Assembly: GCA_964355275.1 (NCBI GenBank)
Contig: CAYHCB010000002.1
Span: forward strand, 6,639-70,638
Direction: 5' to 3'
DNA length: 64,000 nucleotides
DNA from: an uncultured Gammaproteobacteria bacterium
Lineage (GTDB): Bacteria > Patescibacteriota > Patescibacteriia > Patescibacteriales > UBA12465
The position numbers and the translations under genes are program-made. This document shows, in pieces, positions 1-64,000 of this stretch (positions within the stretch are counted from its first letter, which is position 1; every line of letters begins with the position of its first letter). The notes beneath the pieces were generated by a model. That model saw nothing but the letters and a program-made list of their open reading frames with translations, did no database searches and had not been told where the DNA came from.

Positions 1-201
1 GTTGAGGTTATATCGCAAATTGAGCCTCGGATTGTTATCCCGATGCATTATTATACCGACGGTTTAGCCTATGAAGGCTTAGATGCTGTGGAAAAATTTA
101 TAAAGGAATTAGGGATTGAGCCTAGTCGTGAAGAGAAATTAAAGATTACAAAAAAAGAGTTACCCCAAGAAGACATGGAGCTTGTTATTCTTAGTTTTTA
201 A
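1..201 (+). CDS. C-terminal fragment of an MBL-fold (beta-lactamase-fold) metal-dependent hydrolase, truncated by the window edge
   Basis: Frame 1 is open from base 1 to TAA at 199-201 (VEVISQIEPRIVIPMHYYTDGL...ELVILSF*). The IVIPMHY context resembles UPF0173-type hydrolases. It has no start in the window, so it is absent from the ORF track. Confidence 0.45.
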   Translation, partial: VEVISQIEPRIVIPMHYYTDGLAYEGLDAVEKFIKELGIEPSREEKLKITKKELPQEDMELVILSF

Positions 202-221
202 AAAAATAAAATAGAAAATTT

Positions 222-827
222 ATGATGCAACACCCTAAGAAAGAAAGAACATTTGTTATTCTTAAGCCAGATGCTGTGCAAAGAGGTCTTATAGGAGAAG
301 TTATTTCCCGTTTTGAAAGGGTTGGTTTAAAAATGATAGCCCTTAAAATGGTTATGGCCACCGAACAACAGTGTTGGGACCATTATAATAAAGATGAGGC
401 TTGGTTTTTAAAAAAAGGTGCTAATATAATGAAGAATCGGCAAGATTTAGGGATGCCTGTAGAAAAAGAAGCCCTAGAATACGGTAAAGATATTATTCGC
501 GCGCTTGTTAAATTTATGACTGCTGGGCCGATTGTCCCAATGATTTTTGAAGGCAATCAGGCAATGGGGATTGTTAAAAAAATTGTAGGTGGCACCGAGC
601 CATTAACTTCAGACGTAGGCACAATTCGTGGTGATTTTACTTTAGATTCTTATGAATTATCTAGTTATGACGATAGGGCAGTACGTAATTTAATTCACTG
701 TTCTGACCAAACCGAAGAAGCTGAAAGAGAAATAAAAATTTGGTTTGATAATTCAGAAATTATTGGTTATCGATTAGTAGCCGAAGGAATTATTTATGAT
801 GTTAATTTAGATGGTATTAAAGAGTAG
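222..827 (+). CDS. ndk: Nucleoside diphosphate kinase, long form (201 aa)
   Basis: ERTFVILKPDAVQRGLIGEVISRFERVGLKMIALKM N-terminus and NLIHCSD active-site His motif. It is about 50 aa longer than classical NDKs because of an internal insertion. Confidence 0.9.
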   Translation: MMQHPKKERTFVILKPDAVQRGLIGEVISRFERVGLKMIALKMVMATEQQCWDHYNKDEAWFLKKGANIMKNRQDLGMPVEKEALEYGKDIIRALVKFMTAGPIVPMIFEGNQAMGIVKKIVGGTEPLTSDVGTIRGDFTLDSYELSSYDDRAVRNLIHCSDQTEEAEREIKIWFDNSEIIGYRLVAEGIIYDVNLDGIKE

Positions 828-830
828 AAT

Positions 831-1280
831 ATGAACCCAGGCGAACAAAATGATCAAAGAGTTTTGTGGATTAAAATAGGAGTCATAAGTTTATTGACTG
901 TTATTTTATTTTTATGGTTGGCTAATTTACGAGGAGTGTTTGAAAGTAGAAATAATAGTACGGATAAAACGTGGGAAAAGATTAGTAGCGATATGAATAA
1001 ATCTTTTCAGGAAGCAGAAAGTCGCTTTAGCGATGTTTCTAGTTCTTCAGACAGTGCCTTCGTTAAAGATTTACTTGATAAAGCTAGCTCTACTGTGACA
1101 AATAATAACTCCGCTAACAAAACAATTAAACAAGAATTATCAGATTTAATAAAAATTGGAACAACCACACCTAAAAGAATTAATTGTCCGCCGTATATAA
1201 ATTGTATGCCTTCAATTGGCGAGGCTAAACCATGTATTATTCCTGCTGGTTGTGAAGATGTTACTCAAATTGCTTATTAA
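831..1280 (+). CDS. Hypothetical membrane-anchored protein with a Cys-containing C-terminus
   Basis: ORF starts 4 nt after ndk. One N-terminal hydrophobic helix (VLWIKIGVISLLTVILFLWLA). Ser/Asn-rich middle. C-terminal CPPYINCMPSIGEAKPCIIPAGC. Confidence 0.45.
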   Translation: MNPGEQNDQRVLWIKIGVISLLTVILFLWLANLRGVFESRNNSTDKTWEKISSDMNKSFQEAESRFSDVSSSSDSAFVKDLLDKASSTVTNNNSANKTIKQELSDLIKIGTTTPKRINCPPYINCMPSIGEAKPCIIPAGCEDVTQIAY

Positions 1281-1293
1281 ACTTTAGAAGTCT

Positions 1294-3792
1294 ATGTCTA
1301 ACGAGAATGAAAAGTCGGAAAAATTAGAAAATATCCGCAAACAAACAGAATTTGGGATGGTTGAAGAACAACCAATCGTCGACGAGATGAGTCGCTCTTA
1401 TTTAGAATACGCTATGAGCGTTATAGTTTCTCGAGCTTTGCCGGATGTGCGCGATGGCATGAAACCAGTTCATCGTCGTATTTTATATGCGATGTGGAGC
1501 ATCGGGCTGAGAGCCAATGCTAAATTTAGAAAATCAGCGACAGTAGTCGGTGAAGTTTTAGGTAAATATCATCCTCATGGCGATAGCGCTGTTTACGATT
1601 CAATGGTTCGTATGGCCCAAGATTTTTCTTTGCGTTATCAATTAGTAAAGGGGCAAGGAAATTTTGGTTCAATGGATGGTGACCCACCAGCGGCGATGCG
1701 TTATACTGAGGCCAAACTATCCGGAATATCTGAAGAAATGTTATTCGACATTGATAAAGATACGGTTGATTTTATACCTAATTTTGATGGCTCACATAAA
1801 GAACCGCGAGTTTTACCAGCTAAATTACCAAATTTATTACTTAACGGTACCATGGGTATTGCTGTTGGTATGTCGACTAATATTCCGCCCCATAATTTAC
1901 GAGAATTATCGGGCGCTATTATTCATTTATTAGATAATCCAGAAGCTAGCATTGAAGATTTAATGGAATTTGTAAAAGGACCAGATTTTCCAACAGGCGG
2001 TATTATTTATAATAAAAAAGATATTTTAACTGCTTACGCTACTGGTCGTGGCGGCATTGTCATGCGGGGTAAAGCAGAAATTCAGGAAAATAAAAATGGT
2101 TTTCAAATTATTATTTCCGAAATCCCTTACCAAGTTAATAAAGCTGATTTGGTTGAAAAAATTGCTGACTTAGTCAAAGATAAAAAAGTTGATGGTATTC
2201 GAGCTTTACGTGATGAGTCTGATAGAGATGGTGTTCGCGTAGTGATTGAAATGAAAAAAGAAGCTTATCCTAAAAAAATATTAAACGCTTTATATAAACA
2301 TACTTCACTGCAAACTACTTTTCACGTTAATATGTTAGCTTTAGTTGATCGTGGTATTCAGCCAAAAGTTTTAACTCTAAAAATGATTTTAGAGGAGTAT
2401 ATTAAACACCGCGAAGAAGTGGTTAAACGTCGCACTCAATTTGAACTTAACAAAGCTTTAGACAGAGCTCATATTTTAGAAGGGCTCATGATTGCGCTTA
2501 AAAATATTGATGAAGTAATTAAAACCATTAAAGCCTCTAAAGATAAAGAAGTGGCTAAAGTAAGTTTAATTAAAAAATTTAAATTATCAGATCGTCAGGC
2601 TGTTGCAATTTTAGAAATGCGTTTGCAAAATTTAGCCAATTTAGAACAACAAAGAATTGAAGATGAACTTAGTGAAAAGAGAAAATTAATAAAAGAACTC
2701 GAAACCTTACTTGCTTCATTAATTAAAATTAGATCTTTAATTAAAGAAGAGTTATTAGCGCTTACTGAAAAATTTGGCGATGAACGTCGTACCGAAATAA
2801 TTCCTCATGGTATTAAGGAATTTAATATGGAGGATTTAGTGCCCAATGAAGAAGCGATTGTCATGATGACGCGCGATGGTTACATTAAGCGTACTGAGCC
2901 AGATACTTTTAAGGTTCAAGCTAGGGGTGGCAAAGGTATTATTGGTTTAACTACTAAGGAGGAGGATTCGGTGTTATTTATGTTCACCACTTTGACCCAT
3001 AATGATATCTTATTTTTTACCACCAAAGGGCGAGTTTTCCAACTTAAAGCCTACGAAATTCCTCAAGCCTCTAGAATCGCTAAAGGTACGCCAATTGTTA
3101 ACTTTTTACAACTTACCGGCGGTGAACAGGTGACCTCTATTTTACCTTTGGATAAAATATCAAATAGTCGTTATCTTTTTTTCGCTACCGAAAAGGGTTT
3201 AGTTAAAAAAGTTGACGTTAGCGCCTTTGCCAATGTTCGTCGCAGTGGTCTTATGGCAATTAAAATTAAAGAAGATGATAAATTAATTTGGGCTAAACCA
3301 ACTTCAGGTAGTGATCATATTCATTTAATAACAGCTCAAGGACAAGCAATTCGCTTTAAAGAAACTGATGTTAGAGATATGGGCCGCAATGCTTCTGGCG
3401 TTAATGGCGTTAGATTACATAAGAACGATCGTTTAATTGGTATTGGAATTGCTAAAACTGATAAAGATAAAATTAGAAAATACCAAGTCTTAACAATTAT
3501 GGCTCGTGGTTACGGAAAACGAACAGATTTCGGTTTGTATAAAGTTCAGGGTCGCGGTGGTAGCGGTATTAAGACGGCAAAAATAACTGAGAAGACCGGC
3601 GAGCTGACTAATGCTTTTTTACTTAATTCGGAAACAATGATTGATCGCGATATCGTAATCATTTCTGATAACGGTCAAGTAATTCGTGTTCCCTTTAAAT
3701 CAATTAGTGTTTTGGGTCGCGATACCCAAGGTGTAAAAATTATGAGATTCAAGGCCGGTGATGACAGGGTGGCTAGCGTTACGTGGGCTTAA
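1294..3792 (+). CDS. gyrA: DNA gyrase subunit A
   Basis: 832 aa. [53 protein letters not shown] (QRDR region) and AAMRYTEA catalytic-Tyr motif. C-terminal beta-pinwheel repeats. Confidence 0.97.
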
Positions 3793-3810
3793 AAATAGAT
3801 TTTAGATAAG

Positions 3811-3839
3811 AAAAAACCGGGCTTGTGTCCGGTTTTTTT
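3811..3839. terminator. Rho-independent terminator, bidirectional (gyrA / minus-strand ORF)
   Basis: aaaaaaCCGGGCttgtGTCCGGttttttt: 8-bp stem with one G-U pair, 4-nt loop, A-tract upstream and T-tract downstream. Confidence 0.75.
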
Positions 3840-3859
3840 GTAGGTTTTATGATCACATT

Positions 3860-4171
3860 TTATGACCATAATCGCGTCATAATAATTGCAATTAATATCA
3901 ACGATACAAGGAGTAGATAAACCCATTTCGGGGTTAGCTTTTTTAGTGAAGTTTTTAAATATCTTTTTTCTAAATCTTTAGCTATAAAAAAACTAATTCC
4001 TAGTAAAGATAAAAATAATAATTCCGGGCCGAGAAATTGGGTTATATTCTTTTTCTCTAGACCAAAATATATTATTAGGAGAGCGACGGGGGCGGCCAAA
4101 ATAAATTGGGCAGCGGCCATAATAAAAAAAAATAAATGACCAATTTTTAAAAGGACTATTTTTATTTTCAT
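3860..4171 (-). CDS. Hypothetical small integral membrane protein (103 aa)
   Basis: Three to four hydrophobic segments. Convergent with gyrA across the terminator. No recognisable motif. Confidence 0.4.
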   Translation of the reverse strand: MKIKIVLLKIGHLFFFIMAAAQFILAAPVALLIIYFGLEKKNITQFLGPELLFLSLLGISFFIAKDLEKRYLKTSLKKLTPKWVYLLLVSLILIAIIMTRLWS

Positions 4172-4324
4172 AAAATATTTTTTATGCCTTTTTCTTTAAA
4201 AGACGGGTTATTTTTAAGGTTCATAATTTTTTTATTCTAGTATTTTATCAAGTTATTGTCAATATGCTAAAAAACTTAAAAGATATATAATAGAAGTAAT
4301 AATTTATTAATTTTTACATATTTT

Positions 4325-5449
4325 ATGGATAACTTATTTATATTTTTGTTTGTTGCGGTTCTCATCAGTTTGACTGTGATTATTTTTATTTTACTTAAGA
4401 AAAAAAATGAAGGAGCAGAAAAAATGACTCCCTTTATGGAGCGCTTAGTTACTCAATCAGAGCAACTAAGTCAGCTTAATCTCCAGAACACCGAGCTTCG
4501 TCAAGAACTAGATCGTAAGTTATCCGAAACTCACCGGGCTAGTCAGGGGCAATTTGAGCAAACTACGCGGATTATTCAAAATATTACCGGACAGTCGGCT
4601 AAACTTATTGCCGATGTAACTGAAAAACTTACTAAGTTAGACGAAACAAATAAACAGGTGGTTAATTTTTCGGCGCAACTTCAAAGTTTGCAAGATATTT
4701 TAAAAAATCCAAAACAACGTGGTATTTTAGGGGAGTATTATTTAGAGGAAACTTTAAAAAATGTATTGCCACCAAAATCTTATGAAATGCAATATAAAAT
4801 GGGTAAGGATGAAAAGACTGGTAAAGATTTAATTGTTGATGCGGTAGTTTTTGTTAAAGATAAAATAATTCCGATCGATGCGAAATTTTCTTTAGAAAAT
4901 TATGAAAGATTACTCAATTGTTCTGATCCGGAGACTCGAAAAAAATTAGAAGTAGCTTTTAAGCAAGATCTTAAAAATAGAATTGATGAAACTGCTAAAT
5001 ATGTAATGCCTAGCCGAGGCACACTCGAATTTGCTTTCATGTTTATCCCTTCAGAATCTATTTATTACGATTTATTAGTTGGTAGTGTAGGCGGCGTTAA
5101 GGTAAATAGTCGCGATTTAATCGAATATGCTTTTCGCGAACGAAAAGTAATTATTATTTCGCCAACTTCATTTTTGGCTTATTTACAAACCGTTTTGCAG
5201 GGACTAAAGGCTATGCAGATTGAAGAAAAGGCCAAAGAAATAAAACAAAATGTAGAAAAATTAGGTAGACACATTATTTCTTATGATGAATTTTTACAAA
5301 AAATGGGTAACAGTTTATCAACCACAGTTAATCATTATAATAGTGCTTATTCTGAGTTTAAAAAAATCGATAAAGACGTTATAAAAATTACTGGCGGTGC
5401 CAGTGAGGTGGAAGTTATAACAATTGAGAGACCAAAAAACGATGAATAA
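4325..5449 (+). CDS. rmuC: DNA recombination protein RmuC
   Basis: N-terminal TM plus coiled coil, then RGILGEYYLEETL...DAVVFVKDKIIPIDAKFSLENY...FMFIPSESIYY, typical of the RmuC nuclease-like family. Confidence 0.85.
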   Translation: MDNLFIFLFVAVLISLTVIIFILLKKKNEGAEKMTPFMERLVTQSEQLSQLNLQNTELRQELDRKLSETHRASQGQFEQTTRIIQNITGQSAKLIADVTEKLTKLDETNKQVVNFSAQLQSLQDILKNPKQRGILGEYYLEETLKNVLPPKSYEMQYKMGKDEKTGKDLIVDAVVFVKDKIIPIDAKFSLENYERLLNCSDPETRKKLEVAFKQDLKNRIDETAKYVMPSRGTLEFAFMFIPSESIYYDLLVGSVGGVKVNSRDLIEYAFRERKVIIISPTSFLAYLQTVLQGLKAMQIEEKAKEIKQNVEKLGRHIISYDEFLQKMGNSLSTTVNHYNSAYSEFKKIDKDVIKITGGASEVEVITIERPKNDE

Positions 5450-6380
5450 TCTTTATCAAAAAAATGAAGACATTTTACTGCGTGAAGCCGTTATTCGAGC
5501 TATCGTCTTTTTTGACCTGTTTAATTATCCGCTAACACGTTGGGAAATTTGGCAAAACTTACCAATCGAAATTAATTTTAGTGATCTAGATGGAATGGTT
5601 AATCTGGTTGTTTCTGAAGGAGTAATTTGTGAAAAAGAAGGTTTTCATTTTTTGCCTAATCGCGAAGAATTAATTAATATTCGTCGTGAACGTTATAATT
5701 ATGCCAATTATAAAATTAAATTAGCCCGTCGCGCTTCTAGATTTTTTAGACTACTACCGAGTGTGAAATTAGTGGCCGTTTCTAATTTAATTGGTCATCA
5801 TAATTTACGACAAGAAAGTGATATTGATATTTTTATTATCTCTTCTCCGCGTCGCCTGTGGCTGACTCGTTTATTTTGTACTGGACTTATGAAAATAACC
5901 CATCAGCGTCCGACTAAACAGTGCAAGCGCAATAAAATGTGTTTAAGTTTTTATGCCAGTTTAGATGGTTTAGCTATGGAATCACTTCGCTTTAAACCAG
6001 ACGATCCTTATTTTGATCATTGGTTTTTGGGCTTATATCCAGTTTATGACGATAATCGGTATTTATCATATTTACGTTTTAAAAATCTTTGGCTTAAAAA
6101 TTCTTTTCCCAATTGTTTATTGCTAGAAGAAAAATTTCCTGATAATTATTTTAAACGTAGTTTTTGGAGTTGGAGTTTTTTCTATTTTGGAGATTTGCTT
6201 AATTTGTTGGCCAAAAACATACAGTTGACTATTATGCCGGCTCGTTTAAAAAATTTGGTTAACAAGCAATCGGGGGTAGTAGTTAGTGATTCTGTTTTAC
6301 GTTTTTATTTAAACGATCGTCGGGCTGAATTTCATAAAAAATATTACGACAAGCTAACTCATTTTAATATTTATGAATAA
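5442..6380 (+). CDS. Hypothetical protein with a nucleotidyltransferase-fold-like motif
   Basis: The track ORF begins at a TTG (5424). The first ATG is 5442 and overlaps the rmuC stop. SNLIGHHNLRQESDIDIFII fits the G[SG]x9-13-DxD pol-beta NTase pattern. Its stop overlaps the start of the next gene. Confidence 0.45.
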   Translation: MNNLYQKNEDILLREAVIRAIVFFDLFNYPLTRWEIWQNLPIEINFSDLDGMVNLVVSEGVICEKEGFHFLPNREELINIRRERYNYANYKIKLARRASRFFRLLPSVKLVAVSNLIGHHNLRQESDIDIFIISSPRRLWLTRLFCTGLMKITHQRPTKQCKRNKMCLSFYASLDGLAMESLRFKPDDPYFDHWFLGLYPVYDDNRYLSYLRFKNLWLKNSFPNCLLLEEKFPDNYFKRSFWSWSFFYFGDLLNLLAKNIQLTIMPARLKNLVNKQSGVVVSDSVLRFYLNDRRAEFHKKYYDKLTHFNIYE

Positions 6381-7638
6381 AGATAAAATAAGCCAATATT
6401 GTCTTTATTTTTGGCTACTTGTTTGGCCATGGCAGACAAAATTAATTATTCATTCTGCTCCAGTAAATTATTTAGAAATCTCCTTTTTTATTTCTTGGTT
6501 ATTACTGTTTATCCCATTTTTAGTTTGGGGTTGGCGATTTTTTTTGAGTGATTATTGGCGTTTTAAAAAAAACGATAAATATCCTTTATGGTGGCTTGGT
6601 TTAATTTTACTTGAACTTGTTGCTTTTTTATCAATTTTTTGGGCTGAAGATAAAATACTGGCGCTGTTTCGTTATTTAGTCTTAGTAATTGGCATTCTAT
6701 TATTTTATATTATAAAAAATAATAAAATAATTTTCATTCATAGGCTGGGAAACTTTTTTTTACTCGGTTTATTTATTCCAGCCCTTTTAGGCGTTTGGCA
6801 ATTCTTTAGTCAAAACACGGTAACCAGTAAATATTTAGGCCTAGCTTTTCATTCTTCCAGTCTCCTAGGTTCATCGGTTATAGAAACTAGTAGTGGGCGT
6901 TTTTTAAGGGCTTATGGATCCTTTGATCATCCTAATATTTTGGGCGGTTTAATGGCGTTAGCACTTATTATAATTATTTATTTAAGTTTAAAAAAAGAGA
7001 TCAGTAAAAATCAGAGATTATTTTATTTAATTAGTTTTATATTATTTTATTTAACTTTACTCCTTTCTTTTTCACGTTCCGCTATTCTAGCATTTTTTGT
7101 TAGTTTATTTTTTATACTAATTAATGCTTGGCGAGGCTCCTTGGTCCAGAAAAAAATAATTTATTTATTTATTACTCTGATGATCTGTGTTTCGGTTGTT
7201 GTTATTATGCCTAATCGCGAATTATTTTTTGTAAGAGTAAATGTAAATAGTCGCTTAGAGCAGAAATCTTTAATTGAAAGAGAATCTTATATTAGGCAGG
7301 CGGCAGACATTATTATAAAAAATCCAATACAAGGAGTGGGGCTTGGTAATTATATTTTAGCGGAGAAAAAAACAGATAATAGCCGGCACGAACTTTGGTA
7401 TTATCAACCGGTTCATAATTATTGGTTACTTATTTGGTCAGAAATTGGGTTATTTGGTTTGCTCGGTATTTTTATTTTTTGGTTTTCTATTATTAAGTTA
7501 AGTATCAAAAAATATTTATGGCCACTGGCTATTACTTTGTTTATTTTAAGTTTATTTGATCATTGGTTCTGGACGCAACCAATGGGGCTAATGGTGTTCT
7601 TCTTATTGGCCGCTTTTATGGTTCGAGAAGATTTTTAA
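6373..7638 (+). CDS. O-antigen ligase / Wzy_C-family polytopic membrane protein
   Basis: About 10 TM segments. FSRSAILAFFVSLFF followed by a large loop with GVGLGNY...H motif, typical of Wzy_C/WaaL/PglL-type proteins. Confidence 0.7.
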   Translation: MNKDKISQYCLYFWLLVWPWQTKLIIHSAPVNYLEISFFISWLLLFIPFLVWGWRFFLSDYWRFKKNDKYPLWWLGLILLELVAFLSIFWAEDKILALFRYLVLVIGILLFYIIKNNKIIFIHRLGNFFLLGLFIPALLGVWQFFSQNTVTSKYLGLAFHSSSLLGSSVIETSSGRFLRAYGSFDHPNILGGLMALALIIIIYLSLKKEISKNQRLFYLISFILFYLTLLLSFSRSAILAFFVSLFFILINAWRGSLVQKKIIYLFITLMICVSVVVIMPNRELFFVRVNVNSRLEQKSLIERESYIRQAADIIIKNPIQGVGLGNYILAEKKTDNSRHELWYYQPVHNYWLLIWSEIGLFGLLGIFIFWFSIIKLSIKKYLWPLAITLFILSLFDHWFWTQPMGLMVFFLLAAFMVREDF

Positions 7639-7652
7639 AATAATTATTTATT

Positions 7653-7678
7653 AAACTAAGCGGACAAATACTTAGTTT
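7653..7678 (+). terminator. Possible hairpin terminator after the Wzy-like gene
   Basis: AAACTAAG-cggacaaata-CTTAGTTT: 8-bp perfect stem but no clean T-tract. Confidence 0.35.
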
Positions 7679-7733
7679 CCCTTTATATAAGAGTTGTGAT
7701 AAATTTAAAGTATAAATTTTAAAGATAAACTAT

Positions 7734-9008
7734 ATGAAACAATATAATATTCAGGCCTTAAATAATAAAATGGCTTACATTAGTGCCCCCTTAGCTGGAA
7801 CAGAGACAATTACCGCCCTTGTGGTAATTAAAACTGGCTCAAAATATGAAAGTCGTCGCGAAAATGGCTTATCCCATTTTCTAGAACATATGTTTTTTAA
7901 GGGGACACTAAAAAGACCGTCAGCCCTGGCACTAGCCACCGAGTTAGATGGTGTTGGCGGCGAATATAATGCTTTTACTTCTAAAGAATATACTGGTTAT
8001 TGGATTAAAGTCCGTTCTGATAAAACAGAAATTGCTTTAGAGTTAATTTCTGATATGCTACTTAACTCTAAATTTGAAGCTGAGGAAATTGAACGCGAAA
8101 AAGGAGTGATTGTCGAAGAAATAAATATGTATGAAGACAATCCACTGATGAAGATAGAGGATGTTTTTGAAACCTGTCTTTATGGTGATACTCCGGCCGG
8201 TTGGGATGTGGCCGGTCAGGTTTCTAATGTTAAATCATTTAAACGCCAAGATTTTATTAATTATTTTGCTAAGCAATATGGCGCTAGTAGTGCCACTTTA
8301 GTGTTAGCCGGTAATTTATTAAAAAATACTGATAGTTTGGTTAAAAAATATTTTTCTAATTTTCCTAAAAATTCTTGGAAAAATAAAATAAAAGTTAAAG
8401 AGGCGCAAAAAAATCCTAATTTACTGGCGGTTCACAAAAAAACCGATCAAATTACTTTATCTCTTGGTGTTAGGACTGAATCAGTTGGTCATAAAGACGA
8501 ATTCATTATTAAACTTCTTAGTATAATTTTAGGCGGTTCAATGAGCTCCCGTTTGTTTAGTGAAATAAGAGAGCGCCGTGGTTTAGCTTACTCAGTTAGA
8601 ACAAGTACCGAATTTTATTCCGACTCTGGTTATTTAGCGACTACCGCTGGTATTAAATTAGGACACGAAGAAGAAGTTATAAAAATTATTATTAACGAAT
8701 ATCGTCGAATATCTCAGGAACTAGTTTCGCCAGAGGAATTATTAAGAGTAAAGGATATGTTAAAGGGGCGGCTAGCTATTTCACTAGAAGCTTCTGATGA
8801 CTTGGCTAATTGGTATGGCAGACAAGCAATTCTTCGCAAGAAATATTTAACTCCAGATGATTATATCGCGGAGATTGATAAAATAAAATTAGCTGATTTA
8901 AAAAGGGTTGCTAAAAAAATATTTATTCAAAGAAATTTAAATTTAGCTTTAATTGGCCCTCTTAATTCGAAAAAAGAATTAATCTTAAAAAAAGCTTTAA
9001 AGTTTTAA
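7734..9008 (+). CDS. M16-family (pitrilysin/insulinase-like) zinc peptidase
   Basis: HFLEHMFFKGT inverted zinc-binding HxxEH motif, downstream E (EREKGVIVEEI), and a two-domain length (424 aa). Confidence 0.85.
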   Translation: MKQYNIQALNNKMAYISAPLAGTETITALVVIKTGSKYESRRENGLSHFLEHMFFKGTLKRPSALALATELDGVGGEYNAFTSKEYTGYWIKVRSDKTEIALELISDMLLNSKFEAEEIEREKGVIVEEINMYEDNPLMKIEDVFETCLYGDTPAGWDVAGQVSNVKSFKRQDFINYFAKQYGASSATLVLAGNLLKNTDSLVKKYFSNFPKNSWKNKIKVKEAQKNPNLLAVHKKTDQITLSLGVRTESVGHKDEFIIKLLSIILGGSMSSRLFSEIRERRGLAYSVRTSTEFYSDSGYLATTAGIKLGHEEEVIKIIINEYRRISQELVSPEELLRVKDMLKGRLAISLEASDDLANWYGRQAILRKKYLTPDDYIAEIDKIKLADLKRVAKKIFIQRNLNLALIGPLNSKKELILKKALKF

Positions 9009-9015
9009 TATACCT

Positions 9016-11943
9016 GTGATAAAAAAAATAAATCAACAATTAAATAGTCGACAAAACGAGGCCGTGGCTCATGAGGTCGGTCCTCTTTTAATTGTCGCTG
9101 GAGCTGGTACGGGGAAAACTACCGTTTTAATTAATAGGTTGGCTCATTTAGTCTTAGAATGCGGTTTATCAACTGATGAAGTTTTACTTCTTACCTTTAC
9201 TGAAAAATCAGCCGGAGAACTTGAGGGTCGGGCAGATGAATTATTACCTTATGGTTATATTGATTTATGGATTCACACCTTTCATGGTTTTTGTGAACGA
9301 ATTTTAAGAGAGCATGCTTTAGATATCGGTTTGTCAGCTGATTTTAAATTACTTTCAGCAACCGAACAGTGGATTTTAATTAAAAGAAATCTGGCACGTT
9401 TTGATTTAGATTATTATCGTCCTCTGGGTAACCCCACTAAATTTATTGGAGAGCTACTAAGGCATTTTTCTCGTCTTAAAGATGAAGATGTTTCAGTGCT
9501 TGATTATTTAGAAACAGCTTCAAACAACAAAGATGAAGATGAATTAGAAATAAAGCGACTCAAAGAGTTGTCTAGAGCTTATCAAACTTATAATGAACTA
9601 TTAATTGAAAATAATTTTTTAGATTTTGGTGATTTAATTGTTTTTACTCTTAAACTTTTCAGAACCAGACCAAATATTTTAAAAATTTATCAAACTCAAT
9701 TTAAGCAAATAATGGTTGACGAGTTCCAGGACACAAATTGGGCGCAATATGAGTTAGTCAAAATGTTGTCTTTGCCTAATAATAATTTAACAGTTGTTGG
9801 CGATGACGATCAGTCTATTTATAAATTTCGTGGAGCCTCGTTGTCTAATATCATGCAGTTTAAGGATGACTTTAAAAAAGCCAAAGAACTTATATTGATT
9901 GATAATTATCGGTCTCGGCAAGAAATTTTAGATTATTCTTATCATTTTATTAAACATAATAATCCTAATCGCTTAGAAGAAAAATTAAAAATTGATAAAC
10001 AGTTAAAATCCAGTGCTAATTTTAATAAGAGAGAAGCAGCCGCGGTTAGGTATTTACAATTTAATCGTGGCGAAGAGGAGGTAGCTTTTACGGCTGCTCA
10101 AATTTTAGATGTTTATCAACAAAAAAATAGTGGTACTGAAAAAGTTAATTGGCTTGATTTTGCTATTTTAGTTAGAGCTAATGATACAGCCGAAGCTTAT
10201 GTTAAAGAGCTCACCCGTTTAAATATTCCTAATCAATTTGTGTCGCTTAAAGGACTTTATTTTAAGCCAATTATTTTAGATTGTTTAGCTTATTTACGAT
10301 TGTTAGATAACTATCATGAATCATCAGCCCTGTTTCGCGTGCTTAATATGTCGGGATTTAAAGTTAGTCATTTAGATTTAATTACAATCAATAAATTTGC
10401 TAGACGAAAAGTTTGGTCATTATTTGAAGCTTTAAAAAATGTATCTTCTATTCCTGGGGTGTCTGATCTAGCTAGAAACAACATTGCTAAATTATTATTA
10501 TTACTGGATAAGCATTCTGTTTTAGTGGCCGACTCTGAGCCAAGTAAATTATTTTTACGCTTTGCTTATGATTCGGGGCTGGTAGCTTCATATGACTTTG
10601 ATCGTGATCAAGAAATATTTTCTTATCTTAATCAGTTTTATCAAAAAATAAAAAAATTTGAAGAAACTTTACCGGCTTCTCGTTTAAGTGACTTTATGCA
10701 ACTCATGGATTTAGAATTAGAGGCAGGGGAAGTTGGTTCTCTTCGTTTAGATTTTTCTGATAATGATACGGTAAAAATTATGACCGTTCATGCCGCCAAA
10801 GGATTAGAATTTAAATATGTTTTTTTAGTTAATATTGTCGATAAAAAATTCCCAACTATTTCTCGCTCCGAGAAAATAAGTATTCCAGATAATTTAGTTA
10901 AAGAAAAAATAATCAGCGGTAAAGAGGCTCACATTGAAGAAGAGCGTCGTCTATTTTATGTAGCGCTTACTCGGGCTAAGGAAGAATTATTTATAAGTGG
11001 CGCAAAAGATTACGGTGGAGTTCGTGAAAAAAAACCATCACCATTTATTTCTGAAATGGGTCTAGATATTTTTGAGGTTGGAGATTCCCAGGAGTTTTCT
11101 TCTAAGTTAGAATTTTTAAGAGATCTCGATCGTTTAGATGAAAAGATAGAAGAGAAAACCGAAAAATTAGTATTACCTGATAAATTTTCTTTTTCTCAAT
11201 TGGCGGCTTTTTCCAATTGCCCTTTGCAATATAAATTTGCCTTTGTTTTAAAAATTCCTGTACCCACCGATAAGGCCAGTTTAATTTTTGGCCGAGTTCT
11301 TCATAATGTTTTAAATGAGTTTTTAGAACCATTGCTTGATTCTAAAAAAGCTTTTCAAGACAGTTTATTTGGAGAAGTAAAAAAAGTCGACTTAGATAAT
11401 AAAAAGTTATTAGATATTTATGAACGTCGTTGGCAAGATGACGGTTACGCTAGCAAAGAAGAGCGAAGTAAATATCATAAAAAAGGTCAAGAAATTTTAA
11501 ATAATTTTTGGCAACGTTGGTTGACAGAGGAGACTCCGGAGGTTTTATTTTTAGAGAAAAGTTTTACTTTTAAAATAGGCGATGGTGTTATAAAGGGAGC
11601 AATTGATAGAGTTGATAGATTGAGCGACGGATCGCTAGAAATAATCGATTACAAAACGGGCAATCCTAAAGAAAAATTGGAGTATGCCGACAAGAGACAA
11701 CTTATTTTATATAAAATATTTTTAGAAGAATTTTTTGGAACGCAGGTTAGTCTTTTAAGTTATTACTATTTAGAGGGGGGTTATAAAACTTCATTTGTCG
11801 CTAAAGATAAGGATGTTGAAAAATTAAGATTAGAAGTTTTAGAAGAAATAGCTGCTATAAAAAAAGGTAAATTTCCTCCTAATCCAACAGAACTTTGTAA
11901 GTACTGCGACTTCCGTGATATCTGTCAGTGGCGCTTAAAATAA
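9016..11943 (+). CDS. UvrD/PcrA-type SF1 helicase fused to a C-terminal PD-(D/E)XK Cas4/AddB-like nuclease domain
   Basis: GTG start. Walker A AGAGTGKT, DEFQDTN, VGDDDQSIYKFRGA and TVHAAKGLEF helicase motifs. C-terminus has FSNCPLQYKF ... IDRVDRL..EIIDYKTG ... CKYCDFRDIC (one plus three Cys, as in Fe-S nuclease domains). Confidence 0.85.
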   Translation: MIKKINQQLNSRQNEAVAHEVGPLLIVAGAGTGKTTVLINRLAHLVLECGLSTDEVLLLTFTEKSAGELEGRADELLPYGYIDLWIHTFHGFCERILREHALDIGLSADFKLLSATEQWILIKRNLARFDLDYYRPLGNPTKFIGELLRHFSRLKDEDVSVLDYLETASNNKDEDELEIKRLKELSRAYQTYNELLIENNFLDFGDLIVFTLKLFRTRPNILKIYQTQFKQIMVDEFQDTNWAQYELVKMLSLPNNNLTVVGDDDQSIYKFRGASLSNIMQFKDDFKKAKELILIDNYRSRQEILDYSYHFIKHNNPNRLEEKLKIDKQLKSSANFNKREAAAVRYLQFNRGEEEVAFTAAQILDVYQQKNSGTEKVNWLDFAILVRANDTAEAYVKELTRLNIPNQFVSLKGLYFKPIILDCLAYLRLLDNYHESSALFRVLNMSGFKVSHLDLITINKFARRKVWSLFEALKNVSSIPGVSDLARNNIAKLLLLLDKHSVLVADSEPSKLFLRFAYDSGLVASYDFDRDQEIFSYLNQFYQKIKKFEETLPASRLSDFMQLMDLELEAGEVGSLRLDFSDNDTVKIMTVHAAKGLEFKYVFLVNIVDKKFPTISRSEKISIPDNLVKEKIISGKEAHIEEERRLFYVALTRAKEELFISGAKDYGGVREKKPSPFISEMGLDIFEVGDSQEFSSKLEFLRDLDRLDEKIEEKTEKLVLPDKFSFSQLAAFSNCPLQYKFAFVLKIPVPTDKASLIFGRVLHNVLNEFLEPLLDSKKAFQDSLFGEVKKVDLDNKKLLDIYERRWQDDGYASKEERSKYHKKGQEILNNFWQRWLTEETPEVLFLEKSFTFKIGDGVIKGAIDRVDRLSDGSLEIIDYKTGNPKEKLEYADKRQLILYKIFLEEFFGTQVSLLSYYYLEGGYKTSFVAKDKDVEKLRLEVLEEIAAIKKGKFPPNPTELCKYCDFRDICQWRLK

Positions 11944-11947
11944 TTTT

Positions 11948-12619
11948 ATGAGTTTAGCTTTTAAAAAACGTTTTTTATTTTATTCTACTATTGTTTTTTT
12001 GTGGTTTGTTTGGTTTGTTAATATGATTGTAATGTCGGGGGCCCGTTATATTGCGGTTGACTGTTATAATAATATAGATAATTATCCGGTTGCCATTGTT
12101 TTAGGAGCGAGAGTTATGGGCGCCAGTTTAGTAAGTGATGTGTATTCTGATAGATTGCAAACAGCGGTTAATCTTTACAAAAAAGGAAAAATAACAAAAA
12201 TACTGGTCTCCGGCGATCATGGTCAGATAAATTATGATGAAGTAAATACTGGTAAAGATTATTTATTATCAAAAGGGGTATTAAGTAACGATATTTTTTT
12301 AGATCATGCCGGCTTTGATACTTATAGTTCTATTTATCGAGCTAAAAATATCTTTAAAGTAAAAAGAACTATAATAATTACGCAAGATTTTCATTTGCCA
12401 CGGGCTTTATATTTTGGCCATTCTTTAGGTCTCGATGTTTTAGGTTGTTCGGCTGATTTACAAAGCTATCAAAATATTACTAGAATGAAGCAGCGGGAAA
12501 TTCTAGCCCGAGTTAAGGCCTGGTTTAGTGTGGCTTTTGCCGTTAGTCCTAGATATATGGGCGATACTTACGATATAACTGGTAACGGTCAACAAACTTG
12601 GGATGAAATTACTTATTAA
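11948..12619 (+). CDS. SanA/ElyC/YdcF (DUF218) family envelope protein
   Basis: N-terminal TM, then AIVLGARV...[43 protein letters not shown]...[17 protein letters not shown]...[12 protein letters not shown], a close match to the SanA pattern. Confidence 0.75.
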
Positions 12620-12626
12620 TAATATT

Positions 12627-13634
12627 ATGGAAAAAGAACAAAGAATTATTGACCCAAAGGAGCAAGGAAGCGAAGAGTCTTTCGATTTTTCTTTGCGGCC
12701 TAAAACTTTAATCGAATATATTGGCCAAGAAAAAATAAAAGCTAATTTAGATATTGCTATTTCGGCTGCTAAAAAAAGACAAGAAGCTATGGAGCATGTT
12801 TTACTTTATGGTGCTCCGGGTCTAGGAAAAACTACTTTAGCCCACGTTATATCTAATGAGATTGGCGCGCATATTAAAGTTACTTCAGGACCAGCGATTG
12901 AAAAAAGTGGTGATTTAGCAGCTATTTTATCCAATTTAGAGGAGGGCGATATTTTATTTATTGATGAAATTCATCGCTTAAATAAAAATATTGAAGAAAT
13001 TTTATATCCCGCCATGGAAGATTTTGCTCTAGATATAATTATGGGTAAAGGGCCTAGTGCTAGAACTTTGCGTTTAGATTTACCACACTTTACTATCATC
13101 GGTGCTACTACGATGGCCAGTTTGCTATCAGCTCCATTAAGGGATCGCTTTGGTCATATTCATCATTTAGATTTTTATGAATTAGAAGATGTGGAGCGAA
13201 TTATTAGACGAAGCGCTAAGTTGCTTAATATTGAACTTGACTCAAAAGCGGCAACTTTAATTGCTAGTCGGGCACGCCGCACGCCGCGTATCGCTAATCG
13301 TCTACTTAAAAGAGTCCGTGATTATTCACAAGTGAAGGGAAACGGTTATATTGATTTAAGTGTTTGCGAGGAAGCTTTCAAAATGATGGAGGTTGATGTT
13401 TTAGGCCTTGATCAGGTTGATCGTAAATTACTCAGTACAATTATTAATAAATTTAAAGGTGGACCAGTTGGTCTTAACACCTTATCGGCGGCTACCGGTG
13501 AAGACATTGATACAATTTTAAATGTTTATGAACCTTATCTCCTTCAATTAGGTTTTTTAGATCGTTCGCCACGCGGCCGAATAGCCACGGAAACAGCTTA
13601 TAAACACTTAGGCTTGGATTATATTTGTAAGTAA
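12627..13634 (+). CDS. ruvB: Holliday junction branch-migration helicase RuvB
   Basis: [16 protein letters not shown], Walker [12 protein letters not shown], Walker [25 protein letters not shown]. The start is moved to ATG 12627 because the track start 12603 overlaps the preceding ORF. Confidence 0.95.
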
Positions 13635-13644
13635 TTTTGGTTTT

Positions 13645-14682
13645 ATGAAATATAGTTTAAGTGATTTTAATTATAATTTACCATCGGAGTTAATTGCTCA
13701 AAAACCGGTCAGGCCACGCGACTCCGCGCGGCTTTTAGTTGTAAATAAAAAAACAAAAAAATTACAACATAAAAAATTTAGTGATTTAGTCGATTATTTA
13801 AAGAAGGGGGATATTTTGATTGTTAATAATTCTAAAGTTTTTCCGGCTCGTTTATTTGGCCATAAAAAAAATACTGGAGGCGCTGTGGAAGTTTTTTTAC
13901 ATAAAAAAATAACTAATAATACTTGGGAGTGTTTACTTGGTGGTCGTGTTAGTGAAGGGGTAACGATTGAATTAGCACAAAATTTTATTGCGATTGTAAA
14001 AAAAAATAATCAAGATGGCACGTGGCTAGTAGAATTTAATAAATCTGGCAGTGCTTTTTTTACGGCGGTTAATAAAATTGGGCACCTACCTTTACCACCT
14101 TATATAAAAAGAGTAAAAGATCAACAAGAGGATAAAAGAAACTATCAAACTATTTATGCTAGTGAGAAAAAAGTTGGTTCAGTCGCTGCGCCTACTGCTG
14201 GTTTACATTTTACGCCACGCTTAATGAAAAAAATAAAGGCAAAAGGGGTAAGTGTTGCGTCAGTGACTTTACATGTTGGTTTGGGGACTTTTTCGTCTGT
14301 TAAAACAGAAAATATTCTAGAACATAAAATGCATACGGAGTACGCGGAAATTAGTAAACAAACAATTGTAAAATTAAAGAGGGCCAAGGTTTTAGGGCAA
14401 AGAATTATTGCCGTTGGTACAACCACTTGTCGTACTTTGGAATCTTGGGGGCAAGCTGGTAATCCTGATAAATTTGCTAACTGGACTGATATTTTCATTT
14501 ATCCGGGTTATAAATTTACCGTTGTTGAAGCGCTAATTACTAATTTTCACTTGCCAAAATCCACACTTTTAATGCTAGTTTCGGCTCTAGCGGGCAAAGA
14601 ATTGGTCGAGCTTTCTTATTTAGAGGCAATTAATAGCTCTTATCGGTTTTTTTCTTATGGCGATGCGATGTTTATTTACTAA
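13645..14682 (+). CDS. queA: S-adenosylmethionine:tRNA ribosyltransferase-isomerase
   Basis: LSDFNYNLPSELIAQKP, LPLPPYIKR, YQTIYA...GSVAAPTAGLHFT, AVGTTTCRTLES, FRFFSYGDAMFI. Confidence 0.95.
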   Translation: MKYSLSDFNYNLPSELIAQKPVRPRDSARLLVVNKKTKKLQHKKFSDLVDYLKKGDILIVNNSKVFPARLFGHKKNTGGAVEVFLHKKITNNTWECLLGGRVSEGVTIELAQNFIAIVKKNNQDGTWLVEFNKSGSAFFTAVNKIGHLPLPPYIKRVKDQQEDKRNYQTIYASEKKVGSVAAPTAGLHFTPRLMKKIKAKGVSVASVTLHVGLGTFSSVKTENILEHKMHTEYAEISKQTIVKLKRAKVLGQRIIAVGTTTCRTLESWGQAGNPDKFANWTDIFIYPGYKFTVVEALITNFHLPKSTLLMLVSALAGKELVELSYLEAINSSYRFFSYGDAMFIY

Positions 14683-14726
14683 TATTAAATAAAATAATTT
14701 ATAAAAAAGATTTAAAAGTGGGGTAT

Positions 14727-14755
14727 TTGCTTTTTTTTATTTTTGATGTTAGAAT
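14727..14755 (+). promoter_or_regulatory. Putative sigma70-type promoter for lepB-hisS-rpsU
   Basis: TTGCTT (14727-14732), 17-nt spacer ending in TGt, TAGAAT (14750-14755), about 55 nt upstream of the lepB ATG. AT-rich background makes chance matches likely. Confidence 0.35.
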
Positions 14756-14811
14756 AGACAAAAGTTTGACAAATTTACCGTCCGAAAACTCAAGTAATTT
14801 TTGCTTTGTCT

Positions 14812-15378
14812 ATGTTTAAAAAATTATTTTTATTTTTACAAGAACTTACTAAGTTAGCGGCCATTGCTTTGTTGATTATCGTTCCGGTCCGCTATTTTTT
14901 AATTCAACCATTTTATGTTAAAGGAGCTTCTATGGAGCCAAATTTTCATAATTATGAGTATTTGATTATTGATGAGCTTAGTTATCGTTTTAATGCTCCA
15001 CAAAGAGGAGAAATAATAGTTTTTCGTTACCCTCGTGATCCACAAGAGCATTTTATTAAAAGAGTTATTGGTTTACCAGGGGAAAGTGTTCAAATTAAAA
15101 ATGGAAATATTTACATATTTAATGATGCTTACCCGGATGGGTTTATTTTAAAGGAAGATTATTTGAAAGAGAGTGAAGTAACTTTATCTAATAGTGAAAA
15201 TAAACTTACTTTAAAAGCAGATGAATATTTTGTTTTAGGGGATAACCGAAATGCTTCTCAGGACTCTCGTATTTTTGGAGCAGTTAATAAAAGTTTTATT
15301 ACTGGAAAAGTTTGGTTACGTGGATTACCAATAAGCGAGGCAAAAGTATTTACTAAAAATAATTTACCGAAATATTAA
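14812..15378 (+). CDS. lepB: Signal peptidase I
   Basis: VKGASMEPN (catalytic Ser), FIKRVIGLPGE (catalytic Lys), VLGDNRNASQDSR. The track start 14806 is TTG; the first ATG is 14812. Confidence 0.9.
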   Translation: MFKKLFLFLQELTKLAAIALLIIVPVRYFLIQPFYVKGASMEPNFHNYEYLIIDELSYRFNAPQRGEIIVFRYPRDPQEHFIKRVIGLPGESVQIKNGNIYIFNDAYPDGFILKEDYLKESEVTLSNSENKLTLKADEYFVLGDNRNASQDSRIFGAVNKSFITGKVWLRGLPISEAKVFTKNNLPKY

Positions 15379-15383
15379 TCAAT

Positions 15384-16754
15384 ATGCCAAAGCAAAAAAT
15401 ATTAATTAGCACTTCTAAGGAGTTGCCTAATAGTAAAAAAGTAGAAAAGAAAAGCGCTAAAGCAGTTGCCCGTCTTTTAGGTTTAAAAGATTACTTAGGA
15501 ACTGATTTTTTAAGTTGGGATTTAGCGATGACTAAGGCTTGGGAATTGGCTCGTATTTTTGGTTTTTCTCCACTTCGTACTCCGATAATTGAAGATTTTA
15601 ATCTTTACAAAAGATCAACTCGAAAAAGCTCTGATAAAGAATTCTATTTTGTGGAGTTTGAGCGTGGCGAAAAAGCAGTTCTTCGCCCTGAACTTACCCA
15701 AGGAATGATTCGTTCTTATATTGAGAATAAAATGGATGAATTACCTCAACCGATTCGTTTGTTTTCTGTTGGTCCTGTTTTCCGTCAAGAAAAAATGGCC
15801 AGTGGCCGTTATCGTGAATCTAATCAGTTTGATTTAGAAATTATTGGCGAAAAAAAGCCAATGGCTGAGGCAGTTTTAATTAACACGGTTTATCGATTTT
15901 TTAAAGAGTTACAAATTAATGTTCAGATTCAAATAAATAGTTTAGGCGATAATGATTCGCGTAAAGAATATAATAGTAAATTATTATCTTTTTACAAAGA
16001 GCGCGGTCGCCGTTCTAAATTATGCAACCATTGTAAGAAAAATTTAGGAAAAAATTCTTTGGCGCTACTGGATTGTCGGGAAGATTCTTGTGTTAAAATA
16101 AGAGAAGGCGCACCTCAAATCGCTGATTATTTATCAGCTGCTAGTCGTGAGCATTTTGGGAAAGTTTTAGAATACTTAGACGAACTTGGTATTCCTTATA
16201 ATTTTAATTCTTATTTAGTCCGTGGTTTAAGTTATTATAATGATACTGTTTTTGAATTTTGGCCAGTTGCTGAAGACGGCACAATTAGCGGTAAATTAGC
16301 TTTAGCTGGCGGCGGCCGCAGCGATATTTTAGTAGAGAGTTTAGGGGGTAAACCAACCTCTTGCGTCGGAGTCGCTGTTGGCATGGAAAGAGCTATGATG
16401 AAGTTAAAAGAAAAAAATTCTTTTGCAACCTACTCGGATGAAGATGAGCTTATTTATATTGCTCAAATTGGCGAACAAGCTAAAACTAAAGCCTTGCTTC
16501 TTTTTGAAGAATTAAGAACTTCTGGATTTAACGTGCGTCAGTCTTTTTCTGTTGATAGCTTAAGAACGCAAATTGAGGAGGCCGGTAGTTTAAAAGCGAA
16601 GATAACTCTAGTTTTGGGCAAGAAAGAAGTTATGGATGAAACTATTTTAATGAGAGATATGGAATCAGGCGTTCAGGAAATTGTCGCTCAAAAAAAGATT
16701 AAAGATAAATTAGATAAAAAAATAAATAGAAAGGTAGGTGTTATTTATGGCTGA
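15384..16754 (+). CDS. hisS: Histidine--tRNA ligase
   Basis: Class II motifs: LRPELTQGMIRSY, GPVFRQEKMASGRYRESNQFDLEIIG, YYNDTVFEF, GGGRSD. C-terminal anticodon-binding domain. Confidence 0.88.
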   Translation: MPKQKILISTSKELPNSKKVEKKSAKAVARLLGLKDYLGTDFLSWDLAMTKAWELARIFGFSPLRTPIIEDFNLYKRSTRKSSDKEFYFVEFERGEKAVLRPELTQGMIRSYIENKMDELPQPIRLFSVGPVFRQEKMASGRYRESNQFDLEIIGEKKPMAEAVLINTVYRFFKELQINVQIQINSLGDNDSRKEYNSKLLSFYKERGRRSKLCNHCKKNLGKNSLALLDCREDSCVKIREGAPQIADYLSAASREHFGKVLEYLDELGIPYNFNSYLVRGLSYYNDTVFEFWPVAEDGTISGKLALAGGGRSDILVESLGGKPTSCVGVAVGMERAMMKLKEKNSFATYSDEDELIYIAQIGEQAKTKALLLFEELRTSGFNVRQSFSVDSLRTQIEEAGSLKAKITLVLGKKEVMDETILMRDMESGVQEIVAQKKIKDKLDKKINRKVGVIYG

Positions 16755-16980
16755 TTTTAAAAGAAAAACTGGAGAGAGCTTTGAAAGTTTCTTAAGAAAA
16801 TTTAAGAAGGCTTTAAAGAACGGAAAGCGTCTAGAAAAAGCTCGAGAGAAACAACACTTAGTTCCTAAAAAAACTAAGCGTCAACAAAAAAAGTATGCTC
16901 TCACTAGTTTAAAACTAAAAAAAGAAAAAGATTATTTGCGCAAGACTGGTAAATTACCAGAAGAAGAAATGCGAAGATAA
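16747..16980 (+). CDS. rpsU: 30S ribosomal protein S21
   Basis: MADFKRKTGESFESFLRKFKKALKNGKRLEKAREKQHLVPKKTKRQQKK: small, very basic S21 pattern. ATG 16747 overlaps the hisS stop. The track start 16738 is GTG. Confidence 0.8.
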   Translation: MADFKRKTGESFESFLRKFKKALKNGKRLEKAREKQHLVPKKTKRQQKKYALTSLKLKKEKDYLRKTGKLPEEEMRR

Positions 16981-16985
16981 AATAT

Positions 16986-17018
16986 AAAAAGAGCCCAAGT
17001 AATATTGGACTCTTTTTA
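16986..17018. terminator. Bidirectional hairpin between convergent rpsU and rel
   Basis: aaaaaGAGCCCAagtaatatTGGACTCttttt: 7-bp stem with one mismatch, flanked by A- and T-tracts. It overlaps the rel stop codon. Confidence 0.5.
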
Positions 17019-18482
17019 TTTATTAATTCCCGGAATGAAGCGTTTTATATTTTCCAGCGTTGATTTTTTGGCATATTGTTTTATATGATCACGAGCTCTT
17101 TTTGTCTTGGCAAATTTTATCCAATCTTTACTTGGGTGTAGTCGATTTTTTTCAATTATAATTTCTACTAAGTCACCATTTTTAAGCTCCTGGTCTAAAC
17201 GGCCTAATTTATCATTAATCATTGCTCCTGAAGCATGATTACCGATGTCACTGTGGATAGCATAAGCAAAATCAATGGAAGTGGCCCCTTCTGGTAATTC
17301 AAAAACGTCACCTTGCGGAGAAAAAACAAAAATTCTATCAAGAAAAACATTTAGTTGAACGTTTTTTATAAATTCAGATGTGTTGGTAATTTCTTTTTGC
17401 ACTTCGGCAATTTCTTGAAGCCATTTTGGTTGCTTTTCAAAATCTTTATTGTCTTGGGATTTGTAATACCAATGAGCGGCTAGTCCATAAATTGATTCTT
17501 CTTGCATTTTTTTGGTTCTTATTTGAAACTCGACAGCTTTTCCTTCTGGTCCAAAAACAGTTGTATGAAGTGACTGATAACCATTTGGTTTCGGAACGGC
17601 AATATAATCTTTAAAGCGATTTGGTTTAGGCTTCCAGATAGTATGAATAATTCCTAAAACTTTATAACAATCATTTACATTTTCTACAATTAGACGTAGC
17701 GCAAAAACATCATAAATCTCATCAAAACGTCTGTTTTTATTTTGCATTTTTTTCCAAATGCTATATAAATGTTTAAAACGAACTTCAATTTCATAATCAA
17801 CTTTAGCCTCATCCATAAGAGGGCTTAAAATATTTCTAACTTTTTGGAAAAATAAATTTCTTTCAGCTTTTTTTTCTACTTCATATTCTTGTTCTAAATC
17901 ATGAAACTCTTCAGGAAATAAAAATTTAAAACATAAATCCTCCATCTGCCATTTGAGGCGCCAAATTCCCAACATTCCGGCTATCGGAGCATATATTTCT
18001 AAAGTTTCTTTAGCGATACGGCGTCTTTTTTCTTCAGGTAGCGACTCGAGCGTACGTAAATTATGTAACCGATCACAAAATTTAATAAAAACAATTCTAA
18101 TGTCACCGGTCATCGCCAAAAACATTTTTTTTAGATTTTCTCGATAGCGCTCAATACCTCTATATTTTAATTTTCCTAATTTAGTAACACCTCGAACTAG
18201 ATTGGCGACTTCTTCGCCAAAATTTTTTTCGACGTCATCAATGGAATAATCGGTATCTTCTGGTACATCATGAAGTAAACCAGCAGTAACCGTGGCTAAA
18301 TCGGCCTTCATCTCGGTTAAAAGATAAGCCGTATGAAGAGGGTGGTTTATATAGGGTTCGCCATTTTTTCTAACTTGTTCTAAGTGGGCGGTGTTAGCAA
18401 AATCGTAAGCTAGCCATAAAATTTCCGCATCAATTTGCGGGTGGTTTTCTTTAAACTTTTTTACTATGCGGTCAATGGTCAT
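17016..18482 (-). CDS. rel: RelA/SpoT-family bifunctional (p)ppGpp synthetase/hydrolase, short form (HD + synthetase + TGS)
   Basis: HD domain (HPLHTAYLL...LLHDVPEDT), synthetase domain (RFKHLYSIWKKM...DVFALRLIV, GYQSLHTTV, EFQIRT), TGS (VFSPQGDVFELPEGATSIDFAYAIHSDIG). No ACT/RRM tail. Confidence 0.9.
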   Translation of the reverse strand: MTIDRIVKKFKENHPQIDAEILWLAYDFANTAHLEQVRKNGEPYINHPLHTAYLLTEMKADLATVTAGLLHDVPEDTDYSIDDVEKNFGEEVANLVRGVTKLGKLKYRGIERYRENLKKMFLAMTGDIRIVFIKFCDRLHNLRTLESLPEEKRRRIAKETLEIYAPIAGMLGIWRLKWQMEDLCFKFLFPEEFHDLEQEYEVEKKAERNLFFQKVRNILSPLMDEAKVDYEIEVRFKHLYSIWKKMQNKNRRFDEIYDVFALRLIVENVNDCYKVLGIIHTIWKPKPNRFKDYIAVPKPNGYQSLHTTVFGPEGKAVEFQIRTKKMQEESIYGLAAHWYYKSQDNKDFEKQPKWLQEIAEVQKEITNTSEFIKNVQLNVFLDRIFVFSPQGDVFELPEGATSIDFAYAIHSDIGNHASGAMINDKLGRLDQELKNGDLVEIIIEKNRLHPSKDWIKFAKTKRARDHIKQYAKKSTLENIKRFIPGINK

Positions 18483-18508
18483 GTATTTTTCTTTTTTTAT
18501 CTTTTTCT

Positions 18509-18525
18509 GTTATAATTATTATAAC
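18509..18525. promoter_or_regulatory. Perfect 17-bp palindrome carrying TATAAT on both strands in the rel / surface-locus divergent intergenic region
   Basis: GTTATAAT-T-ATTATAAC. TATAAT at 18511-18516 (+) and 18518-18523 (-). The -35 elements are weak. Confidence 0.3.
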
Positions 18526-18551
18526 ATAATAAGTTAATTATTATAAATTAA

Positions 18552-21248
18552 ATGATGAAAAATTTAACTTCTTTTTTAAAAAAATTTGGGCTACCATTTT
18601 TGATAATCATAGCTAGTTTTTTGTTAGTAAAAATTGCTTTAGCGGCCGATGGTGTCGATGTCGGAGCGGCGCAAGTAAATGAAACTTTAAAGTTAAGTAA
18701 CACCTCTCCATTTATTATTGTTGGTAAAATAATTCAAATAGCTTTAAGCCTGTTAGGCATTATCGCTTTAAGTATTATTATTTATGCTGGTTATCTGTGG
18801 ATGAGTTCGATGGGTAGCGAGGATAAAATTAGTGAAGCCAAAAGATTACTTAAAAATGCCGTGATCGGTATTATTATAATTTTATCAGCTTGGGGAATTG
18901 TTTATTTTGTTTTAGCAAAATTAATTGGCATAACTACTGGTGTTCCGGTTGCCCCTTCAAATGAAAATAATTTTCAAAATTTAAGTATCGGTGCTTTAGG
19001 CTCCTGCTCAATTGAATTAGTTTATCCTCAGCCAGATAGCAAAGAAGTGGCGCGCAATACAGCTATTTTAATTACCGCTAAAGAAGCCTTCCAACTGGAT
19101 ACGGTTTGTATAAACAAAATAACTAAGGCTCCTTGCGCCTGTGACAATACCCCTAATTGTAATTTTGTTAATCCTAATAATATTCAGATTTACAAAACAG
19201 CTGATGGTAATTCCTGCGCTTCAGCTAATTGCGAAACAAACATTAGAGATGTTGAAGTGTCAGTTCCTGCTGGCGGCAAAACATTAGTTCTTCGACCCTT
19301 AAATTATTTAGGAACATCAGTTGGTAATGTTGAATATGCTGTCAGGCTAACCAATGATCTTAAAAAACTAGGTGGCGAGACTTTATTTTCTTCTTGTTCT
19401 TCTGATTTTTTAGAATGGAAATTTGAAACTAGTAATAAATTAGATCTTACTCCACCAAAAGTAATTTCTGGTGGTATTTTCCCGCCAGTTGATAACGAGG
19501 CGGATATTCTTAGCCTTAATTCGGCCGCTAAAGCCGCTCAGGCAAAAATAGTAGTAACTGATTGTCCTAGAACTTATGCTCCCGCTGAACTAGTCAGTAT
19601 TACTAAAATCGGAGCCTCGGTTGACGCCGAAGTCGTTGTTGAACCAAATTATTCTGGAGAAATTACTAATTTTACTGTTGATTTATTAGGTAGTACTAAT
19701 AAAATGCGCTTATTTAGCGGTAATAGTTTACTGGGAGCTAGCGATATTATAAATAATCAAGCAATTTTTGAGGGTTACTTTACAGTTAGTATAGAAAGCG
19801 CCGTTGAAGGTAACTCTTGGGATATTATTGTAACTCCAGCTCAGGCAGCCGAAAATTTAGCAGTTGCTTATAAATCTTATATTTTTGTTAAACAGAAAAC
19901 TAATAGTGGTAATGAAATATTGGTCCCCGCCTCTTGTTCTCCTGGTGATATGGCCGCCAATATTGAAGTCGCATTAAGTGGTAACAGCGAAGTGAGCGTC
20001 TCTAGCTCGGGTGGCACCTTAACCATTTTTGCTAAAGCCGTTGGTTTGTCGGGAAACAGTCTAACTCTTTCTTCAAACGGCCGAGGTTTATTTTTACAAA
20101 AATTTTCTGGAGGCGTTGAAAAGAGTGAAACTTATGAAATTAAAGGACTAAGGGATAAGCCAATGAATTCTGTTATTCAGGTTAATTTTAATGAAGCTAT
20201 GAATCCGATGGTTTTGTCCGGTAAGGCTGATGAAGTTAAATCTTATCTTAGATTAATAAATGCTAGTGCCACGTCATTGGGTGATGGCGGTATTTGTGGC
20301 AGTAATGATGATTGCTTATCTTATAATTGTCAGGCCACATCTTGTGTTGGCGACTATATCAGCGGTAAATTTTCTTTAAGTAATGTTTATAGAACTCTAG
20401 AATTTATTTCTGATAAAGAATGCGGCGTTAATAGCTGTGGAGAAATAATGTATTGTTTGCCAGCTAGTAGTCACTTATCTTTAAAAATAAATGCTGCGGG
20501 GTTAAAAGCTTGTACGGCTGCCACTGATTGCCAAACTTTTGCTCCATATTCGGAATGCGTTAACAGTGTTTGTCGCGATACAATTGGTCAAGCTAGTTAT
20601 CCTTTAGCGGACGCCTTACAGCTTGACGGTGCAGTTGATTTAGCTTTTAATTCTTTAGATGGAAATCGTGATAATAAAGCTGACGGACCAATATTAGCTG
20701 TTTATCCCTTCTTTGTTGAAGGGGAAAATAATTTAGCTAAACGTGATGGTTTTCAATTCTCATTCTTTATTAGTAATCAAATTAATTCTATTCCTCCAAC
20801 TATTTCCCTTACTTCACCTAGATTACTTGAATCTAGTGTTTATGTTACTAATCCAGTAATTATCGATTTTAATGACTTAATGATGAATAGTACTTTGCTT
20901 ACTGGTAGATTAATTATAAATAATGGGTTGATAAATGTTGAACATAAATTACTTAATTTAAATAGTTCGACAGATAAACCTCTAGGGTATTGGCTTGAAA
21001 GTGAGAATAAAGAACGAGGAGTAGCCGATGGTGAACTAGACTTTACTTCAACAATTATGAAACATACAGATTTTTTTGAAGCGGTTACTTATGTTTCACA
21101 AATTGGTTCGGGGGTAAAAAATATTTACCAAAATTGTTTTAAACCAAGTATCGGTCCAGCCTGTTTGAATCTTAATGAGACAAATCCTTCTTGTTGTTTT
21201 GGTGAAGCAACTAATGTTTTAGATAAAAATGGTAATTGCGCTAATTAA
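18552..21248 (+). CDS. Surface protein: signal peptide + VirB2/TrbC-like (T4SS-pilin-like) two-helix membrane hairpin + about 770-aa Cys-containing ectodomain with Big_5/SbsA-like Ig segments
   Basis: N-terminus: signal peptide ending ALA-AD, KLSNTSP, hydrophobic helix, YLWMSSMGSEDKISEAKRLLKNAV, second helix IIILSAWGIVYFV. It is paralogous to the N-terminus of the next ORF. Downstream: DLTPPKV...VIQVNFNEAMNPMVL (Big_5-like) and CxxxDC...C motifs. Confidence 0.6.
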   Translation: MMKNLTSFLKKFGLPFLIIIASFLLVKIALAADGVDVGAAQVNETLKLSNTSPFIIVGKIIQIALSLLGIIALSIIIYAGYLWMSSMGSEDKISEAKRLLKNAVIGIIIILSAWGIVYFVLAKLIGITTGVPVAPSNENNFQNLSIGALGSCSIELVYPQPDSKEVARNTAILITAKEAFQLDTVCINKITKAPCACDNTPNCNFVNPNNIQIYKTADGNSCASANCETNIRDVEVSVPAGGKTLVLRPLNYLGTSVGNVEYAVRLTNDLKKLGGETLFSSCSSDFLEWKFETSNKLDLTPPKVISGGIFPPVDNEADILSLNSAAKAAQAKIVVTDCPRTYAPAELVSITKIGASVDAEVVVEPNYSGEITNFTVDLLGSTNKMRLFSGNSLLGASDIINNQAIFEGYFTVSIESAVEGNSWDIIVTPAQAAENLAVAYKSYIFVKQKTNSGNEILVPASCSPGDMAANIEVALSGNSEVSVSSSGGTLTIFAKAVGLSGNSLTLSSNGRGLFLQKFSGGVEKSETYEIKGLRDKPMNSVIQVNFNEAMNPMVLSGKADEVKSYLRLINASATSLGDGGICGSNDDCLSYNCQATSCVGDYISGKFSLSNVYRTLEFISDKECGVNSCGEIMYCLPASSHLSLKINAAGLKACTAATDCQTFAPYSECVNSVCRDTIGQASYPLADALQLDGAVDLAFNSLDGNRDNKADGPILAVYPFFVEGENNLAKRDGFQFSFFISNQINSIPPTISLTSPRLLESSVYVTNPVIIDFNDLMMNSTLLTGRLIINNGLINVEHKLLNLNSSTDKPLGYWLESENKERGVADGELDFTSTIMKHTDFFEAVTYVSQIGSGVKNIYQNCFKPSIGPACLNLNETNPSCCFGEATNVLDKNGNCAN

Positions 21249-21277
21249 TGTTTTGTTGATAATTTTTTGTTATAAAT

Positions 21278-24200
21278 ATGCCTAATAAACTTAAACATCT
21301 TCTGATTTTCATTTTTATTATTGGAGCAGTTTTTTTAACTTCCCAATATTCTTTAGCGGCAATTGTTGACACCGGCACTAGCACAGTAGATAGTTCAATA
21401 AAATTAAGCAACACTAGCCCGATAAAGGTTGTTACTAGTATAATAAATATTTTTTTAGGACTTTTAAGTTTAATTGCCGTTTCTTTAGTTTTATATGGTG
21501 GCTTTATTTGGATGACCTCAAACGGCAGTGAAGAAAAAATTGGAACGGCAAAAAAGATTTTACGTAATGCGGTTGTTGGCTTATTAATTATTTTATCAGC
21601 CTGGGGTATCGCTTATTTTATTTTAAGCAGGGTCTTAACAGCTACCGGAGGAATAGGCCCAGGTCTTGATAATTGTACAAATGGCGCCGTTATTAGTTGC
21701 GGTTGCGGTGGCGAACAAACTTGTAATGTTGGCACTTGGGGGCCTTGTTTAGGCTCTGTTCCAGCTGATTGCGAAGGCGGTGAGCAAAGTTGTGATAGTA
21801 ATCCAGATGCCCAGTGTCAGGCTGATGATACTCTATGTAGTCCAGATTCTTTATGCGACAGCGATACCTGTTTATGTAAACCAAAATTTAGTTTAGGTGA
21901 ATCTTGCAATACTACACCTGATGGAAGTTGTACGGCCGATACTAATTTATGTGGTCCTTATTTAACTTGTAATCCAGATAGTTGTATTTGTGAGGGGCCA
22001 CCAGTTATTACCGGTCTTAGTCCGGCTGGCGGTTATTGTGCTAATGATCAAAGTCGTGGTTGTAATCTTGACACTGATTGTTCCGGTGGCGCTAGTTGCG
22101 ATACTATTACTCCAAATGGTGCTGTTAATAACTTTATAAGTATTTATGGCTATAATTTTGGAACCTCCTCTAGTCTATTAGGTGATATTTTAAGCACTAA
22201 TAATTTTGAGCAAGGAGCGCTGGGAACTGTGCCAAATAATTTTACGGCTAATGCTCAAAAATATTCAAAAGTAGGAATTGTTGATACTGAATTTAAATCA
22301 GGGACACGAAGTTTGTCTTTACATCAAAACCCTAATTTAAATTATCCAGGAATTTGTAGCAGTGGCATTTGCCAGGATCTTAGTAATTGTACTTGGAATG
22401 CGCTAGACAAAACTTGTCATTTTTTAACTAGCGATAATGCTCATTTAACTGGTCCGGCAGTCTACCAAGAAGGCGAAACATTGGTTTGGGGAAATACTAA
22501 TAAAGTGATGCTAGCCAGTTTATCTTATAATCTAGCCCCCTTAAATTTCAGTATTGGTGAAACTTATTCTATTCATTTCTATTATAAAGGTAAGGCCGCG
22601 TCTAATGTTTTAATATCAGCTGGTGCTAATTTAGAAAATCCAACAATGTGTGCCGCTTATAGTTCTGCTGCCGCTCTAAAAAGTGGCTATACTTGGGACG
22701 GTACAAGCGTAACTCCTGCCCCACCAACTGGTGACGATCCTTGTCTTTTTGGGCAAACTTGCGAAAATCAATCTAATACTTGTTGTTTTAATGCACCTTA
22801 TCAGAAGAAGTGTTATGGTTCTTTGGATATGGCTTCTATTGCCGCTGGTACGACAAATGATTGGGCTTTATATTCTTATACCTTCCAATACACCCCAGAA
22901 ATGGCTAGCTGGCTGGATGTTTCAGGAAATAAATTAATGGAAATTGGTTTGCTAGCGGGTTATAATTCTACCGGAGCGGGTACCGATTTTTTTATTGATG
23001 ATTTTGAAATTACTAAGATTTTAAATAATGGACAGGTTACTTTTTTAGGAGCAAATGTCGCTGAATCACAGTTAGCTAATTTTCCTAATTTAATTAATCC
23101 AAATTGTATCAGTTCTTGGACTGATCGTCAGATTATTGTCGCCGTTCCCAGTGGCGCAACTAATGGTCCAGTTAAAGTGAAACGCGACGGCGACCTACCA
23201 GATAATACCGATATTACCAATAATGATATTGGCCCCAATATTAATGATTTTATAAAAAATGATATTTCTCGTCCGGGCTTGTGTTTAGTTAGCCCAACCC
23301 AAGGACTGCTTGGCGATAGAGTTGCTTATCAAGGTGCCAATTTAAAATATGGCACTGCTTATTTCGGTAAATATTCGAATGCCTTTAAAGGAATTAATTC
23401 TAATTTTTTAACTGATAATTTATCAGGTCAAGCTTTAGCCCCTAGCATTACCCCAGGTAAGACCACCACTTTTGTGGAGAGAACTTTACTGGGGGTTAAT
23501 CAACAAAGTAATGCTTTAATTTTTACTAAAGAAAAAGATAAGGAGGCGGGACCATATATTTCTTCTTTTTTCCCGATAACTGGACAATCTGGCCAGTATG
23601 TTACTATTTCTGGTGGCGGCTTCGGAAATACGCGAGGCAGTCGACAGGTTTTCTTTGGCGACAAAGAGGCTTCTTATATTTTTCCAGAAGTTTGCGCGAA
23701 TTCTGTCTGGAGTAATAGTCAAATTATAGTAAAGGTGCCAGAAAATTTAAATCCTGGAAACTATGGTATTAAAATAAACTTAGGGGATAATAATTTTATA
23801 AATACCGATTTACTTAGCCCTAATAATACTTTTAATTTTAATCCCGCTGAACCACTTAAAACTAGTTTATGCAAAATTGATCCAATTCGTGGGCAAATAG
23901 GTGATAAAGTCACTTTGTGGGGTGAATATTTTGGTAATAATGGTTCAGATATTTCAGTAGTCTTTAATCGTAATGTAAGCACTTCATCAAAAATAATTAA
24001 AGATGGCCAGGCTGATAAAGTGCAAACTATAGTGCCTATAGATTTAGATAAAGTCCCTGCTGTGCCAGCGATAACTGGGCCAGTTCATGTAATTAAAAAT
24101 GGACTATTTGGTAATGAACTCAATTTTATAGTGGGTAAGTGTATAAGTAATACTGAGTGCGGCGCCTCTAGTCCAATTTGTTGTCAGGGTAATACTTATA

Positions 24201-27200
24201 AGGCTGGTTCTTGTGCGGCCACTCTTTTATCTTGCTATTTTGATGTTCCTAATTCTGTTTATGAAACTAAATTTAATACTAATTTAATTGGTTCAACTAC
24301 GGAACCATTTGATAGCTGTATTGGCATGGCCGCTTTCTTTGGTACTTGTCAGACTGGTCAGTTTTGTCCAAATTCTCCGGGTAAATGTTCTCCATTTGAT
24401 CCAATTTTACCAGAAGTGCTAGGTGATTGCGGTGGCGCTAATTCTCAGTGCGGCGCCTTAACTTATTGTCAAAATAATCCTAACGTTTGTAATTATAATC
24501 AGGCAAAAGATCTTTGTCAGGCAAAGGTTTGCCAATTAGAAAATGAACTTAACTATACTTTGACAACCAATGGCGTTACTACGAACCATAAAGGTTTATT
24601 AAGCTGTCGCGAATATAGTGGTCCGATACAAGTGCCTGGACCAAAAACTTTTGTTAAACAACTTAAAGTTAATACCTCTTGTCCAGATGGATGGATTGCC
24701 TCTGATAGTGGTTATTGTGTAAGTGTTCCTTTGGTTCCTTGCACACCATGTCCTACAAATTTTGAATGTGTAGATAATGGCGCCGGAGGAACACTAGGTC
24801 TTTGCGAGTCACCTAAAATTTGTAGTCAAAATTCTTCTTGTGGCGTTAATCCAAATAATCCTAGCAAATTTTCTTGTCTTATTGCTGGTCAGAAAAGTTG
24901 TGATTGTTGTTGTGAAATAGGCCAGGATGCCAGAGATTGTTGCGCTCCTTTAAAGTGCGCTGGTACTTGCGGTAGTGATACTACCGATAATAATGATGGT
25001 TTTGGTAGTTGCTCTGGTTGCGCTGATGTTGGAACTACCACCGCTGAACATGATGCCGCTTGTAATTGTAGTTTAGCTAGTGGTAAGTTTTGTAAAATTG
25101 ATGAGAAAAATACTGGGGGAATTTGTGTTGACTGTGCCTCTTTAGACGCCGTCGGTTGTTCACTCCATTCAGCCCAGTGTTGTTTTGACGATACAAAAAA
25201 TACTTGCCAAGGAGGAGACGGCACAGTAATCCCAGGCGGAAAATGCGCTTATTATGATTGTGATGCTGTAGATAAAACTCAGTGTAATATAACGGCCACG
25301 ACAACTGGACAATTTTTAGCTACTTCAACCTGTATTACTAATTGCGCGGCTAATCCTCAAACAGCTTGTGATTTAGCTGGTGCCGATTCAGTTAAATGCT
25401 CAGCTTTAGGAGCTTGCTGTTTTGATGGTAAAAATAATAAATGTACTAACGGAACAGATAAGATTAATTTATTAGGTATTAATTACTGTGCATATTATGA
25501 TTGTAATACAGAGAGAACAGCTTGTGATTTAGGTTCGGCTACCACCACTGGAGAATTTTTAGGAACTGTAAAATGTGAAGATGGCTGTGATAACCAATTT
25601 TCTTTACCAGGTTCAACCTGTGCGTCAGCAGAAACAAATGCTTGTAATACTAGTTTCTGTGGTAATCCTTATTCTTGTCGCACGGAAGCCGGCGAACCGC
25701 CAACTACCGGTGACTGTGGTATTTGTTGTTGTAACCCGCAAGATATTAATGCTTGTTCAGATACTGATGGTTTAAAATGCGTACCGAACAAAACTCCTTG
25801 CGGTGGCGGAAAAAGAGGTTTATGTTGCGGCTGTACTTCTGATACTGAATGCGGCGATAATGTAAATCAGGGCTGCGGTAGCGATACTTGTTGCCATGGG
25901 CGCCCTAATGTTGTTAGTACTTTACCGGAACATAATAAAGAACAGGTTTGTCGTAATGGTCAAATAGTTGTTAATTTTGATTCCATGATGGACACTCAAG
26001 CTTTAGGCGCTAATATTTTATTAGTTGAAGAAAAAGAATACGGACAAGATACTTGTCCTAGTGGCACCACTTTGTCGATGAACCCTTTTAAGACCAAAGA
26101 AACAAATATATTTGCCAAATTATATTATAGAATAACTAGTAGCCTGATCAGTATTTTTGGAAGGACAAATTCTAGCGCCACCGCGGCCACCCCCTCTCCT
26201 GATAAACTATATTGTGTTTCCCCAACAATAGTTGAACCACAAATAACTTCGACAAATGGTGTAACCACAACCGTAATCTATATCAGGCCAATGAAAATAA
26301 TGAGTGCTAACGCTAATTATTTTGTGGTTATAAAAGGTGATGAAAATTTAGATAGTAATTCAGGCGTTGTAAGCGAAAATAAAATTGGTCTTAACGCCAC
26401 CGCTTATAGTCCGATTGTTAATGCAGAATTCAATCAAGTATTATTTAGAAATTCTTATACTTTTGGCTTTACTACGATGGATGATACTAGTGGTAAAAAT
26501 GGATTATGTACTGTAGATAGTGTCGCCCTTAATCCTAATTCGTTTATCATAAAAAGTCCCGATAATGATGTTAGTGATGATAATCCATTTATTGGTGCTT
26601 TTGATACTAAGAGTGATAATGATAGAGCGATTTCGGCTTTAGCTTATAGTGTTGATGAACAATTATTACAACCAGTAACTGGTTATTATTGGAAGTGGGA
26701 CTGGAATATTGAAGATAGTTCAGTAGCGCAAAATCAGTTAACAGAAGGACTAAACTCTAATCGAATCGTAGTTGCTGCCGTAACTGGTGTTACGGATAAA
26801 GGCACTAAGATTAGCGCTGCTGTTAATATGTATAATTTTAGTAGCATGGGTAATTGCGTTTCTAATAATTGTGTATGTAGTGGCACAGATTGTTCTAATA
26901 ACTGCTGTAATGCTAGTTTAGATGGTGATGGAACCACTGGAGAATCAGATCTTTATGTATTTTTATGTGCGAACCCTTGGCCAATAGAAGTAAATGGTAT
27001 CTGGAATCCTTGGGCAGACAAATGTACTGATGCTAACGGAAATATTATTCCTCAATGTACTAATTATAATTATAAATTTTATTACTGTCGTGATGCTGGT
27101 AAGCCAGGCACAACCGATGATTTGCCAGCGGTAATTGATCCAGCTTTAATTTTAGGTTCCTCAAATCTTATTTGTAGCGTTGGCGGGGCTGCCTGTGAAA

Positions 27201-27904
27201 ATCAAAATACCCCTTGCGGTGAAGGAGGCACTTGTATTTGGAATGTGCTTAAAGAATCTTATTTCTTCCGTGAAGCAATTCCTCAGTCTGGTGAAATTAC
27301 TGAAGTAAAAAGTACGGGAGCTGGTGGGCAGATTGCTATTAGTTGGTATGCTCCAATTAATAATTTAGCTCCGGCCGCCTCTTTTAAGGTTTACTATGGA
27401 CTGGTTCCAACTGGTACCAGCTCTTATGTGGTACCGCTAACTCTAGCTGAGGCGTCATGTAATGTTAATGGGGATAAGAATTACTGTTCATATTTAGTTA
27501 ATGGATTAATAGATAATCAGAAATATTATTTTAAAGTATCAGCTATCTCTGAGAAAAAAGCGGAAAGTCCTCTTTCTGGAAGCATGGAAGTAATTGTAAC
27601 CGACACCACTCCGCCAGCTAAACCAATTGGCTTGAATGTGGAATTACTTACTAGTTCAGTTAAAGTAACTTGGACGCCTAACACTGACGATGCTCTTTAT
27701 TATCGATTATTTCATGGTCTTTTTACCGGCAAAGTATCTGATTCAGTTGACTCCCCAAATAATGCAAGTAGTTTAGAATTTAATCGAGATAACTATCGAC
27801 CTGGTGATCACTATTTTTCTTTATCAGCGATTGATAAAAGTAACAATGTAAGTGCCGCGTCTGATGAAATTAAATTTGTTATGCCTTCTGCGCCAATTAA
27901 TTAA
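21278..27904 (+). CDS. Giant (2208 aa) surface protein: VirB2/TrbC-like N-terminal hairpin + EGF-like Cys knots + IPT/TIG domains + CBM-like jelly roll + novel Cys-rich repeats + Big_5-like + two FN3 domains
   Basis: N-terminal about 120 aa roughly half-identical by eye to ORF 18552. IPT/TIG-like ITGLSPAGG..ISIYGYNFG, PITGQSGQYVTISGGGFG, IDPIRGQIGDKVTLWGEYFG. TDFFIDDFEI (CBM4/9-like). C-terminal DTTPPAKPIGLNVE...VKVTWTPN (FN3-like). Confidence 0.6.
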   Translation: MPNKLKHLLIFIFIIGAVFLTSQYSLAAIVDTGTSTVDSSIKLSNTSPIKVVTSIINIFLGLLSLIAVSLVLYGGFIWMTSNGSEEKIGTAKKILRNAVVGLLIILSAWGIAYFILSRVLTATGGIGPGLDNCTNGAVISCGCGGEQTCNVGTWGPCLGSVPADCEGGEQSCDSNPDAQCQADDTLCSPDSLCDSDTCLCKPKFSLGESCNTTPDGSCTADTNLCGPYLTCNPDSCICEGPPVITGLSPAGGYCANDQSRGCNLDTDCSGGASCDTITPNGAVNNFISIYGYNFGTSSSLLGDILSTNNFEQGALGTVPNNFTANAQKYSKVGIVDTEFKSGTRSLSLHQNPNLNYPGICSSGICQDLSNCTWNALDKTCHFLTSDNAHLTGPAVYQEGETLVWGNTNKVMLASLSYNLAPLNFSIGETYSIHFYYKGKAASNVLISAGANLENPTMCAAYSSAAALKSGYTWDGTSVTPAPPTGDDPCLFGQTCENQSNTCCFNAPYQKKCYGSLDMASIAAGTTNDWALYSYTFQYTPEMASWLDVSGNKLMEIGLLAGYNSTGAGTDFFIDDFEITKILNNGQVTFLGANVAESQLANFPNLINPNCISSWTDRQIIVAVPSGATNGPVKVKRDGDLPDNTDITNNDIGPNINDFIKNDISRPGLCLVSPTQGLLGDRVAYQGANLKYGTAYFGKYSNAFKGINSNFLTDNLSGQALAPSITPGKTTTFVERTLLGVNQQSNALIFTKEKDKEAGPYISSFFPITGQSGQYVTISGGGFGNTRGSRQVFFGDKEASYIFPEVCANSVWSNSQIIVKVPENLNPGNYGIKINLGDNNFINTDLLSPNNTFNFNPAEPLKTSLCKIDPIRGQIGDKVTLWGEYFGNNGSDISVVFNRNVSTSSKIIKDGQADKVQTIVPIDLDKVPAVPAITGPVHVIKNGLFGNELNFIVGKCISNTECGASSPICCQGNTYKAGSCAATLLSCYFDVPNSVYETKFNTNLIGSTTEPFDSCIGMAAFFGTCQTGQFCPNSPGKCSPFDPILPEVLGDCGGANSQCGALTYCQNNPNVCNYNQAKDLCQAKVCQLENELNYTLTTNGVTTNHKGLLSCREYSGPIQVPGPKTFVKQLKVNTSCPDGWIASDSGYCVSVPLVPCTPCPTNFECVDNGAGGTLGLCESPKICSQNSSCGVNPNNPSKFSCLIAGQKSCDCCCEIGQDARDCCAPLKCAGTCGSDTTDNNDGFGSCSGCADVGTTTAEHDAACNCSLASGKFCKIDEKNTGGICVDCASLDAVGCSLHSAQCCFDDTKNTCQGGDGTVIPGGKCAYYDCDAVDKTQCNITATTTGQFLATSTCITNCAANPQTACDLAGADSVKCSALGACCFDGKNNKCTNGTDKINLLGINYCAYYDCNTERTACDLGSATTTGEFLGTVKCEDGCDNQFSLPGSTCASAETNACNTSFCGNPYSCRTEAGEPPTTGDCGICCCNPQDINACSDTDGLKCVPNKTPCGGGKRGLCCGCTSDTECGDNVNQGCGSDTCCHGRPNVVSTLPEHNKEQVCRNGQIVVNFDSMMDTQALGANILLVEEKEYGQDTCPSGTTLSMNPFKTKETNIFAKLYYRITSSLISIFGRTNSSATAATPSPDKLYCVSPTIVEPQITSTNGVTTTVIYIRPMKIMSANANYFVVIKGDENLDSNSGVVSENKIGLNATAYSPIVNAEFNQVLFRNSYTFGFTTMDDTSGKNGLCTVDSVALNPNSFIIKSPDNDVSDDNPFIGAFDTKSDNDRAISALAYSVDEQLLQPVTGYYWKWDWNIEDSSVAQNQLTEGLNSNRIVVAAVTGVTDKGTKISAAVNMYNFSSMGNCVSNNCVCSGTDCSNNCCNASLDGDGTTGESDLYVFLCANPWPIEVNGIWNPWADKCTDANGNIIPQCTNYNYKFYYCRDAGKPGTTDDLPAVIDPALILGSSNLICSVGGAACENQNTPCGEGGTCIWNVLKESYFFREAIPQSGEITEVKSTGAGGQIAISWYAPINNLAPAASFKVYYGLVPTGTSSYVVPLTLAEASCNVNGDKNYCSYLVNGLIDNQKYYFKVSAISEKKAESPLSGSMEVIVTDTTPPAKPIGLNVELLTSSVKVTWTPNTDDALYYRLFHGLFTGKVSDSVDSPNNASSLEFNRDNYRPGDHYFSLSAIDKSNNVSAASDEIKFVMPSAPIN

Positions 27905-27955
27905 AAAATATATAAAGTTGAAAAAATTATTAATTAGTTTTTAATACATAAAACC

Positions 27956-30900
27956 ATGCGTGCCAAAATTATTAATCTCAAAAATTTAAGTATTGGTTTG
28001 CTCGCAGTTTGTGCTATTTTTGTTTTCTTAATTTTGCAAACAAAAGCGGCGGAGCAATCTGATGCGATTGCAGTCAGAGTCATGCCTAATCCTAGTCATG
28101 ATAGTATTGGCACTTGGTATGCCAATCAAGGTTTTAGAGGATCACCCCAAAGTTTAATTGTTGATGGTTATGAAGCAATTCGTGATGGCCGCACAGTTTT
28201 TATAAATGCTGCTAATTTAGATTCAGATAATAATAAGTTATATACTAATATATATTTAATTTCTTATAATCAGGAATCAGCTGAAAAAACAGTAGATATT
28301 TTAGGCCAATTAGTTTCTCATTGGAAGTTTAATAATAATGCTGCAACTACTGGTTTTTGTACTATTTCTAAATTAACTTGTCAGGCTGACTCCGATTGTC
28401 CTAAAAATTATTTGTGTGAAAATTCCTCTGGTGAACCTAATGAAGGAAAATGTATTTTTAAAGAAGAACATGCTTGTAACCCCTTAAGTGAGGCACCATG
28501 TAATAAAACAAAAAATAAAACTTGTTTGATAGATAGTGATTGTCCAGTCAATTTATTTTGCGATAGCTTAAAAGCTAAAATAACTAGAGATGTTAAACGC
28601 TTGGGCGATTTTAATAAAATAAAGGAGGCGATAGATTTATATAAAGTAAATAATGGAAATTATCCTGACTTACAATCTGGTACTTATGTTTTAGGTAGCA
28701 GTATTTCTGTTTGGCCTAGCTGGAAGGATACACTTTGGCCAAAACTTAAATTAGATAAATTAATTGTGGACCCTATAAATACTTTAGGTTATTGCGCTGG
28801 TTACGACCCGACAACTTGTTGGAATAAGGATACCAACCAATTTTTTAGCAGTGAATTAGTATTACCATATGGTAGTTATGCTTTTATTTATAAGTCTACT
28901 AAAAATGGAGTTAACTATGATTTGTGTGGTGTGTTTGAAGCTAAAGATGCTGGCTATGATACCGCTGAAGGACAACTAACCTCTAAATCATGTAATGTGG
29001 GGGCTGGTTATGGTGGCAGCAATACTAATACTGAGCCAAAATTAATTAGCTCTTACACTAATGGTGAGACTGGTAAAGAGTTTAATGGTTATGTAAAGGC
29101 TGCCGATTTAGAGGGCGATTTTATATCTTGGACTTTAACACCAATAACCCCTGCCGGCAGTTGGACTGGTTGGAGTGGTCTACCGGTTTTGAAAGATGCT
29201 GGTGACATTAATCAGAAGAAAATATATGCTTTAAAAGCAGGCAATCAAGGCGCCTATAAAATGCTTTTAGAATTAAAAGATAGTCGTGGAGCAGCGACTA
29301 CCAGCGAGTTAACTTTTAATATTAGTCCTGCTAATAAACCTAAAATTGAAGCTGAAAATGCTGATTATTTTGTTGATCCACTGAATCTTTTTAAATATAC
29401 TTTTTATCTTCAAGGTAGTGATTCAATACCAACTTATACTTTTTTACCAGTAAATCCCACAGGTGATAATCCATTATTAAAGGCTAATATTGCGGCGGCG
29501 GCAACAACTCTAACCCCAATTGGTTTAAATCGGGTTAAAGTTGATCTCTTAATTTTTATTCCCACCTCAACTCCGGTAATTTCTGATGTTACAATTCCTT
29601 ATAAAATTACGGCTACTACTAATGGCTCTCCGGCTACTAAAGATATAAATCTTAATTTTAAAATTGAACAACCTTATTTAGATTTTCAGTGCGAAAACAT
29701 GGCGCGTTTAGGCAAGGCTTATCAAATTAGTCAAAACAATGTTCCTCGTTCCTGTTTGTTGGGTAATTTAAAAAGTGGTAATCATAGTTTACGTTATACT
29801 GTCACTGGCCCATCTGGTTTATTAATTCGTAATGATGATTCTAATGCTTATTTAGAGTCTAACTATATTTCAGCCGGCACGGTTGAAAATAATGTCAAAA
29901 TAAAAGTTGTTAATGAATATGCGGCTAATACTGAGAAAACTTTTAATTTAAAAGTGAATACTTTTTGCGGCGATGGGGTAAAACAAAAAGATAACGGTCC
30001 AAATACAGAAGGTCGCGGTGGCCTGTTAAATGATGGTATGGAGTCTTGCGATGGCGCCCAGGGGGTTCAAACTAATGCCATAAGTACTTCATCAGAGATA
30101 CAATATGGTTGTGCCACCGAAATTGGGACTAACTCACCTTATCCAATTATCGATAATAATAATTGTGTCTTTAAGCCTGCTGATGCGGGAGGTGGTTTTT
30201 GCGGCGACGGTGTTTGTCAGTTCCAAATTTTAGCTAATGGTCAACCGAAGTTAATGGAAAATTGTTGGAATTGTAGTCAGGATTGCGGAACTTGTTTAGC
30301 CACAATAATTTCTAAAGCTGATAATGAACACATTGCTTATACAAATAGTAAGCGTCTCTATAAGCAACAAATATCCGATGCCACTTCTACGGCAACAACT
30401 ACTTTAGTTGCCGGAGAAAACGTTTTTTCTTTTTGGACTCATAATTTTTATGATAATCAATATGGTTTAGCTTTTTTAATAAATTTTGGGCCCTTACCAA
30501 CTAGCACTAATGTTAACCCACCTATTTTTGCTACTTTTAATTCTAGTCACTCTGCCTTAAAATGCACTTCAACCCCTATCTCGCCTAGTGGTAGTAATTC
30601 AGACGATGGTTTTGACCCCGCTAATATTTTAAAAGACGGAAATTATAATTGGACCGATATTGGTTTTAGTCAAAATTGGCCAATTCATTCTAATACTAGT
30701 CATCAGCCACCATATTCCGCTGGCACTTTTATTCCTTTTGTTTGGGATAGCGGTGGAAAGTCAGTTGGGTATTCTAGCTCTTGTCGCCTATCTTTTACAT
30801 ATAACCCTTATAACACCGGAGCTTGTCAGCCTGATTGCGCTGGCAAAACCTGCGGTTCTAATGGTTGCGGCGCTTCTTGCGGATCCTGTACCGCTGGTCA

Positions 30901-31495
30901 AGAATGTTCACCAACCGGTAATTGCGTTTGTAGCCCTAATTGTAATAATAAATGCGGTGGTTCTAATGGTTGCGGTGGTTCTTGCCCTAATAATTGTCAA
31001 TTACCAGAAACCTGCGGCGGCGGTGGCGTTCCTAATGTTTGTGGCATATCTGGTTCTTGCGGCGATTCTCAGTGTGGCGACGGAGAAACCTCACTTTCTT
31101 GCCCAATTGATTGCCCAGGGTGCTGTTTAGATCTTTTAAATAGCCCACATAATTGTACTACTGTTTGGTGCGCGGAGTTAGGCTCTAATAGTTTCTGTAC
31201 CCTAGATTGTGATGAAGGATTATTTTATTTTAGTGATAATTTTACTGGTTACGGTGATATTGGTAATAACTGTAAATCAAAAGAGACGGAAGTAAAATGT
31301 GGCCATGGGGCTCACTGCGGTTGGTTAAATGCTCTCCCACAGTGCGTTACTCAGGGAATGAATGGTGGTGGCGGGTCTGGTTATTGTGGTGATAATATCT
31401 GTAACAATGGGGAAACTTATATGACTTGCTGTCTTGATTGTGGTACGCCTACCCAGAGATGCTATCTTGAAGATCCTGGTGGGGGCACTAACTAA
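27956..31495 (+). CDS. Secreted 1179-aa Cys-rich protein with an internal type IV pilin / T2SS pseudopilin-like globular domain and C-terminal CGxxGCGxSC / CGDGxC repeats
   Basis: Sec-type signal (..LQTKA-AEQ). aa 207-330 ITRDVKRLGDFNKIKEAIDLYKVNNGNYPDL... matches the RDxxRxxDLxxIxxALxxYxxxNGxYP pilin-head pattern but lacks a G/FTLIE prepilin leader. CQPDCAGKTCGSNGCGASCGSCTAGQEC and FCGDGVCQ..., CGDSQCGDGETSLSCPIDC, YCGDNICNNGETYMTCCLDC. Confidence 0.6.
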   Translation: MRAKIINLKNLSIGLLAVCAIFVFLILQTKAAEQSDAIAVRVMPNPSHDSIGTWYANQGFRGSPQSLIVDGYEAIRDGRTVFINAANLDSDNNKLYTNIYLISYNQESAEKTVDILGQLVSHWKFNNNAATTGFCTISKLTCQADSDCPKNYLCENSSGEPNEGKCIFKEEHACNPLSEAPCNKTKNKTCLIDSDCPVNLFCDSLKAKITRDVKRLGDFNKIKEAIDLYKVNNGNYPDLQSGTYVLGSSISVWPSWKDTLWPKLKLDKLIVDPINTLGYCAGYDPTTCWNKDTNQFFSSELVLPYGSYAFIYKSTKNGVNYDLCGVFEAKDAGYDTAEGQLTSKSCNVGAGYGGSNTNTEPKLISSYTNGETGKEFNGYVKAADLEGDFISWTLTPITPAGSWTGWSGLPVLKDAGDINQKKIYALKAGNQGAYKMLLELKDSRGAATTSELTFNISPANKPKIEAENADYFVDPLNLFKYTFYLQGSDSIPTYTFLPVNPTGDNPLLKANIAAAATTLTPIGLNRVKVDLLIFIPTSTPVISDVTIPYKITATTNGSPATKDINLNFKIEQPYLDFQCENMARLGKAYQISQNNVPRSCLLGNLKSGNHSLRYTVTGPSGLLIRNDDSNAYLESNYISAGTVENNVKIKVVNEYAANTEKTFNLKVNTFCGDGVKQKDNGPNTEGRGGLLNDGMESCDGAQGVQTNAISTSSEIQYGCATEIGTNSPYPIIDNNNCVFKPADAGGGFCGDGVCQFQILANGQPKLMENCWNCSQDCGTCLATIISKADNEHIAYTNSKRLYKQQISDATSTATTTLVAGENVFSFWTHNFYDNQYGLAFLINFGPLPTSTNVNPPIFATFNSSHSALKCTSTPISPSGSNSDDGFDPANILKDGNYNWTDIGFSQNWPIHSNTSHQPPYSAGTFIPFVWDSGGKSVGYSSSCRLSFTYNPYNTGACQPDCAGKTCGSNGCGASCGSCTAGQECSPTGNCVCSPNCNNKCGGSNGCGGSCPNNCQLPETCGGGGVPNVCGISGSCGDSQCGDGETSLSCPIDCPGCCLDLLNSPHNCTTVWCAELGSNSFCTLDCDEGLFYFSDNFTGYGDIGNNCKSKETEVKCGHGAHCGWLNALPQCVTQGMNGGGGSGYCGDNICNNGETYMTCCLDCGTPTQRCYLEDPGGGTN

Positions 31496-31516
31496 AATTC
31501 AAATTAATTTTTTTAT

Positions 31517-31792
31517 ATGATACAATTAGACAATAAGAAAAAATTTTTTATAATCTTGGCTGCTATTATAGTAGTGGCGTTATTAATTTTTATTTTAAGT
31601 AGAGTAAAAAATAATAAAAATATTATTGAACCAGACGTTTTGGTTATAGGCGACACACAAACAAAGGGTTTGCCGACAAGACTTATGACCGAGGAAGAAA
31701 AAATTTATAAAGTTGGTATTGATCCTGCTCAGGAGGTTGAAGTTTTAAAAGATCAGGATGGTCTTTATAATTATCGCTTGAAAAATAAATAA
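31517..31792 (+). CDS. Small single-pass membrane protein (91 aa)
   Basis: N-terminal TM (FFIILAAIIVVALLIFIL) and short soluble tail. It sits 21 nt after the previous ORF in the same-strand block. Confidence 0.4.
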   Translation: MIQLDNKKKFFIILAAIIVVALLIFILSRVKNNKNIIEPDVLVIGDTQTKGLPTRLMTEEEKIYKVGIDPAQEVEVLKDQDGLYNYRLKNK

Positions 31793-31813
31793 AAATTTTT
31801 AAATAACTATTTT

Positions 31814-32611
31814 ATGTTTAATGACTTAAATCAAACAGGTCAGCCTGCCCCACAAGCTCCAGTAGATGATATTTTTGCTGAAACTGATAAAAATGCCGAG
31901 GCTAAAAAGTTTTCTGGATATTATTCTAACCAGACTACCCCCGGTGTTTTAAATAGTTCTGTAGAAATAGAAACTCAAAGAGTGGGCTTATCGTCGGCCG
32001 AAGATGTTCCGGTATCGTCTAAGGGTAAAATTTTAAAAATAGTTTTAATAATCTTATTAATTTTATTATTGTTAGGGTTAGGTTATTTGGTTTATGCTAA
32101 ATTTTTAACAGGTGCAAAAACTGATAATAATTTAGCTTTAACCTCAACCACTACGGCCACTACTTCGGTAATTAAAGAAGAATCTAAAATCACTTTCGGC
32201 CAAGATTTAACTGTAAACGAAGTGGCCACCGAAACTGTCCCGGTTAGTGAAGAGGTTGTCGTTATCCCGTCTATTCCCATTGCCACAACTACTCCACCGG
32301 TTAGTAATTTAACTGATTTTGATGATGATGGTTTAACTGACGAAGAAGAAAATATTTTAGGTACTGATATTAACCTTAAAGATACTGATACCGATGGTCT
32401 CTCTGATTATGAAGAAGTAAAAATTTATAATACTAATCCCAATAAAATAGATACTGATGGTGATCTTTTATCAGATTATGAAGAAGTAAAAATTTATAAA
32501 ACCGATCCTCTTAAAGTAGATACTGATGGTGATACTTATTCTGATGGTGCAGAAGTACAAGGTGGCTACAATCCACTTGGTACTGGTAAAATGACAGACG
32601 TTCCTAAATAA
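31814..32611 (+). CDS. Membrane-anchored protein with thrombospondin type-3-like calcium-binding repeats
   Basis: Central TM (ILKIVLIILLILLLLGLGYLVYA), Thr-rich linker, then DFDDDGLTDEEE, DTDTDGLSDYEEVKIYNTNP, DTDGDLLSDYEEVKIYKTDP, DTDGDTYSDGAEV (DxDxDG-type acidic repeats). Confidence 0.6.
   Translation: MFNDLNQTGQPAPQAPVDDIFAETDKNAEAKKFSGYYSNQTTPGVLNSSVEIETQRVGLSSAEDVPVSSKGKILKIVLIILLILLLLGLGYLVYAKFLTGAKTDNNLALTSTTTATTSVIKEESKITFGQDLTVNEVATETVPVSEEVVVIPSIPIATTTPPVSNLTDFDDDGLTDEEENILGTDINLKDTDTDGLSDYEEVKIYNTNPNKIDTDGDLLSDYEEVKIYKTDPLKVDTDGDTYSDGAEVQGGYNPLGTGKMTDVPK
32381..32557 (+). repeat. 69-nt (23-codon) tandem repeat, 2.5 units, encoding the DTDGDxxSDYEEVKIY(N/K)T(N/D)P calcium-binding repeat
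   Basis: Units start at 32381, 32450 and 32519. The 26-nt block gattatgaagaagtaaaaatttataa is identical at 32405-32430 and 32474-32499. Confidence 0.85.
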
Positions 32612-32645
32612 AATATAGGAACCACTAATTTAAAATAATTTTGGT

Positions 32646-32849
32646 ATGAATAATAGTTTTGTTGAAAAAAATAAACTTAAAAATAAAAATGGTCTTTTTT
32701 CACAGAAAAAACCAGAACGAAAAGTTTCTTTAAGTCTTCATATTATGCCAAAAAGGCGGGAATCAGATGACGTTAAAGTTTTCAGCTGGTTAATTGCCAG
32801 CCTATTAATTATTTCCAGTTTGATTATTTTACTAATGATGTATGTTTAA
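32646..32849 (+). CDS. Small C-terminally anchored hypothetical protein (67 aa)
   Basis: Basic N-terminus and C-terminal TM (FSWLIASLLIISSLIILLMM). Overlaps the next ORF by 8 nt. Weak coding evidence. Confidence 0.3.
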   Translation: MNNSFVEKNKLKNKNGLFSQKKPERKVSLSLHIMPKRRESDDVKVFSWLIASLLIISSLIILLMMYV

Positions 32850-33873
32850 AGGTTTCCAAAAATCTAAAATTACTTTTAACCCTGATAAAAAAATTGAAGA
32901 TAAAATCAGCGCTGACTTTGTTACCCATAATATGCCAGAATCAAATCGTTTTTCTGGTCAGACTTTTTCTGACACAAAAATTACTAGCAGTAATAAATCA
33001 GTGATTATCCCTGAAGTAGCCAGTCATCATAAAATTGGTTTTTTAATAATTGGTGGTGGTCTAGTTTTGGTAGCAGTTTTATTATATTTTGGTTATTCTT
33101 ATTTTGTTAAACCGCTTCTTAATCCAACAGAAGTTCCGGTTGTTAATATAAATACGATAGAAAATAATGAAATCACAACTACTACGAATTTAAAAAATGA
33201 AGATTCTGAAACTATTTCAGATAGTATTATAAGCGATGCTCCTATTATTGCCACCTCTACACCTGTTACACCATCTTCTACGGAACCAATTTTAGCAGAA
33301 GAGCGTCCAGTAGTTTTAGAAACGGTAAAAGTTTCAACAGTTGATTCAGATGCTGACGGTTTAACTGATGATGAGGAAAGAATTGTGGGCACTGACCCTA
33401 ATAAAGCTGACACCGATGATGATGGTTATTTAGATTTAGCTGAACTTAAAAGTGGCTATGATCCGCTTGTTCCTAACCAAAAAATATCAGAAAATTCCTC
33501 AATGCTAAGTTATCAAATTGATCAAGAAGCCAGTATTATTTATCCTTTAACTTGGGATATAAGTAAAAGTGAGGCTAACAATACGATAATTTTTGCTGAT
33601 TCTGATAAAGCCTTTATTCAGGTTTTTTATCAAGATAACCCAGAAAAATTAGCGCCTAATCTTTGGTTCGGTCAGCAATTTTCTGGCGTGACCCCTGGAG
33701 AGTCAGTTAGTGGCCAAACTTGGCAAGGAGTTTATTCTAGCGATGGCTTAGCTGCTTATATATTTAACAAAGATTTTTCAAAAATTTATAATTTTTCTTG
33801 TTCTCCTTTAACGTCTGATACTAGTAGCGTTACCTTATTCCATTTAATGATTAAAACTTTAGTGATTAAATAA
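32842..33873 (+). CDS. Membrane-anchored protein with TSP3-like acidic repeats and a C-terminal globular domain
   Basis: TM (IGFLIIGGGLVLVAVLLYFGY), Thr/Ser-rich linker, DSDADGLTDDEERIVGTDPNKADTDDDGYLDLAELKSGYDP, then a domain of about 130 aa. The architecture parallels ORF 31814. Confidence 0.55.
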   Translation: MFKGFQKSKITFNPDKKIEDKISADFVTHNMPESNRFSGQTFSDTKITSSNKSVIIPEVASHHKIGFLIIGGGLVLVAVLLYFGYSYFVKPLLNPTEVPVVNINTIENNEITTTTNLKNEDSETISDSIISDAPIIATSTPVTPSSTEPILAEERPVVLETVKVSTVDSDADGLTDDEERIVGTDPNKADTDDDGYLDLAELKSGYDPLVPNQKISENSSMLSYQIDQEASIIYPLTWDISKSEANNTIIFADSDKAFIQVFYQDNPEKLAPNLWFGQQFSGVTPGESVSGQTWQGVYSSDGLAAYIFNKDFSKIYNFSCSPLTSDTSSVTLFHLMIKTLVIK

Positions 33874-33885
33874 TTATTACCCAAA

Positions 33886-33917
33886 TAAAAAGACTTGCTT
33901 GTTGGCAAGTCTTTTAT
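33886..33917. terminator. Bidirectional terminator closing the surface locus (convergent with clpP)
   Basis: aaaaAGACTTGCttgttgGCAAGTCTtttat: 8-bp perfect stem and 6-nt loop. Confidence 0.75.
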
Positions 33918-33937
33918 ATTAAAGCAATTCTATTTTT

Positions 33938-34519
33938 TTATTGATTCTTTAGGACAGTATCAATAATGCCATATTTTTTAGCCTCTTCAGCTGACATCCA
34001 GTTATCACGATCACTATCACGTTCGACTTTATCAACTTTTTGTTCGGTGTGTATGGCTAATATTTTATTTAGTTTTTCTTTTGTTTTTAAAATATGTTCT
34101 GCCTGTATTTTAATATCAGAAGCCTGTCCCTCGGCGCCACCCATTACTTGATGAATCATTACTTCGCTATTAGGCAGGGCCATACGTTTTCCCTTAGCTC
34201 CAGCAGCTAGTAAAAGAGAGGCCATTGAAGCGGCGGTACCTAAACAAATAGTAGCGACGTCGGCTTTAATATATTGCATTGTGTCGTAAATAGCTAAACC
34301 TGCAGCGACCGAACCACCAGGAGAGTTAATATAAAATTTAATATCTTTAGTTTTATCTTCCGCGTCTAAAAATAATAATTGAGCAATAATTATATTAGCC
34401 ACATGATCATCGATAGCCTCTCCTAAAAAAATAATACGATCACGAAGTAGGCGAGAATAAATATCATAAGCCCGCTCCATTTGTCCTTCTTTTTCAATAA
34501 CTGTTGGTATAAGTGGCAT
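33938..34519 (-). CDS. clpP: ATP-dependent Clp protease proteolytic subunit
   Basis: [52 protein letters not shown] (catalytic Ser), MIHQ (His). Confidence 0.96.
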
Positions 34520-34722
34520 ATTTTTATGATTTTAAGTTAAATTATTGAATAATTTAGCCTCTTTATTAATATATTTGGCTTAATTATAATTAAAATATCA
34601 CCTTTTGTAAAGATGTTAATTAAATGTGGTTTTTGCCCATTGATTTTTTATGGGGTTTATTCTAAGCTTTAGAAGCAAAACGCTGTAATTTTTTCGTTTC
34701 GCTTTTTAATTTATAAATTTAT

Positions 34723-36315
34723 ATGCAAAAGCAGTCAAAAAGTTTATTTTCTTCAAAGAAAACTCGTCTACGTTTTACCTTGTTTTTAGTTTTAATTTTT
34801 GCTTTAGTTTCCTTTTTAGGAAGTGCTGGCAACTATTATAATCGCTTTTCTAATGTTTTAGCTCGAGCTACTCATAACGTGGTTATTCTGCCCTTAGCTA
34901 AAGAAATTCCTTTTGTTTTAGGACTTGATTTGCAGGGTGGCACTCAATTAACTTATGAGGCTGATGTCAAAAATATTCTCGAAAAAGATCGCGCCACCTC
35001 TTTAGATGGTGTCCGAGACGTAATCGAGCGTCGCGTTAATTCCACAGGTGTTAGCGAACCAGTAATCCAAGTTAATCGAAGTATTTCTGGCGACTATCGA
35101 GTGATAGTTGAGTTAGCTGGGATTAAAAATGTTGATGAGGCTATTAAATTAATTGGTGAAACTCCTCTTTTAGAATTTAAAGAAACTACCACTGCTACCA
35201 CAAGCCCGATTACTTTGAGTAATAATGGAACCTCAAGTTCTGTTACTTTAGATAGTAGCGGAACCTCAACTGATGTTGCGGCTAATTTAGAGTTAGCCTG
35301 GAAAAATACGGAGCTCACTGGTAAAAATCTTAAAAGCGCTGCTTTAAATTTCAATCCTAATGATGGCACCCCCGAAGTATCTTTAAAATTTGATGAGGAG
35401 GGGTCAAAAATGTTTGAAGCTATTACTAGACGTAATATAAACAAACAAGTAGCCATAGTTTTAGATGGTTACACTATTAGTGCACCAACAGTTAGTCAGG
35501 AAATTAGCGGTGGCGAGGCGGTTATTTCTGGAAAATTTACAATAACCGAAGCTAAACTATTAGTACAAAGACTTAATACTGGAGCCTTACCAGTGCCGAT
35601 TACTTTAATTGGTCAACAAACAGTTGAGGCTAGTTTAGGTCAACAGTCAATTGATAACAGTCTTAAGGCTGGCATGGTTGGTTTTTTATTAGTTGCCTTG
35701 TTCATGATTATTTATTATCGTTTTCCGGGTCTCGTTTCTGTTTTATGTTTAGTTATTTATGTGTTTGCTGTTTTAGCAATCTTTAAGATAATGCCTTGGT
35801 GGATGACAGCGGTATTTTTAGTTTCACTATTTGCTTTATTTATATCCGTATTTAAGGAGCTAAAGATTTTTGATGGTATTTTATCAGCAGCCATGTTTTT
35901 AGTCGTCTTTATTTTCTTGGGTTATTATGCTCATACTGCTGTTACCTTAACTTTAGCCGGCATTACTGGTTTTATTCTCTCTATCGGTATGGCTGTTGAT
36001 GCTAATATTTTAATTTTTGAACGGATGAAAGAAGAACTTAAAAGCGGGAAACCTCTTGATATCGCTATTGATGAAGGCTTTAAACGAGCTTGGCCTTCAA
36101 TTCGTGATGGTAATACTACTACTATTTTAGCTTGCTTTGTTTTAATGAGTTTTGGTACCGGGTTAGTTAAAGGTTTTGGTGCAACTTTATTTTTAGGAGT
36201 TGCAATCTCTATGTTAAGCAGCATTGTTATTACCAGCAGCTTAATGAGAGTCTTTGTTGGTAAATTTTTAGCTAATCATCCTTGGTGGTTAGGTGTTAAA
36301 AAAATTAATAACTAA
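34723..36315 (+). CDS. secD: Protein translocase subunit SecD
   Basis: LGLDLQGGTQLTYEAD, VIERRVNSTGVSEPVIQ, LPVPITLIGQQTVEASLG, C-terminal 6-TM RND-like domain (GITGFILSIGMAVDANILIFERMKEE). Contains a Thr/Ser-rich insertion. Confidence 0.9.
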   Translation: MQKQSKSLFSSKKTRLRFTLFLVLIFALVSFLGSAGNYYNRFSNVLARATHNVVILPLAKEIPFVLGLDLQGGTQLTYEADVKNILEKDRATSLDGVRDVIERRVNSTGVSEPVIQVNRSISGDYRVIVELAGIKNVDEAIKLIGETPLLEFKETTTATTSPITLSNNGTSSSVTLDSSGTSTDVAANLELAWKNTELTGKNLKSAALNFNPNDGTPEVSLKFDEEGSKMFEAITRRNINKQVAIVLDGYTISAPTVSQEISGGEAVISGKFTITEAKLLVQRLNTGALPVPITLIGQQTVEASLGQQSIDNSLKAGMVGFLLVALFMIIYYRFPGLVSVLCLVIYVFAVLAIFKIMPWWMTAVFLVSLFALFISVFKELKIFDGILSAAMFLVVFIFLGYYAHTAVTLTLAGITGFILSIGMAVDANILIFERMKEELKSGKPLDIAIDEGFKRAWPSIRDGNTTTILACFVLMSFGTGLVKGFGATLFLGVAISMLSSIVITSSLMRVFVGKFLANHPWWLGVKKINN

Positions 36316-36337
36316 ACATCTTTTTTACTTTAAATTT

Positions 36338-37243
36338 ATGATTAATTATAAAATTATTAAGTATCGCAAGCTTTGGGTTTTAATTTCCGCTGGTATAGTT
36401 ATTCTTTCAATTATATCTTTATCAGTTTGGGGTTTAAAAGCCGGCCTAGATTTTACTGGTGGTAGTTTACTGGAGGTTAAATTCGCTGGTAATCAGCCAA
36501 CTGTAATGGAGATTCAAAATGGTTTAAAGGATGCGGCGGTAAGTAGTTTAATTGTTCAACCAACTGGTAGTAACTCAGTTATTTTACGTTTTCAAGAAAC
36601 TTCTCAAGAGAAACATTTAGCCGTTATTGATGCTCTAAAAAAGATTGATTCAGCTAAGTTGGGGATGACTGAGATTAGATTTGAGTCTATTGGATCGTCA
36701 GTTGGCGCAGAATTACGAAGTAAATCTTTTTGGGTGATGTTCTTAGTTCTTGTAATTATTATTTTGTATATTTCTGTTGCCTTTAGTAAAGTTTCTAAGC
36801 CAGTGGCTTCTTGGAAGTATGGTTTAATTGCTGTTATTTCTCTATTTCATGATATTTTTATTACCGCTGGTATTTTCGCTATCTTGGGCCATTACTTCGG
36901 GGTAGAAGTAAATACCCCCTTTGTGGTTGCTTTGCTTACAGTGCTAGGTTATAGTGTTCATGATACGATTGTTGTTTTCGATAGAACCAGAGAAAATTTA
37001 CCAAAAAGTCATGATTCTTTCGCTGAAACAGTTAATCACAGTTTAAATCAGACTTTCGTTAGATCAGTTAACACTGTCGTGACCGTTCTTCTGTCCTTAT
37101 CTGCTGTTTTGGTTTTTGGTGGAGCTTCAATTAGAGATTTTGTTTTAGCTTTAATGATTGGTATTTTCTGTGGCGCTTATAGCTCACTATTTCTAGCTAG
37201 TCCATTATTGGTTTATTTTGAAGAGTGGCAGAGAAAAAAATAA
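36338..37243 (+). CDS. secF: Protein translocase subunit SecF
   Basis: GLDFTGGSLLEV, LTVLGYSVHDTIVVFDRTREN. ATG 36338 is chosen because the track start 36293 overlaps the secD 3' end. Confidence 0.9.
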   Translation: MINYKIIKYRKLWVLISAGIVILSIISLSVWGLKAGLDFTGGSLLEVKFAGNQPTVMEIQNGLKDAAVSSLIVQPTGSNSVILRFQETSQEKHLAVIDALKKIDSAKLGMTEIRFESIGSSVGAELRSKSFWVMFLVLVIIILYISVAFSKVSKPVASWKYGLIAVISLFHDIFITAGIFAILGHYFGVEVNTPFVVALLTVLGYSVHDTIVVFDRTRENLPKSHDSFAETVNHSLNQTFVRSVNTVVTVLLSLSAVLVFGGASIRDFVLALMIGIFCGAYSSLFLASPLLVYFEEWQRKK

Positions 37244-37261
37244 GTATCATTTTAACTATAT

Positions 37262-37304
37262 AAAAAGGACTCCTTTGCCAGTTGGCAAATAGGAGTCCTT
37301 TTTA
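37262..37304 (+). terminator. Strong rho-independent terminator after secF
   Basis: aaaaaGGACTCCTTTGCCAgtTGGCAAATAGGAGTCCttttt: long imperfect hairpin followed by a T-tract. Confidence 0.8.
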
Positions 37305-37324
37305 ATTTATGATATAATTTTATT

Positions 37325-39280
37325 ATGAAAAAATTTATTTTAGGCTCGGGCTCAGCTTGGTTGGCGGAATTTTCTATTTTAATTATCGTTGGCTTAACGC
37401 CTTTATTTTTTAATTATTTTTATCCAACCAGCATTGACTTAAGTAAAATTGTAATTTTTAAAATATTTACAATGCTTTTGTTTTTTTCTGTTATTTGGCG
37501 CTTATCTTCACTTGAGTTAAGTATCAATAAAAATATTTGGCGCATACTTTGGCCGATGATATTATTATTTATTTTTTTAACGCTTAGTTTATTTCTCTCA
37601 ATTGATATTACCACTTCTTGGTTCGGTTCTTTTGAGCGACAAGAAGGCCTAATATCTTGGTTTTTTTATGGCTTATGGGCAATTTTATTGATTTTACACT
37701 TTACTGGTGATAGCGAAGAAGAAAAAAATTTAAAAATTCGTCGCTTGTTTATCGTTGCCTCTATTTCTGGTTTTTTAGTTTCAATTTATGCTATTTTGCA
37801 AATAATTGGCGTCGATTTCATCACTTGGTCTGAGCCGGCTAAACTTACGGGGCGCGCGGTTTCATCTTTTGGACAACCAAATTATTTAGCCTGCTGGCTG
37901 TTAATTATTTTACCCTTTACTGCCTATTTATTTTTTAATACCAAAAATAATTTAATCCGTGGCCTGTGGAGTTTATTTTTTGTCACTGAATTAGGGGCCT
38001 TACTTGCGACCGGAAGTCGTTCGGCTTTCATTACATTTTTAGTTATTTCAATTTTGTGGTCATTTTGGTTTTTTAATAAAAAAAAGATATTATCATTTCG
38101 CAAAATTGCCATAATTATTTTATCAGGACTAGTACTTACTTTATTTTTTGCTAGTTTTTTGTTGATTAGTAATCCGTCTAGATTTAAAGAACTGACTAAT
38201 ATAAAAAAGAGTACTGTTTATGTTCGCTTAGAATTATGGAAGACTGGCTGGCAGGCTTTTACTAAAAAACCTTTATTTGGTTATGGTTTAGAAAACCAGA
38301 AAGAAGCTTATGTTAAAGCTTATAAAGTTGATTGGGCAATTTATGCTAGGCCTAATACTTATAGCGATAGAGCTCATAATTTAATTTTAGATACGCTTTT
38401 AACTAGCGGGATTATTGGTTTAGTTATTTTTATTTATTTTTTAAGCTGGGTTTATTTAAATTTGCTTAAAGCTTTTAAGGCTAATTTGAAAAATGAGTTG
38501 CCGGCCTTTTTAATCTGGTCTTTAAGTGTTTATTTATTTTCTTTATTTTTTAATTTTTCTATTACAGTCACTAATATTTATTTTTGGTTAATCGTCGGGG
38601 TATCAATTTTTTTAATAGGTGGACCATTAGTTTCTGTTAAAAATAATGATAAAAAATTTGATTTATTCCGTTTAGTCTTAGTGGTAACGGCTGCCATTTT
38701 ATTTATTTATAGTACATTTATAGAAATTAAGCGCCTGAAAGCAGATTATTTTTTTAATAAATCTTTGTTAGCAACAGCTGATTCGGAATATTTTACGGCC
38801 CTAGTCCTTTCAGATTATCTAGAAGAAACGCACCCTGACCCAGTAAGCAAATCGTTTTATAATCAGGGGCTGTCTTTACGCTTTTTAGAAAGCTTACCTC
38901 GTATCTATGATAAATCTAGTTTTTATGTAGTCTTAAATTATTTAGTTGATACCGAAAAAAATATTCCTGATAATAATTTTGAAAATAAATTTGTTAAAGC
39001 TTTTATTTTGGGAAGTACTAATCGTTTGTATGAATCTCAAAAAATGTTTAATGATTTAGCTGGTATAAGTCCTCAGTTACCGAAACTTTATTTAGCTTGG
39101 GGTGACGTGTTATTATTTAATAAGCAATATATGGAGGCCAAAACTAAATTTGAAAAAGCCTTTAGTTTACTTCCAGATATAAATAACCCTTATCTAAACG
39201 AACAACAAGCAGTTCGCTTAAATATTTATCAAAATCAGGTAGAAGCACGATTATCTCAGGTTAATTTATTTTTAAAGTAA
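37325..39280 (+). CDS. Wzy_C/O-antigen-ligase-family membrane protein with a C-terminal TPR-like domain (651 aa)
   Basis: About 12 TM segments. TGSRSAFITFLVISI, GYGLENQ...RAHNLILDTL (Wzy_C loop). C-terminal soluble helical repeats (LYLAWGDVLLFNKQYMEAKTKFEKAFSLLPD). Confidence 0.65.
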   Translation: MKKFILGSGSAWLAEFSILIIVGLTPLFFNYFYPTSIDLSKIVIFKIFTMLLFFSVIWRLSSLELSINKNIWRILWPMILLFIFLTLSLFLSIDITTSWFGSFERQEGLISWFFYGLWAILLILHFTGDSEEEKNLKIRRLFIVASISGFLVSIYAILQIIGVDFITWSEPAKLTGRAVSSFGQPNYLACWLLIILPFTAYLFFNTKNNLIRGLWSLFFVTELGALLATGSRSAFITFLVISILWSFWFFNKKKILSFRKIAIIILSGLVLTLFFASFLLISNPSRFKELTNIKKSTVYVRLELWKTGWQAFTKKPLFGYGLENQKEAYVKAYKVDWAIYARPNTYSDRAHNLILDTLLTSGIIGLVIFIYFLSWVYLNLLKAFKANLKNELPAFLIWSLSVYLFSLFFNFSITVTNIYFWLIVGVSIFLIGGPLVSVKNNDKKFDLFRLVLVVTAAILFIYSTFIEIKRLKADYFFNKSLLATADSEYFTALVLSDYLEETHPDPVSKSFYNQGLSLRFLESLPRIYDKSSFYVVLNYLVDTEKNIPDNNFENKFVKAFILGSTNRLYESQKMFNDLAGISPQLPKLYLAWGDVLLFNKQYMEAKTKFEKAFSLLPDINNPYLNEQQAVRLNIYQNQVEARLSQVNLFLK

Positions 39281-39284
39281 TTAT

Positions 39285-40067
39285 ATGAACGAATATTTAT
39301 TAATTGGTCCGATTTTTTCTTTAATTTTTGGTTTGTTGATTGGTAGTTTTATTAACTGCCTAGCTTGGCGATTGTATAAAGAAGAAACAATTTTTGGTCG
39401 CTCTTATTGTCCTAAATGTTTAAAACAAATTTTGTGGCATGACAATATTCCCCTTTTAAGTTTTATTTTATTAAAGGGTAAATGCCGTTCATGTTCCGAG
39501 AGAATATCTTGGCAATATCCTCTAGTTGAACTTACAACTGGCCTTTTGTTTTATTTTTCTTTTTTATTTTATGGTGCTTTGTCGCCACTTATACTTCTTA
39601 AAATTTTTATTGCCATTGCCGTTTTAGTTCTGGTGTTTATCTTCGATTTTCGTTGGTATCTAATTCCAGTTTCCGCTCTACTATGGTCCGGTTTAGTAAT
39701 AATTATTTTAGGAGCCTTAACTTATCCTTATAATTTAGGCTCTTATCTTTTTGCTTTAGCTGTTTCTATGATTTTAGGTGTTCTATTCTTTGGAATTCAA
39801 TATTTAATTACCAGAGGTAAGGGGTTAGGCGAGGGTGATATCTGGCTAGGATTATTTTTAGGCGCCTTATTTCCGAGTATACCAGAGCTTTGCGTCGCTA
39901 TTTTAGGGGCTTACTTTATTGGTTCAATTGTTGGTTTAAGTCTTTTGTTATCAGCCCATAAAAAATGGGGAAGCAAACTGCCTTTAGGCGTTTTCTTGGC
40001 AATCTCTGGGGTTATTTCTTTGTTTTATGGTAATGAAATTGCTTCTTGGTATTTAGGCCTTTTTTAG
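39285..40067 (+). CDS. pilD: Type IV prepilin peptidase (A24 family)
   Basis: LIGSFINCLAWRL, CPKCLKQILWHDNIPLLSFILLKGKCRSCSERISWQYPLVE (four-Cys motif), second catalytic region GLGEGDIWLG. Confidence 0.88.
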   Translation: MNEYLLIGPIFSLIFGLLIGSFINCLAWRLYKEETIFGRSYCPKCLKQILWHDNIPLLSFILLKGKCRSCSERISWQYPLVELTTGLLFYFSFLFYGALSPLILLKIFIAIAVLVLVFIFDFRWYLIPVSALLWSGLVIIILGALTYPYNLGSYLFALAVSMILGVLFFGIQYLITRGKGLGEGDIWLGLFLGALFPSIPELCVAILGAYFIGSIVGLSLLLSAHKKWGSKLPLGVFLAISGVISLFYGNEIASWYLGLF

Positions 40068-40079
40068 TTTTAAAATTGA

Positions 40080-40108
40080 TTGCCGAAAAAATCAAAATCT
40101 AGTATAAT
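40080..40108 (+). promoter_or_regulatory. Putative sigma70-type promoter for ftsA-ftsZ
   Basis: TTGCCG (40080-40085), 17-nt spacer, TATAAT (40103-40108), about 95 nt upstream of the ftsA ATG. Confidence 0.4.
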
Positions 40109-40202
40109 AAATTTGAACAAGTAAAGTTTTTTTAGTTGAACGGATGTTTCTAAAATTCGTTTTTTCTTGATTTTTCAGTTAGCTTACATTTATAAATTAT
40201 TT

Positions 40203-41459
40203 ATGAGAGATGAAATTATTGCTGGTTTAGACGTCGGCTCAACCGCTATTCGCCTGGTAATTGGCCAAAAAATACAGACTCCTTCTGGTGAAGAGCTGCA
40301 AATTATTGGCGCCGTATCGTCACCAACCGCTGGGGTTAATAAAGGGGTTGTAACTAGTATCGAAGAAACAACTTCTTCTATTTCAGCTTGTTTAGAAAAA
40401 GCTGAACGTTTAATCGGCGTTCCGATTACTAATGTTTGGGTTAGTATTAATGATCCTCATGTTAAATGTGAACGCAGTAAAGGCGTGGTGGCTGTTTCTA
40501 AAAGTGACGGTGAAATAAATGAGGCCGATGTTAATCGAGCTATTGAAGCGGCACGCGCTTTAGCTGTTCCCGTTAATTATGAAATTTTACATGTTATTCC
40601 GGTTAAATTTTCGGTTGATAATCAGACTGATATAAAAGATCCAATTGGCATGAGTGGCATTCGTTTAGAAGTGGAAACTTTAATAATTCAAGGATTGTCC
40701 ACTCAAATTAAAAATTTAACAAAAGCAATTTATAGAACTGGTCTGGAAATCGAAGATTTAGTACTCGCCCCATTAGCGGCTTCAGAATCAGTTTTAACAC
40801 CTAAACAAAAAGAACTTGGAGTCGCTTTAGTAAATATTGGCTCATCAACAACTTCCGTGGCCGTTTATGAAGAAAGAAATTTATTACATACCGCTATATT
40901 ACCTATTGGTTCGGAGCATGTAACGGCTGATATTGCTATTGGTCTTCGTTGCCCGATTAATTTAGCGGAACGAATTAAAAGAGAATTTGGTAGTTGCAAT
41001 CCAGGCGAAATAGATCGCGAAGAAGAAGTTGATGTTAGGGAACTAGTTAAAGAAGAGGATGTAAATGATGATATTGAAACAGTTTCTCGCCATTATGTGG
41101 CGGAAATTATTGAAGCTAGAGTAGAAGAAATATTAGAAAAAATAGATGCCGAATTTAAAAAAATTGATAGATCGGGAATGTTACCAGCCGGCATAGTTTT
41201 TGTTGGTAGTGGTTCAGAGCTTAACGGTTTAGTTGATTTAGCTAAACGAAAATTACGTTTACCAGCTTGTATGGGTTTATCTCGTAACGTAAGTGTAGTA
41301 ATTGATAAAGTGAAAACACCAGAATTTTTGACTTCCCTTGGTTTAGTTATTTGGGGAAACCACAATGGTGGAGACGGTGGTCAAAATAATTTACGTAAAA
41401 ATTTAGCAGGAGTCTTCGGAAAAGCTAAAAGTTTTTTTCAACGAATAATTCCAAAATAA
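40203..41459 (+). CDS. ftsA: Cell division protein FtsA
   Basis: IIAGLDVGSTAIRLVIG, actin-fold motifs (VALVNIGSSTTSVAVY, GSEHVTADIAIGL), GIVFVGSGSEL. ATG 40203 is preferred over the TTG 40167 used by the track. Confidence 0.9.
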   Translation: MRDEIIAGLDVGSTAIRLVIGQKIQTPSGEELQIIGAVSSPTAGVNKGVVTSIEETTSSISACLEKAERLIGVPITNVWVSINDPHVKCERSKGVVAVSKSDGEINEADVNRAIEAARALAVPVNYEILHVIPVKFSVDNQTDIKDPIGMSGIRLEVETLIIQGLSTQIKNLTKAIYRTGLEIEDLVLAPLAASESVLTPKQKELGVALVNIGSSTTSVAVYEERNLLHTAILPIGSEHVTADIAIGLRCPINLAERIKREFGSCNPGEIDREEEVDVRELVKEEDVNDDIETVSRHYVAEIIEARVEEILEKIDAEFKKIDRSGMLPAGIVFVGSGSELNGLVDLAKRKLRLPACMGLSRNVSVVIDKVKTPEFLTSLGLVIWGNHNGGDGGQNNLRKNLAGVFGKAKSFFQRIIPK

Positions 41460-41541
41460 TAAATATTAAAATACGGAGTGAGTAGCGTTTTAACAAGTAT
41501 TCTCAGATAATTTAACGCTTCTAATTTTCGCAAATAGTTAT

Positions 41542-42741
41542 ATGGCTGAAATAAAACCAGAAATTGAAACTTTCGCTAAAATAAAAGTAGTCGGCGTTGG
41601 TGGCGGCGGCGGTAGTGCTATTAACCGAATGGTTAACAGTGGTATTAAGGGTGTAGAATTTGTGGCAGTTAATACTGACATTCAAGCTTTACACTATAAC
41701 AAGGCTAGCGAAAAAATTCATATCGGTAAAACCGTGACTAGGGGACTTGGCGCTGGAATGAATCCAGAGTTAGGTAAGGCGGCAGCTGAAGAATCGGAAA
41801 ATGAAATAAGAGAAGCTTTAAAGGGGTGTGATATGGTTTTTATTACTTGTGGTATGGGTGGCGGAACCGGTTCCGGAGCGTCTCCTGTGGTAGCTAAAAT
41901 TTCTCGTGAACTAGGAGCTTTAACAGTTGCGGTGGTAACCAAACCTTTTGCTTTTGAGGGTGGTCAAAGAAAAAATATTGCTGATCGAGCATTTGCCGAA
42001 TTAGCTGATAAAGTAGACACTATAATCACTATTTCTAATGATAAATTATTACAGGTGATTGATAAAAAAACTTCTTTACTTGATGCTTTTAATATTGCCG
42101 ATGATGTTCTTCGCCAGGGAGTTCAAGGTATTGCCGAAATAATTACTGTCCCTGGTATTATTAATGCCGACTTTGCCGATGTTAAAGCGGTTATGTCTAA
42201 TGCCGGTAGCGCTTTAATGGGTATTGGTCAGGCAAGTGGTGAAAATAAAGCCATTGACGCTGCTAAAGCTGCTATTAATTCTAGTTTACTAGACATGTCT
42301 ATTGATGGTGCTCGTGGCATTGTCTTTACAATCACTGGTGGCGCTGATTTATCAATGAATGAAGTTAGTGAGGCCGCTAAAGTTATCACGGCTGCCGCTG
42401 ATGAGGACGCTAAGATTATTTTTGGCGCAGTTATCGATGAATCACTTAAAGATGAAATTAAAATTACAGTGGTGGCCACTGGTTTTGATGGTAAAGGTAA
42501 CAGCCTAAAGAGTGAAACAATAAAAAATACCTATACCCCAAATTCTTTTAATGAGGAAATGGAAAAAGAAAATGCACCTAGCTCTCAATCTTGGGCCGAC
42601 AAAACTAAAACTAAATTATCCGTCTTTAAAAATACGCCAATTAAACCAATTCTTGAGAAAAAAATGGAGCAACCAAGTTCTACTAGTATTGAAGAGGACG
42701 ATTTAAGTGTTCCAGCGTTTATTAGGAAGAAGATGATGTAA
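41542..42741 (+). CDS. ftsZ: Cell division protein FtsZ
   Basis: IKVVGVGGGGGSAINRM, GLGAGMNPELG, TCGMGGGTGSGASPVVA (tubulin signature), NADFADVKAVM, C-terminal DDLSVPAFIRKK peptide. Confidence 0.97.
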   Translation: MAEIKPEIETFAKIKVVGVGGGGGSAINRMVNSGIKGVEFVAVNTDIQALHYNKASEKIHIGKTVTRGLGAGMNPELGKAAAEESENEIREALKGCDMVFITCGMGGGTGSGASPVVAKISRELGALTVAVVTKPFAFEGGQRKNIADRAFAELADKVDTIITISNDKLLQVIDKKTSLLDAFNIADDVLRQGVQGIAEIITVPGIINADFADVKAVMSNAGSALMGIGQASGENKAIDAAKAAINSSLLDMSIDGARGIVFTITGGADLSMNEVSEAAKVITAAADEDAKIIFGAVIDESLKDEIKITVVATGFDGKGNSLKSETIKNTYTPNSFNEEMEKENAPSSQSWADKTKTKLSVFKNTPIKPILEKKMEQPSSTSIEEDDLSVPAFIRKKMM

Positions 42742-42760
42742 AAAAATTTAAAAGATATAA

Positions 42761-42788
42761 AAAAATAGGGTAAAAGCCCTATTTTTTG
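42761..42788 (+). terminator. Rho-independent terminator after ftsZ
   Basis: aaaaATAGGGtaaaagCCCTATtttttg: 6-bp stem, 6-nt loop, T-tract. Confidence 0.65.
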
Positions 42789-43052
42789 TTAGTAAAAATT
42801 TATCAATTATTTATATCATTATAAGACTCATTATTTTGGCTTATTAAAAAATATTGAAATTTTTTTTAACCCTATAAAAACTAGCCAATAACGTTTATAT
42901 ATTTTTTTAAACCCATAATCATTGTTTTTTAAATTCCCCACTAATTATCCACAGGCGTAAAACAGAACCCAGCTAGATCAATATTTTATTAAAAATTGGC
43001 TATTTATTATAGCTTGTCCTAGTCTTTTAGTTTTGCTACAATAGCTATACAT

Positions 43053-43099
43053 ACAAGATGTAGTGTGATAAATAAAAAAGTACCCACTAAATATTGTTG
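43053..43099. promoter_or_regulatory. Two candidate NrdR boxes upstream of nrdR
   Basis: acaagatgtagtgtga (43053-43068; 11/16) and ccactaaatattgttg (43084-43099; 12/16) against the published palindrome acaCwAtATaTwGtgt. Centres are 31 bp (about 3 helical turns) apart, as described for tandem NrdR boxes. Confidence 0.35.
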
Positions 43100-43145
43100 T
43101 CGCTCCTCTTGACGAATTTCGACTCTTTGAGTGATAACTAGCCCT

Positions 43146-43604
43146 ATGAAATGTCCAATTTGTTATTTTGATGACACTAAAGTGGTGGATTCTCGTGTCG
43201 CGACCGATGGTTTATCTATTCGGCGCCGTAGGGAATGTTTAAAGTGTGGTTTTCGTTTTTCTACATATGAAGAAGTTGAAATTTTAGATTTAGTTATAGT
43301 CAAACGTGATGGCCGAAGAGAATCTTATAGCCGAGAGAAGTTAATTAGTGGTCTTAAAAAATCCTTAGAAAAAAGAGCGGTTACCGATGACAAATTTAAA
43401 CAGTTGATTCATGGGATTGAAAGAGATTTACAAAAACTGAGAAAAAATGAAATTACTTCTCGTCAGGTTGGACAGATGGTAATGAAACATTTGAAAAAAA
43501 CCGATCAAGTTGCCTATATTAGATACGCCTCAGTTTATGAACAGTTTAAAGATGCTAATGAATTTCGTAAAGAGTTGAATAAATTAATTAAAGAAAAAAA
43601 ATAA
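43146..43604 (+). CDS. nrdR: Transcriptional repressor NrdR
   Basis: MKCPICYFDDTKVVDSRVATDGLSIRRRRECLKCGFRFSTYE (zinc ribbon) plus ATP-cone (VIVKRDGRRESYSREKLISGLKKSLEKR). ATG 43146; the track start 43131 is GTG. Confidence 0.93.
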   Translation: MKCPICYFDDTKVVDSRVATDGLSIRRRRECLKCGFRFSTYEEVEILDLVIVKRDGRRESYSREKLISGLKKSLEKRAVTDDKFKQLIHGIERDLQKLRKNEITSRQVGQMVMKHLKKTDQVAYIRYASVYEQFKDANEFRKELNKLIKEKK

Positions 43605-43673
43605 TTTTAAAAATCAAGATTTTAAGGGGAATATTTAGTTTATATATTGTCTCTAAAAAATTAGTAACTCATT

Positions 43674-45731
43674 ATGTCAGAAATAATCACTCAAATTCGT
43701 AAGCGTTCCGGAGCTATCGTTGACTTTGATAAGGCCAAAATTATTCGGGCTATTCGTAATGCTCAAGAGGCTATTAATTTACCCAATGATAAGTTGGCCG
43801 AAGAATTAAGTGTAAAAATAATTGAAAAAATTTCTAAACATTTTCATAAAAATACTATTCCCGCAGTTGAAGAAGTTCAGGATATTGTTGAAGAAACTTT
43901 AATTGAAAGTAAGCAAATTGCTTTAGCTAAAACTTACATTATTTATCGCGACCAACATCGTCAGATTAGAGATATAAGTAAAGGCACTTCGGACGAAAAA
44001 TTAATGGAAGATTATTTAGGCAGATCCGATTGGCGATTAAAAGAGAATAGTAATATGAGTTTTTCGGTGCAGGGGTTAAATAATTATATTGCTTCGGCGG
44101 TTTCGGCTCGTTATTGGCTTAATAAATTATATCCTGAGAACATAAGAGCGGCGCATGTAAGTGGCGATTTACATATTCATGATTTAGGTTTGCTGGCTCC
44201 TTATTGCTGTGGTTGGGATCTTAAGGATTTACTAGTTAAAGGTTTTCGGGGCGTTTCTGAAAAAGTTCAAAGTAAACCACCAAAACATTTTAGAAGTGCT
44301 TTAGGACAAATTGTTAACTTTTTTTATACCATGCAAGGCGAGGCAGCTGGCGCTCAAGCTTTTTCAAATTTTGATACTTACCTAGCTCCTTACATTCGTT
44401 ATGATCATCTAACATATAAAGAGGTTAAACAGGGTCTTCAGGAGTTCATGTTTAATATCAATGTTCCTACTCGGGTTGGATTTCAAACTCCTTTTACTAA
44501 CGTCACTTTAGATATCACCCCTTCTAAATTAATTGGCGAAGAAAGTGTGGTAATAGGCGGTGAAATCATGCCAGAGCAATATAAAGATTTTCAAGCAGAA
44601 ATGGATACCTTCAATCAAGCTTTCGCTGAAGTAATGTTAGAGGGTGATTCCACTGGCCGTGTATTTGGTTTTCCAATTCCAACATATCAAATTGATAAAA
44701 AATTTGATTGGGACAGAGAGTGTCTAAAGCCAATGTGGGAAATGACCGCTAAATACGGTGTTCCTTATTTTTCTAATTTTGTTAACTCAGACATGGATAG
44801 AGACGATGCTCGTTCGATGTGTTGTCGTTTAAGACTAGATAATCGTGAACTTAGAAAGCGTGGCGGTGGCTTATTTGGCGCTAACCCACTAACTGGTTCT
44901 CTCGGCGTAGTAACAATTAATCTAGCTAGACTTGGTCATTTATCTAAAGATAGTACTGATTTTAAGAAGAGATTACTTGATTTAATGGAAATAGCTAAAG
45001 AAAGTTTAGAAATAAAACGTAAGGTGGTTGAGAAATTTACTGACGACGGTTTATATCCTTACTCTCGTTTTTACTTACATGATATAAAAGAGCGTTTTGG
45101 TAGTTATTGGCAGAATCATTTTAATACCATTGGTATAAATGGCATGAATGAGGCGGCTCTAAATTTATTAGGTCAAGATATTTCTACGACTGAAGGACAT
45201 GATTTTGCCGCTGATATCTTAGAGTTTATGCGTGACAAAATGCGTGATTTTCAAGAAGAGAGTGGTAGCTTATATAATCTAGAAGCTACTCCAGGAGAAG
45301 GCTGCACCTATCGATTTGCCAAAAAAGATAAAGAGATTTATCCAGAAATTATTTGTGCTAACGATAAAGCTTTTAAGGAAAATGGTACACCACCTTATTA
45401 CACTAATTCAAGTCACTTACCAGTTGGATTCACTAATGATATTTTTACTGCCCTTGATTTACAAGATGACTTACAAATTAAATATACCGGAGGCACAGTA
45501 TTACATGGGTTCTTGGGGGAAAGAATTAAAGATGGTGAGGCTACCAAAAAATTAGTTCATAAGATTATTGATAATTATAAATTACCATATTTTACGATTA
45601 CCCCAACTTTTTCAGTTTGTCCAAAACATGGTTATCTGGCCGGCGAACATAAATATTGCCCTAAGTGCGATGAGGATATCGGGTTTTCTCCGGAAAACGA
45701 AATTATCGCTCAGCGCTTAGCTAATACTTAA
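43674..45731 (+). CDS. nrdD: Anaerobic (class III) ribonucleoside-triphosphate reductase, catalytic body ending just after the zinc ribbon and lacking the glycyl-radical tail
   Basis: N-terminal ATP-cone (IRKRSGAIVDFDKAKIIRAIRNA), GDLHIHDL, SMCCRLRLD, NLEATPGEG, CPKHGYLAGEHKYCPKCD. It ends IGFSPENEIIAQRLANT* without an RVxGY motif. Confidence 0.9.
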   Translation: MSEIITQIRKRSGAIVDFDKAKIIRAIRNAQEAINLPNDKLAEELSVKIIEKISKHFHKNTIPAVEEVQDIVEETLIESKQIALAKTYIIYRDQHRQIRDISKGTSDEKLMEDYLGRSDWRLKENSNMSFSVQGLNNYIASAVSARYWLNKLYPENIRAAHVSGDLHIHDLGLLAPYCCGWDLKDLLVKGFRGVSEKVQSKPPKHFRSALGQIVNFFYTMQGEAAGAQAFSNFDTYLAPYIRYDHLTYKEVKQGLQEFMFNINVPTRVGFQTPFTNVTLDITPSKLIGEESVVIGGEIMPEQYKDFQAEMDTFNQAFAEVMLEGDSTGRVFGFPIPTYQIDKKFDWDRECLKPMWEMTAKYGVPYFSNFVNSDMDRDDARSMCCRLRLDNRELRKRGGGLFGANPLTGSLGVVTINLARLGHLSKDSTDFKKRLLDLMEIAKESLEIKRKVVEKFTDDGLYPYSRFYLHDIKERFGSYWQNHFNTIGINGMNEAALNLLGQDISTTEGHDFAADILEFMRDKMRDFQEESGSLYNLEATPGEGCTYRFAKKDKEIYPEIICANDKAFKENGTPPYYTNSSHLPVGFTNDIFTALDLQDDLQIKYTGGTVLHGFLGERIKDGEATKKLVHKIIDNYKLPYFTITPTFSVCPKHGYLAGEHKYCPKCDEDIGFSPENEIIAQRLANT

Positions 45732-45768
45732 TTTAATTAATAATATAAAAAATTTAAATAATAACATT

Positions 45769-45915
45769 ATGAGCCCAATCCAAACTCAAAGACAAGAATG
45801 CATTGTCTACAGTCGTGTTGTTGGCTGGTTAACTCCAGTAAGAAACTTTAATCCAGGAAAAACCTCTGAATATGGCGATCGTTTAACTTATAATGTTGAA
45901 GAAAAAAATTGTTAA
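45769..45915 (+). CDS. 48-aa stand-alone peptide carrying the NrdD glycyl-radical motif (split C-terminal domain of nrdD)
   Basis: ATG 45769 to TAA 45913-45915, hand-translated: MSPIQTQRQECIVYSRVVGWLTPVRNFNPGKTSEYGDRLTYNVEEKNC. ECIVYSRVVGWLTPVxxxNxGKxxE matches the conserved NrdD C-terminus (RVxGY glycyl radical site followed by NxGK). Its frame (+1) differs from nrdD. It is below the ORF-track size cutoff. Confidence 0.7.
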   Translation: MSPIQTQRQECIVYSRVVGWLTPVRNFNPGKTSEYGDRLTYNVEEKNC

Positions 45916-45936
45916 TTAAGTAAGGAACTTTTGGTG

Positions 45937-45954
45937 GCGAAGGCGCCCCTTCGC
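45937..45954 (+). other. GC-rich hairpin between the glycyl-radical ORF and nrdG
   Basis: GCGAAGG-cgcc-CCTTCGC: 7-bp perfect stem and 4-nt loop, followed by only a weak T-run (tatttg). Conspicuous in AT-rich DNA. Confidence 0.4.
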
Positions 45955-46000
45955 TATTTGAAGGCTAACTGTTTCGTCCCTTTTTTCCTGGTCAAAAAAT

Positions 46001-46720
46001 ATGATTATTGGTGGACTTGAAAAAATGACCTTAATAGATTATCCAGGACAATTGGCAGCGATTGTTTTTACCAAAGGTTGTAATTTTCGTTGTCATTTTT
46101 GCTATAACCCCCTGCTTGTCTGGCCCGAGAGGGAAACAGACGAAAAAAAATATGAAAAGACTTATCCTAGTATTTCTGAGGATGAGTTTTTTCTTTTTTT
46201 GAGAAGTCGTCAGGGTAAATTAGACGGTGTAGTAATTACTGGTGGAGAGCCAACGATTCACGCCGATCTATCAGTTTTTATAAAAAAAATAAGAGCCTTA
46301 GGTTATAAAATAAAATTAGATACAAATGGGACTAACCCAAAAGTTTTAACCAAACTTTTAAAAGAAAATCTTTTAGATTATGTGGCAATGGATTTAAAGG
46401 CACCATTTAATAAATATGAAAGTGTTGTTGGAGTAAAAGTGAACTGTCAGGATTTAGAAAAAAGTGTTAAAATGATAATTAATAGTCAGGTCCCTCATGA
46501 ATTTAGAACTACCGTTGTCCCTGGTTTGCTTAATTTAGAAGACTTTGTGGTAATGGGTAAAATAATTAAAGGAGCGAGTGCCTGGTATTTGCAAAAATTT
46601 AAATCAGATACCGAGTTAGTTGATCGTAAACTTGAAAAAAAATCTTCATTTTCTGATAAAGATATGGCCGAGATGGTTAAAGTGGGGATGGCTTATGTTA
46701 AAATTTGTGATTTAAGATAA
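46001..46720 (+). CDS. nrdG: Anaerobic ribonucleotide reductase activating protein (radical SAM)
   Basis: DYPGQLAAIVFTKGCNFRCHFCYN (CxxxCxxC radical-SAM cluster), GVVITGGEPT. Adjacent to nrdD. Confidence 0.9.
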   Translation: MIIGGLEKMTLIDYPGQLAAIVFTKGCNFRCHFCYNPLLVWPERETDEKKYEKTYPSISEDEFFLFLRSRQGKLDGVVITGGEPTIHADLSVFIKKIRALGYKIKLDTNGTNPKVLTKLLKENLLDYVAMDLKAPFNKYESVVGVKVNCQDLEKSVKMIINSQVPHEFRTTVVPGLLNLEDFVVMGKIIKGASAWYLQKFKSDTELVDRKLEKKSSFSDKDMAEMVKVGMAYVKICDLR

Positions 46721-46724
46721 AGAT

Positions 46725-46991
46725 ATGGAAACTGAAATAAAAAATGAAGTAGATAAAGGGAAAGAATCATCGGCTCTGCTTATAGAGCAAAATGAACTTT
46801 TACGTCATAATTTAGAAGTCAGTCAGGAGATTTTAGAAAAGACAGATATTATTAAAAATTATGTAAAATGGCAGAAAGTTTGGTCAACGGTTCGTTTACT
46901 CCTTATTTTAGTGCCTCTTTTAATTGGTTTTTTATACTTACCCCCACTTATTAAAAATTATTTAGATCAATTTTCTTCTTTATATAAATAA
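46725..46991 (+). CDS. Small protein with an N-terminal coiled coil and a C-terminal TM (88 aa)
   Basis: Stop is 4 nt before the start of the VirD4-like ATPase, suggesting possible translational coupling. TM: VWSTVRLLLILVPLLIGFLYL. Confidence 0.4.
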   Translation: METEIKNEVDKGKESSALLIEQNELLRHNLEVSQEILEKTDIIKNYVKWQKVWSTVRLLLILVPLLIGFLYLPPLIKNYLDQFSSLYK

Positions 46992-46994
46992 AAT

Positions 46995-49091
46995 ATGAGT
47001 AATAGTGAAATAGCAGTTTTTGCTCAAACAACTTTTAGAAACGAATTTAAAAAATTCGGAATTAAAACCGACGATAGACGTCGTCATATGTATTTGATTG
47101 GAAAAACTGGTATGGGCAAATCAACAGTTTTAGAAAACATGATAATAGATGATATTAGAGCGGGACGAGGAGTGGCGGTTGTTGATCCCCATGGTGATTT
47201 AGCTGAAAAAATAATGCAATATATTCCTGCTGAGCGAGTAAAAGATGTGGTTTATTTTAACCCAGCTGACATGGAATATCCAATTGCTTTTAACGTCGTG
47301 GAGCAAGTAGAACATCACTTACAACATTTAGTCGCTTCTGGATTAATTGGTGTCTTTCAAAAATTATGGGCTGATTCCTGGGGGCCTCGTTTGGAATATA
47401 TTTTACGTAATGCTATCTTAGCCATTTTAGATTTTCCAGGTTCTACTTTATTGGGGGTTGTTAGAATGCTAAGCGATAAAGCTTATCGTAAAAGAGTAGT
47501 TTCTAATATCAAAGATCCGGTTGTTAAAGCCTTTTGGGAAAAAGAGTTTGCTAGTTATGCTGATAAATTTGCTTCCGAAGCTGTTTCGCCTATTCAAAAT
47601 AAAGTGGGACAATTTTTATCTAGCGCTTTAATGAGAAATATTGTTGGCCAAGTAAAATCATCGATAGATTTGCGCGACATCATGGATAATGGAAAAATTC
47701 TTATTATGAATTTATCTAAGGGCCGTATTGGTGAAGATAATTCTGCTTTACTGGGAGCGATGATGATTACTAAGATTCAATTAGCGGCGATGAGCCGGGT
47801 AGATATTCCTGAAAAAGAACGTCGCGATTTTTATTTGTATATTGATGAATTTCAAAATTTTTCTACTGACTCATTTGCAAATATTCTATCTGAAGCTAGA
47901 AAATATCGTTTAGATTTAATTTTAGCTCATCAATATATTGAACAATTAACCGAAAAAGTTAAACCGGCTGTTTTTGGTAACGTGGGGACAATGATCTCTT
48001 TTAGAGTGGGGGCTTCTGATGCTGAAGAATTGGCCAAAGAATTCATGCCGACTTTTAATGAAGAAGATTTAGTTAACCTGCCAAAATATGAGATGTATTT
48101 AAAACTAATGATTGATGGTATTACCTCGGCGCCATTTTCTGCTCGCGGTTTACCGCCACTTACTGACGAAGAGCGCACCGGACAAGAAGAAAACACGATT
48201 AGATTTTCTCGAGAAAAATATGCTACACCTCGCAGTATTGTTGAGGAAAGAATTATGAGTTGGCACGAAAGTTCTGACGAAGGTGATAAACGAGTTGAGC
48301 GCCCCGCTACAGTTAATATTCCTTCAGCTAGCGGCAATAACGTAAATAGTAAAATTATTCCTAGTACTCGCAATTATGAACCACAGGGCGGTGAGGGCTA
48401 TCGGACTAATTGTGCTTTATGTAATAATGTTACCTTTACCCCATTTGAGCCAGATGGAGTACGACCAGTTTTTTGTAAACAATGTTTAAGTAAGAAAAAA
48501 GAAGAGCGTAAAATAGAAATGGAAAAAAATCAACCAGCCAAACAGGCGACGACGGTAAATCCTGTCGCTAATCTGGCAGTTTCCCCAAAGATGGTGGCTA
48601 CGCCAACAATTCCGGCTACCACCACTACCACTACTACTACGGTAACGGCGACAACTTTAGTTGAAGCGCCTGTTAAAAAAACAAATAATATTCCAGCTAC
48701 CCCTAAGACTAGTTATAGCAATGAAGCCGGACAAAATAGTAAAAGAATAATAAATAATTCTCAGATACCCCCTCGTCAATCGACTAATCAGGCGGCTAAT
48801 GTAAATATTTTACGACCCCTTAAACCTCAGGCCCCTATTAAACCGCAACCTTTTAGACCATCAAGTATGGCTAGTTTTGAGGTTCCAGAAAAACCGGTGG
48901 CGACGATGTCTTTAGGAGACTTAAGTTCAGCTCAACCATTAAATTTTAAAGGACGACCGGATATGGTTAAAACTGATAAAAATATCACCGAAGTTAATGA
49001 CAAAGATGATGGAGAATTATTAGCTAATTGGCCTGCTGGCGATAATTGGCAAGAAGGAGAAGAGATTAACCTAAATAAACAAGACAAATAA
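46995..49091 (+). CDS. VirD4/TraG/TraD-like (type IV coupling-protein-like) P-loop ATPase with a C-terminal 4-Cys zinc ribbon and a low-complexity Thr/Pro tail
   Basis: Walker A GKTGMGKST, VVDPHGDL, Walker B FYLYIDEFQNF, ARKYRLDLILAHQYIEQL (TraG-D_C-like). CALCNNVTFTPFEPDGVRPVFCKQC at nt 48411-48485. TTTTTTTVTATT run. Confidence 0.7.
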   Translation: MSNSEIAVFAQTTFRNEFKKFGIKTDDRRRHMYLIGKTGMGKSTVLENMIIDDIRAGRGVAVVDPHGDLAEKIMQYIPAERVKDVVYFNPADMEYPIAFNVVEQVEHHLQHLVASGLIGVFQKLWADSWGPRLEYILRNAILAILDFPGSTLLGVVRMLSDKAYRKRVVSNIKDPVVKAFWEKEFASYADKFASEAVSPIQNKVGQFLSSALMRNIVGQVKSSIDLRDIMDNGKILIMNLSKGRIGEDNSALLGAMMITKIQLAAMSRVDIPEKERRDFYLYIDEFQNFSTDSFANILSEARKYRLDLILAHQYIEQLTEKVKPAVFGNVGTMISFRVGASDAEELAKEFMPTFNEEDLVNLPKYEMYLKLMIDGITSAPFSARGLPPLTDEERTGQEENTIRFSREKYATPRSIVEERIMSWHESSDEGDKRVERPATVNIPSASGNNVNSKIIPSTRNYEPQGGEGYRTNCALCNNVTFTPFEPDGVRPVFCKQCLSKKKEERKIEMEKNQPAKQATTVNPVANLAVSPKMVATPTIPATTTTTTTTVTATTLVEAPVKKTNNIPATPKTSYSNEAGQNSKRIINNSQIPPRQSTNQAANVNILRPLKPQAPIKPQPFRPSSMASFEVPEKPVATMSLGDLSSAQPLNFKGRPDMVKTDKNITEVNDKDDGELLANWPAGDNWQEGEEINLNKQDK

Positions 49092-49144
49092 TTTACCGCC
49101 GTATCTTATTTTTCCTCAGAAATAGATTGGTGACTGATAATTTT

Positions 49145-49717
49145 ATGTATTTATTTTTTGATACGGAGACAACTGGTTTACCCAAGGACTATAAAGCCCC
49201 AGCTTCAGATTCTTTAAATTGGCCACGATTGGTTCAAATTGCTTGGAGTTGGTATGACGCTGAAGGTAATATTTGGGAGAGCGAAAGTTATATCATTAAA
49301 CCTAATGGTTTTATAATTCCTGAAGAAGTGGCTAAAATACATCGCGTAACTCAAGAAAGGGCGGAATTAGAAGGAGTTGATTTAGAGGTGGCTCTTAAAC
49401 ATTTTTCACAGGAACTTAAAAAAGCAGAATTTTTAGTGGCGCATAACATTGATTTTGATGATAAAATTGTTAGTGCTGAATTTTTTCGTTTAAATATGGA
49501 AAATTTATTAGAAAATACTCCTAAAATATGTACCATGAAAAGTAGCGTTAACTTCTGTCGTATTCCTAATAGTTATGGACGCTATAAATGGCCAAATTTA
49601 GATGAATTACATAATAGCTTGTTTGGTGTTGGTTTTTCTGATGCCCACGACGCTTTAGTTGATGTCGGTGCTTGCGCTAAATGCTTTTTTGAGCTAAAAA
49701 ATAGGAACGCTATCTAA
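49145..49717 (+). CDS. DEDDh 3'-5' exonuclease (DnaQ/epsilon-like, stand-alone)
   Basis: ExoI FFDTETTGL, ExoII LVAHNIDFDDKIV, ExoIII HDALVDVGACAKCF. ATG 49145 is preferred over TTG 49127. Confidence 0.8.
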   Translation: MYLFFDTETTGLPKDYKAPASDSLNWPRLVQIAWSWYDAEGNIWESESYIIKPNGFIIPEEVAKIHRVTQERAELEGVDLEVALKHFSQELKKAEFLVAHNIDFDDKIVSAEFFRLNMENLLENTPKICTMKSSVNFCRIPNSYGRYKWPNLDELHNSLFGVGFSDAHDALVDVGACAKCFFELKNRNAI

Positions 49718-49736
49718 AAGTTTTTATTTAAAATAA

Positions 49737-51320
49737 ATGACAGATTATCTTAAAATTGGCAAGGCTACAGAACTTAAGGGGAGGGATTATAGATTATATC
49801 GTGGGCTGGAAATGGTTCCCGGTATTTTATCGCTAGGAACATTATTAATTTTAATTGTTCTTTCTTTTTTTAAGCCAGTTTGGGTGGCTTATTTTTTAAT
49901 TGCCTTTGATGTTTATTGGTTGCTTCAAGTAATATATTTAGCTTTGTATTTAGTTTCTTCATATCTTAAAGTGCAAAAAAATACAAAAATTAATTGGCAA
50001 GAGAAATGTCAGACATTAACTAGCGATAGCTCTGATCTACCAAGCGATTGTTTAGCAAGAAATGGTGTGAAGTGGGAAGAGTTGCATCATTTAATTATTT
50101 TACCAAATTATAATGAAGACATAGATATTATTCGTACTTGCCTTAAGGCTTTGCTTGATGATGGCTTTCCTCCGGAACAAATGATGGTGGCGCTCGCCAT
50201 GGAAGAGCGTGCTGGAGCAGAAGCTCATACTAGAGCAGAAATAATTAGACAAGAATTTTCTACAAAATTTAGACGTTTTATAATTACCTTTCACCCAGAT
50301 GGTATTATTGGTGAGTTAAAAGGAAAAGGAGCTAATCAGGCTTGGTGTGGTAAACAGGTTAAGGCGGAAATTATTGATCAGGAAAATATTCCTTATGATA
50401 AAATTTTAGTCTCGGTTTTTGATATTGATACAATCGTGCGACCAGGATACTTTTTCGCCCTGTCTTATAAATTTTTAACAATTTCTAATCCTTACCGAGC
50501 TTCTTATCAACCGGTTCCGGTTTATCATAATAATATTTGGGGAGCGCCATTTTTTTCACGGGTTGCGGCCGCTTCTAATACTTTTTGGCAAATGATGATG
50601 CAGATTAGGCAAGAGAAATTAGTTACCTATTCTTCTCATTCAATGACTTTTAAAGCTTTAGTTGATATTGGTTTTTGGTCAACTAAAATGGTTAGCGAGG
50701 ATTCTCGAATATTTTTTCATTGTTTAGTTTATTATAAAGGAGATTATCGAGTAGAACCGCTTTACGTAATGGTTTCTATGGACGCTACCGCGGATAAGAG
50801 TTTTTTGAGAACGGCGCGAAGTCTTTATAAACAACAACGTCGCTGGGCTTGGGGTGCCGAAAATGTTGCTTATCTTATTTTCAATTTTTTAAAGATGAAG
50901 CGAGAGCCAGGAGATAATAAAAGAAGAGTTTTTAGTCATATTTTAATTCAGCTTTATGGTTTTCATTCTTGGGGGACTAGTGCTTTAATTATTGCCGTTA
51001 TCGGTTGGTTACCGATGTTACTTGGCGGCGATAGTTTTAATTCATCAGTGCTGTCTGGTAATTTGCCAGCCATTTCAACCAATTTAATGAACCTCGCAAT
51101 GATTGGCATGATTTTATCAGCAGTTGTTTCTAATTTATTATTACCTAAAAGACCTAAAAAATATTCTGCTTGGAAAAGTGTAGCCATGGTTGTTGAGTGG
51201 GTTTTTGTGCCAGTAACAATAGTTATTTTTGGTGCTATTCCTTGTTTAGATGCTCAAATACGTTTGATGTTTGGTAAGTATATGGGTTTTTGGGTAACGC
51301 CAAAAGAACGCCGTGATTAA
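49737..51320 (+). CDS. Membrane-embedded family-2 glycosyltransferase, processive (cellulose/chitin-synthase-like) type
   Basis: ILPNYNEDIDII, DxD-like VFDIDT, SEDSRIF, QQRRWAWG (QxxRW). TM segments flank the catalytic domain. Confidence 0.72.
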   Translation: MTDYLKIGKATELKGRDYRLYRGLEMVPGILSLGTLLILIVLSFFKPVWVAYFLIAFDVYWLLQVIYLALYLVSSYLKVQKNTKINWQEKCQTLTSDSSDLPSDCLARNGVKWEELHHLIILPNYNEDIDIIRTCLKALLDDGFPPEQMMVALAMEERAGAEAHTRAEIIRQEFSTKFRRFIITFHPDGIIGELKGKGANQAWCGKQVKAEIIDQENIPYDKILVSVFDIDTIVRPGYFFALSYKFLTISNPYRASYQPVPVYHNNIWGAPFFSRVAAASNTFWQMMMQIRQEKLVTYSSHSMTFKALVDIGFWSTKMVSEDSRIFFHCLVYYKGDYRVEPLYVMVSMDATADKSFLRTARSLYKQQRRWAWGAENVAYLIFNFLKMKREPGDNKRRVFSHILIQLYGFHSWGTSALIIAVIGWLPMLLGGDSFNSSVLSGNLPAISTNLMNLAMIGMILSAVVSNLLLPKRPKKYSAWKSVAMVVEWVFVPVTIVIFGAIPCLDAQIRLMFGKYMGFWVTPKERRD

Positions 51321-51391
51321 GTTAGAATTTTTTTCTTTAGTCTGCTATATTATAAGTAACTATTTTTTCTTCATTTTAAAAAATAATTTTC

Positions 51392-51817
51392 ATGATTAAT
51401 CGTTCTTATGGCCTTAGCCCGGCTGACAGAAGACAAAGTAATCAACCGTTTTGGCAGCGCTTTTTAATGAGCCAACGTTTTTTGGCTATGGTCTTTTTAT
51501 TGATTTTAGTGGCGATTGCTTTCCCTTTAGTTCGTAGTTTTAGCCAACGTAAAATGATTGAAAAGGAGATCGCTGAAATGAAACGAGACAACGAGATTTA
51601 TCGTAATAAAAGTCAGGAGCTTAAAGCAATGATTGATTATTTACAATCAGATGCTTCACTTGAAGAACAGGCAAGGCTTAATTTAGGATTAAAAAAACCA
51701 GATGAATTGGTGGTGGTAGTTAATCGTCCAAAAAATATAGAAATTTCAAGTTCAACTGTTCCCGAAGAAAGCCGTATTATTAATTGGCGTCTTTGGCTAC
51801 ATTATTTTTTTAAATAA
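51392..51817 (+). CDS. FtsB/DivIC-like septum formation initiator
   Basis: N-terminal TM followed by a coiled coil and EEQARLNLGLKKPDELVVVV, which matches the FtsB/DivIC C-terminal pattern. Confidence 0.65.
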   Translation: MINRSYGLSPADRRQSNQPFWQRFLMSQRFLAMVFLLILVAIAFPLVRSFSQRKMIEKEIAEMKRDNEIYRNKSQELKAMIDYLQSDASLEEQARLNLGLKKPDELVVVVNRPKNIEISSSTVPEESRIINWRLWLHYFFK

Positions 51818-51853
51818 AAAAAACCAAGACTTATGTTAGTTCTTGGTTTTTTA
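51816..51853. terminator. Bidirectional terminator between the ftsB-like gene and tRNA-Thr
   Basis: aaaaaaAACCAAGACttatgttaGTCTTGGTTttttt: 9-bp perfect stem. Confidence 0.8.
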
Positions 51854-51859
51854 TTTTTG

Positions 51860-51932
51860 AGCCGAGAATGGGAGTCGAACCCACGACCTACACGTTACGA
51901 GTGTGTTGCTCTACCAGCTGAGCTATCTCGGC
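51860..51932 (-). tRNA. tRNA-Thr (anticodon CGU)
   Basis: Reverse complement GCCGAGATAGCTCAGCTGGTAGAGCAACACACTCGTAACGTGTAGGTCGTGGGTTCGACTCCCATTCTCGGCT folds as a cloverleaf: 7-bp acceptor, GCTC/GAGC D-stem, CT-CGT-AA anticodon loop, GTTCGACTC T-loop. No encoded CCA. Confidence 0.9.
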
Positions 51933-52068
51933 AATTTAAAGAGAATCATTTTAATTATAGTTGTAACGGTCTCTCAAAGTCAATTATAGTTTATTAAGAA
52001 TATAGTTTCTTCAGCTTACTATGCTATAATAATTAAAGTTACGATCTGCAAATTTTAAAAAATGAAAT

Positions 52069-52749
52069 ATGATTAAATTTCAAAACGCCTCTAAGTCGTA
52101 CGCTAATAAAATAAAGATTTTACGAGGAGTTAACCTACATATTAAAGTTGGTGAGTTTGCTTCAATTGTTGGTCAGTCTGGTGCTGGTAAAACAACTCTT
52201 GTAAAAGTTTTAATTGGTGAAGAGAGAATTGATGAGGGGCGCGTTATTGTTGGTGATTGGGATATTACTAAATTAAGTCGTCACGATGTGCCATTTTTAC
52301 GTCGCCAAATAGGTGTTATTTTTCAAGATTTCAAATTACTTCCTAAAAAAACATTAAAAGAAAATATTGCTTTTGCTTTAGAGGTTTGTGGAACGCCCTC
52401 AGCTAAAATAAAAAAAATAGTACCAAGTGTTTTAAAAATAGTAGGCTTACAAGATAAGGGGAATCGTTATCCGCGTGAAGTGTCCGGCGGAGAACAACAA
52501 CGAGCAGCAATCGCCCGTGCTTTAGTTCATCAACCAAAAATTCTTTTGGCCGATGAGCCAACCGGTAATTTAGATGCGATAAACGCTGATGAAATTATTG
52601 ATTTATTACTTCGAATTAATAAATTTGGCACTACGGTTATACTTGTAACTCATAATAAAGATATTGTTAATCGTTTAGGTCGTCGCGTTATTACTATGGA
52701 TAAAGGGGTGATTATTTCTGACCAGGAACGTGGTAAATATTTACTTTAA
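52069..52749 (+). CDS. ftsE: Cell division ATP-binding protein FtsE
   Basis: Walker A GQSGAGKTT, ABC signature VSGGEQQRAAIARAL, Walker B ILLADEPTGNLD. Followed by ftsX. Confidence 0.9.
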   Translation: MIKFQNASKSYANKIKILRGVNLHIKVGEFASIVGQSGAGKTTLVKVLIGEERIDEGRVIVGDWDITKLSRHDVPFLRRQIGVIFQDFKLLPKKTLKENIAFALEVCGTPSAKIKKIVPSVLKIVGLQDKGNRYPREVSGGEQQRAAIARALVHQPKILLADEPTGNLDAINADEIIDLLLRINKFGTTVILVTHNKDIVNRLGRRVITMDKGVIISDQERGKYLL

Positions 52750-52771
52750 TTATATAACTTAAAAATTTTAT

Positions 52772-53680
52772 ATGCTGTCTCTTCTTCGCATAATCAAATT
52801 TAGTTTTCAGGATATAGTTCGTAATATCTGGTTATCAATTGTTACTATAACAATTTTGATTCTAGCGCTTTTTTCTATTAATACTTTGCTGACTGTTCAA
52901 CTAATTAGTCAAAATGCGGTGAGTGCTGTTAAGCAAAAGATAAATATTAGTTTATATTTTAAAGCTGATGCTTCAGAGGCGATGATTTTAGATGTTCGTC
53001 AAAAAGTAGAGGCCCTACCGGATGTAAAAGAGGCCACATTTATTTCTAAAAGTATAGCGCTAGAAACTTTTCGTAATAAGAATAAAAATAATCCAGAAAT
53101 TTTAAATGCGTTAAAAGAATTAGGTAAAAATCCTTTATCGCCATCACTTATTATTATTCCGAAAAATTTTGATAATTCGGCTAATCTAATTACCTCTTTA
53201 AAAATTATGGAGAGTGACGCGATTGAGTCTCGAGATTTTTCTGATAATTCTGCCATTTTAGAAAAGATAAATTTTGTTACTTCCAAGGTTAATGAGATTG
53301 GCATGTTTTTGATTGCGATTTTTGTTTTAACCAGTTTGCTGGTTGTTTACAATGCTATTAGGGTAGCTATTTATACCCATCGTCAGGAAATTGAGATTAT
53401 GCGGCTGGTTGGTGCGTCTAACTTTTTTATTTATATGCCCTATTTATTCTCTGCTTTTGTTTACGCATTAGTCTCTATACTAATAACTATTGTTTCGTTT
53501 TATCCTTTCTTAACTGTTTTGCAACCTTATCTAGAGGTATTTTTTACCGGCTATAGTGTAAATATTTTAAATTATTATGTAGATAATTTTTTAGTTATTT
53601 TTGGTTTACAATTTATATCAGTTTTTGGCATTACTTTAATTGCCAGTCTGTTGGCTGCTAGAAAATATGCTAAGATTTAA
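52772..53680 (+). CDS. ftsX: Cell division permease-like protein FtsX
   Basis: N-terminal TM, periplasmic-loop domain, then three C-terminal TM with RQEIEIMRLVGASNFFI (FtsX signature). Confidence 0.85.
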   Translation: MLSLLRIIKFSFQDIVRNIWLSIVTITILILALFSINTLLTVQLISQNAVSAVKQKINISLYFKADASEAMILDVRQKVEALPDVKEATFISKSIALETFRNKNKNNPEILNALKELGKNPLSPSLIIIPKNFDNSANLITSLKIMESDAIESRDFSDNSAILEKINFVTSKVNEIGMFLIAIFVLTSLLVVYNAIRVAIYTHRQEIEIMRLVGASNFFIYMPYLFSAFVYALVSILITIVSFYPFLTVLQPYLEVFFTGYSVNILNYYVDNFLVIFGLQFISVFGITLIASLLAARKYAKI

Positions 53681-53746
53681 AGTAGTTTGACTTGTTACTG
53701 GAAATGCCATATTATAAAGGCAGTTTTCTATAAACTGTCTTTTAAT

Positions 53747-53817
53747 TCGGGGATCGTCTAATGGTAGGACAGCGGCCTTTGAAGCCGTCGATCTAGGTTC
53801 GAATCCTGGTCCCCGAG
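53747..53817 (+). tRNA. tRNA-Gln (anticodon UUG); its 3' part is the integration target of the downstream element
   Basis: TCGGGGATCGTCTAATGGTAGGACAGCGGCCTTTGAAGCCGTCGATCTAGGTTCGAATCCTGGTCCCCGAG: 7-bp acceptor TCGGGGA/TCCCCGA, CT-TTG-AA anticodon loop, GGTTCGAATCC T-arm. Confidence 0.9.
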
Positions 53818-53822
53818 CATAA
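53802..53822 (+). repeat. attL: 21-bp direct repeat (T-loop to 3' end of tRNA-Gln plus 5 nt)
   Basis: aatcctggtccccgagcataa is identical to 60047-60067. Confidence 0.9.
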
Positions 53823-53870
53823 CAAAAAAAACATATCGTATGATGTGTTTTTTTGTTATATGCCTCGGGG
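53811..53870. terminator. Extended imperfect palindrome / bidirectional terminator spanning the tRNA-Gln 3' end and the element left end
   Basis: ccccgagcataacaaaaaaaACATATCgtatGATGTGTtttttttgttatatgcctcgggg. The inner 7-bp stem (one G-U pair) has A/T tracts, and the outer arms ccccgag.cat.aac pair imperfectly with gtt.at.atg.cctcgggg. Confidence 0.6.
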
Positions 53871-53906
53871 AGAATGGGATGTAGTTGGAACGGCACTTTT
53901 TAATTT

Positions 53907-54758
53907 TTAAATAGTTTTTGACACCAACGGCACATTACCTTGCGCTATAGGAGGCTTTGCCTGTACTAATGTTTTATTTTGAATCAATGGTGTTTTTGGA
54001 ACAAATAAATAATCATTAGATTCAAATATAGCTCTATCTTGAATTACTAGTTTTCTATCTAAATATTTTATTAAATTATCTGCTACAACTTTATGGTCTC
54101 CAACCATTTTTTTGTAATATTCACATCTTGTTATATCATCAAAAGTCCATCCAACAGTTGATTGAAAATTTTCTTTTTTTACAAAATCAACCATTTCATT
54201 TAAATAATTTTTTGCTACTCCCATATTTTCAACCATAAGGGCTCTGAATACCCTTAAATAGTAAAAAATCATATAATCTCTTGGTTCTTCTAATACATTT
54301 TTTTGAAAAGACTTCTTTTTTTCAAGACAACTAATAATCTCATCAAAGTCTTGGATTTGACCTGCTATTAAAAATGCCTCAGCTAAATTAAAAAATACAG
54401 TACTGTTTCTTTTTATATAAAGCGCTTCTTTCCATGAACTTATTGCATTAAAATAACGCATATTTTTTAAATGAGATAAACCTATTTCTTCCAACTTTGA
54501 AAACCTGGATTCAGTGAGTTGTGTCAAAGCAAAAAATGTTGCTATTATACCAAAAATAAGCGCTATACATTGAAAAGCCAGACTTAATGCTGTTAATCTG
54601 TTATCCCACGTAGAAATTTTAGGAATAATTACTAATAAAGCAATTAAGGCTATTACTATTAGTGATGAAGAAGAAAACCAGAATCTAAACGAAAAAGTGG
54701 GATATTTGAAAATTCGTTCAAAAAGACTTTTTTTTCTTTTTTTATATTCTATTCTCAT
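53907..54758 (-). CDS. Element cargo: 2-TM membrane protein with a cytoplasmic TPR-like helical-repeat domain (283 aa)
   Basis: Basic N-terminus and two hydrophobic helices (SLIVIALIALLVIIP; LAFQCIALIFGIIATFFAL), then helical repeats (YFNAISSWKEALYIKRNSTVFFNLAEAFLIAGQ...). Starts 19 nt downstream of the NTPase gene on the same strand. Confidence 0.5.
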   Translation of the reverse strand: MRIEYKKRKKSLFERIFKYPTFSFRFWFSSSSLIVIALIALLVIIPKISTWDNRLTALSLAFQCIALIFGIIATFFALTQLTESRFSKLEEIGLSHLKNMRYFNAISSWKEALYIKRNSTVFFNLAEAFLIAGQIQDFDEIISCLEKKKSFQKNVLEEPRDYMIFYYLRVFRALMVENMGVAKNYLNEMVDFVKKENFQSTVGWTFDDITRCEYYKKMVGDHKVVADNLIKYLDRKLVIQDRAIFESNDYLFVPKTPLIQNKTLVQAKPPIAQGNVPLVSKTI

Positions 54759-54777
54759 ATTTTTTATATTTATTTTT

Positions 54778-55998
54778 TTATCTTTTTAAACGAACATAAT
54801 TATCAAATAATATAGCCGTTCTAAAAAGCTGAGAATGAAGACATAGCTTTTTATCCTCATCACTTTTTATAGCTCCCGTCTTTAATAATTTTGGAATATA
54901 TTGGTATGTGTTTTTGCCTATTTTTGTGTTCAAGTCCTTCTTTGATACTGGTCCACTTGCTTGAGCTAATTCTAGTAAAATTTTATCACCCACCGTTAGT
55001 GGTTTTCCAAAAGAATACATTGCAGAAAATTCTTTTGACTTTAAACTTAATACAGCATCAAGCGTGGCATCATCCCAATCGGCTTGGTCTACATTTCCAT
55101 CATTATCAGAATTAATTAAGTGATGTCCAATTATTTGTATAGAATGAGGATAACCTCCTGCAACAGAGATATTTTTATTCATAGCTTCTTCATCCCATTT
55201 TATTCCTGTCATTTCAAACCCCTTTTTTAAAACTTCTTTCGCCTCGTCCTCTGGCATAACACCTAGACTTATCAAATCAAAAGTTCTCCTTGACGAAGAA
55301 TCTTTTGAAAAAAACTTTTCCATATCTTCATTATACCCAACCAGTATAAAAGATATTTTTCCTTTATTATCAACATCTAGCGTGGTTATTATGTTTCTTA
55401 GAATTGATGCAGATGAAGCAATATCAGCTAGATTATTCATTTCATCAATTATAATAAGAATGCCATCTTTATTTTTTTCTGATTTTTTTGGATTTTCTTC
55501 GCTTATAGCGCTTATTAAATTAGAAAGTATGCCAACCGTTTGGTCTTTTATGGTTATCTCTTTTTGTATATTATTTTTTCCAGCCTCAACACCTAAATTA
55601 AAACCATAAGCACCTATTTCAAACTTTCCATTATTAAAAAGCGCACCCAATTTGCCACCTATTTCAGATATCAAGTTTTTATCCATACTGTCTGCAACCT
55701 TATTAACACTTTCCTGCAGAACACTTCCTATTTCTTGCCCCTTTTCAACAGCGTAATAAGAAGTTAATAAATCCAAATTATATAAATCTCCATCATTTAA
55801 AGAAGCTACGGATTTTATTAATTTAACCAACGCCGTTTTTCCTATACCTCTTTCTCCATATATAAAGAAACTCGATGGCATATTTAGTTTTATCGATGCT
55901 AACTTTTTACAAATTTCACCTACTTGGTTTATTCTTCCGGCAAATAAATTTGTTCCAACAACCGAATTAGGATTGAAAGGATTACTTTTTGCAAACAT
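54778..55998 (-). CDS. Element cargo: STAND/ORC-Cdc6-like P-loop NTPase (AAA_16 / archaeal-ATPase-like) with a C-terminal winged-helix-like region (406 aa)
   Basis: FAGRINQVGEI...FFIYGERGIGKTALV (Walker A), ILIIIDEMNNL (Walker B), AGGYPHSIQIIGHHL (GxP-type motif of STAND helical domains), C-terminal SGPVSKKDLNTKIGKNTYQYIPKLLKTGAI (wHTH-like). Confidence 0.6.
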   Translation of the reverse strand: MFAKSNPFNPNSVVGTNLFAGRINQVGEICKKLASIKLNMPSSFFIYGERGIGKTALVKLIKSVASLNDGDLYNLDLLTSYYAVEKGQEIGSVLQESVNKVADSMDKNLISEIGGKLGALFNNGKFEIGAYGFNLGVEAGKNNIQKEITIKDQTVGILSNLISAISEENPKKSEKNKDGILIIIDEMNNLADIASSASILRNIITTLDVDNKGKISFILVGYNEDMEKFFSKDSSSRRTFDLISLGVMPEDEAKEVLKKGFEMTGIKWDEEAMNKNISVAGGYPHSIQIIGHHLINSDNDGNVDQADWDDATLDAVLSLKSKEFSAMYSFGKPLTVGDKILLELAQASGPVSKKDLNTKIGKNTYQYIPKLLKTGAIKSDEDKKLCLHSQLFRTAILFDNYVRLKR

Positions 55999-56090
55999 AT
56001 TTTTTTATATAAATTTTATTAATTATATATATTTCATATATATTACTATAATAATATATCAAAACAATATAAAAAACAATAAAAATGCAA

Positions 56091-56126
56091 ATATTTTGAC
56101 TAAATATTGCTAATAAGTCAAAATAT
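56091..56126. promoter_or_regulatory. Perfect 11-bp inverted repeat (candidate operator) in the element's divergent control region
   Basis: ATATTTTGACT-(14 nt)-AGTCAAAATAT, ending 7 nt before the ATG of ORF 56133. It lies in the 134-bp gap between divergent genes. Confidence 0.4.
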
Positions 56127-56132
56127 AGTCAT

Positions 56133-57071
56133 ATGGACAAAAAACTACTGAAAAGAGAGTTAATCGACTACAACCGTCAATTCAAACAAATGATGGGGAC
56201 TTTTGGCAGTTTTGAGATAGTTTATGATTATATAAACTTTATTACATCAGACTTATATCTAGCAGAAAAACTTCTTCCTACTGCCACTATACTTGAAAAA
56301 GAAGCTCAAAATCTAGAAGCTAGTAATATAGACCCAGATAACTTTTCTTTTGACATTTCTTCTCCAGAAGGCGTCAGCCAAATGCCAATTTTTAAAGATT
56401 TATATCTTGCTTGCCAAGAAAACATAAAAAGCAAAAAAGATATAGATTTAATGATTGCCCTCCCTGCTTACATCGCTGTCTTATCTCAAGCGGCTTTTAT
56501 GATAGAAGAGATAAAAGACAATCAAAAACTTGGCAATACTGAAGAAGTTAAAAAAATGATAGAAAATATTAAGATTAAATCTTTTTCGGTAGTTGATACA
56601 CCTATGTTAAATGGCGTTGAGAATAAAAAAAAGACCTATGGTCAGTACCTTGATGTAGCAATGGAGTTAGTAAACAAATTTTTAATTGATGAAATAGACT
56701 CAGAATCTTTACTGGAGAACGAAAAGCCTCAGGCTAATTTATCCTATAACTCAGATAATTGTTTGCTATACATAAATGGTAAAGAAATAAAAATAAAACT
56801 AAAAACAGTTAAACCAGTTGATGCTTTTATTTTAGACGCATTATTTTCCGACATTAATAATCTTGGAGAAGAAATGGATTTAAGTGAAGTTGCTAGTTAT
56901 TTTGATACTGAAGCCTCTTATAACAACTCAAACGATTATCAGCGATACCGACACGCTTGTGATAATTTAAATAAAAAAATAGCAAAGCAAACTGATAATA
57001 AAATAACTGACTTTATAGTGTACACAACCGGCAAGACTGGTTGGTGCAAAATCAATAAAAAATACCTGTAA
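56133..57071 (+). CDS. Element protein with a possible C-terminal OmpR/PhoB-like winged-helix DNA-binding domain (312 aa)
   Basis: The C-terminal about 100 aa (LLYINGKEIKIKLKTVKPVDAFILDALFS...YQRYRHACDNLNKKIAKQTDNKITDFIVYTTGKTGWCKIN) follows the trans_reg_C pattern (target...LT..E...L...; RLRKKl...; tvrG.GY.l). The N-terminal part is unassigned. Confidence 0.4.
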   Translation: MDKKLLKRELIDYNRQFKQMMGTFGSFEIVYDYINFITSDLYLAEKLLPTATILEKEAQNLEASNIDPDNFSFDISSPEGVSQMPIFKDLYLACQENIKSKKDIDLMIALPAYIAVLSQAAFMIEEIKDNQKLGNTEEVKKMIENIKIKSFSVVDTPMLNGVENKKKTYGQYLDVAMELVNKFLIDEIDSESLLENEKPQANLSYNSDNCLLYINGKEIKIKLKTVKPVDAFILDALFSDINNLGEEMDLSEVASYFDTEASYNNSNDYQRYRHACDNLNKKIAKQTDNKITDFIVYTTGKTGWCKINKKYL

Positions 57072-57090
57072 AAACAAGACTTCTTAAATA

Positions 57091-57127
57091 AAGAGCCTGC
57101 ACGCAAGATAGTGCAAGGCTCTTTTTG
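57091..57127 (+). terminator. Rho-independent terminator after ORF 56133
   Basis: aAGAGCCTGCACgcaagataGTGCAAGGCTCTtttt: stem of about 11 bp with a one-nt bulge, then a T-tract. Confidence 0.65.
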
Positions 57128-57139
57128 TATACTTTGGTC

Positions 57140-57283
57140 ATGATTCAATTTAGTCAAAACTTACTAGATGATGCCAAAGATTATTTTAGCTCATTATATG
57201 GTCGAGAAATAAGCAATGAAGAAGCTGAATCTTTTTTAATGTCGTTATTAAATTTCTACAATTCCCTTTCATCGGAGAATTAA
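57140..57283 (+). CDS. Possible small element ORF (47 aa)
   Basis: Hand-translated MIQFSQNLLDDAKDYFSSLYGREISNEEAESFLMSLLNFYNSLSSEN*. It fills the gap between the terminator and the GC-rich hairpin. No motif recognised. Confidence 0.25.
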   Translation: MIQFSQNLLDDAKDYFSSLYGREISNEEAESFLMSLLNFYNSLSSEN

Positions 57284-57286
57284 AGG

Positions 57287-57338
57287 CTTTTTTCTTTTTT
57301 GCGCCGTCTCGCGTAGCGAGGCGCGGAAAAGAAAAAGG
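57287..57338. other. GC-cored imperfect hairpin about 50 nt upstream of rep: candidate double-strand origin (nick site) of rolling-circle replication
   Basis: cttttttcttttttGCGCCgtcTCGCgtaGCGAGGCGCggaaaagaaaaagg. GC-rich core stem with a 3-nt bulge, extended by a pyrimidine/purine-tract stem. It is the most GC-rich stretch I noticed by eye in the element. Confidence 0.4.
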
Positions 57339-57390
57339 TTATCCTTGTTAAGAGAACTTCTAATTAGAACTAGAAACTAATAATAAATAT

Positions 57391-58338
57391 ATGAAACAAC
57401 AAGATAATAAATACCTATCCAATCGTAAACTGGTAAAATCTGGCTCATTACTTGAGATATATCAGTTTGGTCGGGATATTCATTTAGAGCGCAGAATCAG
57501 ACACATCAAAACCGAGGAAGAAATTGAAGAGGCCAAGAAATTCCCCAAACCCAAGGCTAGCCAGGAAGAAATATTGAAGTCTTCCGCTCGCCGAGCCAAA
57601 CGAATGATTAAACGGCTGATTATGGCTAACTGCTTTCTATGGTTTAAGGAAAAGGGTAAACCATACTTGCCGATTACTCTGACTTTAACATTCGCCGAGA
57701 ATATTACAGACCTCAAAAAAGCCAATTATGAATTTACTAAATTTATCAGACGGCTCAATTATGAAACTAATGGTATTGAAGGCAAAGACTTAAAACAAAG
57801 TAATTTAAAATATTTAGCGGTCTTTGAACTGCAAAAAAGAGGAGCGATTCATTATCATATGATATTTTTCAATCTGCCTTATATCAAAGATGTTTATCGG
57901 AAAATGTATAAGATATGGGGGCAAGGCCGAATTATGGTTGGCGGAAAAGATAAAAATTTTACAAAGGTCAAAAATCAGGCACAACTGCAAAAGATTATTT
58001 TCTATTTCATTAAATATATTCAAAAATCTGTCTTTGAAAATAACTGCCCTCGGCAAAAGAAATATATCGCCAGTAAAGGACTACTCAAACCGCAAGAAAA
58101 TTCTTTTGTTGAAGTCGTGTCGCTCGTGGAATCAAAACTGCCCTCGGAATCTTTGGTCTATAAATATGACGGCGAAACAGAATATAACCAGAGCGATATT
58201 AATGACACTATCGGCAAGCCAGTAAATTTCATGCGTTGGTTTAATTATCAGCAATATGACCTTTCTAATTTTCCCGAATTAGACGAAAACATCGCCGAGA
58301 TACTAACTGGCCATTCTTTGGACGATATTGATTTTTAA
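57391..58338 (+). CDS. HUH-superfamily rolling-circle replication initiator (Rep)
   Basis: Three canonical motifs in order: motif 1 PITLTLTF, motif 2 GAIHYHMIFF (HUH), motif 3 IIFYFIKYIQK (Y-x3-Y-x2-K, the two-tyrosine arrangement of phiX174 gpA). Confidence 0.8.
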   Translation: MKQQDNKYLSNRKLVKSGSLLEIYQFGRDIHLERRIRHIKTEEEIEEAKKFPKPKASQEEILKSSARRAKRMIKRLIMANCFLWFKEKGKPYLPITLTLTFAENITDLKKANYEFTKFIRRLNYETNGIEGKDLKQSNLKYLAVFELQKRGAIHYHMIFFNLPYIKDVYRKMYKIWGQGRIMVGGKDKNFTKVKNQAQLQKIIFYFIKYIQKSVFENNCPRQKKYIASKGLLKPQENSFVEVVSLVESKLPSESLVYKYDGETEYNQSDINDTIGKPVNFMRWFNYQQYDLSNFPELDENIAEILTGHSLDDIDF

Positions 58339-58362
58339 TCTGTTCTTTAGTATATTAATAGT

Positions 58363-58489
58363 ATTGACCTAACATAATAAACAGACATGCCCAGGGTATT
58401 TTTTTAACAAATACCTTTTGTCGCTCGAAATGGGCAGTTCTGCCAAACGATAAATTAACCTTTGGGCTAGTTTGTTATGTTGGGTCAAT
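58363..58489. other. 127-nt extended imperfect palindrome between rep and the recombinase gene: candidate single-strand origin or structured regulatory RNA
   Basis: Outer arms ATTGACCTAACATAATAAAC (58363-58382) and GTTTGTTATGTTGGGTCAAT (58470-58489) are complementary at 18/20. Inner pairings: GCCCA/TGGGC, GGTATTT/AAATACC, GGCA/TGCC. Confidence 0.4.
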
Positions 58490-58525
58490 CAGGACTGCCC
58501 TTTTTGATTATTAAATAATAATTAT

Positions 58526-60067
58526 ATGAACGACAAAAATGAAGCCACAATTAAATACGCCCTCTACTGCCGAAAGTCTACCGAAGACAGCAGTCGGCAA
58601 ATTCTTTCTTTAGATTCACAAGAGAAAGAAATGCTACAATTAGCCGATTCTTTAAATTTGAGCATTGACTACAAATTTAGAGAAAGTAAATCAGCTAAGA
58701 AACCAGATAACCGTCCGCAATTTTCCGAACTTATCAATTTGATCAAGCGAGGCAAAATTCAGGGCGTTATCTGTTGGAAGATTGACCGCTTATCTCGTAA
58801 TCCGATAGACTCGGCCACTATTCAATGGCTATTGCAACAGAATGAACTCAAAATTATTCAAACAATGGAAAGACAATATCTGCCTGGCGATAATGCTTTG
58901 CTCTTTAATGTAGAAAGCGGAATGGCTAATCAATATATTTTAGACTTATCAAAAAATGTTAAACGAGGGATAAGAGCTAAACTGGAAAAAGGCGGTTGGC
59001 CGAATCTGGCTCCTTTGGGATACTTAAACAAAGACAGTAAAATAATTATTGATAAGGCGAGAGGAAAATATATCGTTAAAATATTTGAGATGTATAAGAC
59101 TGGGAAATATAGCGTTAAAGAAATTGCTGATACTTTGTTTAAAGAGGGCTTTAGAAGTCGGGCGCATAATAAATATCATAAAAGTAAAATTCATAAAATG
59201 CTGTCCGATTCTTTCTACTGCGGAATAATGGAAAAGGACGGAGCTATCTATCAGGGTAATCATGAGCCGTTAATCTCTAAAAAACTATTTGACGAGGTGC
59301 AAGAAATGCTAACTAAAAAATCCCATATCAAAAAACAAAATATTCCTTTCGCTTTTAGAGGTATGTTGAGGTGTGCCAAGTGTGGTTGTCTGCTAACAGC
59401 CACCAAGAAAAAAGGCCGACTAACTTATTACTATTGTACTAACGGCAAGAATGTCTGCGAGGAGCATAAAGCCTATATCAAAGAGGAGAATTTATCGACC
59501 GAATTAAATAATGTTTTTGATAACTTAATCTTTGACGAAAAGGTCGTTAATCTCGTCTATCGGGCTAAACTCAAAGAAAGCGGTAATGTCTTGTCCTACT
59601 TGGAAGAGGCTATTCTCGGTCTTCAAAATAGGCTCAAAACGCTAGATGAACGCAAGAAAGTTCTGATAGACGGCTACTTGGATAAAGTTGTTTTAGAGGG
59701 CGACTATAAGGCCAAGAATCAGATAATAGAAAATGAGATAGTGTTAATTAATAAAGACCTGCAGGAGTTAGAAACTAAAAAATCTAGCCAAGATAATATT
59801 ACTTTGGAACGGATAAGAAATGCGTTTTTAGAGCCTAAAATAATGCAAAAAGAGTTTTTATTGCAAAAACCTGACGAACAGCGAAATACCCTAATTGATG
59901 TACTTTGGAACGCTAGCGTTGCCAACAAAAAAATCGCTAATATTTCTTTTAAAGAGCCATATAATGTCCTCTCTAAAATTGAAAATAAAAGCGATTTTGA
60001 TTCAGTGCGAAGAGGCGGGGATTCGAAGTTTATGCCCGAAGGGGTAAATCCTGGTCCCCGAGCATAA
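58526..60067 (+). CDS. Large serine recombinase (integrase)
   Basis: YALYCRKSTEDSSRQILSLDSQ (catalytic Ser region), ICWKIDRLSRN, recombinase domain, zinc ribbon LRCAKCGCLLTA...YYYCTNGKNVCEEH, C-terminal coiled coil. The last codons and the TAA lie inside the 21-bp attR repeat. Confidence 0.9.
   Translation: MNDKNEATIKYALYCRKSTEDSSRQILSLDSQEKEMLQLADSLNLSIDYKFRESKSAKKPDNRPQFSELINLIKRGKIQGVICWKIDRLSRNPIDSATIQWLLQQNELKIIQTMERQYLPGDNALLFNVESGMANQYILDLSKNVKRGIRAKLEKGGWPNLAPLGYLNKDSKIIIDKARGKYIVKIFEMYKTGKYSVKEIADTLFKEGFRSRAHNKYHKSKIHKMLSDSFYCGIMEKDGAIYQGNHEPLISKKLFDEVQEMLTKKSHIKKQNIPFAFRGMLRCAKCGCLLTATKKKGRLTYYYCTNGKNVCEEHKAYIKEENLSTELNNVFDNLIFDEKVVNLVYRAKLKESGNVLSYLEEAILGLQNRLKTLDERKKVLIDGYLDKVVLEGDYKAKNQIIENEIVLINKDLQELETKKSSQDNITLERIRNAFLEPKIMQKEFLLQKPDEQRNTLIDVLWNASVANKKIANISFKEPYNVLSKIENKSDFDSVRRGGDSKFMPEGVNPGPRA
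60047..60067 (+). repeat. attR: 21-bp direct repeat
   Basis: aatcctggtccccgagcataa is identical to 53802-53822. The preceding about 30 nt show only loose resemblance to the tRNA-Gln 3' half. Confidence 0.9.
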
Positions 60068-60068
60068 T

Positions 60069-60097
60069 TAAAAAATGAGCCGAAATGCTCATTTTTG
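60069..60097 (+). terminator. Rho-independent terminator immediately after attR
   Basis: aaaaaATGAGCcgaaatGCTCATtttt: 6-7-bp stem. It has the same A-tract / hairpin / T-tract-gtta layout as the sites at 53823 and 61468. Confidence 0.7.
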
Positions 60098-60229
60098 TTA
60101 GTTTATAAGTTTCAGAGTAGGTAGTTATATTTTTAGTATTTTAGTAAATAGGCTTATTTTATTGGATAAAATTAGTTCGAATACTTATCTTGTTTAATTA
60201 ATATTTATTTTCATATATAATCTAGATAT

Positions 60230-60991
60230 ATGAAAAAAATGTTTATAAAAAATAGAAAGAACCAAAATGTTTCTGTAATAGTAGAAAAAGCTAACAATCA
60301 AATTGGATTAGCTTTTGTTATGCACGGACTCGGAGATTCTAAGAATTCCGATCATATAAGAACTTTTGTTGACTGTTTTCTAGAAAATAATTATACGGTG
60401 GTTAGCTTTGATACAACTAATACTTTTGGGGAAAGTGATGGTATTTTTGAAGACGCTAATATCACTAATTATTATGAAGATTTTGAGGATGTGATAAATT
60501 GGACTAAAAAACAAGAATTTTTTCAAGAACCTTTTATTTTGTGTGGCCATAGTTTAGGAGCAATCTGTTCAGCTTTTTATGCTGAGAATAATCCAGAAGA
60601 AATAAAGGCTTTAGCCCCTTTCTCTACGGTTATTAATGCTGAATTTAGCAAACAAACATATAGTAAAGAAGATTTAATTGATTGGGAAAAAACTGGCTGG
60701 TTAACAGAAGATTGGGGCGCTCAAGGAAAAATTAGATTAAAGTGGTCATATATGGAGGAAAAAGAAAAATATGACTTATTAAAAGGAGTTAATAGTTTAA
60801 CTATGCCAGTCCTTATGATTGTTGGCGAGTTAGATAATTGCACTCTGCCGGAACAACAAAAAATATTATTTGATAAATTACCAGGAAAAAAGGAAATACA
60901 CATTATTAAAAAAGCGCCACATACTTTTAGAACTAAAAATCATTTGGATGAAATTTATAATATAATAGATAATTGGCTAAAGTCTTTATAA
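60230..60991 (+). CDS. Alpha/beta-fold hydrolase (253 aa)
   Basis: LAFVMHGLG (oxyanion HG), nucleophile elbow GHSLGA, late D and H (APHTF) consistent with a Ser-Asp-His triad. Confidence 0.72.
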   Translation: MKKMFIKNRKNQNVSVIVEKANNQIGLAFVMHGLGDSKNSDHIRTFVDCFLENNYTVVSFDTTNTFGESDGIFEDANITNYYEDFEDVINWTKKQEFFQEPFILCGHSLGAICSAFYAENNPEEIKALAPFSTVINAEFSKQTYSKEDLIDWEKTGWLTEDWGAQGKIRLKWSYMEEKEKYDLLKGVNSLTMPVLMIVGELDNCTLPEQQKILFDKLPGKKEIHIIKKAPHTFRTKNHLDEIYNIIDNWLKSL

Positions 60992-61033
60992 AATTAAAAA
61001 AGTTCCAATCCTATCTCAGTCTTCAAAAATATT

Positions 61034-61432
61034 ATGTCTCAAATAATTATAGCCTCCGGGCCGGTAATAGTAGAAAATAATAAAGTTTTATTAAATAAAG
61101 ACGAGAAAGATGATTTCTGGAAGTTTTGTGGTGGTCGAATCGAAGAAAACGACTTTAATTTAAAAGATACTGCTAAAAGAGAGGTTAATGAAGAAATGGG
61201 AATTAGGATAGAAATATCAAATAGTATTCCGTATTTCTTCTATACTGAAAAAGAGAAGGAGAAAACGGTTGTCAGCATAATATTAGTTCATTTTCTCGCT
61301 AAAAGAATTAGTGAAGTGTCTCCTAGTAAAGATACAAAAGAATGGTGTTGGATGGATTTAAACAGTTTAGATGGAGAAAATTTAGCCCCTAATGTAAAAC
61401 CAACGTTAAAATATTTTGGATTTTTAAAATAA
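61034..61432 (+). CDS. NUDIX hydrolase (132 aa)
   Basis: Nudix box GGRIEENDFNLKDTAKREVNEEMGI (GX5EX7REUXEEXGU with a one-residue insertion). Confidence 0.8.
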   Translation: MSQIIIASGPVIVENNKVLLNKDEKDDFWKFCGGRIEENDFNLKDTAKREVNEEMGIRIEISNSIPYFFYTEKEKEKTVVSIILVHFLAKRISEVSPSKDTKEWCWMDLNSLDGENLAPNVKPTLKYFGFLK

Positions 61433-61459
61433 AGTCGTTTAAAGCTTATTCTAATTTTT

Positions 61460-61506
61460 GAGCATAACAAAAAAAGAAGTAATTAGTTCCTTCTTTTTTT
61501 GTTATA
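61460..61506 (+). repeat. Third att-like site: partial copy of the tRNA-Gln 3' end / attL flank
   Basis: gagcataacaaaaaaa (61460-61475) is identical to 53815-53830. After a different hairpin (GAAGTAAttagTTCCTTC), tttttttgttata again matches 53848-53860. It lacks the aatcctggtcccc part. Confidence 0.55.
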
Positions 61507-61641
61507 CCATTTAAAGAGATGGAGTTTGAATTTTATGCCCAGGAGACAGATCTTGTTTTTTGATAAATCATTAAATAGATCTAATTTTAGGTAAATAAGC
61601 GAACATAATTAGGATTGAAGTGACTTAATTACCTTTATCTA

Positions 61642-61670
61642 TTGACATTATAACTAATTTGTGATATATT
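61642..61670 (+). promoter_or_regulatory. Near-consensus sigma70-type promoter upstream of ORF 61769
   Basis: TTGACA (61642-61647), 17-nt spacer ending TGa, TATATT (61665-61670). This would give a leader of about 95 nt. Confidence 0.45.
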
Positions 61671-61768
61671 TAAATATTCGTGTAAATTGGATGGCACGAT
61701 AAACGCTAGAGATAGCCAAGGGTTCTAAAAACCCCCAAATACATCCAGTTCCTTAAAAATTAATTATC

Positions 61769-63103
61769 ATGAAAAAAGTGTTGAGTTTCTTGGCTATCAC
61801 AGTAGCCACTGTTTTTCTGCCGGCGTTATTTATCGCCCTAATGTTCTTTGCTCTAACTCAGAGCTTTGGCATTGCTATTGTCATATTGATCAGTTCAATT
61901 ATCGTGCAAACGATAATGAGCAAGAAGTATGACATCTTTTCTTGGGATGAATACTCAGATTTAAGTTTTAAATCTGAAGAGTGTTCAAAAGAAGAAATAC
62001 GTTCAAAGGCACTCAATATTATGTTTAATTTGAGTAGGTTGGCAGTTCTTTTCTTCTTTATGTGGTTGATTATCATTAACTACGAGTACACCAACCATTT
62101 CGGTAATCTCGGTTACGCCATTAGTATCTCTCTGACTTTCATTCTTGTACTGATCTACATTTTTAAACGCGGTCGTTGTTCCTATGAAAATTTGAGGGGT
62201 ATCTTAGCGCTCATTACCACGATTGCTATTGGTATTTTCACTTATCTCTATTTTGGAACCCAGCTGATTTGGTTCGCTGGGCTGTTCCAAATGATTCTCT
62301 GTTTTGTTTTCCTGGCCGGCTTCGATATTGAAAAGAAGTTCAAATTAGAAGATTACAGCTTCAGTAGTGTTACATTAGCCGTTTTAATTTTAACATCAAC
62401 TCTTAGCACTATTATCCAGTTCTGGAGTAACATTTGTGATTTAATGATAAGATTTTGGGGACACGTTGTCACCATTAGCTTGTATCAGTTGATATCGGGG
62501 TTAGACCTCTATTTAATGGTTTTGGGAACACTGGGATTTGGTCTTCTTGTTTACTTAATTATTCGCTTAATTAATCGTCGTGAAGCTAGAAAAATTGCTA
62601 CCGCTAAACTTCTTCAGGAAGAGACTAAAAAACAAGAAAGAAAAGAAAAAGAAGATGAAGAAAAACGTAAGGAGGCTCAGGCCGAGGAAATAAGGATTAG
62701 TGAGATAAAAGCTGAGCTTAAGACGATAATCGAACAGGCGCAAAGCGGTACGATTAGAAATAGTCAATTAGCTTATTTGGCTAAAAATCGTAGCTACTTA
62801 GAATCAGGATTTCCAATTAAAGCTCTGGCCGACATTACACTAAATGATGCCTTTCAAATTTCTGACATAAAAAAACAAGTCACTTGGCATCATGACCTGG
62901 AAGAGGTTCTTATTTTTATCAACAGTCTTTACTCAAAAAGTTATAAAGATGTGGAGCTACAACTCCTCCTTAAATTACTGAAAGATTTGTATGACTATTT
63001 AACCCAGTATTCCGATTATCTGGGATATGAAATTTTTAACCAAATGGTTGAAAAAATAATCAAAAGCATCCCCACCAAACATTATCGTTGTTTAGGTGAA
63101 TAA
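61769..63103 (+). CDS. Hypothetical polytopic membrane protein with a Lys/Glu-rich coiled coil and a C-terminal soluble domain (444 aa)
   Basis: About 7-8 hydrophobic helices in the first 270 aa, then EETKKQERKEKEDEEKRKEAQAEEIRISEIKAELK. No recognisable catalytic motif. Confidence 0.45.
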   Translation: MKKVLSFLAITVATVFLPALFIALMFFALTQSFGIAIVILISSIIVQTIMSKKYDIFSWDEYSDLSFKSEECSKEEIRSKALNIMFNLSRLAVLFFFMWLIIINYEYTNHFGNLGYAISISLTFILVLIYIFKRGRCSYENLRGILALITTIAIGIFTYLYFGTQLIWFAGLFQMILCFVFLAGFDIEKKFKLEDYSFSSVTLAVLILTSTLSTIIQFWSNICDLMIRFWGHVVTISLYQLISGLDLYLMVLGTLGFGLLVYLIIRLINRREARKIATAKLLQEETKKQERKEKEDEEKRKEAQAEEIRISEIKAELKTIIEQAQSGTIRNSQLAYLAKNRSYLESGFPIKALADITLNDAFQISDIKKQVTWHHDLEEVLIFINSLYSKSYKDVELQLLLKLLKDLYDYLTQYSDYLGYEIFNQMVEKIIKSIPTKHYRCLGE

Positions 63104-63121
63104 ACGTCACTCTAACCATCT

Positions 63122-63152
63122 CAGCAGTAAACTCCGGGTTGCTGCTTTTTTT
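63122..63152 (+). terminator. Weak terminator after ORF 61769
   Basis: cAGCAGtaaactccgggttgCTGCTtttttt: 5-bp stem, long loop, T7 tract. Confidence 0.35.
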
Positions 63153-63298
63153 ATTTTAAAAAAGAGTTACGTAGTGGCTCTGTTCGTGAATAACCTTTTT
63201 TCTTAATCTGAGGAAATAGGCTTTTAATATTAACCTCCGACTGTTTAATTATTTATTTTTGTATTATAATCTATTATATATTTATAATATATATAATT

Positions 63299-64000
63299 AT
63301 GTATAAAAAAATAAGCATACTAATTTTTGTTAGTTTTTTATTGGGAACTACGGTTAATTCAGCTCCACCGACAACGCCCTATGTTCCCGGCCAAACCCTT
63401 AATCCAAACTGTGTTCCTGGTACAAATAATTGTACTGTTATACCCGCTTCTTCGGCGGGAGCTAATTCAGATATCACCTCTTTATCTGGTTTAACAACAC
63501 CACTCTCTTTTAATCAAGGTGGCACCGGCCTTAGTCTTCTCGGCTCAGCTGGTCAGTTTTTTAAAGTGTCTGGTAGTAATATGCCAGCCTGGGAAACGGT
63601 TGGTTTAAATAATTTAACTGGGGTACTAGATTTTACAAGAGGGGGCACCGGATTAAGTACTATTGGTTCCGGGGAGTTATTGTATGCCTCTAATCCTAAT
63701 ATTTTAGCACCTCTGTCACTAAGTAGTGATTTGCTTATTAATTCCGGAACTCTAAGTATTAATAATAGTAATTTAGTTTTTGCGGCTAATCAGATTAGTG
63801 ATTTTGCTGGTTCGGTGGACGGGCGCATTACTTTGCAAAAAGCGCAATTAAATGGCTTAGCAACTCTAGGTGCTGATGGAAAAATACCTACCGATCAATT
63901 AAGCTCCGTTGCTATTAATCATACATTTGTGGTTGCTAGTTCTAGCGAACTTACTTCTCTTGCGGCTTCCGTTGGTGATATTGCTGTGGCTACTAGTGAC
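63299..64000 (+). CDS. N-terminal 234 aa of a secreted tail-fibre-like / GGTG-repeat protein (runs off the window)
   Basis: ATG 63299; the frame is open to base 64000 (hand-translated). Signal peptide MYKKISILIFVSFLLGTTVNSA. Repeated ...LS(F/T)xxGGTGLS... motifs. LGADGKIPTDQLSSVAINHTFVVASSSELTSLAASVGDIAVATSD resembles the conserved GKIPxxQLP...vvas..a.l.l....GD.a.v motif of phage tail fibres. It is absent from the ORF track because it has no stop. Confidence 0.6.
   Translation, partial: MYKKISILIFVSFLLGTTVNSAPPTTPYVPGQTLNPNCVPGTNNCTVIPASSAGANSDITSLSGLTTPLSFNQGGTGLSLLGSAGQFFKVSGSNMPAWETVGLNNLTGVLDFTRGGTGLSTIGSGELLYASNPNILAPLSLSSDLLINSGTLSINNSNLVFAANQISDFAGSVDGRITLQKAQLNGLATLGADGKIPTDQLSSVAINHTFVVASSSELTSLAASVGDIAVATSD

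Follow-up and report, generated by a model that had tools for sequence, protein, structure and literature searches.

A probable natural fission of class III ribonucleotide reductase in Patescibacteria, with the glycyl-radical loop on a predicted 48-residue protein

To our knowledge, in every glycyl-radical enzyme so far described the radical glycine belongs to the catalytic chain; the GrcA protein that serves pyruvate formate-lyase (PFL) is the one known exception in use. Class III ribonucleotide reductases (RNRs) of phage T4, E. coli, Thermotoga maritima and Prevotella copri are single chains. The locus considered here, part of a 64-kb stretch of DNA (the window), resembles them in family, fold, ATP-cone, finger-loop cysteine, zinc ribbon, RVxG[YFW] motif and the presence of an adjacent radical-SAM activase gene; it differs in that the radical hairpin is predicted to reside on a separate 48-aa polypeptide.

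One kind of precedent is the small stand-alone protein bearing a glycyl-radical loop. GrcA (YfiD) and Y06I of phage T4 are activated by the cognate activase and dock on a large body that has no working radical domain of its own (Andorfer et al. 2021, PMC8683613). The protein predicted here is likewise small and stand-alone, activation by NrdG being suggested by the neighbouring gene only. The sequence-only reading of this DNA had invoked GrcA/YfiD as a precedent, and the comparison is apt as to how the system might work, but it does not extend to family: GrcA is about 127 aa, is homologous to the C-terminus of PFL (PF01228) and is an optional repair part for full-length PFL, whereas the microprotein is 48 aa, is homologous to the C-terminus of NrdD and appears to be the sole source of the radical loop. 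The small ORF matched only PF13597 (NRDD) and the NrdD models of NCBIfam, not PF01228 or a GrcA model. A full-length NrdD turned up neither in the window nor among the 120 closest homologs of the NrdD body, nor at any of the loci compared.

Reductases encoded in pieces are the other kind of precedent. In the available descriptions of the class II enzyme NrdJa/NrdJb of Pseudomonas aeruginosa, an RNR chain is similarly provided by two adjacent genes of one operon, both of them needed; the class and the split point are different, NrdJb has 229 aa, and the division does not part a radical-bearing residue from the body. In NrdA of Aeromonas phage Aeh1, divided by insertion of mobE, fission lengthened the first piece at its C-terminus and the second at its N-terminus, and the pieces assemble through these extensions (Friedrich 2007 and Crona 2011, as summarised in bioRxiv 10.1101/2022.08.31.505936). 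The same anatomy, contiguous profile coordinates with an extra tail and an extra head, is seen at the present locus, but in cellular lineages, in a class III enzyme and with a microprotein as the second piece; moreover, the gap (37 nt here, 18-182 nt in relatives) contains no homing-endonuclease gene, remnant or ORF. In phages, nrdD is interrupted more often than any other RNR gene (Dwivedi et al. 2013, PMC3653736). The phage cases that could be compared, the group I intron of T4 and the fragments of Aeromonas phage phiAS4, lie at other positions, as introns or as recent fragmentations that lack an explanation; here, in contrast, separation of the radical loop is conserved and the loop has its own start codon. 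A full-text literature search returned no paper in which a class III RNR is split so that its radical loop stands apart.

In the window the order of genes is nrdR, nrdD body, small ORF and nrdG, all on the plus strand. The gene for the transcriptional repressor of nrd genes, nrdR (43131..43604; Pfam Zn_ribbon_NrdR, E = 2e-20; ATP-cone, E = 4e-19), lies directly 5' of nrdD, and the order ftsZ-nrdR-nrdD is common to the related loci L001 and L002. The nrdD body (43674..45731; ATG at 43674, TAA at 45729-45731) specifies 685 aa of class III catalytic subunit, comprising ATP-cone, barrel, finger loop and zinc ribbon and ending in ...AQRLANT*. The ATP-cone occupies aa 7-96 (43692..43961; PF03477, E = 2.4e-18). 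The finger-loop motif M382-C383-C384-R385-L386, the region of the thiyl-radical cysteine, was read from the sequence at 44817..44831; C383, C384, R385 and L386 do not vary across alignments that include both fused and split homologs. The zinc-ribbon ligands, read in the same way at 45618..45668, have the form C649-x2-H652 ... C662-x2-C665 (C649-P-K-H652 and C662-P-K-C665); C649, C662 and C665 are invariant, and the ligands, which remain on the body, align with the CxxC/H...CxxC of solved NrdDs. The body stops 20 aa after C665 without an RVxG[YFW] glycine motif. Its C-terminal extension, aa 666-685 (45669..45728; DEDIGFSPENEIIAQRLANT), falls outside the NrdD profile, the match to which ends at aa 667-668; the tails of 75 loci show a semi-conserved pattern of DEEIG[YF], about 11 variable residues and R-x-AN.

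An AT-rich gap of 37 nt (45732..45768) separates the body from the microprotein gene (45769..45915, ATG at 45769, TAA at 45913-45915), which lies in the +1 frame relative to the body and encodes the 48 aa MSPIQTQRQECIVYSRVVGWLTPVRNFNPGKTSEYGDRLTYNVEEKNC; codon 45823-45825 specifies the radical-bearing Gly19 of RVVGW. No promoter-like, terminator or Shine-Dalgarno-like site was called in this gap. Shine-Dalgarno sites are generally absent in the window, and TAA is the normal stop there (35 of 38 long ORFs). A spacer of 85 nt (45916..46000) precedes nrdG and is of similar length, 81-90 nt, in the closest relatives (L007-L010); it holds an 11-bp hairpin at about 45933-45958 with the core GCGAAGG-cgcc-CCTTCGC, which may be a weak terminator or attenuator (-24.8 kcal/mol, with a z-score of only -1.3). 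The radical-SAM activase gene nrdG itself (46001..46720) encodes 239 aa matching TIGR02495 NrdG2 (E = 3e-63, 212.7 bits, cut-off 131) and PF04055 Radical_SAM. The window region and nine related loci gave no Rfam match. The positions that the sequence-only reading had assigned to nrdD, to the small ORF and to their motifs all hold.

Profile searches show the two products as complementary pieces. The body covers positions 1-529 of the 562 of PF13597 (E = 2e-182, 608 bits) and the small ORF positions 530-562 (E = 2.4e-6, 26.9 bits, cut-off 26.2); therefore the two abut exactly, at 529/530, and they do so in both Pfam and NCBIfam profile coordinates. The body also scores far above the cut-offs of NF006126 (1026 bits against 548, profile 2-650 of 684) and TIGR02487 (521 bits against 326). 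At the split, the body has some 17 residues beyond the profile and the small ORF has 8; the 20-aa extension after C665 and the 9-aa head of the microprotein are absent from fused homologs. The locus thus has what identifies a class III RNR (matches to NrdD family models above cut-off, finger-loop cysteines, zinc ligands, a nearby NrdG), except that the glycyl-radical loop is not on the same polypeptide: its motif sits on the next ORF, and is the only glycyl-radical motif in the whole window. Read from these matches, the break in nrdD falls within the short linker that joins zinc ribbon and glycyl-radical hairpin, and the last 33 profile positions, Gly19 included, are encoded as a separate 48-aa predicted protein with its own conserved ATG.

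The same arrangement recurs among relatives. Every one of the 71 database homologs of the small ORF is a stand-alone protein of 40-75 aa, and the 120 closest NrdD bodies are without exception intact, 675-703 aa long and devoid of the glycine motif (120/120); their identity to the window's body is 77-100%, and 77-92% across species. Species-representative genomes yielded 154 stretches with the small ORF. Both parts could be read in 79 loci, reduced to 75 distinct ones by removal of near-duplicates and error-rich cases, among the latter L006, where the locus is fragmented throughout into many ORFs. The body ends in a stop in 79 of 79; between 18 and 182 nt separate it from the small ORF, whose frame relative to the body is 0, +1 or +2 in 39, 20 and 20 loci. 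Gaps of relatives usually hold stops in all frames; that of L001 has TAA TAA in frame. What is conserved is the beginning of the microprotein, its ATG and MSPIQT, together with 16 invariant columns that correspond to residues of the NrdD radical domain and include R16-V-V-G19-W20. Median dN/dS of the small ORF is 0.027, or roughly 0.03, at saturated synonymous sites. By this measure the microprotein gene is maintained as an independent ORF by strong purifying selection. Wherever gene context was read, the body is followed by the microprotein gene and this by nrdG, which stands directly 3' of the small ORF in 72 of the 75 loci scanned for it. Matches and conservation together thus bear out what had been proposed from the letters: a split class III RNR, with the radical loop as an independent ORF followed by nrdG, and related nrdD loci split at the matching place instead of contiguous. 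Two complete chromosomes, CP066698 and CP042909, carry the split as well.

Judged from these comparisons, the fission arose long ago and has become fixed across a large lineage of Patescibacteria (Falkowbacteria and relatives). A neighbour-joining tree of 142 representatives, in which split and fused forms interleave, is too rough to choose between one fission origin and several, split calls being uncertain at contig ends. NrdD in these lineages is also rich in inteins; representatives run to 800-1900 aa with 2-4 matched stretches.

Fission at the matching profile position, about 529-533, is found in Thermodesulfobacteria too. The isolate Thermosulfurimonas marina has a finished genome, in which body and small ORF share 14 nt and a Shine-Dalgarno site, GAGGAGG, stands 5 nt before the ATG of the small ORF. 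At locus L087 the gap is 90 nt, with an AAGGAGG site and a small ORF of 60 aa; this ORF has 512 stand-alone homologs, and the best 120 of the 512 are all 48-86 aa long. As cultivated Thermodesulfobacterium and Thermosulfurimonas species share the split architecture, experiments are feasible. Some stand-alone radical-domain ORFs of the NrdD type occur away from any body, on contigs that look like mobile elements (L114, L088).

The gaps of relatives carry a further signal. A promoter-like element, TTGTAA-N17-TATAAT, is present in 46 of 75 gaps, 250- to 2000-fold over background; it is absent from the gaps of the window and its closest relatives (L007-L011).

Structure prediction agrees with the division, within limits. 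When residues 1-667 of the body were joined to residues 8-48 of the small ORF, AF2 returned a model of mean pLDDT 91.3 that matches the fold of solved NrdDs; the microprotein stretch is predicted to form a beta-hairpin, whose inter-strand turn holds Gly19, and a helix, at pLDDT about 90. This is a fused construct modelled with an alignment of fused homologs, and mainly restates the homology. Concatenation of the full body and small ORF gave a modelled body but pLDDT below 50 for residues 670-733, and is uninformative on docking; the low values arose because the alignment was wrong, MAFFT having aligned the VGY of fused homologs with the IGF of the body tail. The IGY/VGY pairing had suggested that the tail might be a degenerate duplicate of the radical domain; this was rejected, the microprotein HMM scoring about 0 bits on 120 tails. 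A Cys stands just before xVYSR in 19 of 50 fused homologs with CxxH as first zinc pair and in 1 of 11 with CxxC; this weak hint, phylogenetically confounded, gives rise to the idea that Cys11 of the microprotein might be a fourth zinc ligand.

Could the two ORFs be one gene broken by an assembly or sequencing error? The sequence-only reading had cautioned that a single indel, or a +1 shift, within 45721-45728 would fuse them, and the letters are as it claimed: the +1 frame is open from 45721, after the TAG at 45718-45720, and the hypothetical linker reads LILNLINNIKNLNNNI. The variable frames, the variable gaps and the stops in all frames answer this caveat for the family at large. An indel near 45721-45728 has next to no probability as the source of the split, which recurs in about 80 independently assembled species-level genomes, with differing gap lengths and frames, and in the complete chromosomes; moreover, the fusion would carry an insertion of some 40 residues found in no fused homolog, the fused junctions measuring only 6-8 residues from the last Cys of CPxC to the aromatic of the xVYSR motif. 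On this comparative sequence evidence the split is real and not an assembly artefact. Gene decay, in which nrdD would be a pseudogene and the small ORF a leftover, is scarcely credible either. Patescibacteria genomes are reduced, and the L006 locus is heavily fragmented; but L006 is broken throughout, a sign of an error-rich assembly and not of decay at the split, the small ORF evolves at the low dN/dS given above, and nrdG and all 120 bodies are intact. The chance that one chain is restored by splicing, whether through a degenerate intein, a split intein or an intron, is equally negligible: NrdD of these lineages is prone to inteins, and nrdD of T4 has its group I intron (PMC3653736), but gaps go down to 18 nt, split-intein halves would by no means fit into a body tail of 0-31 aa or a microprotein head of 8-10 aa, neither the tail nor the small ORF has an intein match in Pfam, and no Rfam intron was matched in the window region.

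Two alternatives accept the split in the DNA. By programmed recoding (a +1 frameshift, stop read-through or ribosomal bypass) the ribosome would make a single-chain NrdD after all. The frame is open across the window's junction, a few relatives (L010 and L017, for example) have a single in-frame stop between the ORFs, and bypass of a coding gap is known from gene 60 of phage T4 (bioRxiv 10.1101/2022.08.31.505936). It is nonetheless highly unlikely: the frame relation is not conserved, most gaps have several stops per frame and their lengths span a tenfold range, whereas the ATG and MSPIQT are conserved, most gaps contain the promoter-like element, and T. marina has a Shine-Dalgarno site ahead of an ATG situated within the end of the body. 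Within the window's gap no slippery sequence or take-off/landing pair is evident. In the window genome alone, a single +1 event within 45721-45728 may yield a minor fused product. Alternatively, the small ORF might be purely a spare part, repairing, as GrcA does, a full-length NrdD encoded elsewhere, with the truncated body inactive or put to other use. Spare parts are established for PFL, and others have been suggested as possible (Andorfer et al. 2021, PMC8683613); the radical-domain ORFs found away from bodies also fit. This, too, is very improbable when set against the lack of a fused NrdD among the 120 closest body homologs, the single radical motif in the window, a body that retains every catalytic motif and keeps 77-92% identity across species, and the constant order of body, microprotein gene and nrdG.

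The preferred reading, which we hold to be very probably correct, is that of a naturally fissioned class III RNR: a separate 48-aa protein bears the radical loop, and the body retains the catalytic parts. From the sequences we infer an obligate two-subunit enzyme, with the loop supplied in trans and activated by NrdG. That is, NrdG would take a hydrogen from Gly19 while the microprotein is free or once it has bound to the body; the hairpin would insert into the barrel, placing the glycyl radical beside Cys383/384 as in single-chain NrdD; and the extra tail of the body, together with the conserved N-terminus MSPIQTQRQ of the microprotein, would help to hold the pieces together, a task to which the invariant Cys11 may contribute.

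Oxygen cleaves glycyl-radical proteins at the glycine; after such damage, therefore, only the 48-aa piece would need to be replaced. As a rationale, not an observation, this points to a role for the microprotein as a replaceable cartridge. In the fuller and distinctly tentative form of the idea, which we think possible but would not favour, NrdG loads the free microprotein, which plugs into the body and is swapped after cleavage by oxygen, such that the body, which is large and often laden with inteins, is never lost; microprotein gene and nrdG would form a separately transcribed radical-loading module, as suggested by the promoter-like element in most gaps, and viruses and mobile elements of these hosts may carry extra cartridges (L114, IMG/VR contigs). 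If true, class III would have its equivalent of the class I RNR subunit that stores the radical separately, and spare-part systems would for the first time extend beyond PFL.

An RNR that always takes its radical loop from a separate microprotein would represent a new subunit architecture for an essential enzyme. Whether glycyl-radical enzymes other than PFL have spare-part proteins is a question raised in the field (PMC8683613), and the split NrdD system offers a direct test of it; it is also a natural system in which to ask how a radical domain can leave the barrel to meet its activase. There is a consequence for annotation as well: thousands of NrdD entries in metagenome-derived genomes look truncated, and their partners of 45-60 aa are named hypothetical or mislabelled as full reductases.

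In the window, NrdD is encoded in two pieces. The body, a catalytic chain of 685 aa, runs on the forward strand from the ATG at 43674 to a TAA at 45729-45731 and ends ...AQRLANT; it carries an ATP-cone, the finger-loop MCCRL (aa 382-386) and a zinc-ribbon (C649-P-K-H ... C662-P-K-C665). Past its stop by 37 nt, in the +1 frame, a small ORF of 48 codons (45769-45915, beginning with ATG) encodes a microprotein, MSPIQTQRQECIVYSRVVGWLTPVRNFNPGKTSEYGDRLTYNVEEKNC, that bears Gly19 of the glycyl-radical motif, found once in the 64 kb. On the same strand nrdG follows (46001-46720; TIGR02495 NrdG2, E = 3e-63), and a profile match places nrdR upstream of the body. The sequence agrees with this layout as the sequence-only reading gave it. 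The small ORF had also been taken for the detached NrdD C-terminus, and the profiles bear this out: Pfam NRDD matches the body at positions 1-529 of 562 and the small ORF at 530-562 (26.9 bits, above the curated cut-off); NCBIfam NF006126 is matched over 2-650 by the body and over 649-683 by the small ORF. Because the coverage abuts with both models, the two make up one NrdD, each exactly complementing the other; some 17 residues closing the body and 8 opening the small ORF fall outside both profile parts. TAA is the stop of 35 of the 38 long ORFs in the window. A Shine-Dalgarno-like sequence precedes only 1 of the 38 genes, so that the lack of one before the small ORF is normal for this genome.

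The surrounding gene order (ftsZ, nrdR, nrdD body, microprotein gene, nrdG, an 88-aa ORF and an ATPase gene) is common to the window (41542-49091) and two related loci, L001 and L002; a third, L004, has the same order from nrdR on. The TraG/TrwB-like ATPase that ends it (698 aa; 46995-49091) has in the window a threonine-rich low-complexity stretch and a long Pro/Gln/Asn-rich tail. At the gathering threshold, Rfam matches nothing in the window but two tRNA genes (51860-51932, minus strand; 53747-53817, plus strand).

Body and microprotein are separate genes, and both are conserved. A protein search with the 48-aa query returned 71 proteins, all of 40-75 aa and with identities as low as 63%, from assemblies of Patescibacteria, Parcubacteria and Falkowbacteria; the best 120 matches to the body (77-100% identity) are all 675-703 aa long, and none has the glycine motif. 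A one-genome-per-species scan found the small ORF encoded in 154 stretches. The statistics on body, gap and frame refer to the 79 loci with both parts located. All 79 are split, the body closing with a stop codon, and the small ORF stands as an independent ORF in 71 of 71 relatives; these were the comparisons on which the sequence-only reading had staked its claim. Its start, MSP(I/V)(Q/K)T, is conserved, and in a 34-codon core compared across 77 loci synonymous sites are saturated (mean pS 0.78; pN 0.075), with a median dN/dS of 0.027. Sixteen residues of the microprotein are invariant, the same as those defining the NrdD radical loop; all catalytic and zinc motifs are kept on the body.

The same reading had cautioned that a single-nucleotide indel or a +1 shift would fuse the two ORFs. 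That caveat falls away among the relatives: the gap varies from 18 to 182 nt, the frame of the small ORF, counted from the body stop, is 0 in 39 loci, +1 in 20 and +2 in 20, and most gaps hold several stops in all frames (TAA TAA in frame in L001). A sequencing indel cannot explain conserved stops together with varied gaps and frames, a conserved start and low dN/dS; programmed frameshifting, stop read-through and ribosomal bypass likewise cannot account for the pattern of gap, frame, start and selection across loci. Nor can gene decay, given the dN/dS, and inteins or introns at the split are excluded by size and by the lack of any matching model. The split nrdD is real, and the interpretation first put on it is supported.

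Many species representatives with this Patescibacteria-type locus are titled 'uncultured Gammaproteobacteria bacterium' (CAY.../CAZ... records, e.g. L010-L012, L015, L018-L021), and the titles Bacillota and Planctomycetota occur once each; such records probably bear wrong labels.

A wider comparison covered cluster representatives related to the body, the best 150 being taken. Among these the nearest NrdDs that are clearly fused share 55-58% identity with it, and 6-8 residues join their last Cys of CPxC to the aromatic residue of xVYSR. Roughly half of the 150 end shortly past the zinc site and have no radical loop, some perhaps cut by contig ends. One type, with the tail CPYPHTEEDLERFG..., has a 60-aa ORF 90 nt downstream, preceded by AAGGAGG. 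A search with this ORF found 512 proteins, the best 120 all of 48-86 aa; relatives come from cultivated organisms (Thermodesulfobacterium sp. TA1, Thermosulfurimonas marina and Thermosulfurimonas sp. F29) and, by assembly assignment, from Thermodesulfobacterium geofontis, Thermodesulfatator, Caldimicrobium, Hydrothermota and a Pacearchaeota-labelled contig. In the finished T. marina chromosome an intein-bearing body of 1600 aa overlaps a 56-aa ORF by 14 nt; GAGGAGG precedes the ATG of the latter by 5 nt, and nrdG begins directly past its stop. This is the layout of a textbook pair of coupled genes. The break is at Pfam profile position ~529-533, as in the window; a single ancient fission may lie behind this, or several events at the sole permissive linker. 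Related bodies (P0192-P0341; L087, L088, L089) are very rich in inteins (800-1900 aa, in 2-4 matched stretches); insertions recur near query residues 108, 172 and 270 and, at the finger-loop cysteines, near 383.

For structure prediction, body residues 1-667 were fused to microprotein residues 8-48, with fused homologs as the alignment. The model (mean pLDDT 91.3) has solved class III RNRs as its best structural matches; the microprotein part folds into a beta-hairpin, whose turn between strands 672-677 and 680-683 contains the glycine, plus a helix (pLDDT ~90). The microprotein is thus compatible, in the model, with the canonical position, where it would dock in trans. We infer docking, activation and exchange of the following kind. 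NrdG would activate Gly19 on the microprotein; both GrcA and short peptides are substrates of activases of this family. The hairpin would enter the barrel beside Cys383/384. The body tail is semi-conserved (DEEIG[YF], ~11 variable residues, R-x-AN), and with the conserved head MSPIQTQRQ it might act as an assembly element, parallel to fragmented phage Aeh1 NrdA, whose pieces are described as carrying extensions that serve assembly (bioRxiv 10.1101/2022.08.31.505936). Oxygen cleaves glycyl-radical proteins at the glycine, so that with a detachable loop only 48 residues would be lost; GrcA/YfiD serves pyruvate formate-lyase on the same principle (PMC8683613).

The system has every sequence mark of a class III RNR but one: the radical loop is off the catalytic chain. 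Its likeness to GrcA/YfiD would lie in the mode of working; the microprotein is not a member of that family (no PF01228 match; 48 aa versus ~127 aa), and no full-length NrdD partner is seen in the window or among the best 120 body matches. The split nrdD resembles the split class II NrdJa/NrdJb of Pseudomonas aeruginosa and the endonuclease-generated genes-in-pieces NrdA of phage Aeh1, but differs from both in class and split point, in having no endonuclease, and in that the radical residue itself is separated. The split nrdD genes described from phages have intron- or fragment-type interruptions at other places in the gene (PMC3653736). The full-text literature searched, subscription-only papers apart, gave no account of a class III RNR with a separate radical loop; in databases the microproteins go by 'anaerobic ribonucleoside-triphosphate reductase' or 'hypothetical protein'. 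A specialist would not expect entire lineages to carry the RNR radical on a microprotein. The existence of spare-part or trans-acting radical domains beyond PFL becomes directly testable, and cultivable organisms are at hand for it.

A promoter-like TTGTAA-N17-TATAAT occurs in the gap in 46 of 75 loci (for example L018, L024, L026, L034 and L036, within the range L016-L085), enriched over the rest of the same loci 250-fold for a loose pattern and 2000-fold for a strict one. In these loci a hairpin-forming leader often comes next, and nrdG begins 9-15 nt past the small ORF. Across most of the lineage, with this element in the gap and nrdG close behind, the two genes for microprotein and activase thus resemble a unit that has a promoter to itself. 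Leader hairpins differ in sequence but keep their pairing (L024 versus L026, L034 versus L036). The window and its nearest relatives (L007-L011) have a gap of 29-41 nt without the element, and, where nrdG was located (window, L007-L010), a hairpin-containing spacer of 81-90 nt before it. The window spacer (45916-46000, 85 nt) has an 11-bp GC-rich hairpin at ~45933-45958 in an AT-rich genome; it may be a weak terminator lowering nrdG expression, with a folding z-score of only -1.3 and no Rfam match. In one sublineage (L048, L050, L058, L059, L072, L073, L074, L085, L086) a conserved element of 60-70 nt, GCGGGGA..GCCGTT..ATCCCGGC, lies upstream of nrdG, in the spacer that follows the small ORF (~3645-3715). 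Its predicted stem of 11 pairs, 3 with compensatory changes, makes it a candidate structured leader; it has no Rfam match.

NrdD-type radical-loop ORFs also stand alone, away from any body, in L114 (1711-1926) and in L088 (1-98). L114, a contig of 5 kb, looks like a mobile element: it has a primase/helicase-like gene and numerous small ORFs of unknown kind. In L088 an intein-bearing body lies 2.4 kb downstream of the ORF. Both ORFs may be 'spare' radical loops that are mobile. Small-ORF relatives are encoded on 24 contigs catalogued as viral (IMG/VR; L090-L113), either phages or misbinned Patescibacteria fragments; in the 21 with the motif located it lies on a short stand-alone ORF, with at most 43 codons open upstream. 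Cys occurs in the last 12 residues of 31/71 and 32/120 stand-alone microproteins versus 1/57 fused NrdD tails, as in EEKNC (window, 45898-45912), NSCC (L053, L065, L071, L082) and RSCGC (L089, 5154-5168). This cysteine could be an inter-subunit tether or a redox tail. The body tail ends in a Cys pair at 15 loci, and in 15/15 the C-terminal half of the microprotein (after residue 20) has a Cys.

Follow-up and report, generated by a model that had tools for sequence, protein, structure and literature searches.

A serine-recombinase element of Patescibacteria, probably nested in an older insert beside a tRNA-Gln gene

In the DNA analyzed here (a window of 64,000 nt from an uncultured bacterium of the candidate phyla radiation, CPR), an intact tRNA-Gln(UUG) gene is followed by an integrative element that encodes a true large serine recombinase (LSR) as well as an HUH rolling-circle replication initiator (Rep), as a previous sequence-only reading had proposed. 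We consider it probable, at roughly 60%, that the locus is nested, i.e. that a 6.14-kb element, E, was inserted by its LSR into a tRNA-Ser-like relic within an older, repeat-bracketed mini-insert, M. M would be an insert of ~82 bp located 3' of tRNA-Gln between two copies of the tRNA-Gln 3' end (the 21-bp repeat), comprising a hairpin that is terminator-like in both directions, plus an antisense stretch similar to a tRNA 3' end (a pseudo-core, then CGAAGTTTATGCCC...GGGGTA). E would span about 53881-60022 and represent a Patescibacteria-wide family in which a p312-p52-Rep-LSR module is followed by the attachment site. The features of the locus are:

53747-53818, + strand: intact tRNA-Gln(UUG) (ARAGORN; Rfam RF00005, 64.4 bits, 53747-53817)
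53802-53822, + strand: outer direct repeat copy 1 (core1), running from the T-loop (3' half) through the tRNA 3' end and on into ATAA (exact 21-mer)
53823-53855, unstranded: A-run/stem/T-run hairpin (d), terminator-like in both directions, part of M (RNA fold)
53861-53880, + strand: left junction core (e), TGCCTCGGGGAGAATGGGAT, with the crossover predicted somewhere within
53881-53894, + strand: P' arm GTAGTTGGAACGGC, predicted left end of E (identical 14-mer in L019)
53907-54758, - strand: cargo ORF, 283 aa, no Pfam, PHROG or NCBIfam family; marginal PycTM-like PADLOC match (E-value 0.005)
54778-55998, - strand: cargo ORF, 406 aa, P-loop NTPase, ATPase_2/AAA_16/STAND-like (PF01637, 1e-9; phrog_6841, 2e-19)
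56133-57071, + strand: backbone ORF p312, 312 aa, possible C-terminal winged-helix DNA-binding domain (kept 5' of Rep in 37 related loci)
57125-57283, + strand: backbone small ORF p52, 52 aa (between p312 and Rep in at least 25 related loci)
57391-58338, + strand: HUH Rep, 315 aa, two-tyrosine motif III (PF23343, 8e-17; phrog_3419, 2e-25)
58526-60067, + strand: LSR, 513 aa when integrated (three Pfam domains)
60006-60027, + strand: right junction core (a), TGCGAAGAGGCGGGGATTCGAA, antisense tRNA-Ser(GCT)-like 3' end next to the end of the LSR coding sequence (from tRNA-Ser ends of relatives)
60023-60046, + strand: segment (b), TCGAAGTTTATGCCCGAAGGGGTA, right part of M (shared with L135 and L164)
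60047-60067, + strand: outer direct repeat copy 2 (core2), holding the LSR stop codon (exact 21-mer)
60071-60096, + strand: native terminator-like hairpin of the tRNA-Gln trailer (terminator scan; also in L124)

The outer repeat and element-free relatives

Two exact copies of AATCCTGGTCCCCGAGCATAA are present (53802-53822 and 60047-60067), and no third copy was found at up to 2 mismatches. As shuffles give an expectation of 0, the perfect 21-bp direct repeat reported earlier is real. It consists of the final 16-17 nt of tRNA-Gln, from the 3' half of the T-loop onward, and 4-5 nt of trailer. Both ARAGORN and Rfam confirmed the tRNA-Gln(UUG) that had been placed at the left copy; this gene adjoins an insertion hot spot in its CPR host. 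An assembly artefact can be ruled out, since both junctions recur in three independent assemblies (Logan ERR3856787, Logan ERR3687825 and ENA ERZ4201064). From 60048 onward the right flank is homologous to the relative L124, and the region 60060-60105, which contains the trailer hairpin, folds with -12.8 kcal/mol (z = -5.1). The AT-richness ascribed to the sequence between the repeats was observed in the cargo half only (54000-56500, GC 0.25-0.32 compared to 0.29-0.35 in the flanks), but not in the Rep/LSR half (GC 0.34-0.37).

The repeat had been interpreted as an attL/attR duplication generated by the LSR of E, and a comparison with relatives lacking the insert had been suggested. Without the 6,142 bp from 53881 to 60022, the window can be aligned colinearly with L135 and L164, two related metagenome contigs that encode none of the element proteins. 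Both are thus element-free, but the repeat structure is present: L135 carries a perfect 24-bp tRNA-Gln-end repeat, its copies 115 nt apart with a 98-bp hairpin-plus-pseudo-tRNA insert between them, and L164 carries a corresponding insert with a degenerate second tRNA-Gln-end copy. We observed that GGATTCGAAGTTTATGCCC and AGGGGTAAATCCT are invariant over the predicted insertion point in the window and both contigs, and that GATTCGAAGTTTATGCC of segment (b) recurs in the two contigs, where it is continuous with the hairpin and the pseudo-core. Since L135 has a repeat-bracketed insert without any part of the element, the duplication by the LSR of E is not supported; the 21-bp repeat instead brackets an older mini-insert, with E most likely inside, and probably predates E. 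The region 53800-53885 folds with -21.2 kcal/mol (z = -7.5), and hairpins analogous to (d) are found at the equivalent position in L135, L164 and L140. Some observations speak against the nested model. Clear homology is confined to the right part of M, with a hairpin and a pseudo-core that vary among the three sequences (window, L135, L164). In addition, the tRNA-Gln site is occupied by other inserts in L124 and L140, which at ~80% identity are the nearest relatives of the host, so that M was not simply inherited. Polymorphism of the locus is confirmed by strain L011, which shares 98.85% identity as far as the final base of the tRNA and has a different LSR+Rep element there; its tRNA-Gln-targeting LSR is just 29% identical to that of E.

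The recombinase clade and the junctions of E

Judged by sequence comparison, the LSR of E belongs to a large Patescibacteria clade (2096 homologues at E-value < 1e-20, named mainly Patescibacteria). The tRNA association of this clade is genuine: among the 72 loci that could be evaluated, 52 have an LSR whose 3' end runs into an antisense tRNA, in most cases tRNA-Ser, and in 4 more an antisense tRNA lies within 400 nt of it (56/72 in all). Ordinary tRNA genes (Ser, Gln, Val, Tyr, Pro) are the targets, and the nearest LSRs (91-96% identity) are located at tRNA-Ser genes. At 12 or more loci (at least), LSR-adjacent cores matching different tRNA-Ser isoacceptors go together with one upstream site, (T)GCGGAGAGGGTGGGAC + G[TC]A[GC]TTGGAACGG. 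Of 83 sources, 40 have the motif GG[GA]A[TC]N3-5TT[GC][GA]AA[CT] 5' of the LSR; its stricter form, scanned on the window, gave only two matches there, the P' arm of E and the real tRNA T-arm. In the attP of the family, the LSR coding end is followed by a tRNA-Ser-like core and then by the arm G(T/C)A(G/C)TTGGAACGG, which imitates a T-loop shifted by 4-5 bp. The family normally targets the 3' end of a tRNA gene in antisense orientation, so that the LSR ORF runs into the tRNA.

The element had been thought to end at the 21-bp repeats, whereas the rules of the clade put its ends inside them, with the P' arm from 53881 on the left and the tRNA-Ser-like core at 60006-60027 on the right. On the right side the LSR end adjoins the 23-nt tRNA-Ser(GCT)-like relic TGCGAAGAGGCGGGGATTCGAAG, which agrees at 21/23 positions with the tRNA-Ser(GCT) ends overlapped by LSR genes in L018, L034 and L035. 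On the left side core (e) and the following 14-nt arm match the constant site of the clade, GCGGAGAGGGTGGGAC+GTAGTTGGAACGGC, at 25 of 30 positions without gaps. The left part of core (e) repeats the tRNA-Gln acceptor end in inverted orientation, and 5 of 16 positions of the core differ from the constant clade core; owing to these mismatches and the partial palindromy with the tRNA-Gln end the crossover is not placeable within the ~20-bp core, part of which may be target-derived. The only bases common to the two junction cores are TGC at one end and GGGAT at the other, as is usual for a serine integrase, so that the contrast with other LSRs drawn from a long shared repeat is not supported. The LSR ORF does read through into the right repeat copy, which contains its final 7 codons and the stop, but with the inner sites it would not stay intact after excision: its tail would change from ...DSKFMPEGVNPGPRA to ...DVVGTALFNF (translation of 53881 onward). 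According to the nested model, E would have taken the tRNA-Ser-like relic in M and not a real tRNA, and hence would have touched no tRNA. A precedent for the use of such a pseudo-site is provided by the relative L220, which abuts non-tRNA sequence (...GGGATT, directly followed by CGAAGCTAATTT).

We also considered that everything between the 21-bp repeats moves as one 6.2-kb unit, its own LSR having joined a tRNA-Gln-3'-end attP with the chromosomal tRNA-Gln and thereby duplicated 21 bp. The perfect repeat with its 4-5 nt of native trailer, the varying occupant of tRNA-Gln among near-identical strains, and the inverted tRNA-like fragment plus hairpin directly past the LSR end in chromosomal loci of relatives would fit this explanation. 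However, we regard it as unlikely: the bracketed mini-structure exists without the element in L135 (and, with its degenerate second copy, in L164), what precedes the right repeat copy does not resemble the P' arm of the clade, and the canonical LSR-proximal core would stay unrecombined. Moreover, the LSR orientation would be opposite to that in 56/72 relatives, and no second case of the required orientation was found among 80 loci.

Similarly improbable is an arrangement built without the LSR of E, either by a tRNA-Gln-specific serine recombinase acting in trans or by homologous recombination among tRNA-end-like repeats, E then being a stranded fragment of a tandem array. A tRNA-Gln-targeting recombinase does occur at the same site in the sister strain (the 29% identical LSR of L011), the L124 locus holds decayed cassettes, and accretion and decay are common, with attP-like junctions and arrays of P' sites within chromosomes in L030, L033 (5 sites) and L221. 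On the other hand, all backbone ORFs of E are intact, both junctions have the canonical form of the clade, and the repeats usable for homologous recombination are just 17-24 bp long.

Genes of E and its putative replication

The proposed ORF set (large serine recombinase, HUH Rep, small ORF and antisense pair) is present as described. The LSR contains the Pfam domains Resolvase (8e-23), Recombinase (3e-16) and Zn_ribbon_recom (3e-7), and R16 and S18 of its YCRKS motif are invariant in alignment A1. In Rep the motifs TLTLTF, HYHMIF and YFIKYIQK can be read directly from the sequence. Rep was found in 56 related loci and lies ~190 nt 5' of the LSR among the near-full-length matches listed, except for L030. 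For p312, the label 'wHTH' was stated too strongly: in the AF2 model (mean pLDDT 84.5) the C-terminal domain alone resembles PhoB/RpaA winged helices, and this match to the PhoB/OmpR type is non-significant (probability 0.77-0.80, E-value > 0.3). No recombination directionality factor was identified; p52 is a conceivable candidate for an accessory or directionality factor. The backbone p312-p52-Rep-LSR is conserved across the clade, while both cargo ORFs were found in none of the related loci. This combination of a conserved backbone with cargo unique to one copy marks E as a mobile unit.

Once excised, E would replicate via its HUH Rep as a small rolling-circle plasmid. Searches for an excised circle, excision junctions or an empty M site from the same species found none, the 21-mer had 0 matches in IMG/VR and JGI metagenomes, and exact-protein look-ups returned integrated copies only. 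That E is an integrated ssDNA prophage, filamentous or plectrovirus-like, and not a plasmid-like element, seems very unlikely. The PF23343 Rep family does include inovirus and plectrovirus initiators, and the relatives of Rep comprise the Reps of 1.5-7-kb plasmids as well as of a Spiroplasma plectrovirus (an ssDNA phage), with a weak match to Spiroplasma phage SVGII3. The small plasmids, however, gave the better Rep matches, none of the ORFs matched a Zot-like assembly ATPase, a coat protein or any other virion family, and IMG/VR contains no close LSR relative (best match 29% identical).

Comparison with known systems

Like E, SCC elements (CcrAB/CcrC) have large serine recombinases, use the 3' end of a conserved gene and have repeats that exceed the usual length for serine integrases. 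Matches of the LSR to the NCBIfam Ccr models were weak (E-value ~1e-20 to 1e-21, 73-77 bits compared to curated cut-offs of 700-900), and E differs from SCC in having no ccrA/ccrB pair, a target other than rlmH, a much smaller size and a Rep. The small integrative element pSAM2 of actinomycetes combines the rolling-circle initiator RepSA with integration at a tRNA and replicates after excision; its integrase is of the tyrosine type and is accompanied by Xis, and it also carries transfer genes. Faint RepSA matches were observed, and both elements join tRNA integration with a rolling-circle initiator, but E has a serine recombinase instead, and no transfer gene was detected in E.

In the computational TIGER survey, 14 of 297 predicted serine-integrase islands were located at t(m)RNA genes, an association that was described there as unreported and as requiring proof (Mageeney et al. 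2020, PMC7192596). Whereas those cases are unverified and scattered, the CPR elements form a single coherent clade with the association in 56/72 loci. The resolvase-like site-specific integrase of phiRSM, cited in the same survey (PMC7192596), is a small serine recombinase without the Recombinase and zinc-ribbon domains, both of which are present in the LSR of E.

The closest described analogue appears to be the ssrA islands of Dehalococcoides with DsiB, a large serine recombinase that integrates at the tRNA-like 3' terminus of a gene for a structural RNA (McMurdie et al. 2011, PMC3146451). These islands are bordered by ~20-bp direct repeats of the RNA 3' end, with an inferred insertion in the T-loop, and occur in tandem arrays with recombinase-less cassettes between repeats; in every case the integrase ORF extends into the att site and terminates within the RNA gene on the complementary strand, which results in variable C-terminal tails (PMC3146451). 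All of these features are shown by the CPR clade, the likeness being one of described features. In contrast, DsiB islands target tmRNA and encode a DsiA/DsiB pair, while the CPR clade uses ordinary tRNA genes and a single recombinase gene; unlike the Dehalococcoides islands, the CPR module has an HUH Rep and resides in Patescibacteria, and E would occupy a pseudo-site, while the ssrA islands are located in the RNA gene itself.

Gene content of the element

Element E (most likely about 53881-60022) lies beside the tRNA-Gln(UUG) gene and is bracketed at a short distance by two copies of a 21-bp repeat. A reading made from the sequence only had proposed an integrative element with a large serine recombinase (LSR) at this site, which our analysis confirms. 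Six ORFs were found between the repeat copies:

minus strand, 283-aa ORF, no family
minus strand, 406-aa ORF, P-loop NTPase (ATPase_2/AAA_16)
plus strand, 312-aa ORF (p312)
plus strand, 52-aa ORF (p52)
plus strand, 315-aa HUH Rep, PF23343 at 8e-17
plus strand, 513-aa LSR with Resolvase, Recombinase and zinc-ribbon domains

The N-terminal resolvase catalytic domain of the LSR (residues 12-158) matches PF00239 at 8e-23, and the C-terminal part matches PF07508 at 3e-16 and PF13408 at 3e-7. In its YCRKS motif R16 and the nucleophilic serine S18 are invariant among 27 aligned homologues, and the cysteines C283, C286, C304 and C311 are invariant in the homologue alignment as well. The protein has the domains that define a large serine recombinase, for which attP x attB recombination with a 2-bp crossover is predicted. 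Motifs I, II and III of the Rep, read off the translation, are TLTLTF, HYHMIF and YFIKYIQK, as expected for a two-tyrosine HUH protein. Its relatives initiate the replication of rolling-circle plasmids of 1.5-7 kb (Geobacillus, Brevibacillus, Fusobacterium) and of the Spiroplasma phage SVGII3. We considered an inovirus or plectrovirus prophage and judge it unlikely, since Pfam, PHROG and NCBIfam gave no virion gene in any ORF, including the Zot-type assembly ATPase and coat proteins, and IMG/VR contained no close relative of the LSR. Together with the Rep relatives, these absences argue for an integrative plasmid-like element, predicted to replicate as a rolling circle after excision.

The structural model of p312 is confident (pLDDT 84.5). 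Foldseek found no significant full-length match to it in the PDB, and only the C-terminal domain resembles a PhoB/OmpR winged helix, not significantly. The cargo consists of the P-loop NTPase and the protein without a family; no defence system was called for it, because PADLOC and NCBIfam gave marginal matches only. The insert had also been described as more AT-rich, which holds for the cargo half relative to the flanks and not for the rest of the element.

The 21-bp repeat and the mini-insert

The 21-mer AATCCTGGTCCCCGAGCATAA occurs in exactly two copies, where none is expected by chance, in agreement with the sequence-only reading. The features of the site are as follows:

53747-53818, tRNA-Gln(UUG)
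53802-53822, left repeat copy
53881-53894, P' arm GTAGTTGGAACGGC, the conserved tRNA-mimicking arm at the far end of the element from the LSR (identical 14-mer in the relative L019)
60047-60067, right repeat copy

The repeat comprises the final 16-17 nt of tRNA-Gln, from the T-loop on, and 4-5 nt of trailer. Both junctions are identical in independent assemblies (L001, L002, L003, L008, L009; L numbers denote the contigs or loci compared), so the arrangement is not the assembly artefact that had been named as a possible objection.

The repeat had been taken as the attL/attR duplication made by the LSR, and related genomes lacking the insert had been proposed as a check. Two related metagenome contigs without E (L135 and L164) are of this kind. 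The motif GATTCGAAGTTTATGCC is found again beside their tRNA-Gln, L164 is syntenic with the window (FtsEX upstream, 69% identity), and no protein of E is encoded on either contig. Both show the order tRNA-Gln, hairpin, an 18-20-nt antisense pseudo-core ending GGATT, CGAAGTTTATGCCCC[loop]GGGGTA and a second tRNA-end copy, which is perfect over 24 bp in L135 and degenerate in L164. A repeat made by insertion of E would be single in its absence, and L135 has two perfect copies. When 53881-60022 (6,142 bp) is removed from the window, the alignment is colinear with both contigs across the deletion point. What the repeat brackets is therefore a mini-insert M, an older short insert (hairpin and antisense pseudo-tRNA end) that exists on its own; the repeat is probably not the LSR's own duplication. 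E most likely lies inside M.

The final seven LSR codons and the stop do lie in the right repeat copy, as had been stated; we judge this tail to be incidental. The ORF was also expected to be unchanged by excision, whereas the excised form would run from the core into 53881 onward and end in ...DVVGTALFNF, with a predicted length of 508 aa. No excision junction of E was recovered: a scan for the exact 21-mer gave 0 matches in IMG/VR and 0 in the JGI metagenomes, and exact-protein look-ups (LSR, Rep, FtsX, hydrolase) returned only integrated junctions or contigs ending inside the tRNA. In four runs, every Logan contig begins or breaks off within tRNA-Gln at 53760-53789, which points to a branch in the assembly graph. 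This is most simply explained by a tRNA common to co-occurring species, and alternative occupants of the site would give the same picture. We rejected these breaks as uninformative, because the tRNA sequence is common to other species in the same samples.

At the left end of E, TGCCTCGGGGAGAATGGGAT stands directly 5' of the P' arm. The left core is in part an inverted copy of the tRNA-Gln acceptor end and forms with the hairpin a 62-nt near-palindrome (fold z = -7.5). At the right end ...GATTTTGATTCAG, the LSR coding end, precedes TGCGAAGAGGCGGGGATTCGAAG, which is 21/23 identical to the tRNA-Ser(GCT) ends overlapped by the LSR genes of three relatives (L018, L034, L035), with a G-to-A difference at 60010. 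No tRNA gene was found at the LSR end in the window; 24 nt (TCGAAGTTTATGCCCGAAGGGGTA) separate this core from the right repeat copy. What the two junction cores have in common is limited to TGC at one end and GGGAT at the opposite one, so that the long identity with the target for which this LSR had been thought unusual does not apply to this insertion. The crossover would lie somewhere in the ~20-bp core. The right part of M (60030-60046) ends (AT)AGGGGTAAA, the same run as the tRNA-Ser(GCT) variable arm read antisense (compared with L018 2160-2185 and L164 2150-2170), and M may have arisen from a convergent tRNA-Ser gene that decayed, of which it would keep the 3' half.

The locus is polymorphic. 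Contig L011 (JGI 3300010965, Ga0138308_111419) matches the window with 98.85% identity for 1,214 nt, as far as the final tRNA-Gln base, and then diverges completely. A different element occupies its positions 1143-5295, with a 254-aa PF23343 Rep, an ArdcN-like ORF and a 566-aa LSR only 29% identical to that of the window, whose ORF runs antisense through nearly the whole tRNA-Gln. This element provides an encoded CCA; the window tRNA-Gln has none. In relatives of ~80% identity, the stretch from tRNA-Gln to the conserved right flank is filled differently. In L140 two 18-bp tRNA-end copies enclose a 200-bp insert. L124 contains two cassettes of one gene each, both closed by a degenerate tRNA-end copy, and its right-flank homology to the window starts at 60048. 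Read on the minus strand (L124 8100-9320), each cassette ends AAAGTTCCAATCTTATCCCAGTC(A/C)CCGAGCA and a terminator; here a degenerate tRNA-Gln end is fused to a P'-arm-like motif in reverse complement. The cassette ends are probably relics of decayed elements.

Patescibacteria relatives and their ends

We found 2096 LSR homologues at E < 1e-20, the named ones mostly from Patescibacteria. Proteins that cluster with those of the window have the labels Falkowbacteria or Patescibacteria. Their C-terminal tails have a common ...KSDFSSVRRGRDSNP..., the translated antisense tRNA T-arm, and then diverge. From 340 relatives we inspected 80 GTDB loci, 72 of them evaluable for a tRNA at the LSR end. ARAGORN placed the 3' end of an antisense tRNA over the LSR 3' end in 52/72 loci, and an antisense tRNA less than 400 nt from it in 4 more.

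tRNA targets in the clade
tRNA-Ser, all isoacceptors: 41 loci
tRNA-Gln: 8 loci
tRNA-Val: 3 loci
tRNA-Tyr: 2 loci
tRNA-Pro: 1 locus
tRNA-Leu: 1 locus

The module p312-p52-Rep-LSR is conserved (Rep matches in 56 loci, p312 in 37, p52 in at least 25), with the same gene order in the loci inspected for order (L216, L220, L221); the two cargo genes of E occur in none of the related loci examined. Several genomes have three or four copies. The window LSR is 91-96% identical to those of L016-L029; at this level of protein identity, clade members occupy tRNA-like pseudo-sites as well as tRNA-Ser genes of different isoacceptors. Element E has the clade module, an att site at the LSR stop and the tRNA-mimicking core with P' arm at the far end (53861-53894). 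Instead of an intact antisense tRNA, its LSR end has a 23-nt tRNA-Ser(GCT)-like fragment. The Falkowbacteria ELA532 genome has at least 4 LSR copies of 93-97% identity (L021, L023, L030, L033). In L030 (JBAXPN010000002.1) the LSR gene is without its first 56 codons, and the annotation describes the protein (P0007) as a fusion of 568 aa with a GNAT acetyltransferase at the N terminus. At L220 11480-11560 (Ga0395987_000003, a 373-kb contig) a close LSR relative adjoins sequence that is not tRNA and begins CGAAGCTAATTT; directly after this comes an IS256-family transposase gene. The site may be a second case of insertion into a pseudo-site.

The site upstream of the element is constant in at least 12 loci, (T)GCGGAGAGGGTGGGAC then G(T/C)A(G/C)TTGGAACGG, whatever precedes it, whereas the core adjoining the LSR stop varies by locus and forms the correct pairs with the body of whichever tRNA-Ser is present. 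From this contrast we infer that the tRNA-like core and arm would be borne by the element (P' side), that the LSR-adjacent core would be host tRNA, and that the clade crossover would fall within the shared TGCGGAGAG at the acceptor end. In the window, core and arm match the constant site at 25/30 positions, ungapped, and the left core matches the constant core at all but 5 of 16 positions. The TTGGAAC of the arm imitates the T-loop TTCGAAC, placed 4-5 bp further out. The attP and attB half-sites of serine integrases differ, as in A118-type integrase structures, and the displaced arm would agree with this. Our first working model assumed a T-loop crossover, a tRNA 3' end supplied by the element and a window element 'flipped' via a second inverted core. 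It was abandoned because the upstream core is constant and the LSR-adjacent one tRNA-dependent, and because L135 and L164 have the repeat without the element. The 16 relatives whose LSR end has no tRNA showed no 'flipped' integration. Identities of 16-20 bp occur in some relatives (L091, L092), where the core matches the tRNA; the 18-20-bp repeats of L019, L020 and L075, tried as element ends, are better read as mini-insert repeats.

The attP-like junctions inside long chromosomal contigs (L030, L221, L222) and the five copies of the constant site in L033 indicate tandem accretion. In L033 (107-5250), L050 (2155-4200) and L064 (111-4910), a single LSR has upstream of it an array of three to five constant sites (GCGGAGAGGGTGGGAC and P' arm) at intervals of 0.4-3.6 kb. 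By analogy with the Dehalococcoides ssrA arrays, this suggests cassettes that accreted and lack a recombinase.

A GC-rich module of 45-170 nt, starting T(C/T)CGCCTCA..CGCTCGCC, was observed in otherwise AT-rich genomes, between an antisense tRNA-end copy and the inverted pseudo-tRNA end with its hairpin. It sits both beside LSR genes and alone between tRNA-Gln repeats (L140, L199). Rfam has no family for the module or the hairpin; a structured RNA and a non-autonomous element are both candidate explanations of the module.

Positions of the GC-rich module
L027: 748-900
L019: 5826-5870
L020: 1373-1490
L075: 6362-6480
L140: 8830-8985
L055: 10265-10467

Significance and known systems

The most far-reaching reading that we consider is tentative, with a probability of about three in ten. 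The LSRs and rolling-circle Reps would belong to a large undescribed Patescibacteria family of plasmid-like elements, whose attP would mimic a tRNA 3' end and whose attB would be the tRNA acceptor/T-arm. Many tRNA genes would have repeat-bracketed mini-inserts (hairpin and inverted pseudo-tRNA end, some with the GC-rich module) that act as decoy landing pads and are picked up or exchanged by the elements. If this is true, the mini-inserts are a new kind of non-autonomous partner for serine integrases, which are the main tools for large-DNA insertion. Serine integrases are generally described as not using tRNA genes; a coherent clade, hundreds of members strong, that reads the conserved acceptor/T-arm would change this view and would be natural material on target tolerance and switching. 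It would also offer candidate integration and replication parts for Patescibacteria, for which hardly any genetic tools are known. The window is a warning for annotation: the att sites of an integrase are not necessarily marked by the perfect tRNA-derived direct repeat that flanks its gene.

Full-text searches for serine integrases or recombinases together with tRNA integration or Patescibacteria gave no description of this clade. A survey of mapped islands places serine integrases at t(m)RNA genes in 14/297, which its authors call unreported and unproven (PMC7192596). SCC elements need a ccrA and ccrB pair or ccrC and use the rlmH 3' end, whereas E has one recombinase gene and an unrelated target; NCBIfam Ccr models score 73-77 bits on the window LSR against cut-offs of 700-900. 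The Dehalococcoides ssrA islands use the serine integrase DsiB, whose ORF overlaps the RNA gene on the opposite strand; they have repeats of the tmRNA 3' end (20 bp), occur in tandem arrays and are inferred to insert in the T-loop (PMC3146451). A second small serine recombinase ORF, which would be the counterpart of the co-transcribed DsiA, was not seen in E. The comparison of the ssrA islands with the Patescibacteria clade is one of traits, and these are the same in both.

Follow-up and report, generated by a model that had tools for sequence, protein, structure and literature searches.

What does a gene for a rolling-circle initiator, preceded by a GC-cored hairpin, do inside a small element that carries its own recombinase, and where would such an initiator nick the DNA? 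This question is raised by a locus in the window, that is, the whole 64,000-nt stretch of DNA that was analysed, which comes from a Falkowbacteria-type (Patescibacteria/CPR) genome. A large part of bacterial diversity belongs to CPR/Patescibacteria. Their plasmids, according to a survey from 2025, "have been rarely studied" (PMC12023590). We combined family searches, structure predictions, folding analyses, and comparisons with related loci, and conclude that an origin and its initiator, at positions 57286-58338, probably make up the replication module of an element integrated at the T-loop/3' end of a tRNA-Gln gene.

Boundaries and gene content of the element

The element spans 6,245 bp and is bounded by two exact, direct repeats of 21 bp that correspond to the 3' end of tRNA-Gln (AATCCTGGTCCCCGAGCATAA), which a repeat search located on the + strand at 53802-53822 (attL core, which starts at the tRNA T-loop and covers the remainder up to the 3' end, plus TAA) and at 60047-60067 (attR core). 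The integration target is tRNA-Gln(UUG) at 53747-53818 (+), identified by ARAGORN and by the Rfam tRNA model (64.4 bits). The 3' part of this tRNA, from the T-loop onward, is contributed by the element, and the sequence at 60071-60096, after attR, looks like the original tRNA-Gln terminator. One edge of the element is occupied by a gene for a large serine recombinase of 513 aa (58526-60067, +), the stop codon of which falls within attR; its Resolvase (8.2e-23), Recombinase (3e-16), and Zn_ribbon_recom (3.4e-7) domains all score above the Pfam threshold, it matches the integrase family PHROG 95 (6.7e-83), and the presumed catalytic serine lies in YCRKST at residues 15-20. The att repeats of relatives are 18-20 bp long and start at the same position in the T-loop. 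Alignment of recombinase 3' ends additionally revealed, at 60006-60028 (+), an antisense remnant resembling the 3' end of a tRNA-Ser, at the position of the att half-site of relatives. An element integrated at a tRNA and next to a serine recombinase, as put forward in a preliminary description of this DNA, is thus supported.

Two genes on the - strand would represent exchangeable cargo. The first (53907-54758) encodes a protein of 283 aa with two hydrophobic stretches that we read as TM segments; it has no Pfam or PHROG match and only weak PycTM-like matches in PADLOC, and relatives whose Rep is 92-97% identical contain nothing similar by tblastn, the annotated ones having other cargo. The second (54778-55998) encodes a STAND/ORC-like P-loop ATPase of 406 aa (Pfam ATPase_2, 1.1e-9; AAA_16; KAP_NTPase; PHROG 6841). 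Its identification as Zot was ruled out, given that Zot is not among its Pfam matches even at E<=1. With PADLOC, the cargo could not be confidently assigned to a defence system.

Two further genes, both on the + strand upstream of rep, may encode conserved accessory or regulatory proteins. The first, p312 (56133-57071), is a putative DNA-binding regulator on the basis of its conservation and of the topology of its AF2 model (pLDDT 83, bbb-HHH-bb); a variable helical N-terminal part precedes a conserved C-terminal domain of ~110 aa with a winged-helix-like topology, and in 30 of 66 loci the C-terminal ~110-140 aa can be made out upstream of Rep. Foldseek returned no significant match for this protein and a weak match with RstA's DNA-binding domain (OmpR family; prob 0.51). 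Past a terminator-like hairpin found by a consensus scan (57098-57115, +) lies p52 (57125-57283), which encodes a small acidic helical protein without a hydrophobic stretch and without a family match in Pfam or PHROGs. It is kept upstream of Rep at 41-66% identity in 21 of the 66 loci, and our guess would be that it is a regulator or a recombination directionality factor. The region between Rep and the recombinase is also structured (58363-58507, +; ssDNA fold of -27.8 kcal/mol, z -4.9): a terminator-like stem (58426-58443 with 58490-58507) is followed by a T-run, the region is conserved in relatives, and its outer stem covaries. We regard it as a candidate attenuator of recombinase expression or a candidate single-strand origin.

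The preliminary description was also right that capsid and morphogenesis genes are missing, as the six element proteins match no such family in Pfam, PHROGs, or NCBIfam; searches of Pfam and PHROGs with these proteins likewise gave no match to the Microviridae major capsid protein (F/VP1) or to scaffold genes.

The initiator and its probable origin

The rep gene (57391-58338, +) encodes a protein of 315 aa in which PITLTLTF, IHYHMIFF, and YFIKYIQK follow one another in this order. The protein matches PF23343 (REP_ORF2-G2P) over positions 3-98 of the 99-position profile, with E 7.6e-17 and a score of 61.9 bits that well exceeds the cut-off of 27.8, as well as PHROG 3419, "rolling circle DNA replication initiation" (1.9e-25). 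Across an alignment of 20 sequences, with identities down to 31%, residues T98/T100/F101, H154/H156, and Y205/Y209 do not vary. The reported presence of all three HUH motifs in order thus agrees with both the profile match and the conservation of the motif residues, and the reported spacing of the two tyrosines is also correct, as the Y-x-x-x-Y of Rep aligns with YVAKYVNK of phiX174 gpA. Profile alignment identifies TLTL, LHFHAVHF, and FYVAKYVNK as the gpA counterparts of motifs I-III, in a match that is weak overall (hhalign E 0.018, probability 2.6%). Foldseek searches with the AF2 model of Rep (pLDDT 79.5, pTM 0.78) retrieved HUH nuclease domains (SIRV1 ORF119, 2x3g, prob 1.0, TM 0.66; circovirus, geminivirus, RepB, and AAV Rep), all with E > 1e-3, and the Rep profile had no meaningful match among PDB sequences. 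Similarity to PF20199 (RepSA, over motif II) is sub-threshold at 25.2 bits with a cut-off of 34, and Helitron_like_N is matched with an E value of 0.049. Judged by its sequence, Rep belongs, as a bona fide HUH rolling-circle initiator with two tyrosines, to the pHT926/plectrovirus-inovirus family, and it is evidently under strong purifying selection (dN/dS 0.03-0.06 at dS 0.6-1.4).

Upstream of rep, a bulged hairpin on the + strand at 57286-57339 (cttttttcttttttGCGCCgtcTCGCgtaGCGAGGCGCggaaaagaaaaagg) ends 51 nt ahead of the Rep ATG. It consists of a lower stem formed by a T-tract and an A-tract, with a GC segment adjoining the 3-nt bulge that lies on the 5' side, an upper stem of 4 GC bp, and a GTA loop. 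Its ssDNA fold has an energy of -18 kcal/mol compared with -9.9 +/- 2.3 for 200 shuffles, of which none folded as well for a 66-nt stretch and one did so for a 56-nt stretch. Among all 12,789 56-nt windows of the + strand scanned with RNA energy parameters, this hairpin is the most stable fold in the window (-30.4 vs a mean of -6.9, sd 3.6). Because apical indels misalign the MAFFT alignment, covariation was assessed by individual folds and a structure-indexed table. All 11 variants found in relatives share a single bulged architecture, with z values from -3.5 to -8.3, and stem positions alternate among CG, GC, TA, and AT as expected for compensatory changes. The hairpin is, therefore, a conserved and covarying structure, of which the GC core is the variable part among relatives. 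An intrinsic terminator for p52 was ruled out, as on both strands the stem comes after a T-run and before an A-run, and as the scan for terminators makes no call. Similarity to the Rfam family Enterococcus-1 (25.2 bits; gathering score 71.4), which involves many non-canonical pairs, is regarded as chance.

The base of the hairpin is also where a second conserved feature begins, a box at 57338-57370 (+; GTTATCCTTGTTAAGAGAACTTCTAATTAGAAC) that reads GTTATCCTTGTTAA...TAATTAGAAC and includes a second sub-box, TTCTAATTAGAA, which is a perfect 12-bp palindrome. Outside a short spacer, this box carries 0 or 1-3 substitutions in all relatives with a Rep that is at least 55% identical, and it is identical or nearly so even where the synonymous sites of the relatives' rep are saturated. 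Nucleotide identity to relatives rises from 0.5-0.7 to 0.85-0.97 at ~57320-57350 and, therefore, the origin marks a module boundary. In more distant relatives the box reads ACTTGATA...AACACTTAATCAGA, and the box of the window is homologous to ACTTGAT..CACTTAATCAGA of distant relatives, plasmids, and inovirus-like contigs. Distant relatives carry TTACTTGATATATATAACACTTAATCAGAA, compared with CAACTTG/ATATTAATAACACT in phiX174, the origin of which is annotated at 4306, and in relatives such as L048 the family box equals this phiX174 sequence at 17 of 19 positions. The plasmids pHT926 and pGTG5 likewise have, upstream of Rep, a hairpin followed by a AACTTGATTATAG box, and the same hairpin-box-Rep layout occurs in inovirus-like contigs bearing Zot (L095 and L097, in which Zot was found by the same Pfam search). 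The pattern GTTANNCTTGWT-N-TAATYAGA has one match in the window (57338-57370) with 0 expected. The shorter pattern CTTGWT-N-TAATYAGA was found in 67 loci, each of which has a single match on the + strand and one of which has an extra match on the - strand. Wherever its position was checked, the box pattern lies directly upstream of Rep, and the pattern search found no further copy within the element.

On the basis of this conservation and of the homology to the phiX174-type origin, the likely nick site is the CTTG box at the 3' base of the hairpin, outside the hairpin itself, with the Rep nick predicted at CCTTG/TTAA (G57347/T57348). Because the box of the window reads CTTGTT rather than the canonical CTTGAT, with T replacing A at position +1, this exact position is extrapolated. 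The idea that the hairpin upstream of Rep is the nick region is, therefore, modified by our results: the hairpin is real, close to the Rep start codon, conserved, and covarying, but its GC core varies and the best nick candidate is the adjoining box. The two tyrosines and the CTTG site also brought to mind an IS91/Helitron-type transposon, a reading that was dropped because Rep keeps a fixed place inside an att-bounded element that has its own recombinase.

Hairpin and box might instead control transcription of rep or of the recombinase, acting as terminator, attenuator, or operator for p312/p52, with the nick located elsewhere or Rep fallen into disuse. The position of the hairpin between p52 and Rep would fit such a role, as would the palindrome, which is of the type bound by dimeric regulators, the winged-helix-like domain of p312, and the second conserved structure ahead of the recombinase. 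However, the A-run that follows the hairpin on both strands and the silence of the terminator scan do not fit a terminator, the CTTG(A/T)T core is common to phiX174, pHT926, and pGTG5 and thus includes replicons without p312/p52, the box is found only once in the element, and the strong purifying selection on Rep speaks against its disuse. We, therefore, consider purely transcriptional control quite improbable. A box that acts as replication origin could additionally hold a promoter or operator for rep, given its palindromic sub-box.

Relatives of the element and a proposed replication cycle

In 66 of 72 loci from Patescibacteria a serine recombinase comes after Rep, a tRNA overlaps the 3' end of the recombinase gene in 34 of 41 loci, and the five elements that are delimited by repeats range in size from 5.7 to 10 kb. 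An identical element is present in four Logan data sets (ERR3856787, ERR3687825, ERR3856788, and ERR3687823) and in ENA ERZ4201064. One relative, L014, is a circularly permuted copy and, therefore, implies a circular form. A search for circular junctions, as suggested in the preliminary description, found none. Neither the attP (circular) junction, predicted to read ...CCCGAAGGGGTAAATCCTGGTCCCCGAGCATAACAAAAAAAACATATCG, nor the attB (empty-site) junction, predicted to read ...GGTTCGAATCCTGGTCCCCGAGCATAATTAAAAAATGAGCCG, was recovered, the 21-mer att core having 0 matches in JGI metagenome contigs, and a terminal-overlap test of 163 loci identified no close relative as circular, the only circles being viral contigs that are distantly related and a single contig of 1.7 kb with Rep alone. 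The recombination crossover is predicted at the AA of TTCG-AA-TCC. The Rep variants P0003, P0007, and P0030 are encoded on linear contigs only, which are often truncated. IMG/VR contains no close relative of Rep, all being <=35% identical; the nearest viral contigs have a Rep that is 31-33% identical, encode Zot, and carry hairpin and box upstream of Rep.

The att repeats and the circularly permuted relative lead us to infer that the element is cut out in circular form by the large serine recombinase. Rep would then bind the origin and nick the + strand in the box, most likely at the position predicted above, becoming joined to the 5' end via Y205 or Y209, and the 3'-OH would be extended round the circle by host polymerase and helicase. 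The second tyrosine would cut the regenerated site, and the displaced strand would be sealed, as phiX174 gpA does. The hairpin 5' of the box would belong to the origin, either aiding Rep loading or melting of the site (as a cruciform) or serving as a minus-strand origin in the displaced strand. In the intergenic regions of filamentous phages, hairpins lie upstream of the nick site, a position that matches that of the hairpin in the element.

In another reading, the element is a satellite or defective derivative of a filamentous phage of CPR that uses an inovirus/plectrovirus Rep and origin, its single-stranded circles being packaged by a helper and the hairpin being a packaging signal and/or minus-strand origin. 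The name of PF23343 refers to plectrovirus ORF2 and inovirus G2P, the closest viral contigs share the hairpin and box before Rep in addition to having Zot, and the restriction of the bulge to one arm suggests that the hairpin is read as a single strand. Inoviruses have, moreover, been reported from CPR hosts and may carry serine recombinases (PMC6813254). Against this, Zot/pI is absent from the element (Pfam, E<=1), and direct reading of the sequence reveals no small hydrophobic coat gene, nor space for one, as the six ORFs leave gaps of just 53-187 nt and a hydrophobic segment is missing from p52. A helper phage was not identified either, the relatives in IMG/VR are all distant, and autonomous plasmids of 1.5-1.8 kb without any link to phages are equally close relatives. 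A phage satellite is, therefore, unlikely in our view.

We tentatively raise the possibility that the 5.7-10-kb family represents the principal plasmid-like replicons of Patescibacteria throughout the phylum, which would alternate between a tRNA-integrated state, by means of a T-loop-cutting serine recombinase with a gene that overlaps the tRNA, and a phiX174-like rolling-circle state, shuttling defence cargo. If this switch is real, then a compact replicon (rep plus an origin of ~90 bp) and a site-specific integrase for which the tRNA target is predictable would be available, and together they would provide parts for genetic tools in organisms that are hard to manipulate. It would also explain how defence-looking cargo (restriction-modification type genes, a STAND-like ATPase pair) moves among reduced genomes without conjugation, and a single origin design would join tiny Bacillota plasmids, filamentous phages, and phiX174.

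Comparison with known replicons and integrative elements

The combination of an HUH Rep, a serine recombinase, and a tRNA target had been thought to be undescribed as a class; this does not hold, as streptococcal integrative mobilizable elements (IMEs), pSAM2-type AICEs, and inovirus prophages are comparable. Every part of the element is of a known kind, and it is the widespread CPR family itself for which we found no description. Like IMEs and AICEs, the element unites an integrase and a Rep in a small repeat-bounded unit. Streptococcal IMEs are small integrated elements with an HUH Rep-like protein, a tyrosine or serine recombinase, and swappable cargo, some of them at tRNA genes (PMC5357655, PMC5704250). 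Most of them encode TcpA and depend on conjugative helpers, whereas the element resides in a CPR host and has no match to an FtsK- or TcpA-type coupling protein or translocase in Pfam or NCBIfam. Streptococcal IMEs with serine recombinases reportedly integrate in protein-coding genes, whereas the recombinase described here targets the T-loop of a tRNA.

These likenesses bring up the reading that Rep is mainly a relaxase and the box an oriT, with ssDNA being passed to a transfer apparatus and replication being concomitant. The RCR-type initiators encoded beside the integrases of streptococcal IMEs have been interpreted as relaxases, and the report on pHT926 is cited among prior RCR initiators for the Rel_PHA00330 class, where the pairing of citation and domain is our own reading (PMC5357655, PMC5704250); the Rep of pHT926 is homologous to that of the element (41% identity over 172 aa, E 2e-25). 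However, a relaxase role has itself only been proposed for that IME class, the element has neither a coupling protein (TcpA/FtsK-like) nor a transfer gene, its sole ATPase is the STAND/ORC-like cargo protein, and a helper conjugative system is not evident. To our knowledge, no such helper system is known in CPR. We judge it distinctly unlikely that Rep serves mainly in transfer, and retain the interpretation of the module as a replication origin and its initiator.

Integrated inoviruses, some of which have been reported as prophages with serine recombinases (PMC6813254), have Zot/pI and coat genes, whereas the element has neither and its Rep is <=35% identical to that of any viral contig; the Reps of plectroviruses and inoviruses belong to the same Pfam family, PF23343, as that of the element. 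With phiX174 gpA, Rep shares the order of motifs I to III and a Y-x-x-x-Y in a nearly identical motif (YFIKYIQK in Rep, YVAKYVNK in gpA), but overall similarity is marginal (E 0.018) and the element lacks capsid and scaffold genes. The 30-bp origin of phiX174 lies inside gene A, whereas that of the element would lie upstream of rep with a large hairpin before it. AICEs of the pSAM2 type (RepSA) integrate in tRNA genes, encode an RCR Rep, and replicate by the rolling-circle mechanism after excision. Their likeness to the element extends to the weak, sub-threshold RepSA (PF20199) similarity over motif II, but pSAM2 differs in its tyrosine integrase and Xis, in transfer by the FtsK-like TraSA, in a far larger Rep, and in an actinobacterial host.

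The tiny plasmids pHT926 from Brevibacillus borstelensis (1,786 bp) and pGTG5 from Geobacillus sp. 1121 (1,540 bp), annotated with "Rep protein" and "Rep5", respectively, are presumably rolling-circle plasmids, in keeping, for pHT926, with the way it is cited in PMC5357655. Their Rep is homologous to that of the element, at 34-41% identity (E between 1e-20 and 2e-25), and they have a GC-rich hairpin and then (GTT)AACTTGATTATAG...ATTAGA shortly before rep. Both are autonomous Rep-only circles of Bacillota, whereas the element is integrated in a CPR genome, carries a recombinase, two accessory genes, and cargo in addition to Rep, and has a box that reads CTTGTT.

Rep and the genes that accompany it

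The gene at 57391-58338 on the plus strand encodes a 315-aa Rep that has, as the preliminary description had claimed, three HUH motifs in order (PITLTLTF, IHYHMIFF, and YFIKYIQK) and two tyrosines. A profile search bore out this assignment: Rep matches PF23343 (REP_ORF2-G2P) from Pfam, which represents the initiator domain of plectrovirus ORF2 and inovirus G2P, with 61.9 bits where the curated cut-off is 27.8. A second match, at 1.9e-25, is to PHROG 3419 ("rolling circle DNA replication initiation"). When 20 relatives are aligned, down to 31% identity, T98, T100, and F101 of motif I, H154 and H156 of the HUH motif, and Y205 and Y209 are invariant. Alternating cleavage and joining in the style of phiX174 would fit the two tyrosines, and a profile-to-sequence comparison with the phiX174 gene A protein gave a weak match (E 0.018) in which all three motifs are aligned and FYFIKYIQK lies opposite FYVAKYVNK. 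The structural neighbors in the PDB of an AlphaFold model of Rep (pLDDT 79.5, pTM 0.78) are HUH nuclease domains, namely those of SIRV1 ORF119, circovirus and geminivirus Reps, RepB, and AAV Rep, every one with an E value above 1e-3. Comparison with eight relatives gave dN/dS values of 0.03-0.06 at dS 0.6-1.4, and Rep is therefore under strong purifying selection. The family is large, with 6,135 clusters (50% identity) at E ≤ 1e-3 and 771 at E ≤ 1e-30, and near homologs from Candidatus Falkowbacteria and other Patescibacteria metagenome-assembled genomes (MAGs) are recorded as "Rep protein" or "rolling circle replication-associated protein."

Rep is one of six ORFs in an element of 6,245 bp that is enclosed by an exact 21-bp repeat, AATCCTGGTCCCCGAGCATAA, at 53802-53822 and 60047-60067, with tRNA-Gln(UUG) at 53747-53818. 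The plus strand encodes, in this order, p312 (56133-57071), p52 (57125-57283), Rep, and the large serine recombinase that the preliminary description had placed in the element (58526-60067, 513 aa), the stop codon of which falls within the right repeat. That description had also noted the lack of capsid and morphogenesis genes; indeed, profile searches of the element's proteins gave no match to capsid, Zot, or coupling-protein families, and the intergenic gaps have no room for a coat gene. Among 66 loci, 30 have the C-terminal 110-140 aa or so of p312 recognizably 5' of Rep and 21 have p52 upstream of it; both belong to the conserved core of the element family. In the model of p312 a helical N-terminal part precedes a C-terminal domain of the form bbb-HHH-bb, and the model's sole noteworthy structural neighbor is an OmpR-family DNA-binding domain (probability 0.51).

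The cargo differs between elements whose Rep and recombinase are 92-97% identical. On the minus strand of the window (53907-55998) it consists of a STAND/ORC-like ATPase and a two-TM protein with weak PycTM-like matches, and in two relatives (L007, 1725-4662; L149, 82-2170) it consists of a GmrSD_N/HNH protein and an EcoRI-like methylase, together with a Ymh-family protein in L007. This exchange of cargo between near-identical Rep and recombinase pairs suggests that the elements are small carriers of defense genes.

A bulged hairpin and a conserved box upstream of Rep

The hairpin that had been noticed about 50 nt upstream of Rep lies at 57286-57339 on the plus strand, its 3' end 51 nt before the Rep ATG. 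As single-stranded DNA it folds with -18 kcal/mol, whereas 200 shuffles gave -9.9 ± 2.3; none (66-nt stretch) or one (56-nt stretch) of these folded as well. With RNA parameters it is the most stable of the 12,789 56-nt windows on the plus strand of the 64 kb (-30.4; mean -6.9, sd 3.6). The second most stable fold (37251-37306, -26.9, AAAAAGGACTCCTTTGCCAGTTGGCAAATAGGAGTCCTTTTT) is flanked by an A-run and a T-run and looks like a bidirectional terminator. The hairpin upstream of Rep is not an ordinary terminator, because on either strand it is followed by an A-run and a consensus scan gives no call. A match to the Enterococcus-1 RNA from Rfam at 57253-57396 (+) fell short of the gathering score (25.2 vs. 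71.4 bits), contained many non-standard pairs, and was judged to be due to chance.

The preliminary description had stressed a GC-cored hairpin; its architecture is kept in relatives, whereas the GC core itself is the variable part. All eleven distinct versions that we found (e.g., TCGC/GCGA, TCCCCC/GGGGGA, CCGCC/GGCGG, and CACCC/GGGTG) share one architecture, with individual z scores of -3.5 to -8.3: a lower stem of 14-20 bp, in which a T-tract pairs with an A-tract and a GC-rich segment adjoins the bulge; a 5'-arm bulge of 2-4 nt (in one variant three nucleotides on the 3' side are unpaired as well, giving an internal loop); a GC upper stem of 4-6 bp; and a loop of 3-5 nt. A structure-indexed comparison revealed that several stem positions vary among CG, GC, TA, and AT yet remain paired.

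Extraction of the region 5' of Rep from relatives revealed a box, GTTATCCTTGTTAAGAGAACTTCTAATTAGAAC (57338-57370, +), that begins at the 3' base of the hairpin. The box is constant, bar 1-3 substitutions and small spacer changes, in all relatives with Rep at least 55% identical, in which the synonymous sites of Rep are saturated. Relatives with 31-45% identical Reps have GG(G)ACTTGAT(A/T)A, a spacer of 6-8 nt, and AACACTTAATCAGA at this position. The phiX174 record has the origin CAACTTG|ATATTAATAACACTATAG, with the start of viral-strand synthesis annotated at 4306, and counted from the third base TTACTTGATATATATAACACTTAATCAGAA of the relative L048 is identical to it at 17 of 19 positions. The two-part box pattern occurs once in the window and not at all in 100 shuffles; in 67 fetched loci it occurs once per locus on the plus strand, with an extra minus-strand match in one locus, and it lies just 5' of Rep in the loci checked.

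From these comparisons we conclude that 57286-57370 is the probable replication origin of the element, with the hairpin as an integral component. The most likely nick of the plus strand by Rep is at CCTTG|TTAA, between G57347 and T57348, as judged from the homologous CTTG|AT site in the family and in phiX174; after this presumed nick the window has a T in place of the consensus A. Retention of the one-arm bulge across variants argues that the hairpin is read when extruded or single-stranded. It could aid the loading of Rep or melting, or it could be the minus-strand origin in the displaced strand; this is the place, upstream of the nick site, at which hairpins stand in filamentous-phage intergenic regions. 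Nucleotide identity between the element and its relatives rises from 0.5-0.7 to 0.85-0.97 at about 57320-57350, and the origin thus marks a border between exchangeable modules.

Recombinase, integration, and distribution in Patescibacteria

When one genome per species was scanned, 80 Rep loci came up, almost all from Patescibacteria. Of the 72 loci with enough sequence 3' of Rep, 66 have a large serine recombinase downstream of Rep on the same strand, and an opposite-strand tRNA gene overlaps the recombinase 3' end in 34 of 41 (Gln in 15 cases and Ser in 10, followed by Pro, Asn, Asp, and others). Elements with both ends in view measure 5.7-10 kb and are bounded by 18-20-bp repeats; one locus has a tandem pair, and one Falkowbacteria MAG has at least four copies. 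In another locus (L159, 5611-9783), a second, different large serine recombinase, accompanied by a 317-aa protein and a DUF6119 protein, lies directly 3' of a related element on the opposite strand, which looks like another integrative element at a shared site.

Between Rep and the recombinase is a conserved, covarying structured element (58363-58507, +), the outer stem of which covaries among relatives (e.g., ATTGACCTAACATAA/TTATGTTGGGTCAAT vs. GTTGCTTTAATCTAA/TTAGATTAAGGCAAC) around a nearly invariant core, TTTGTCGCTCGAAATGGGCAGTTCTGCC. It closes with a terminator-like stem (58426-58443 paired with 58490-58507) and then, 20 nt ahead of the recombinase ATG, a T-run; G-T pairs favor the plus strand. 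The structure may attenuate expression of the recombinase or serve as the single-strand origin. Contigs with one Rep variant (P0030; L149-L158) come from more than ten sequencing runs, and most stop about 145-165 nt past the Rep stop, within this structure, as expected if the downstream recombinase module recurs in several elements per community.

The att layout in the window is inverted relative to relatives: the intact tRNA-Gln is at the end opposite the recombinase, whereas in the relatives compared (L021, L024, and L026) the tRNA is antisense to, and overlaps, the recombinase 3' end. In the window, the recombinase 3' end still contains, at 60006-60028, a degenerate half-site that resembles an antisense tRNA-Ser. 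Both arrangements have repeats that begin at one and the same position of the T-loop, TTCG|AATCC, which fits a crossover at the AA dinucleotide. Some relatives also have, on the inner side of the left end, a GC-rich block about 110 nt long (L021 2507-2620, L024 6960-7050, L026 1644-1760, and L051 5459-5570), which the element in the window lacks; in L021 and L024 it terminates in a sense-oriented T-arm half, TTCGAATCCCTC, an inverted copy of the neighboring att repeat, and the blocks of L026 and L051 differ in look.

Searches with the att 21-mer in JGI metagenome contigs and for terminal overlap among close relatives found no circular junction or empty site. The only sign of a circular form, an indirect one, comes from the relative L014 (5608-11409), in which a 97%-identical element lies circularly permuted within a split GNAT-like gene. 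There, recombinase residues 57-500 are joined upstream to the GNAT N-terminus, residues 1-59 are joined to the GNAT C-terminus downstream of Rep, and the junctions have the microhomology GCTAAG in common. This permuted copy implies a probable circular intermediate and illegitimate insertion.

Relation to known replicons

The suggestion that the combination of an HUH Rep, a serine recombinase, and tRNA targeting forms an undescribed class was too strong, because streptococcal elements, pSAM2, inovirus prophages, and inoviruses of CPR hosts precede it. The element pSAM2 combines tRNA integration with rolling-circle replication. Small integrated elements with an RCR-type Rep and a tyrosine or serine recombinase have been described in streptococci, and for their PHA00330 class the pHT926 report is cited among earlier RCR initiators, the pairing of citation and domain being our own reading (PMC5357655, PMC5704250). 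Inovirus prophages bearing serine recombinases have been reported, as have inoviruses in CPR hosts (PMC6813254). A literature search found no description of a CPR-wide family that joins a core of Rep and large serine recombinase, a recombinase gene overlapping its own tRNA target, T-loop crossover, a phiX174-like origin with a bulged hairpin, and exchangeable, defense-looking cargo. According to a 2025 groundwater survey, which mentions neither rolling-circle replication nor recombinases, CPR plasmids have barely been studied (PMC12023590).

Rep homologs of about 250 aa are common on contigs of 1.3-1.9 kb (L070, L062, L083, and L084; variants P0084-P0120), which resemble the plasmids pGTG5 and pHT926, and isolate assemblies of Geobacillus and Anoxybacillus contain short contigs of a similar sort. 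L070 (1,759 nt), in which the AACTTGATTATAG box is present, appears to be a circle of about 1.7 kb given its 55-nt terminal overlap.

The components of the element are all of known kinds, and the Rep family takes in the initiators of pHT926 and pGTG5 from Bacillota and those of plectroviruses and inoviruses. Both plasmids (1.5-1.8 kb) encode Reps that are 34-41% identical to that of the element and have the same layout of hairpin, box, and rep, which is also found in inovirus-like, Zot-encoding contigs from IMG/VR.
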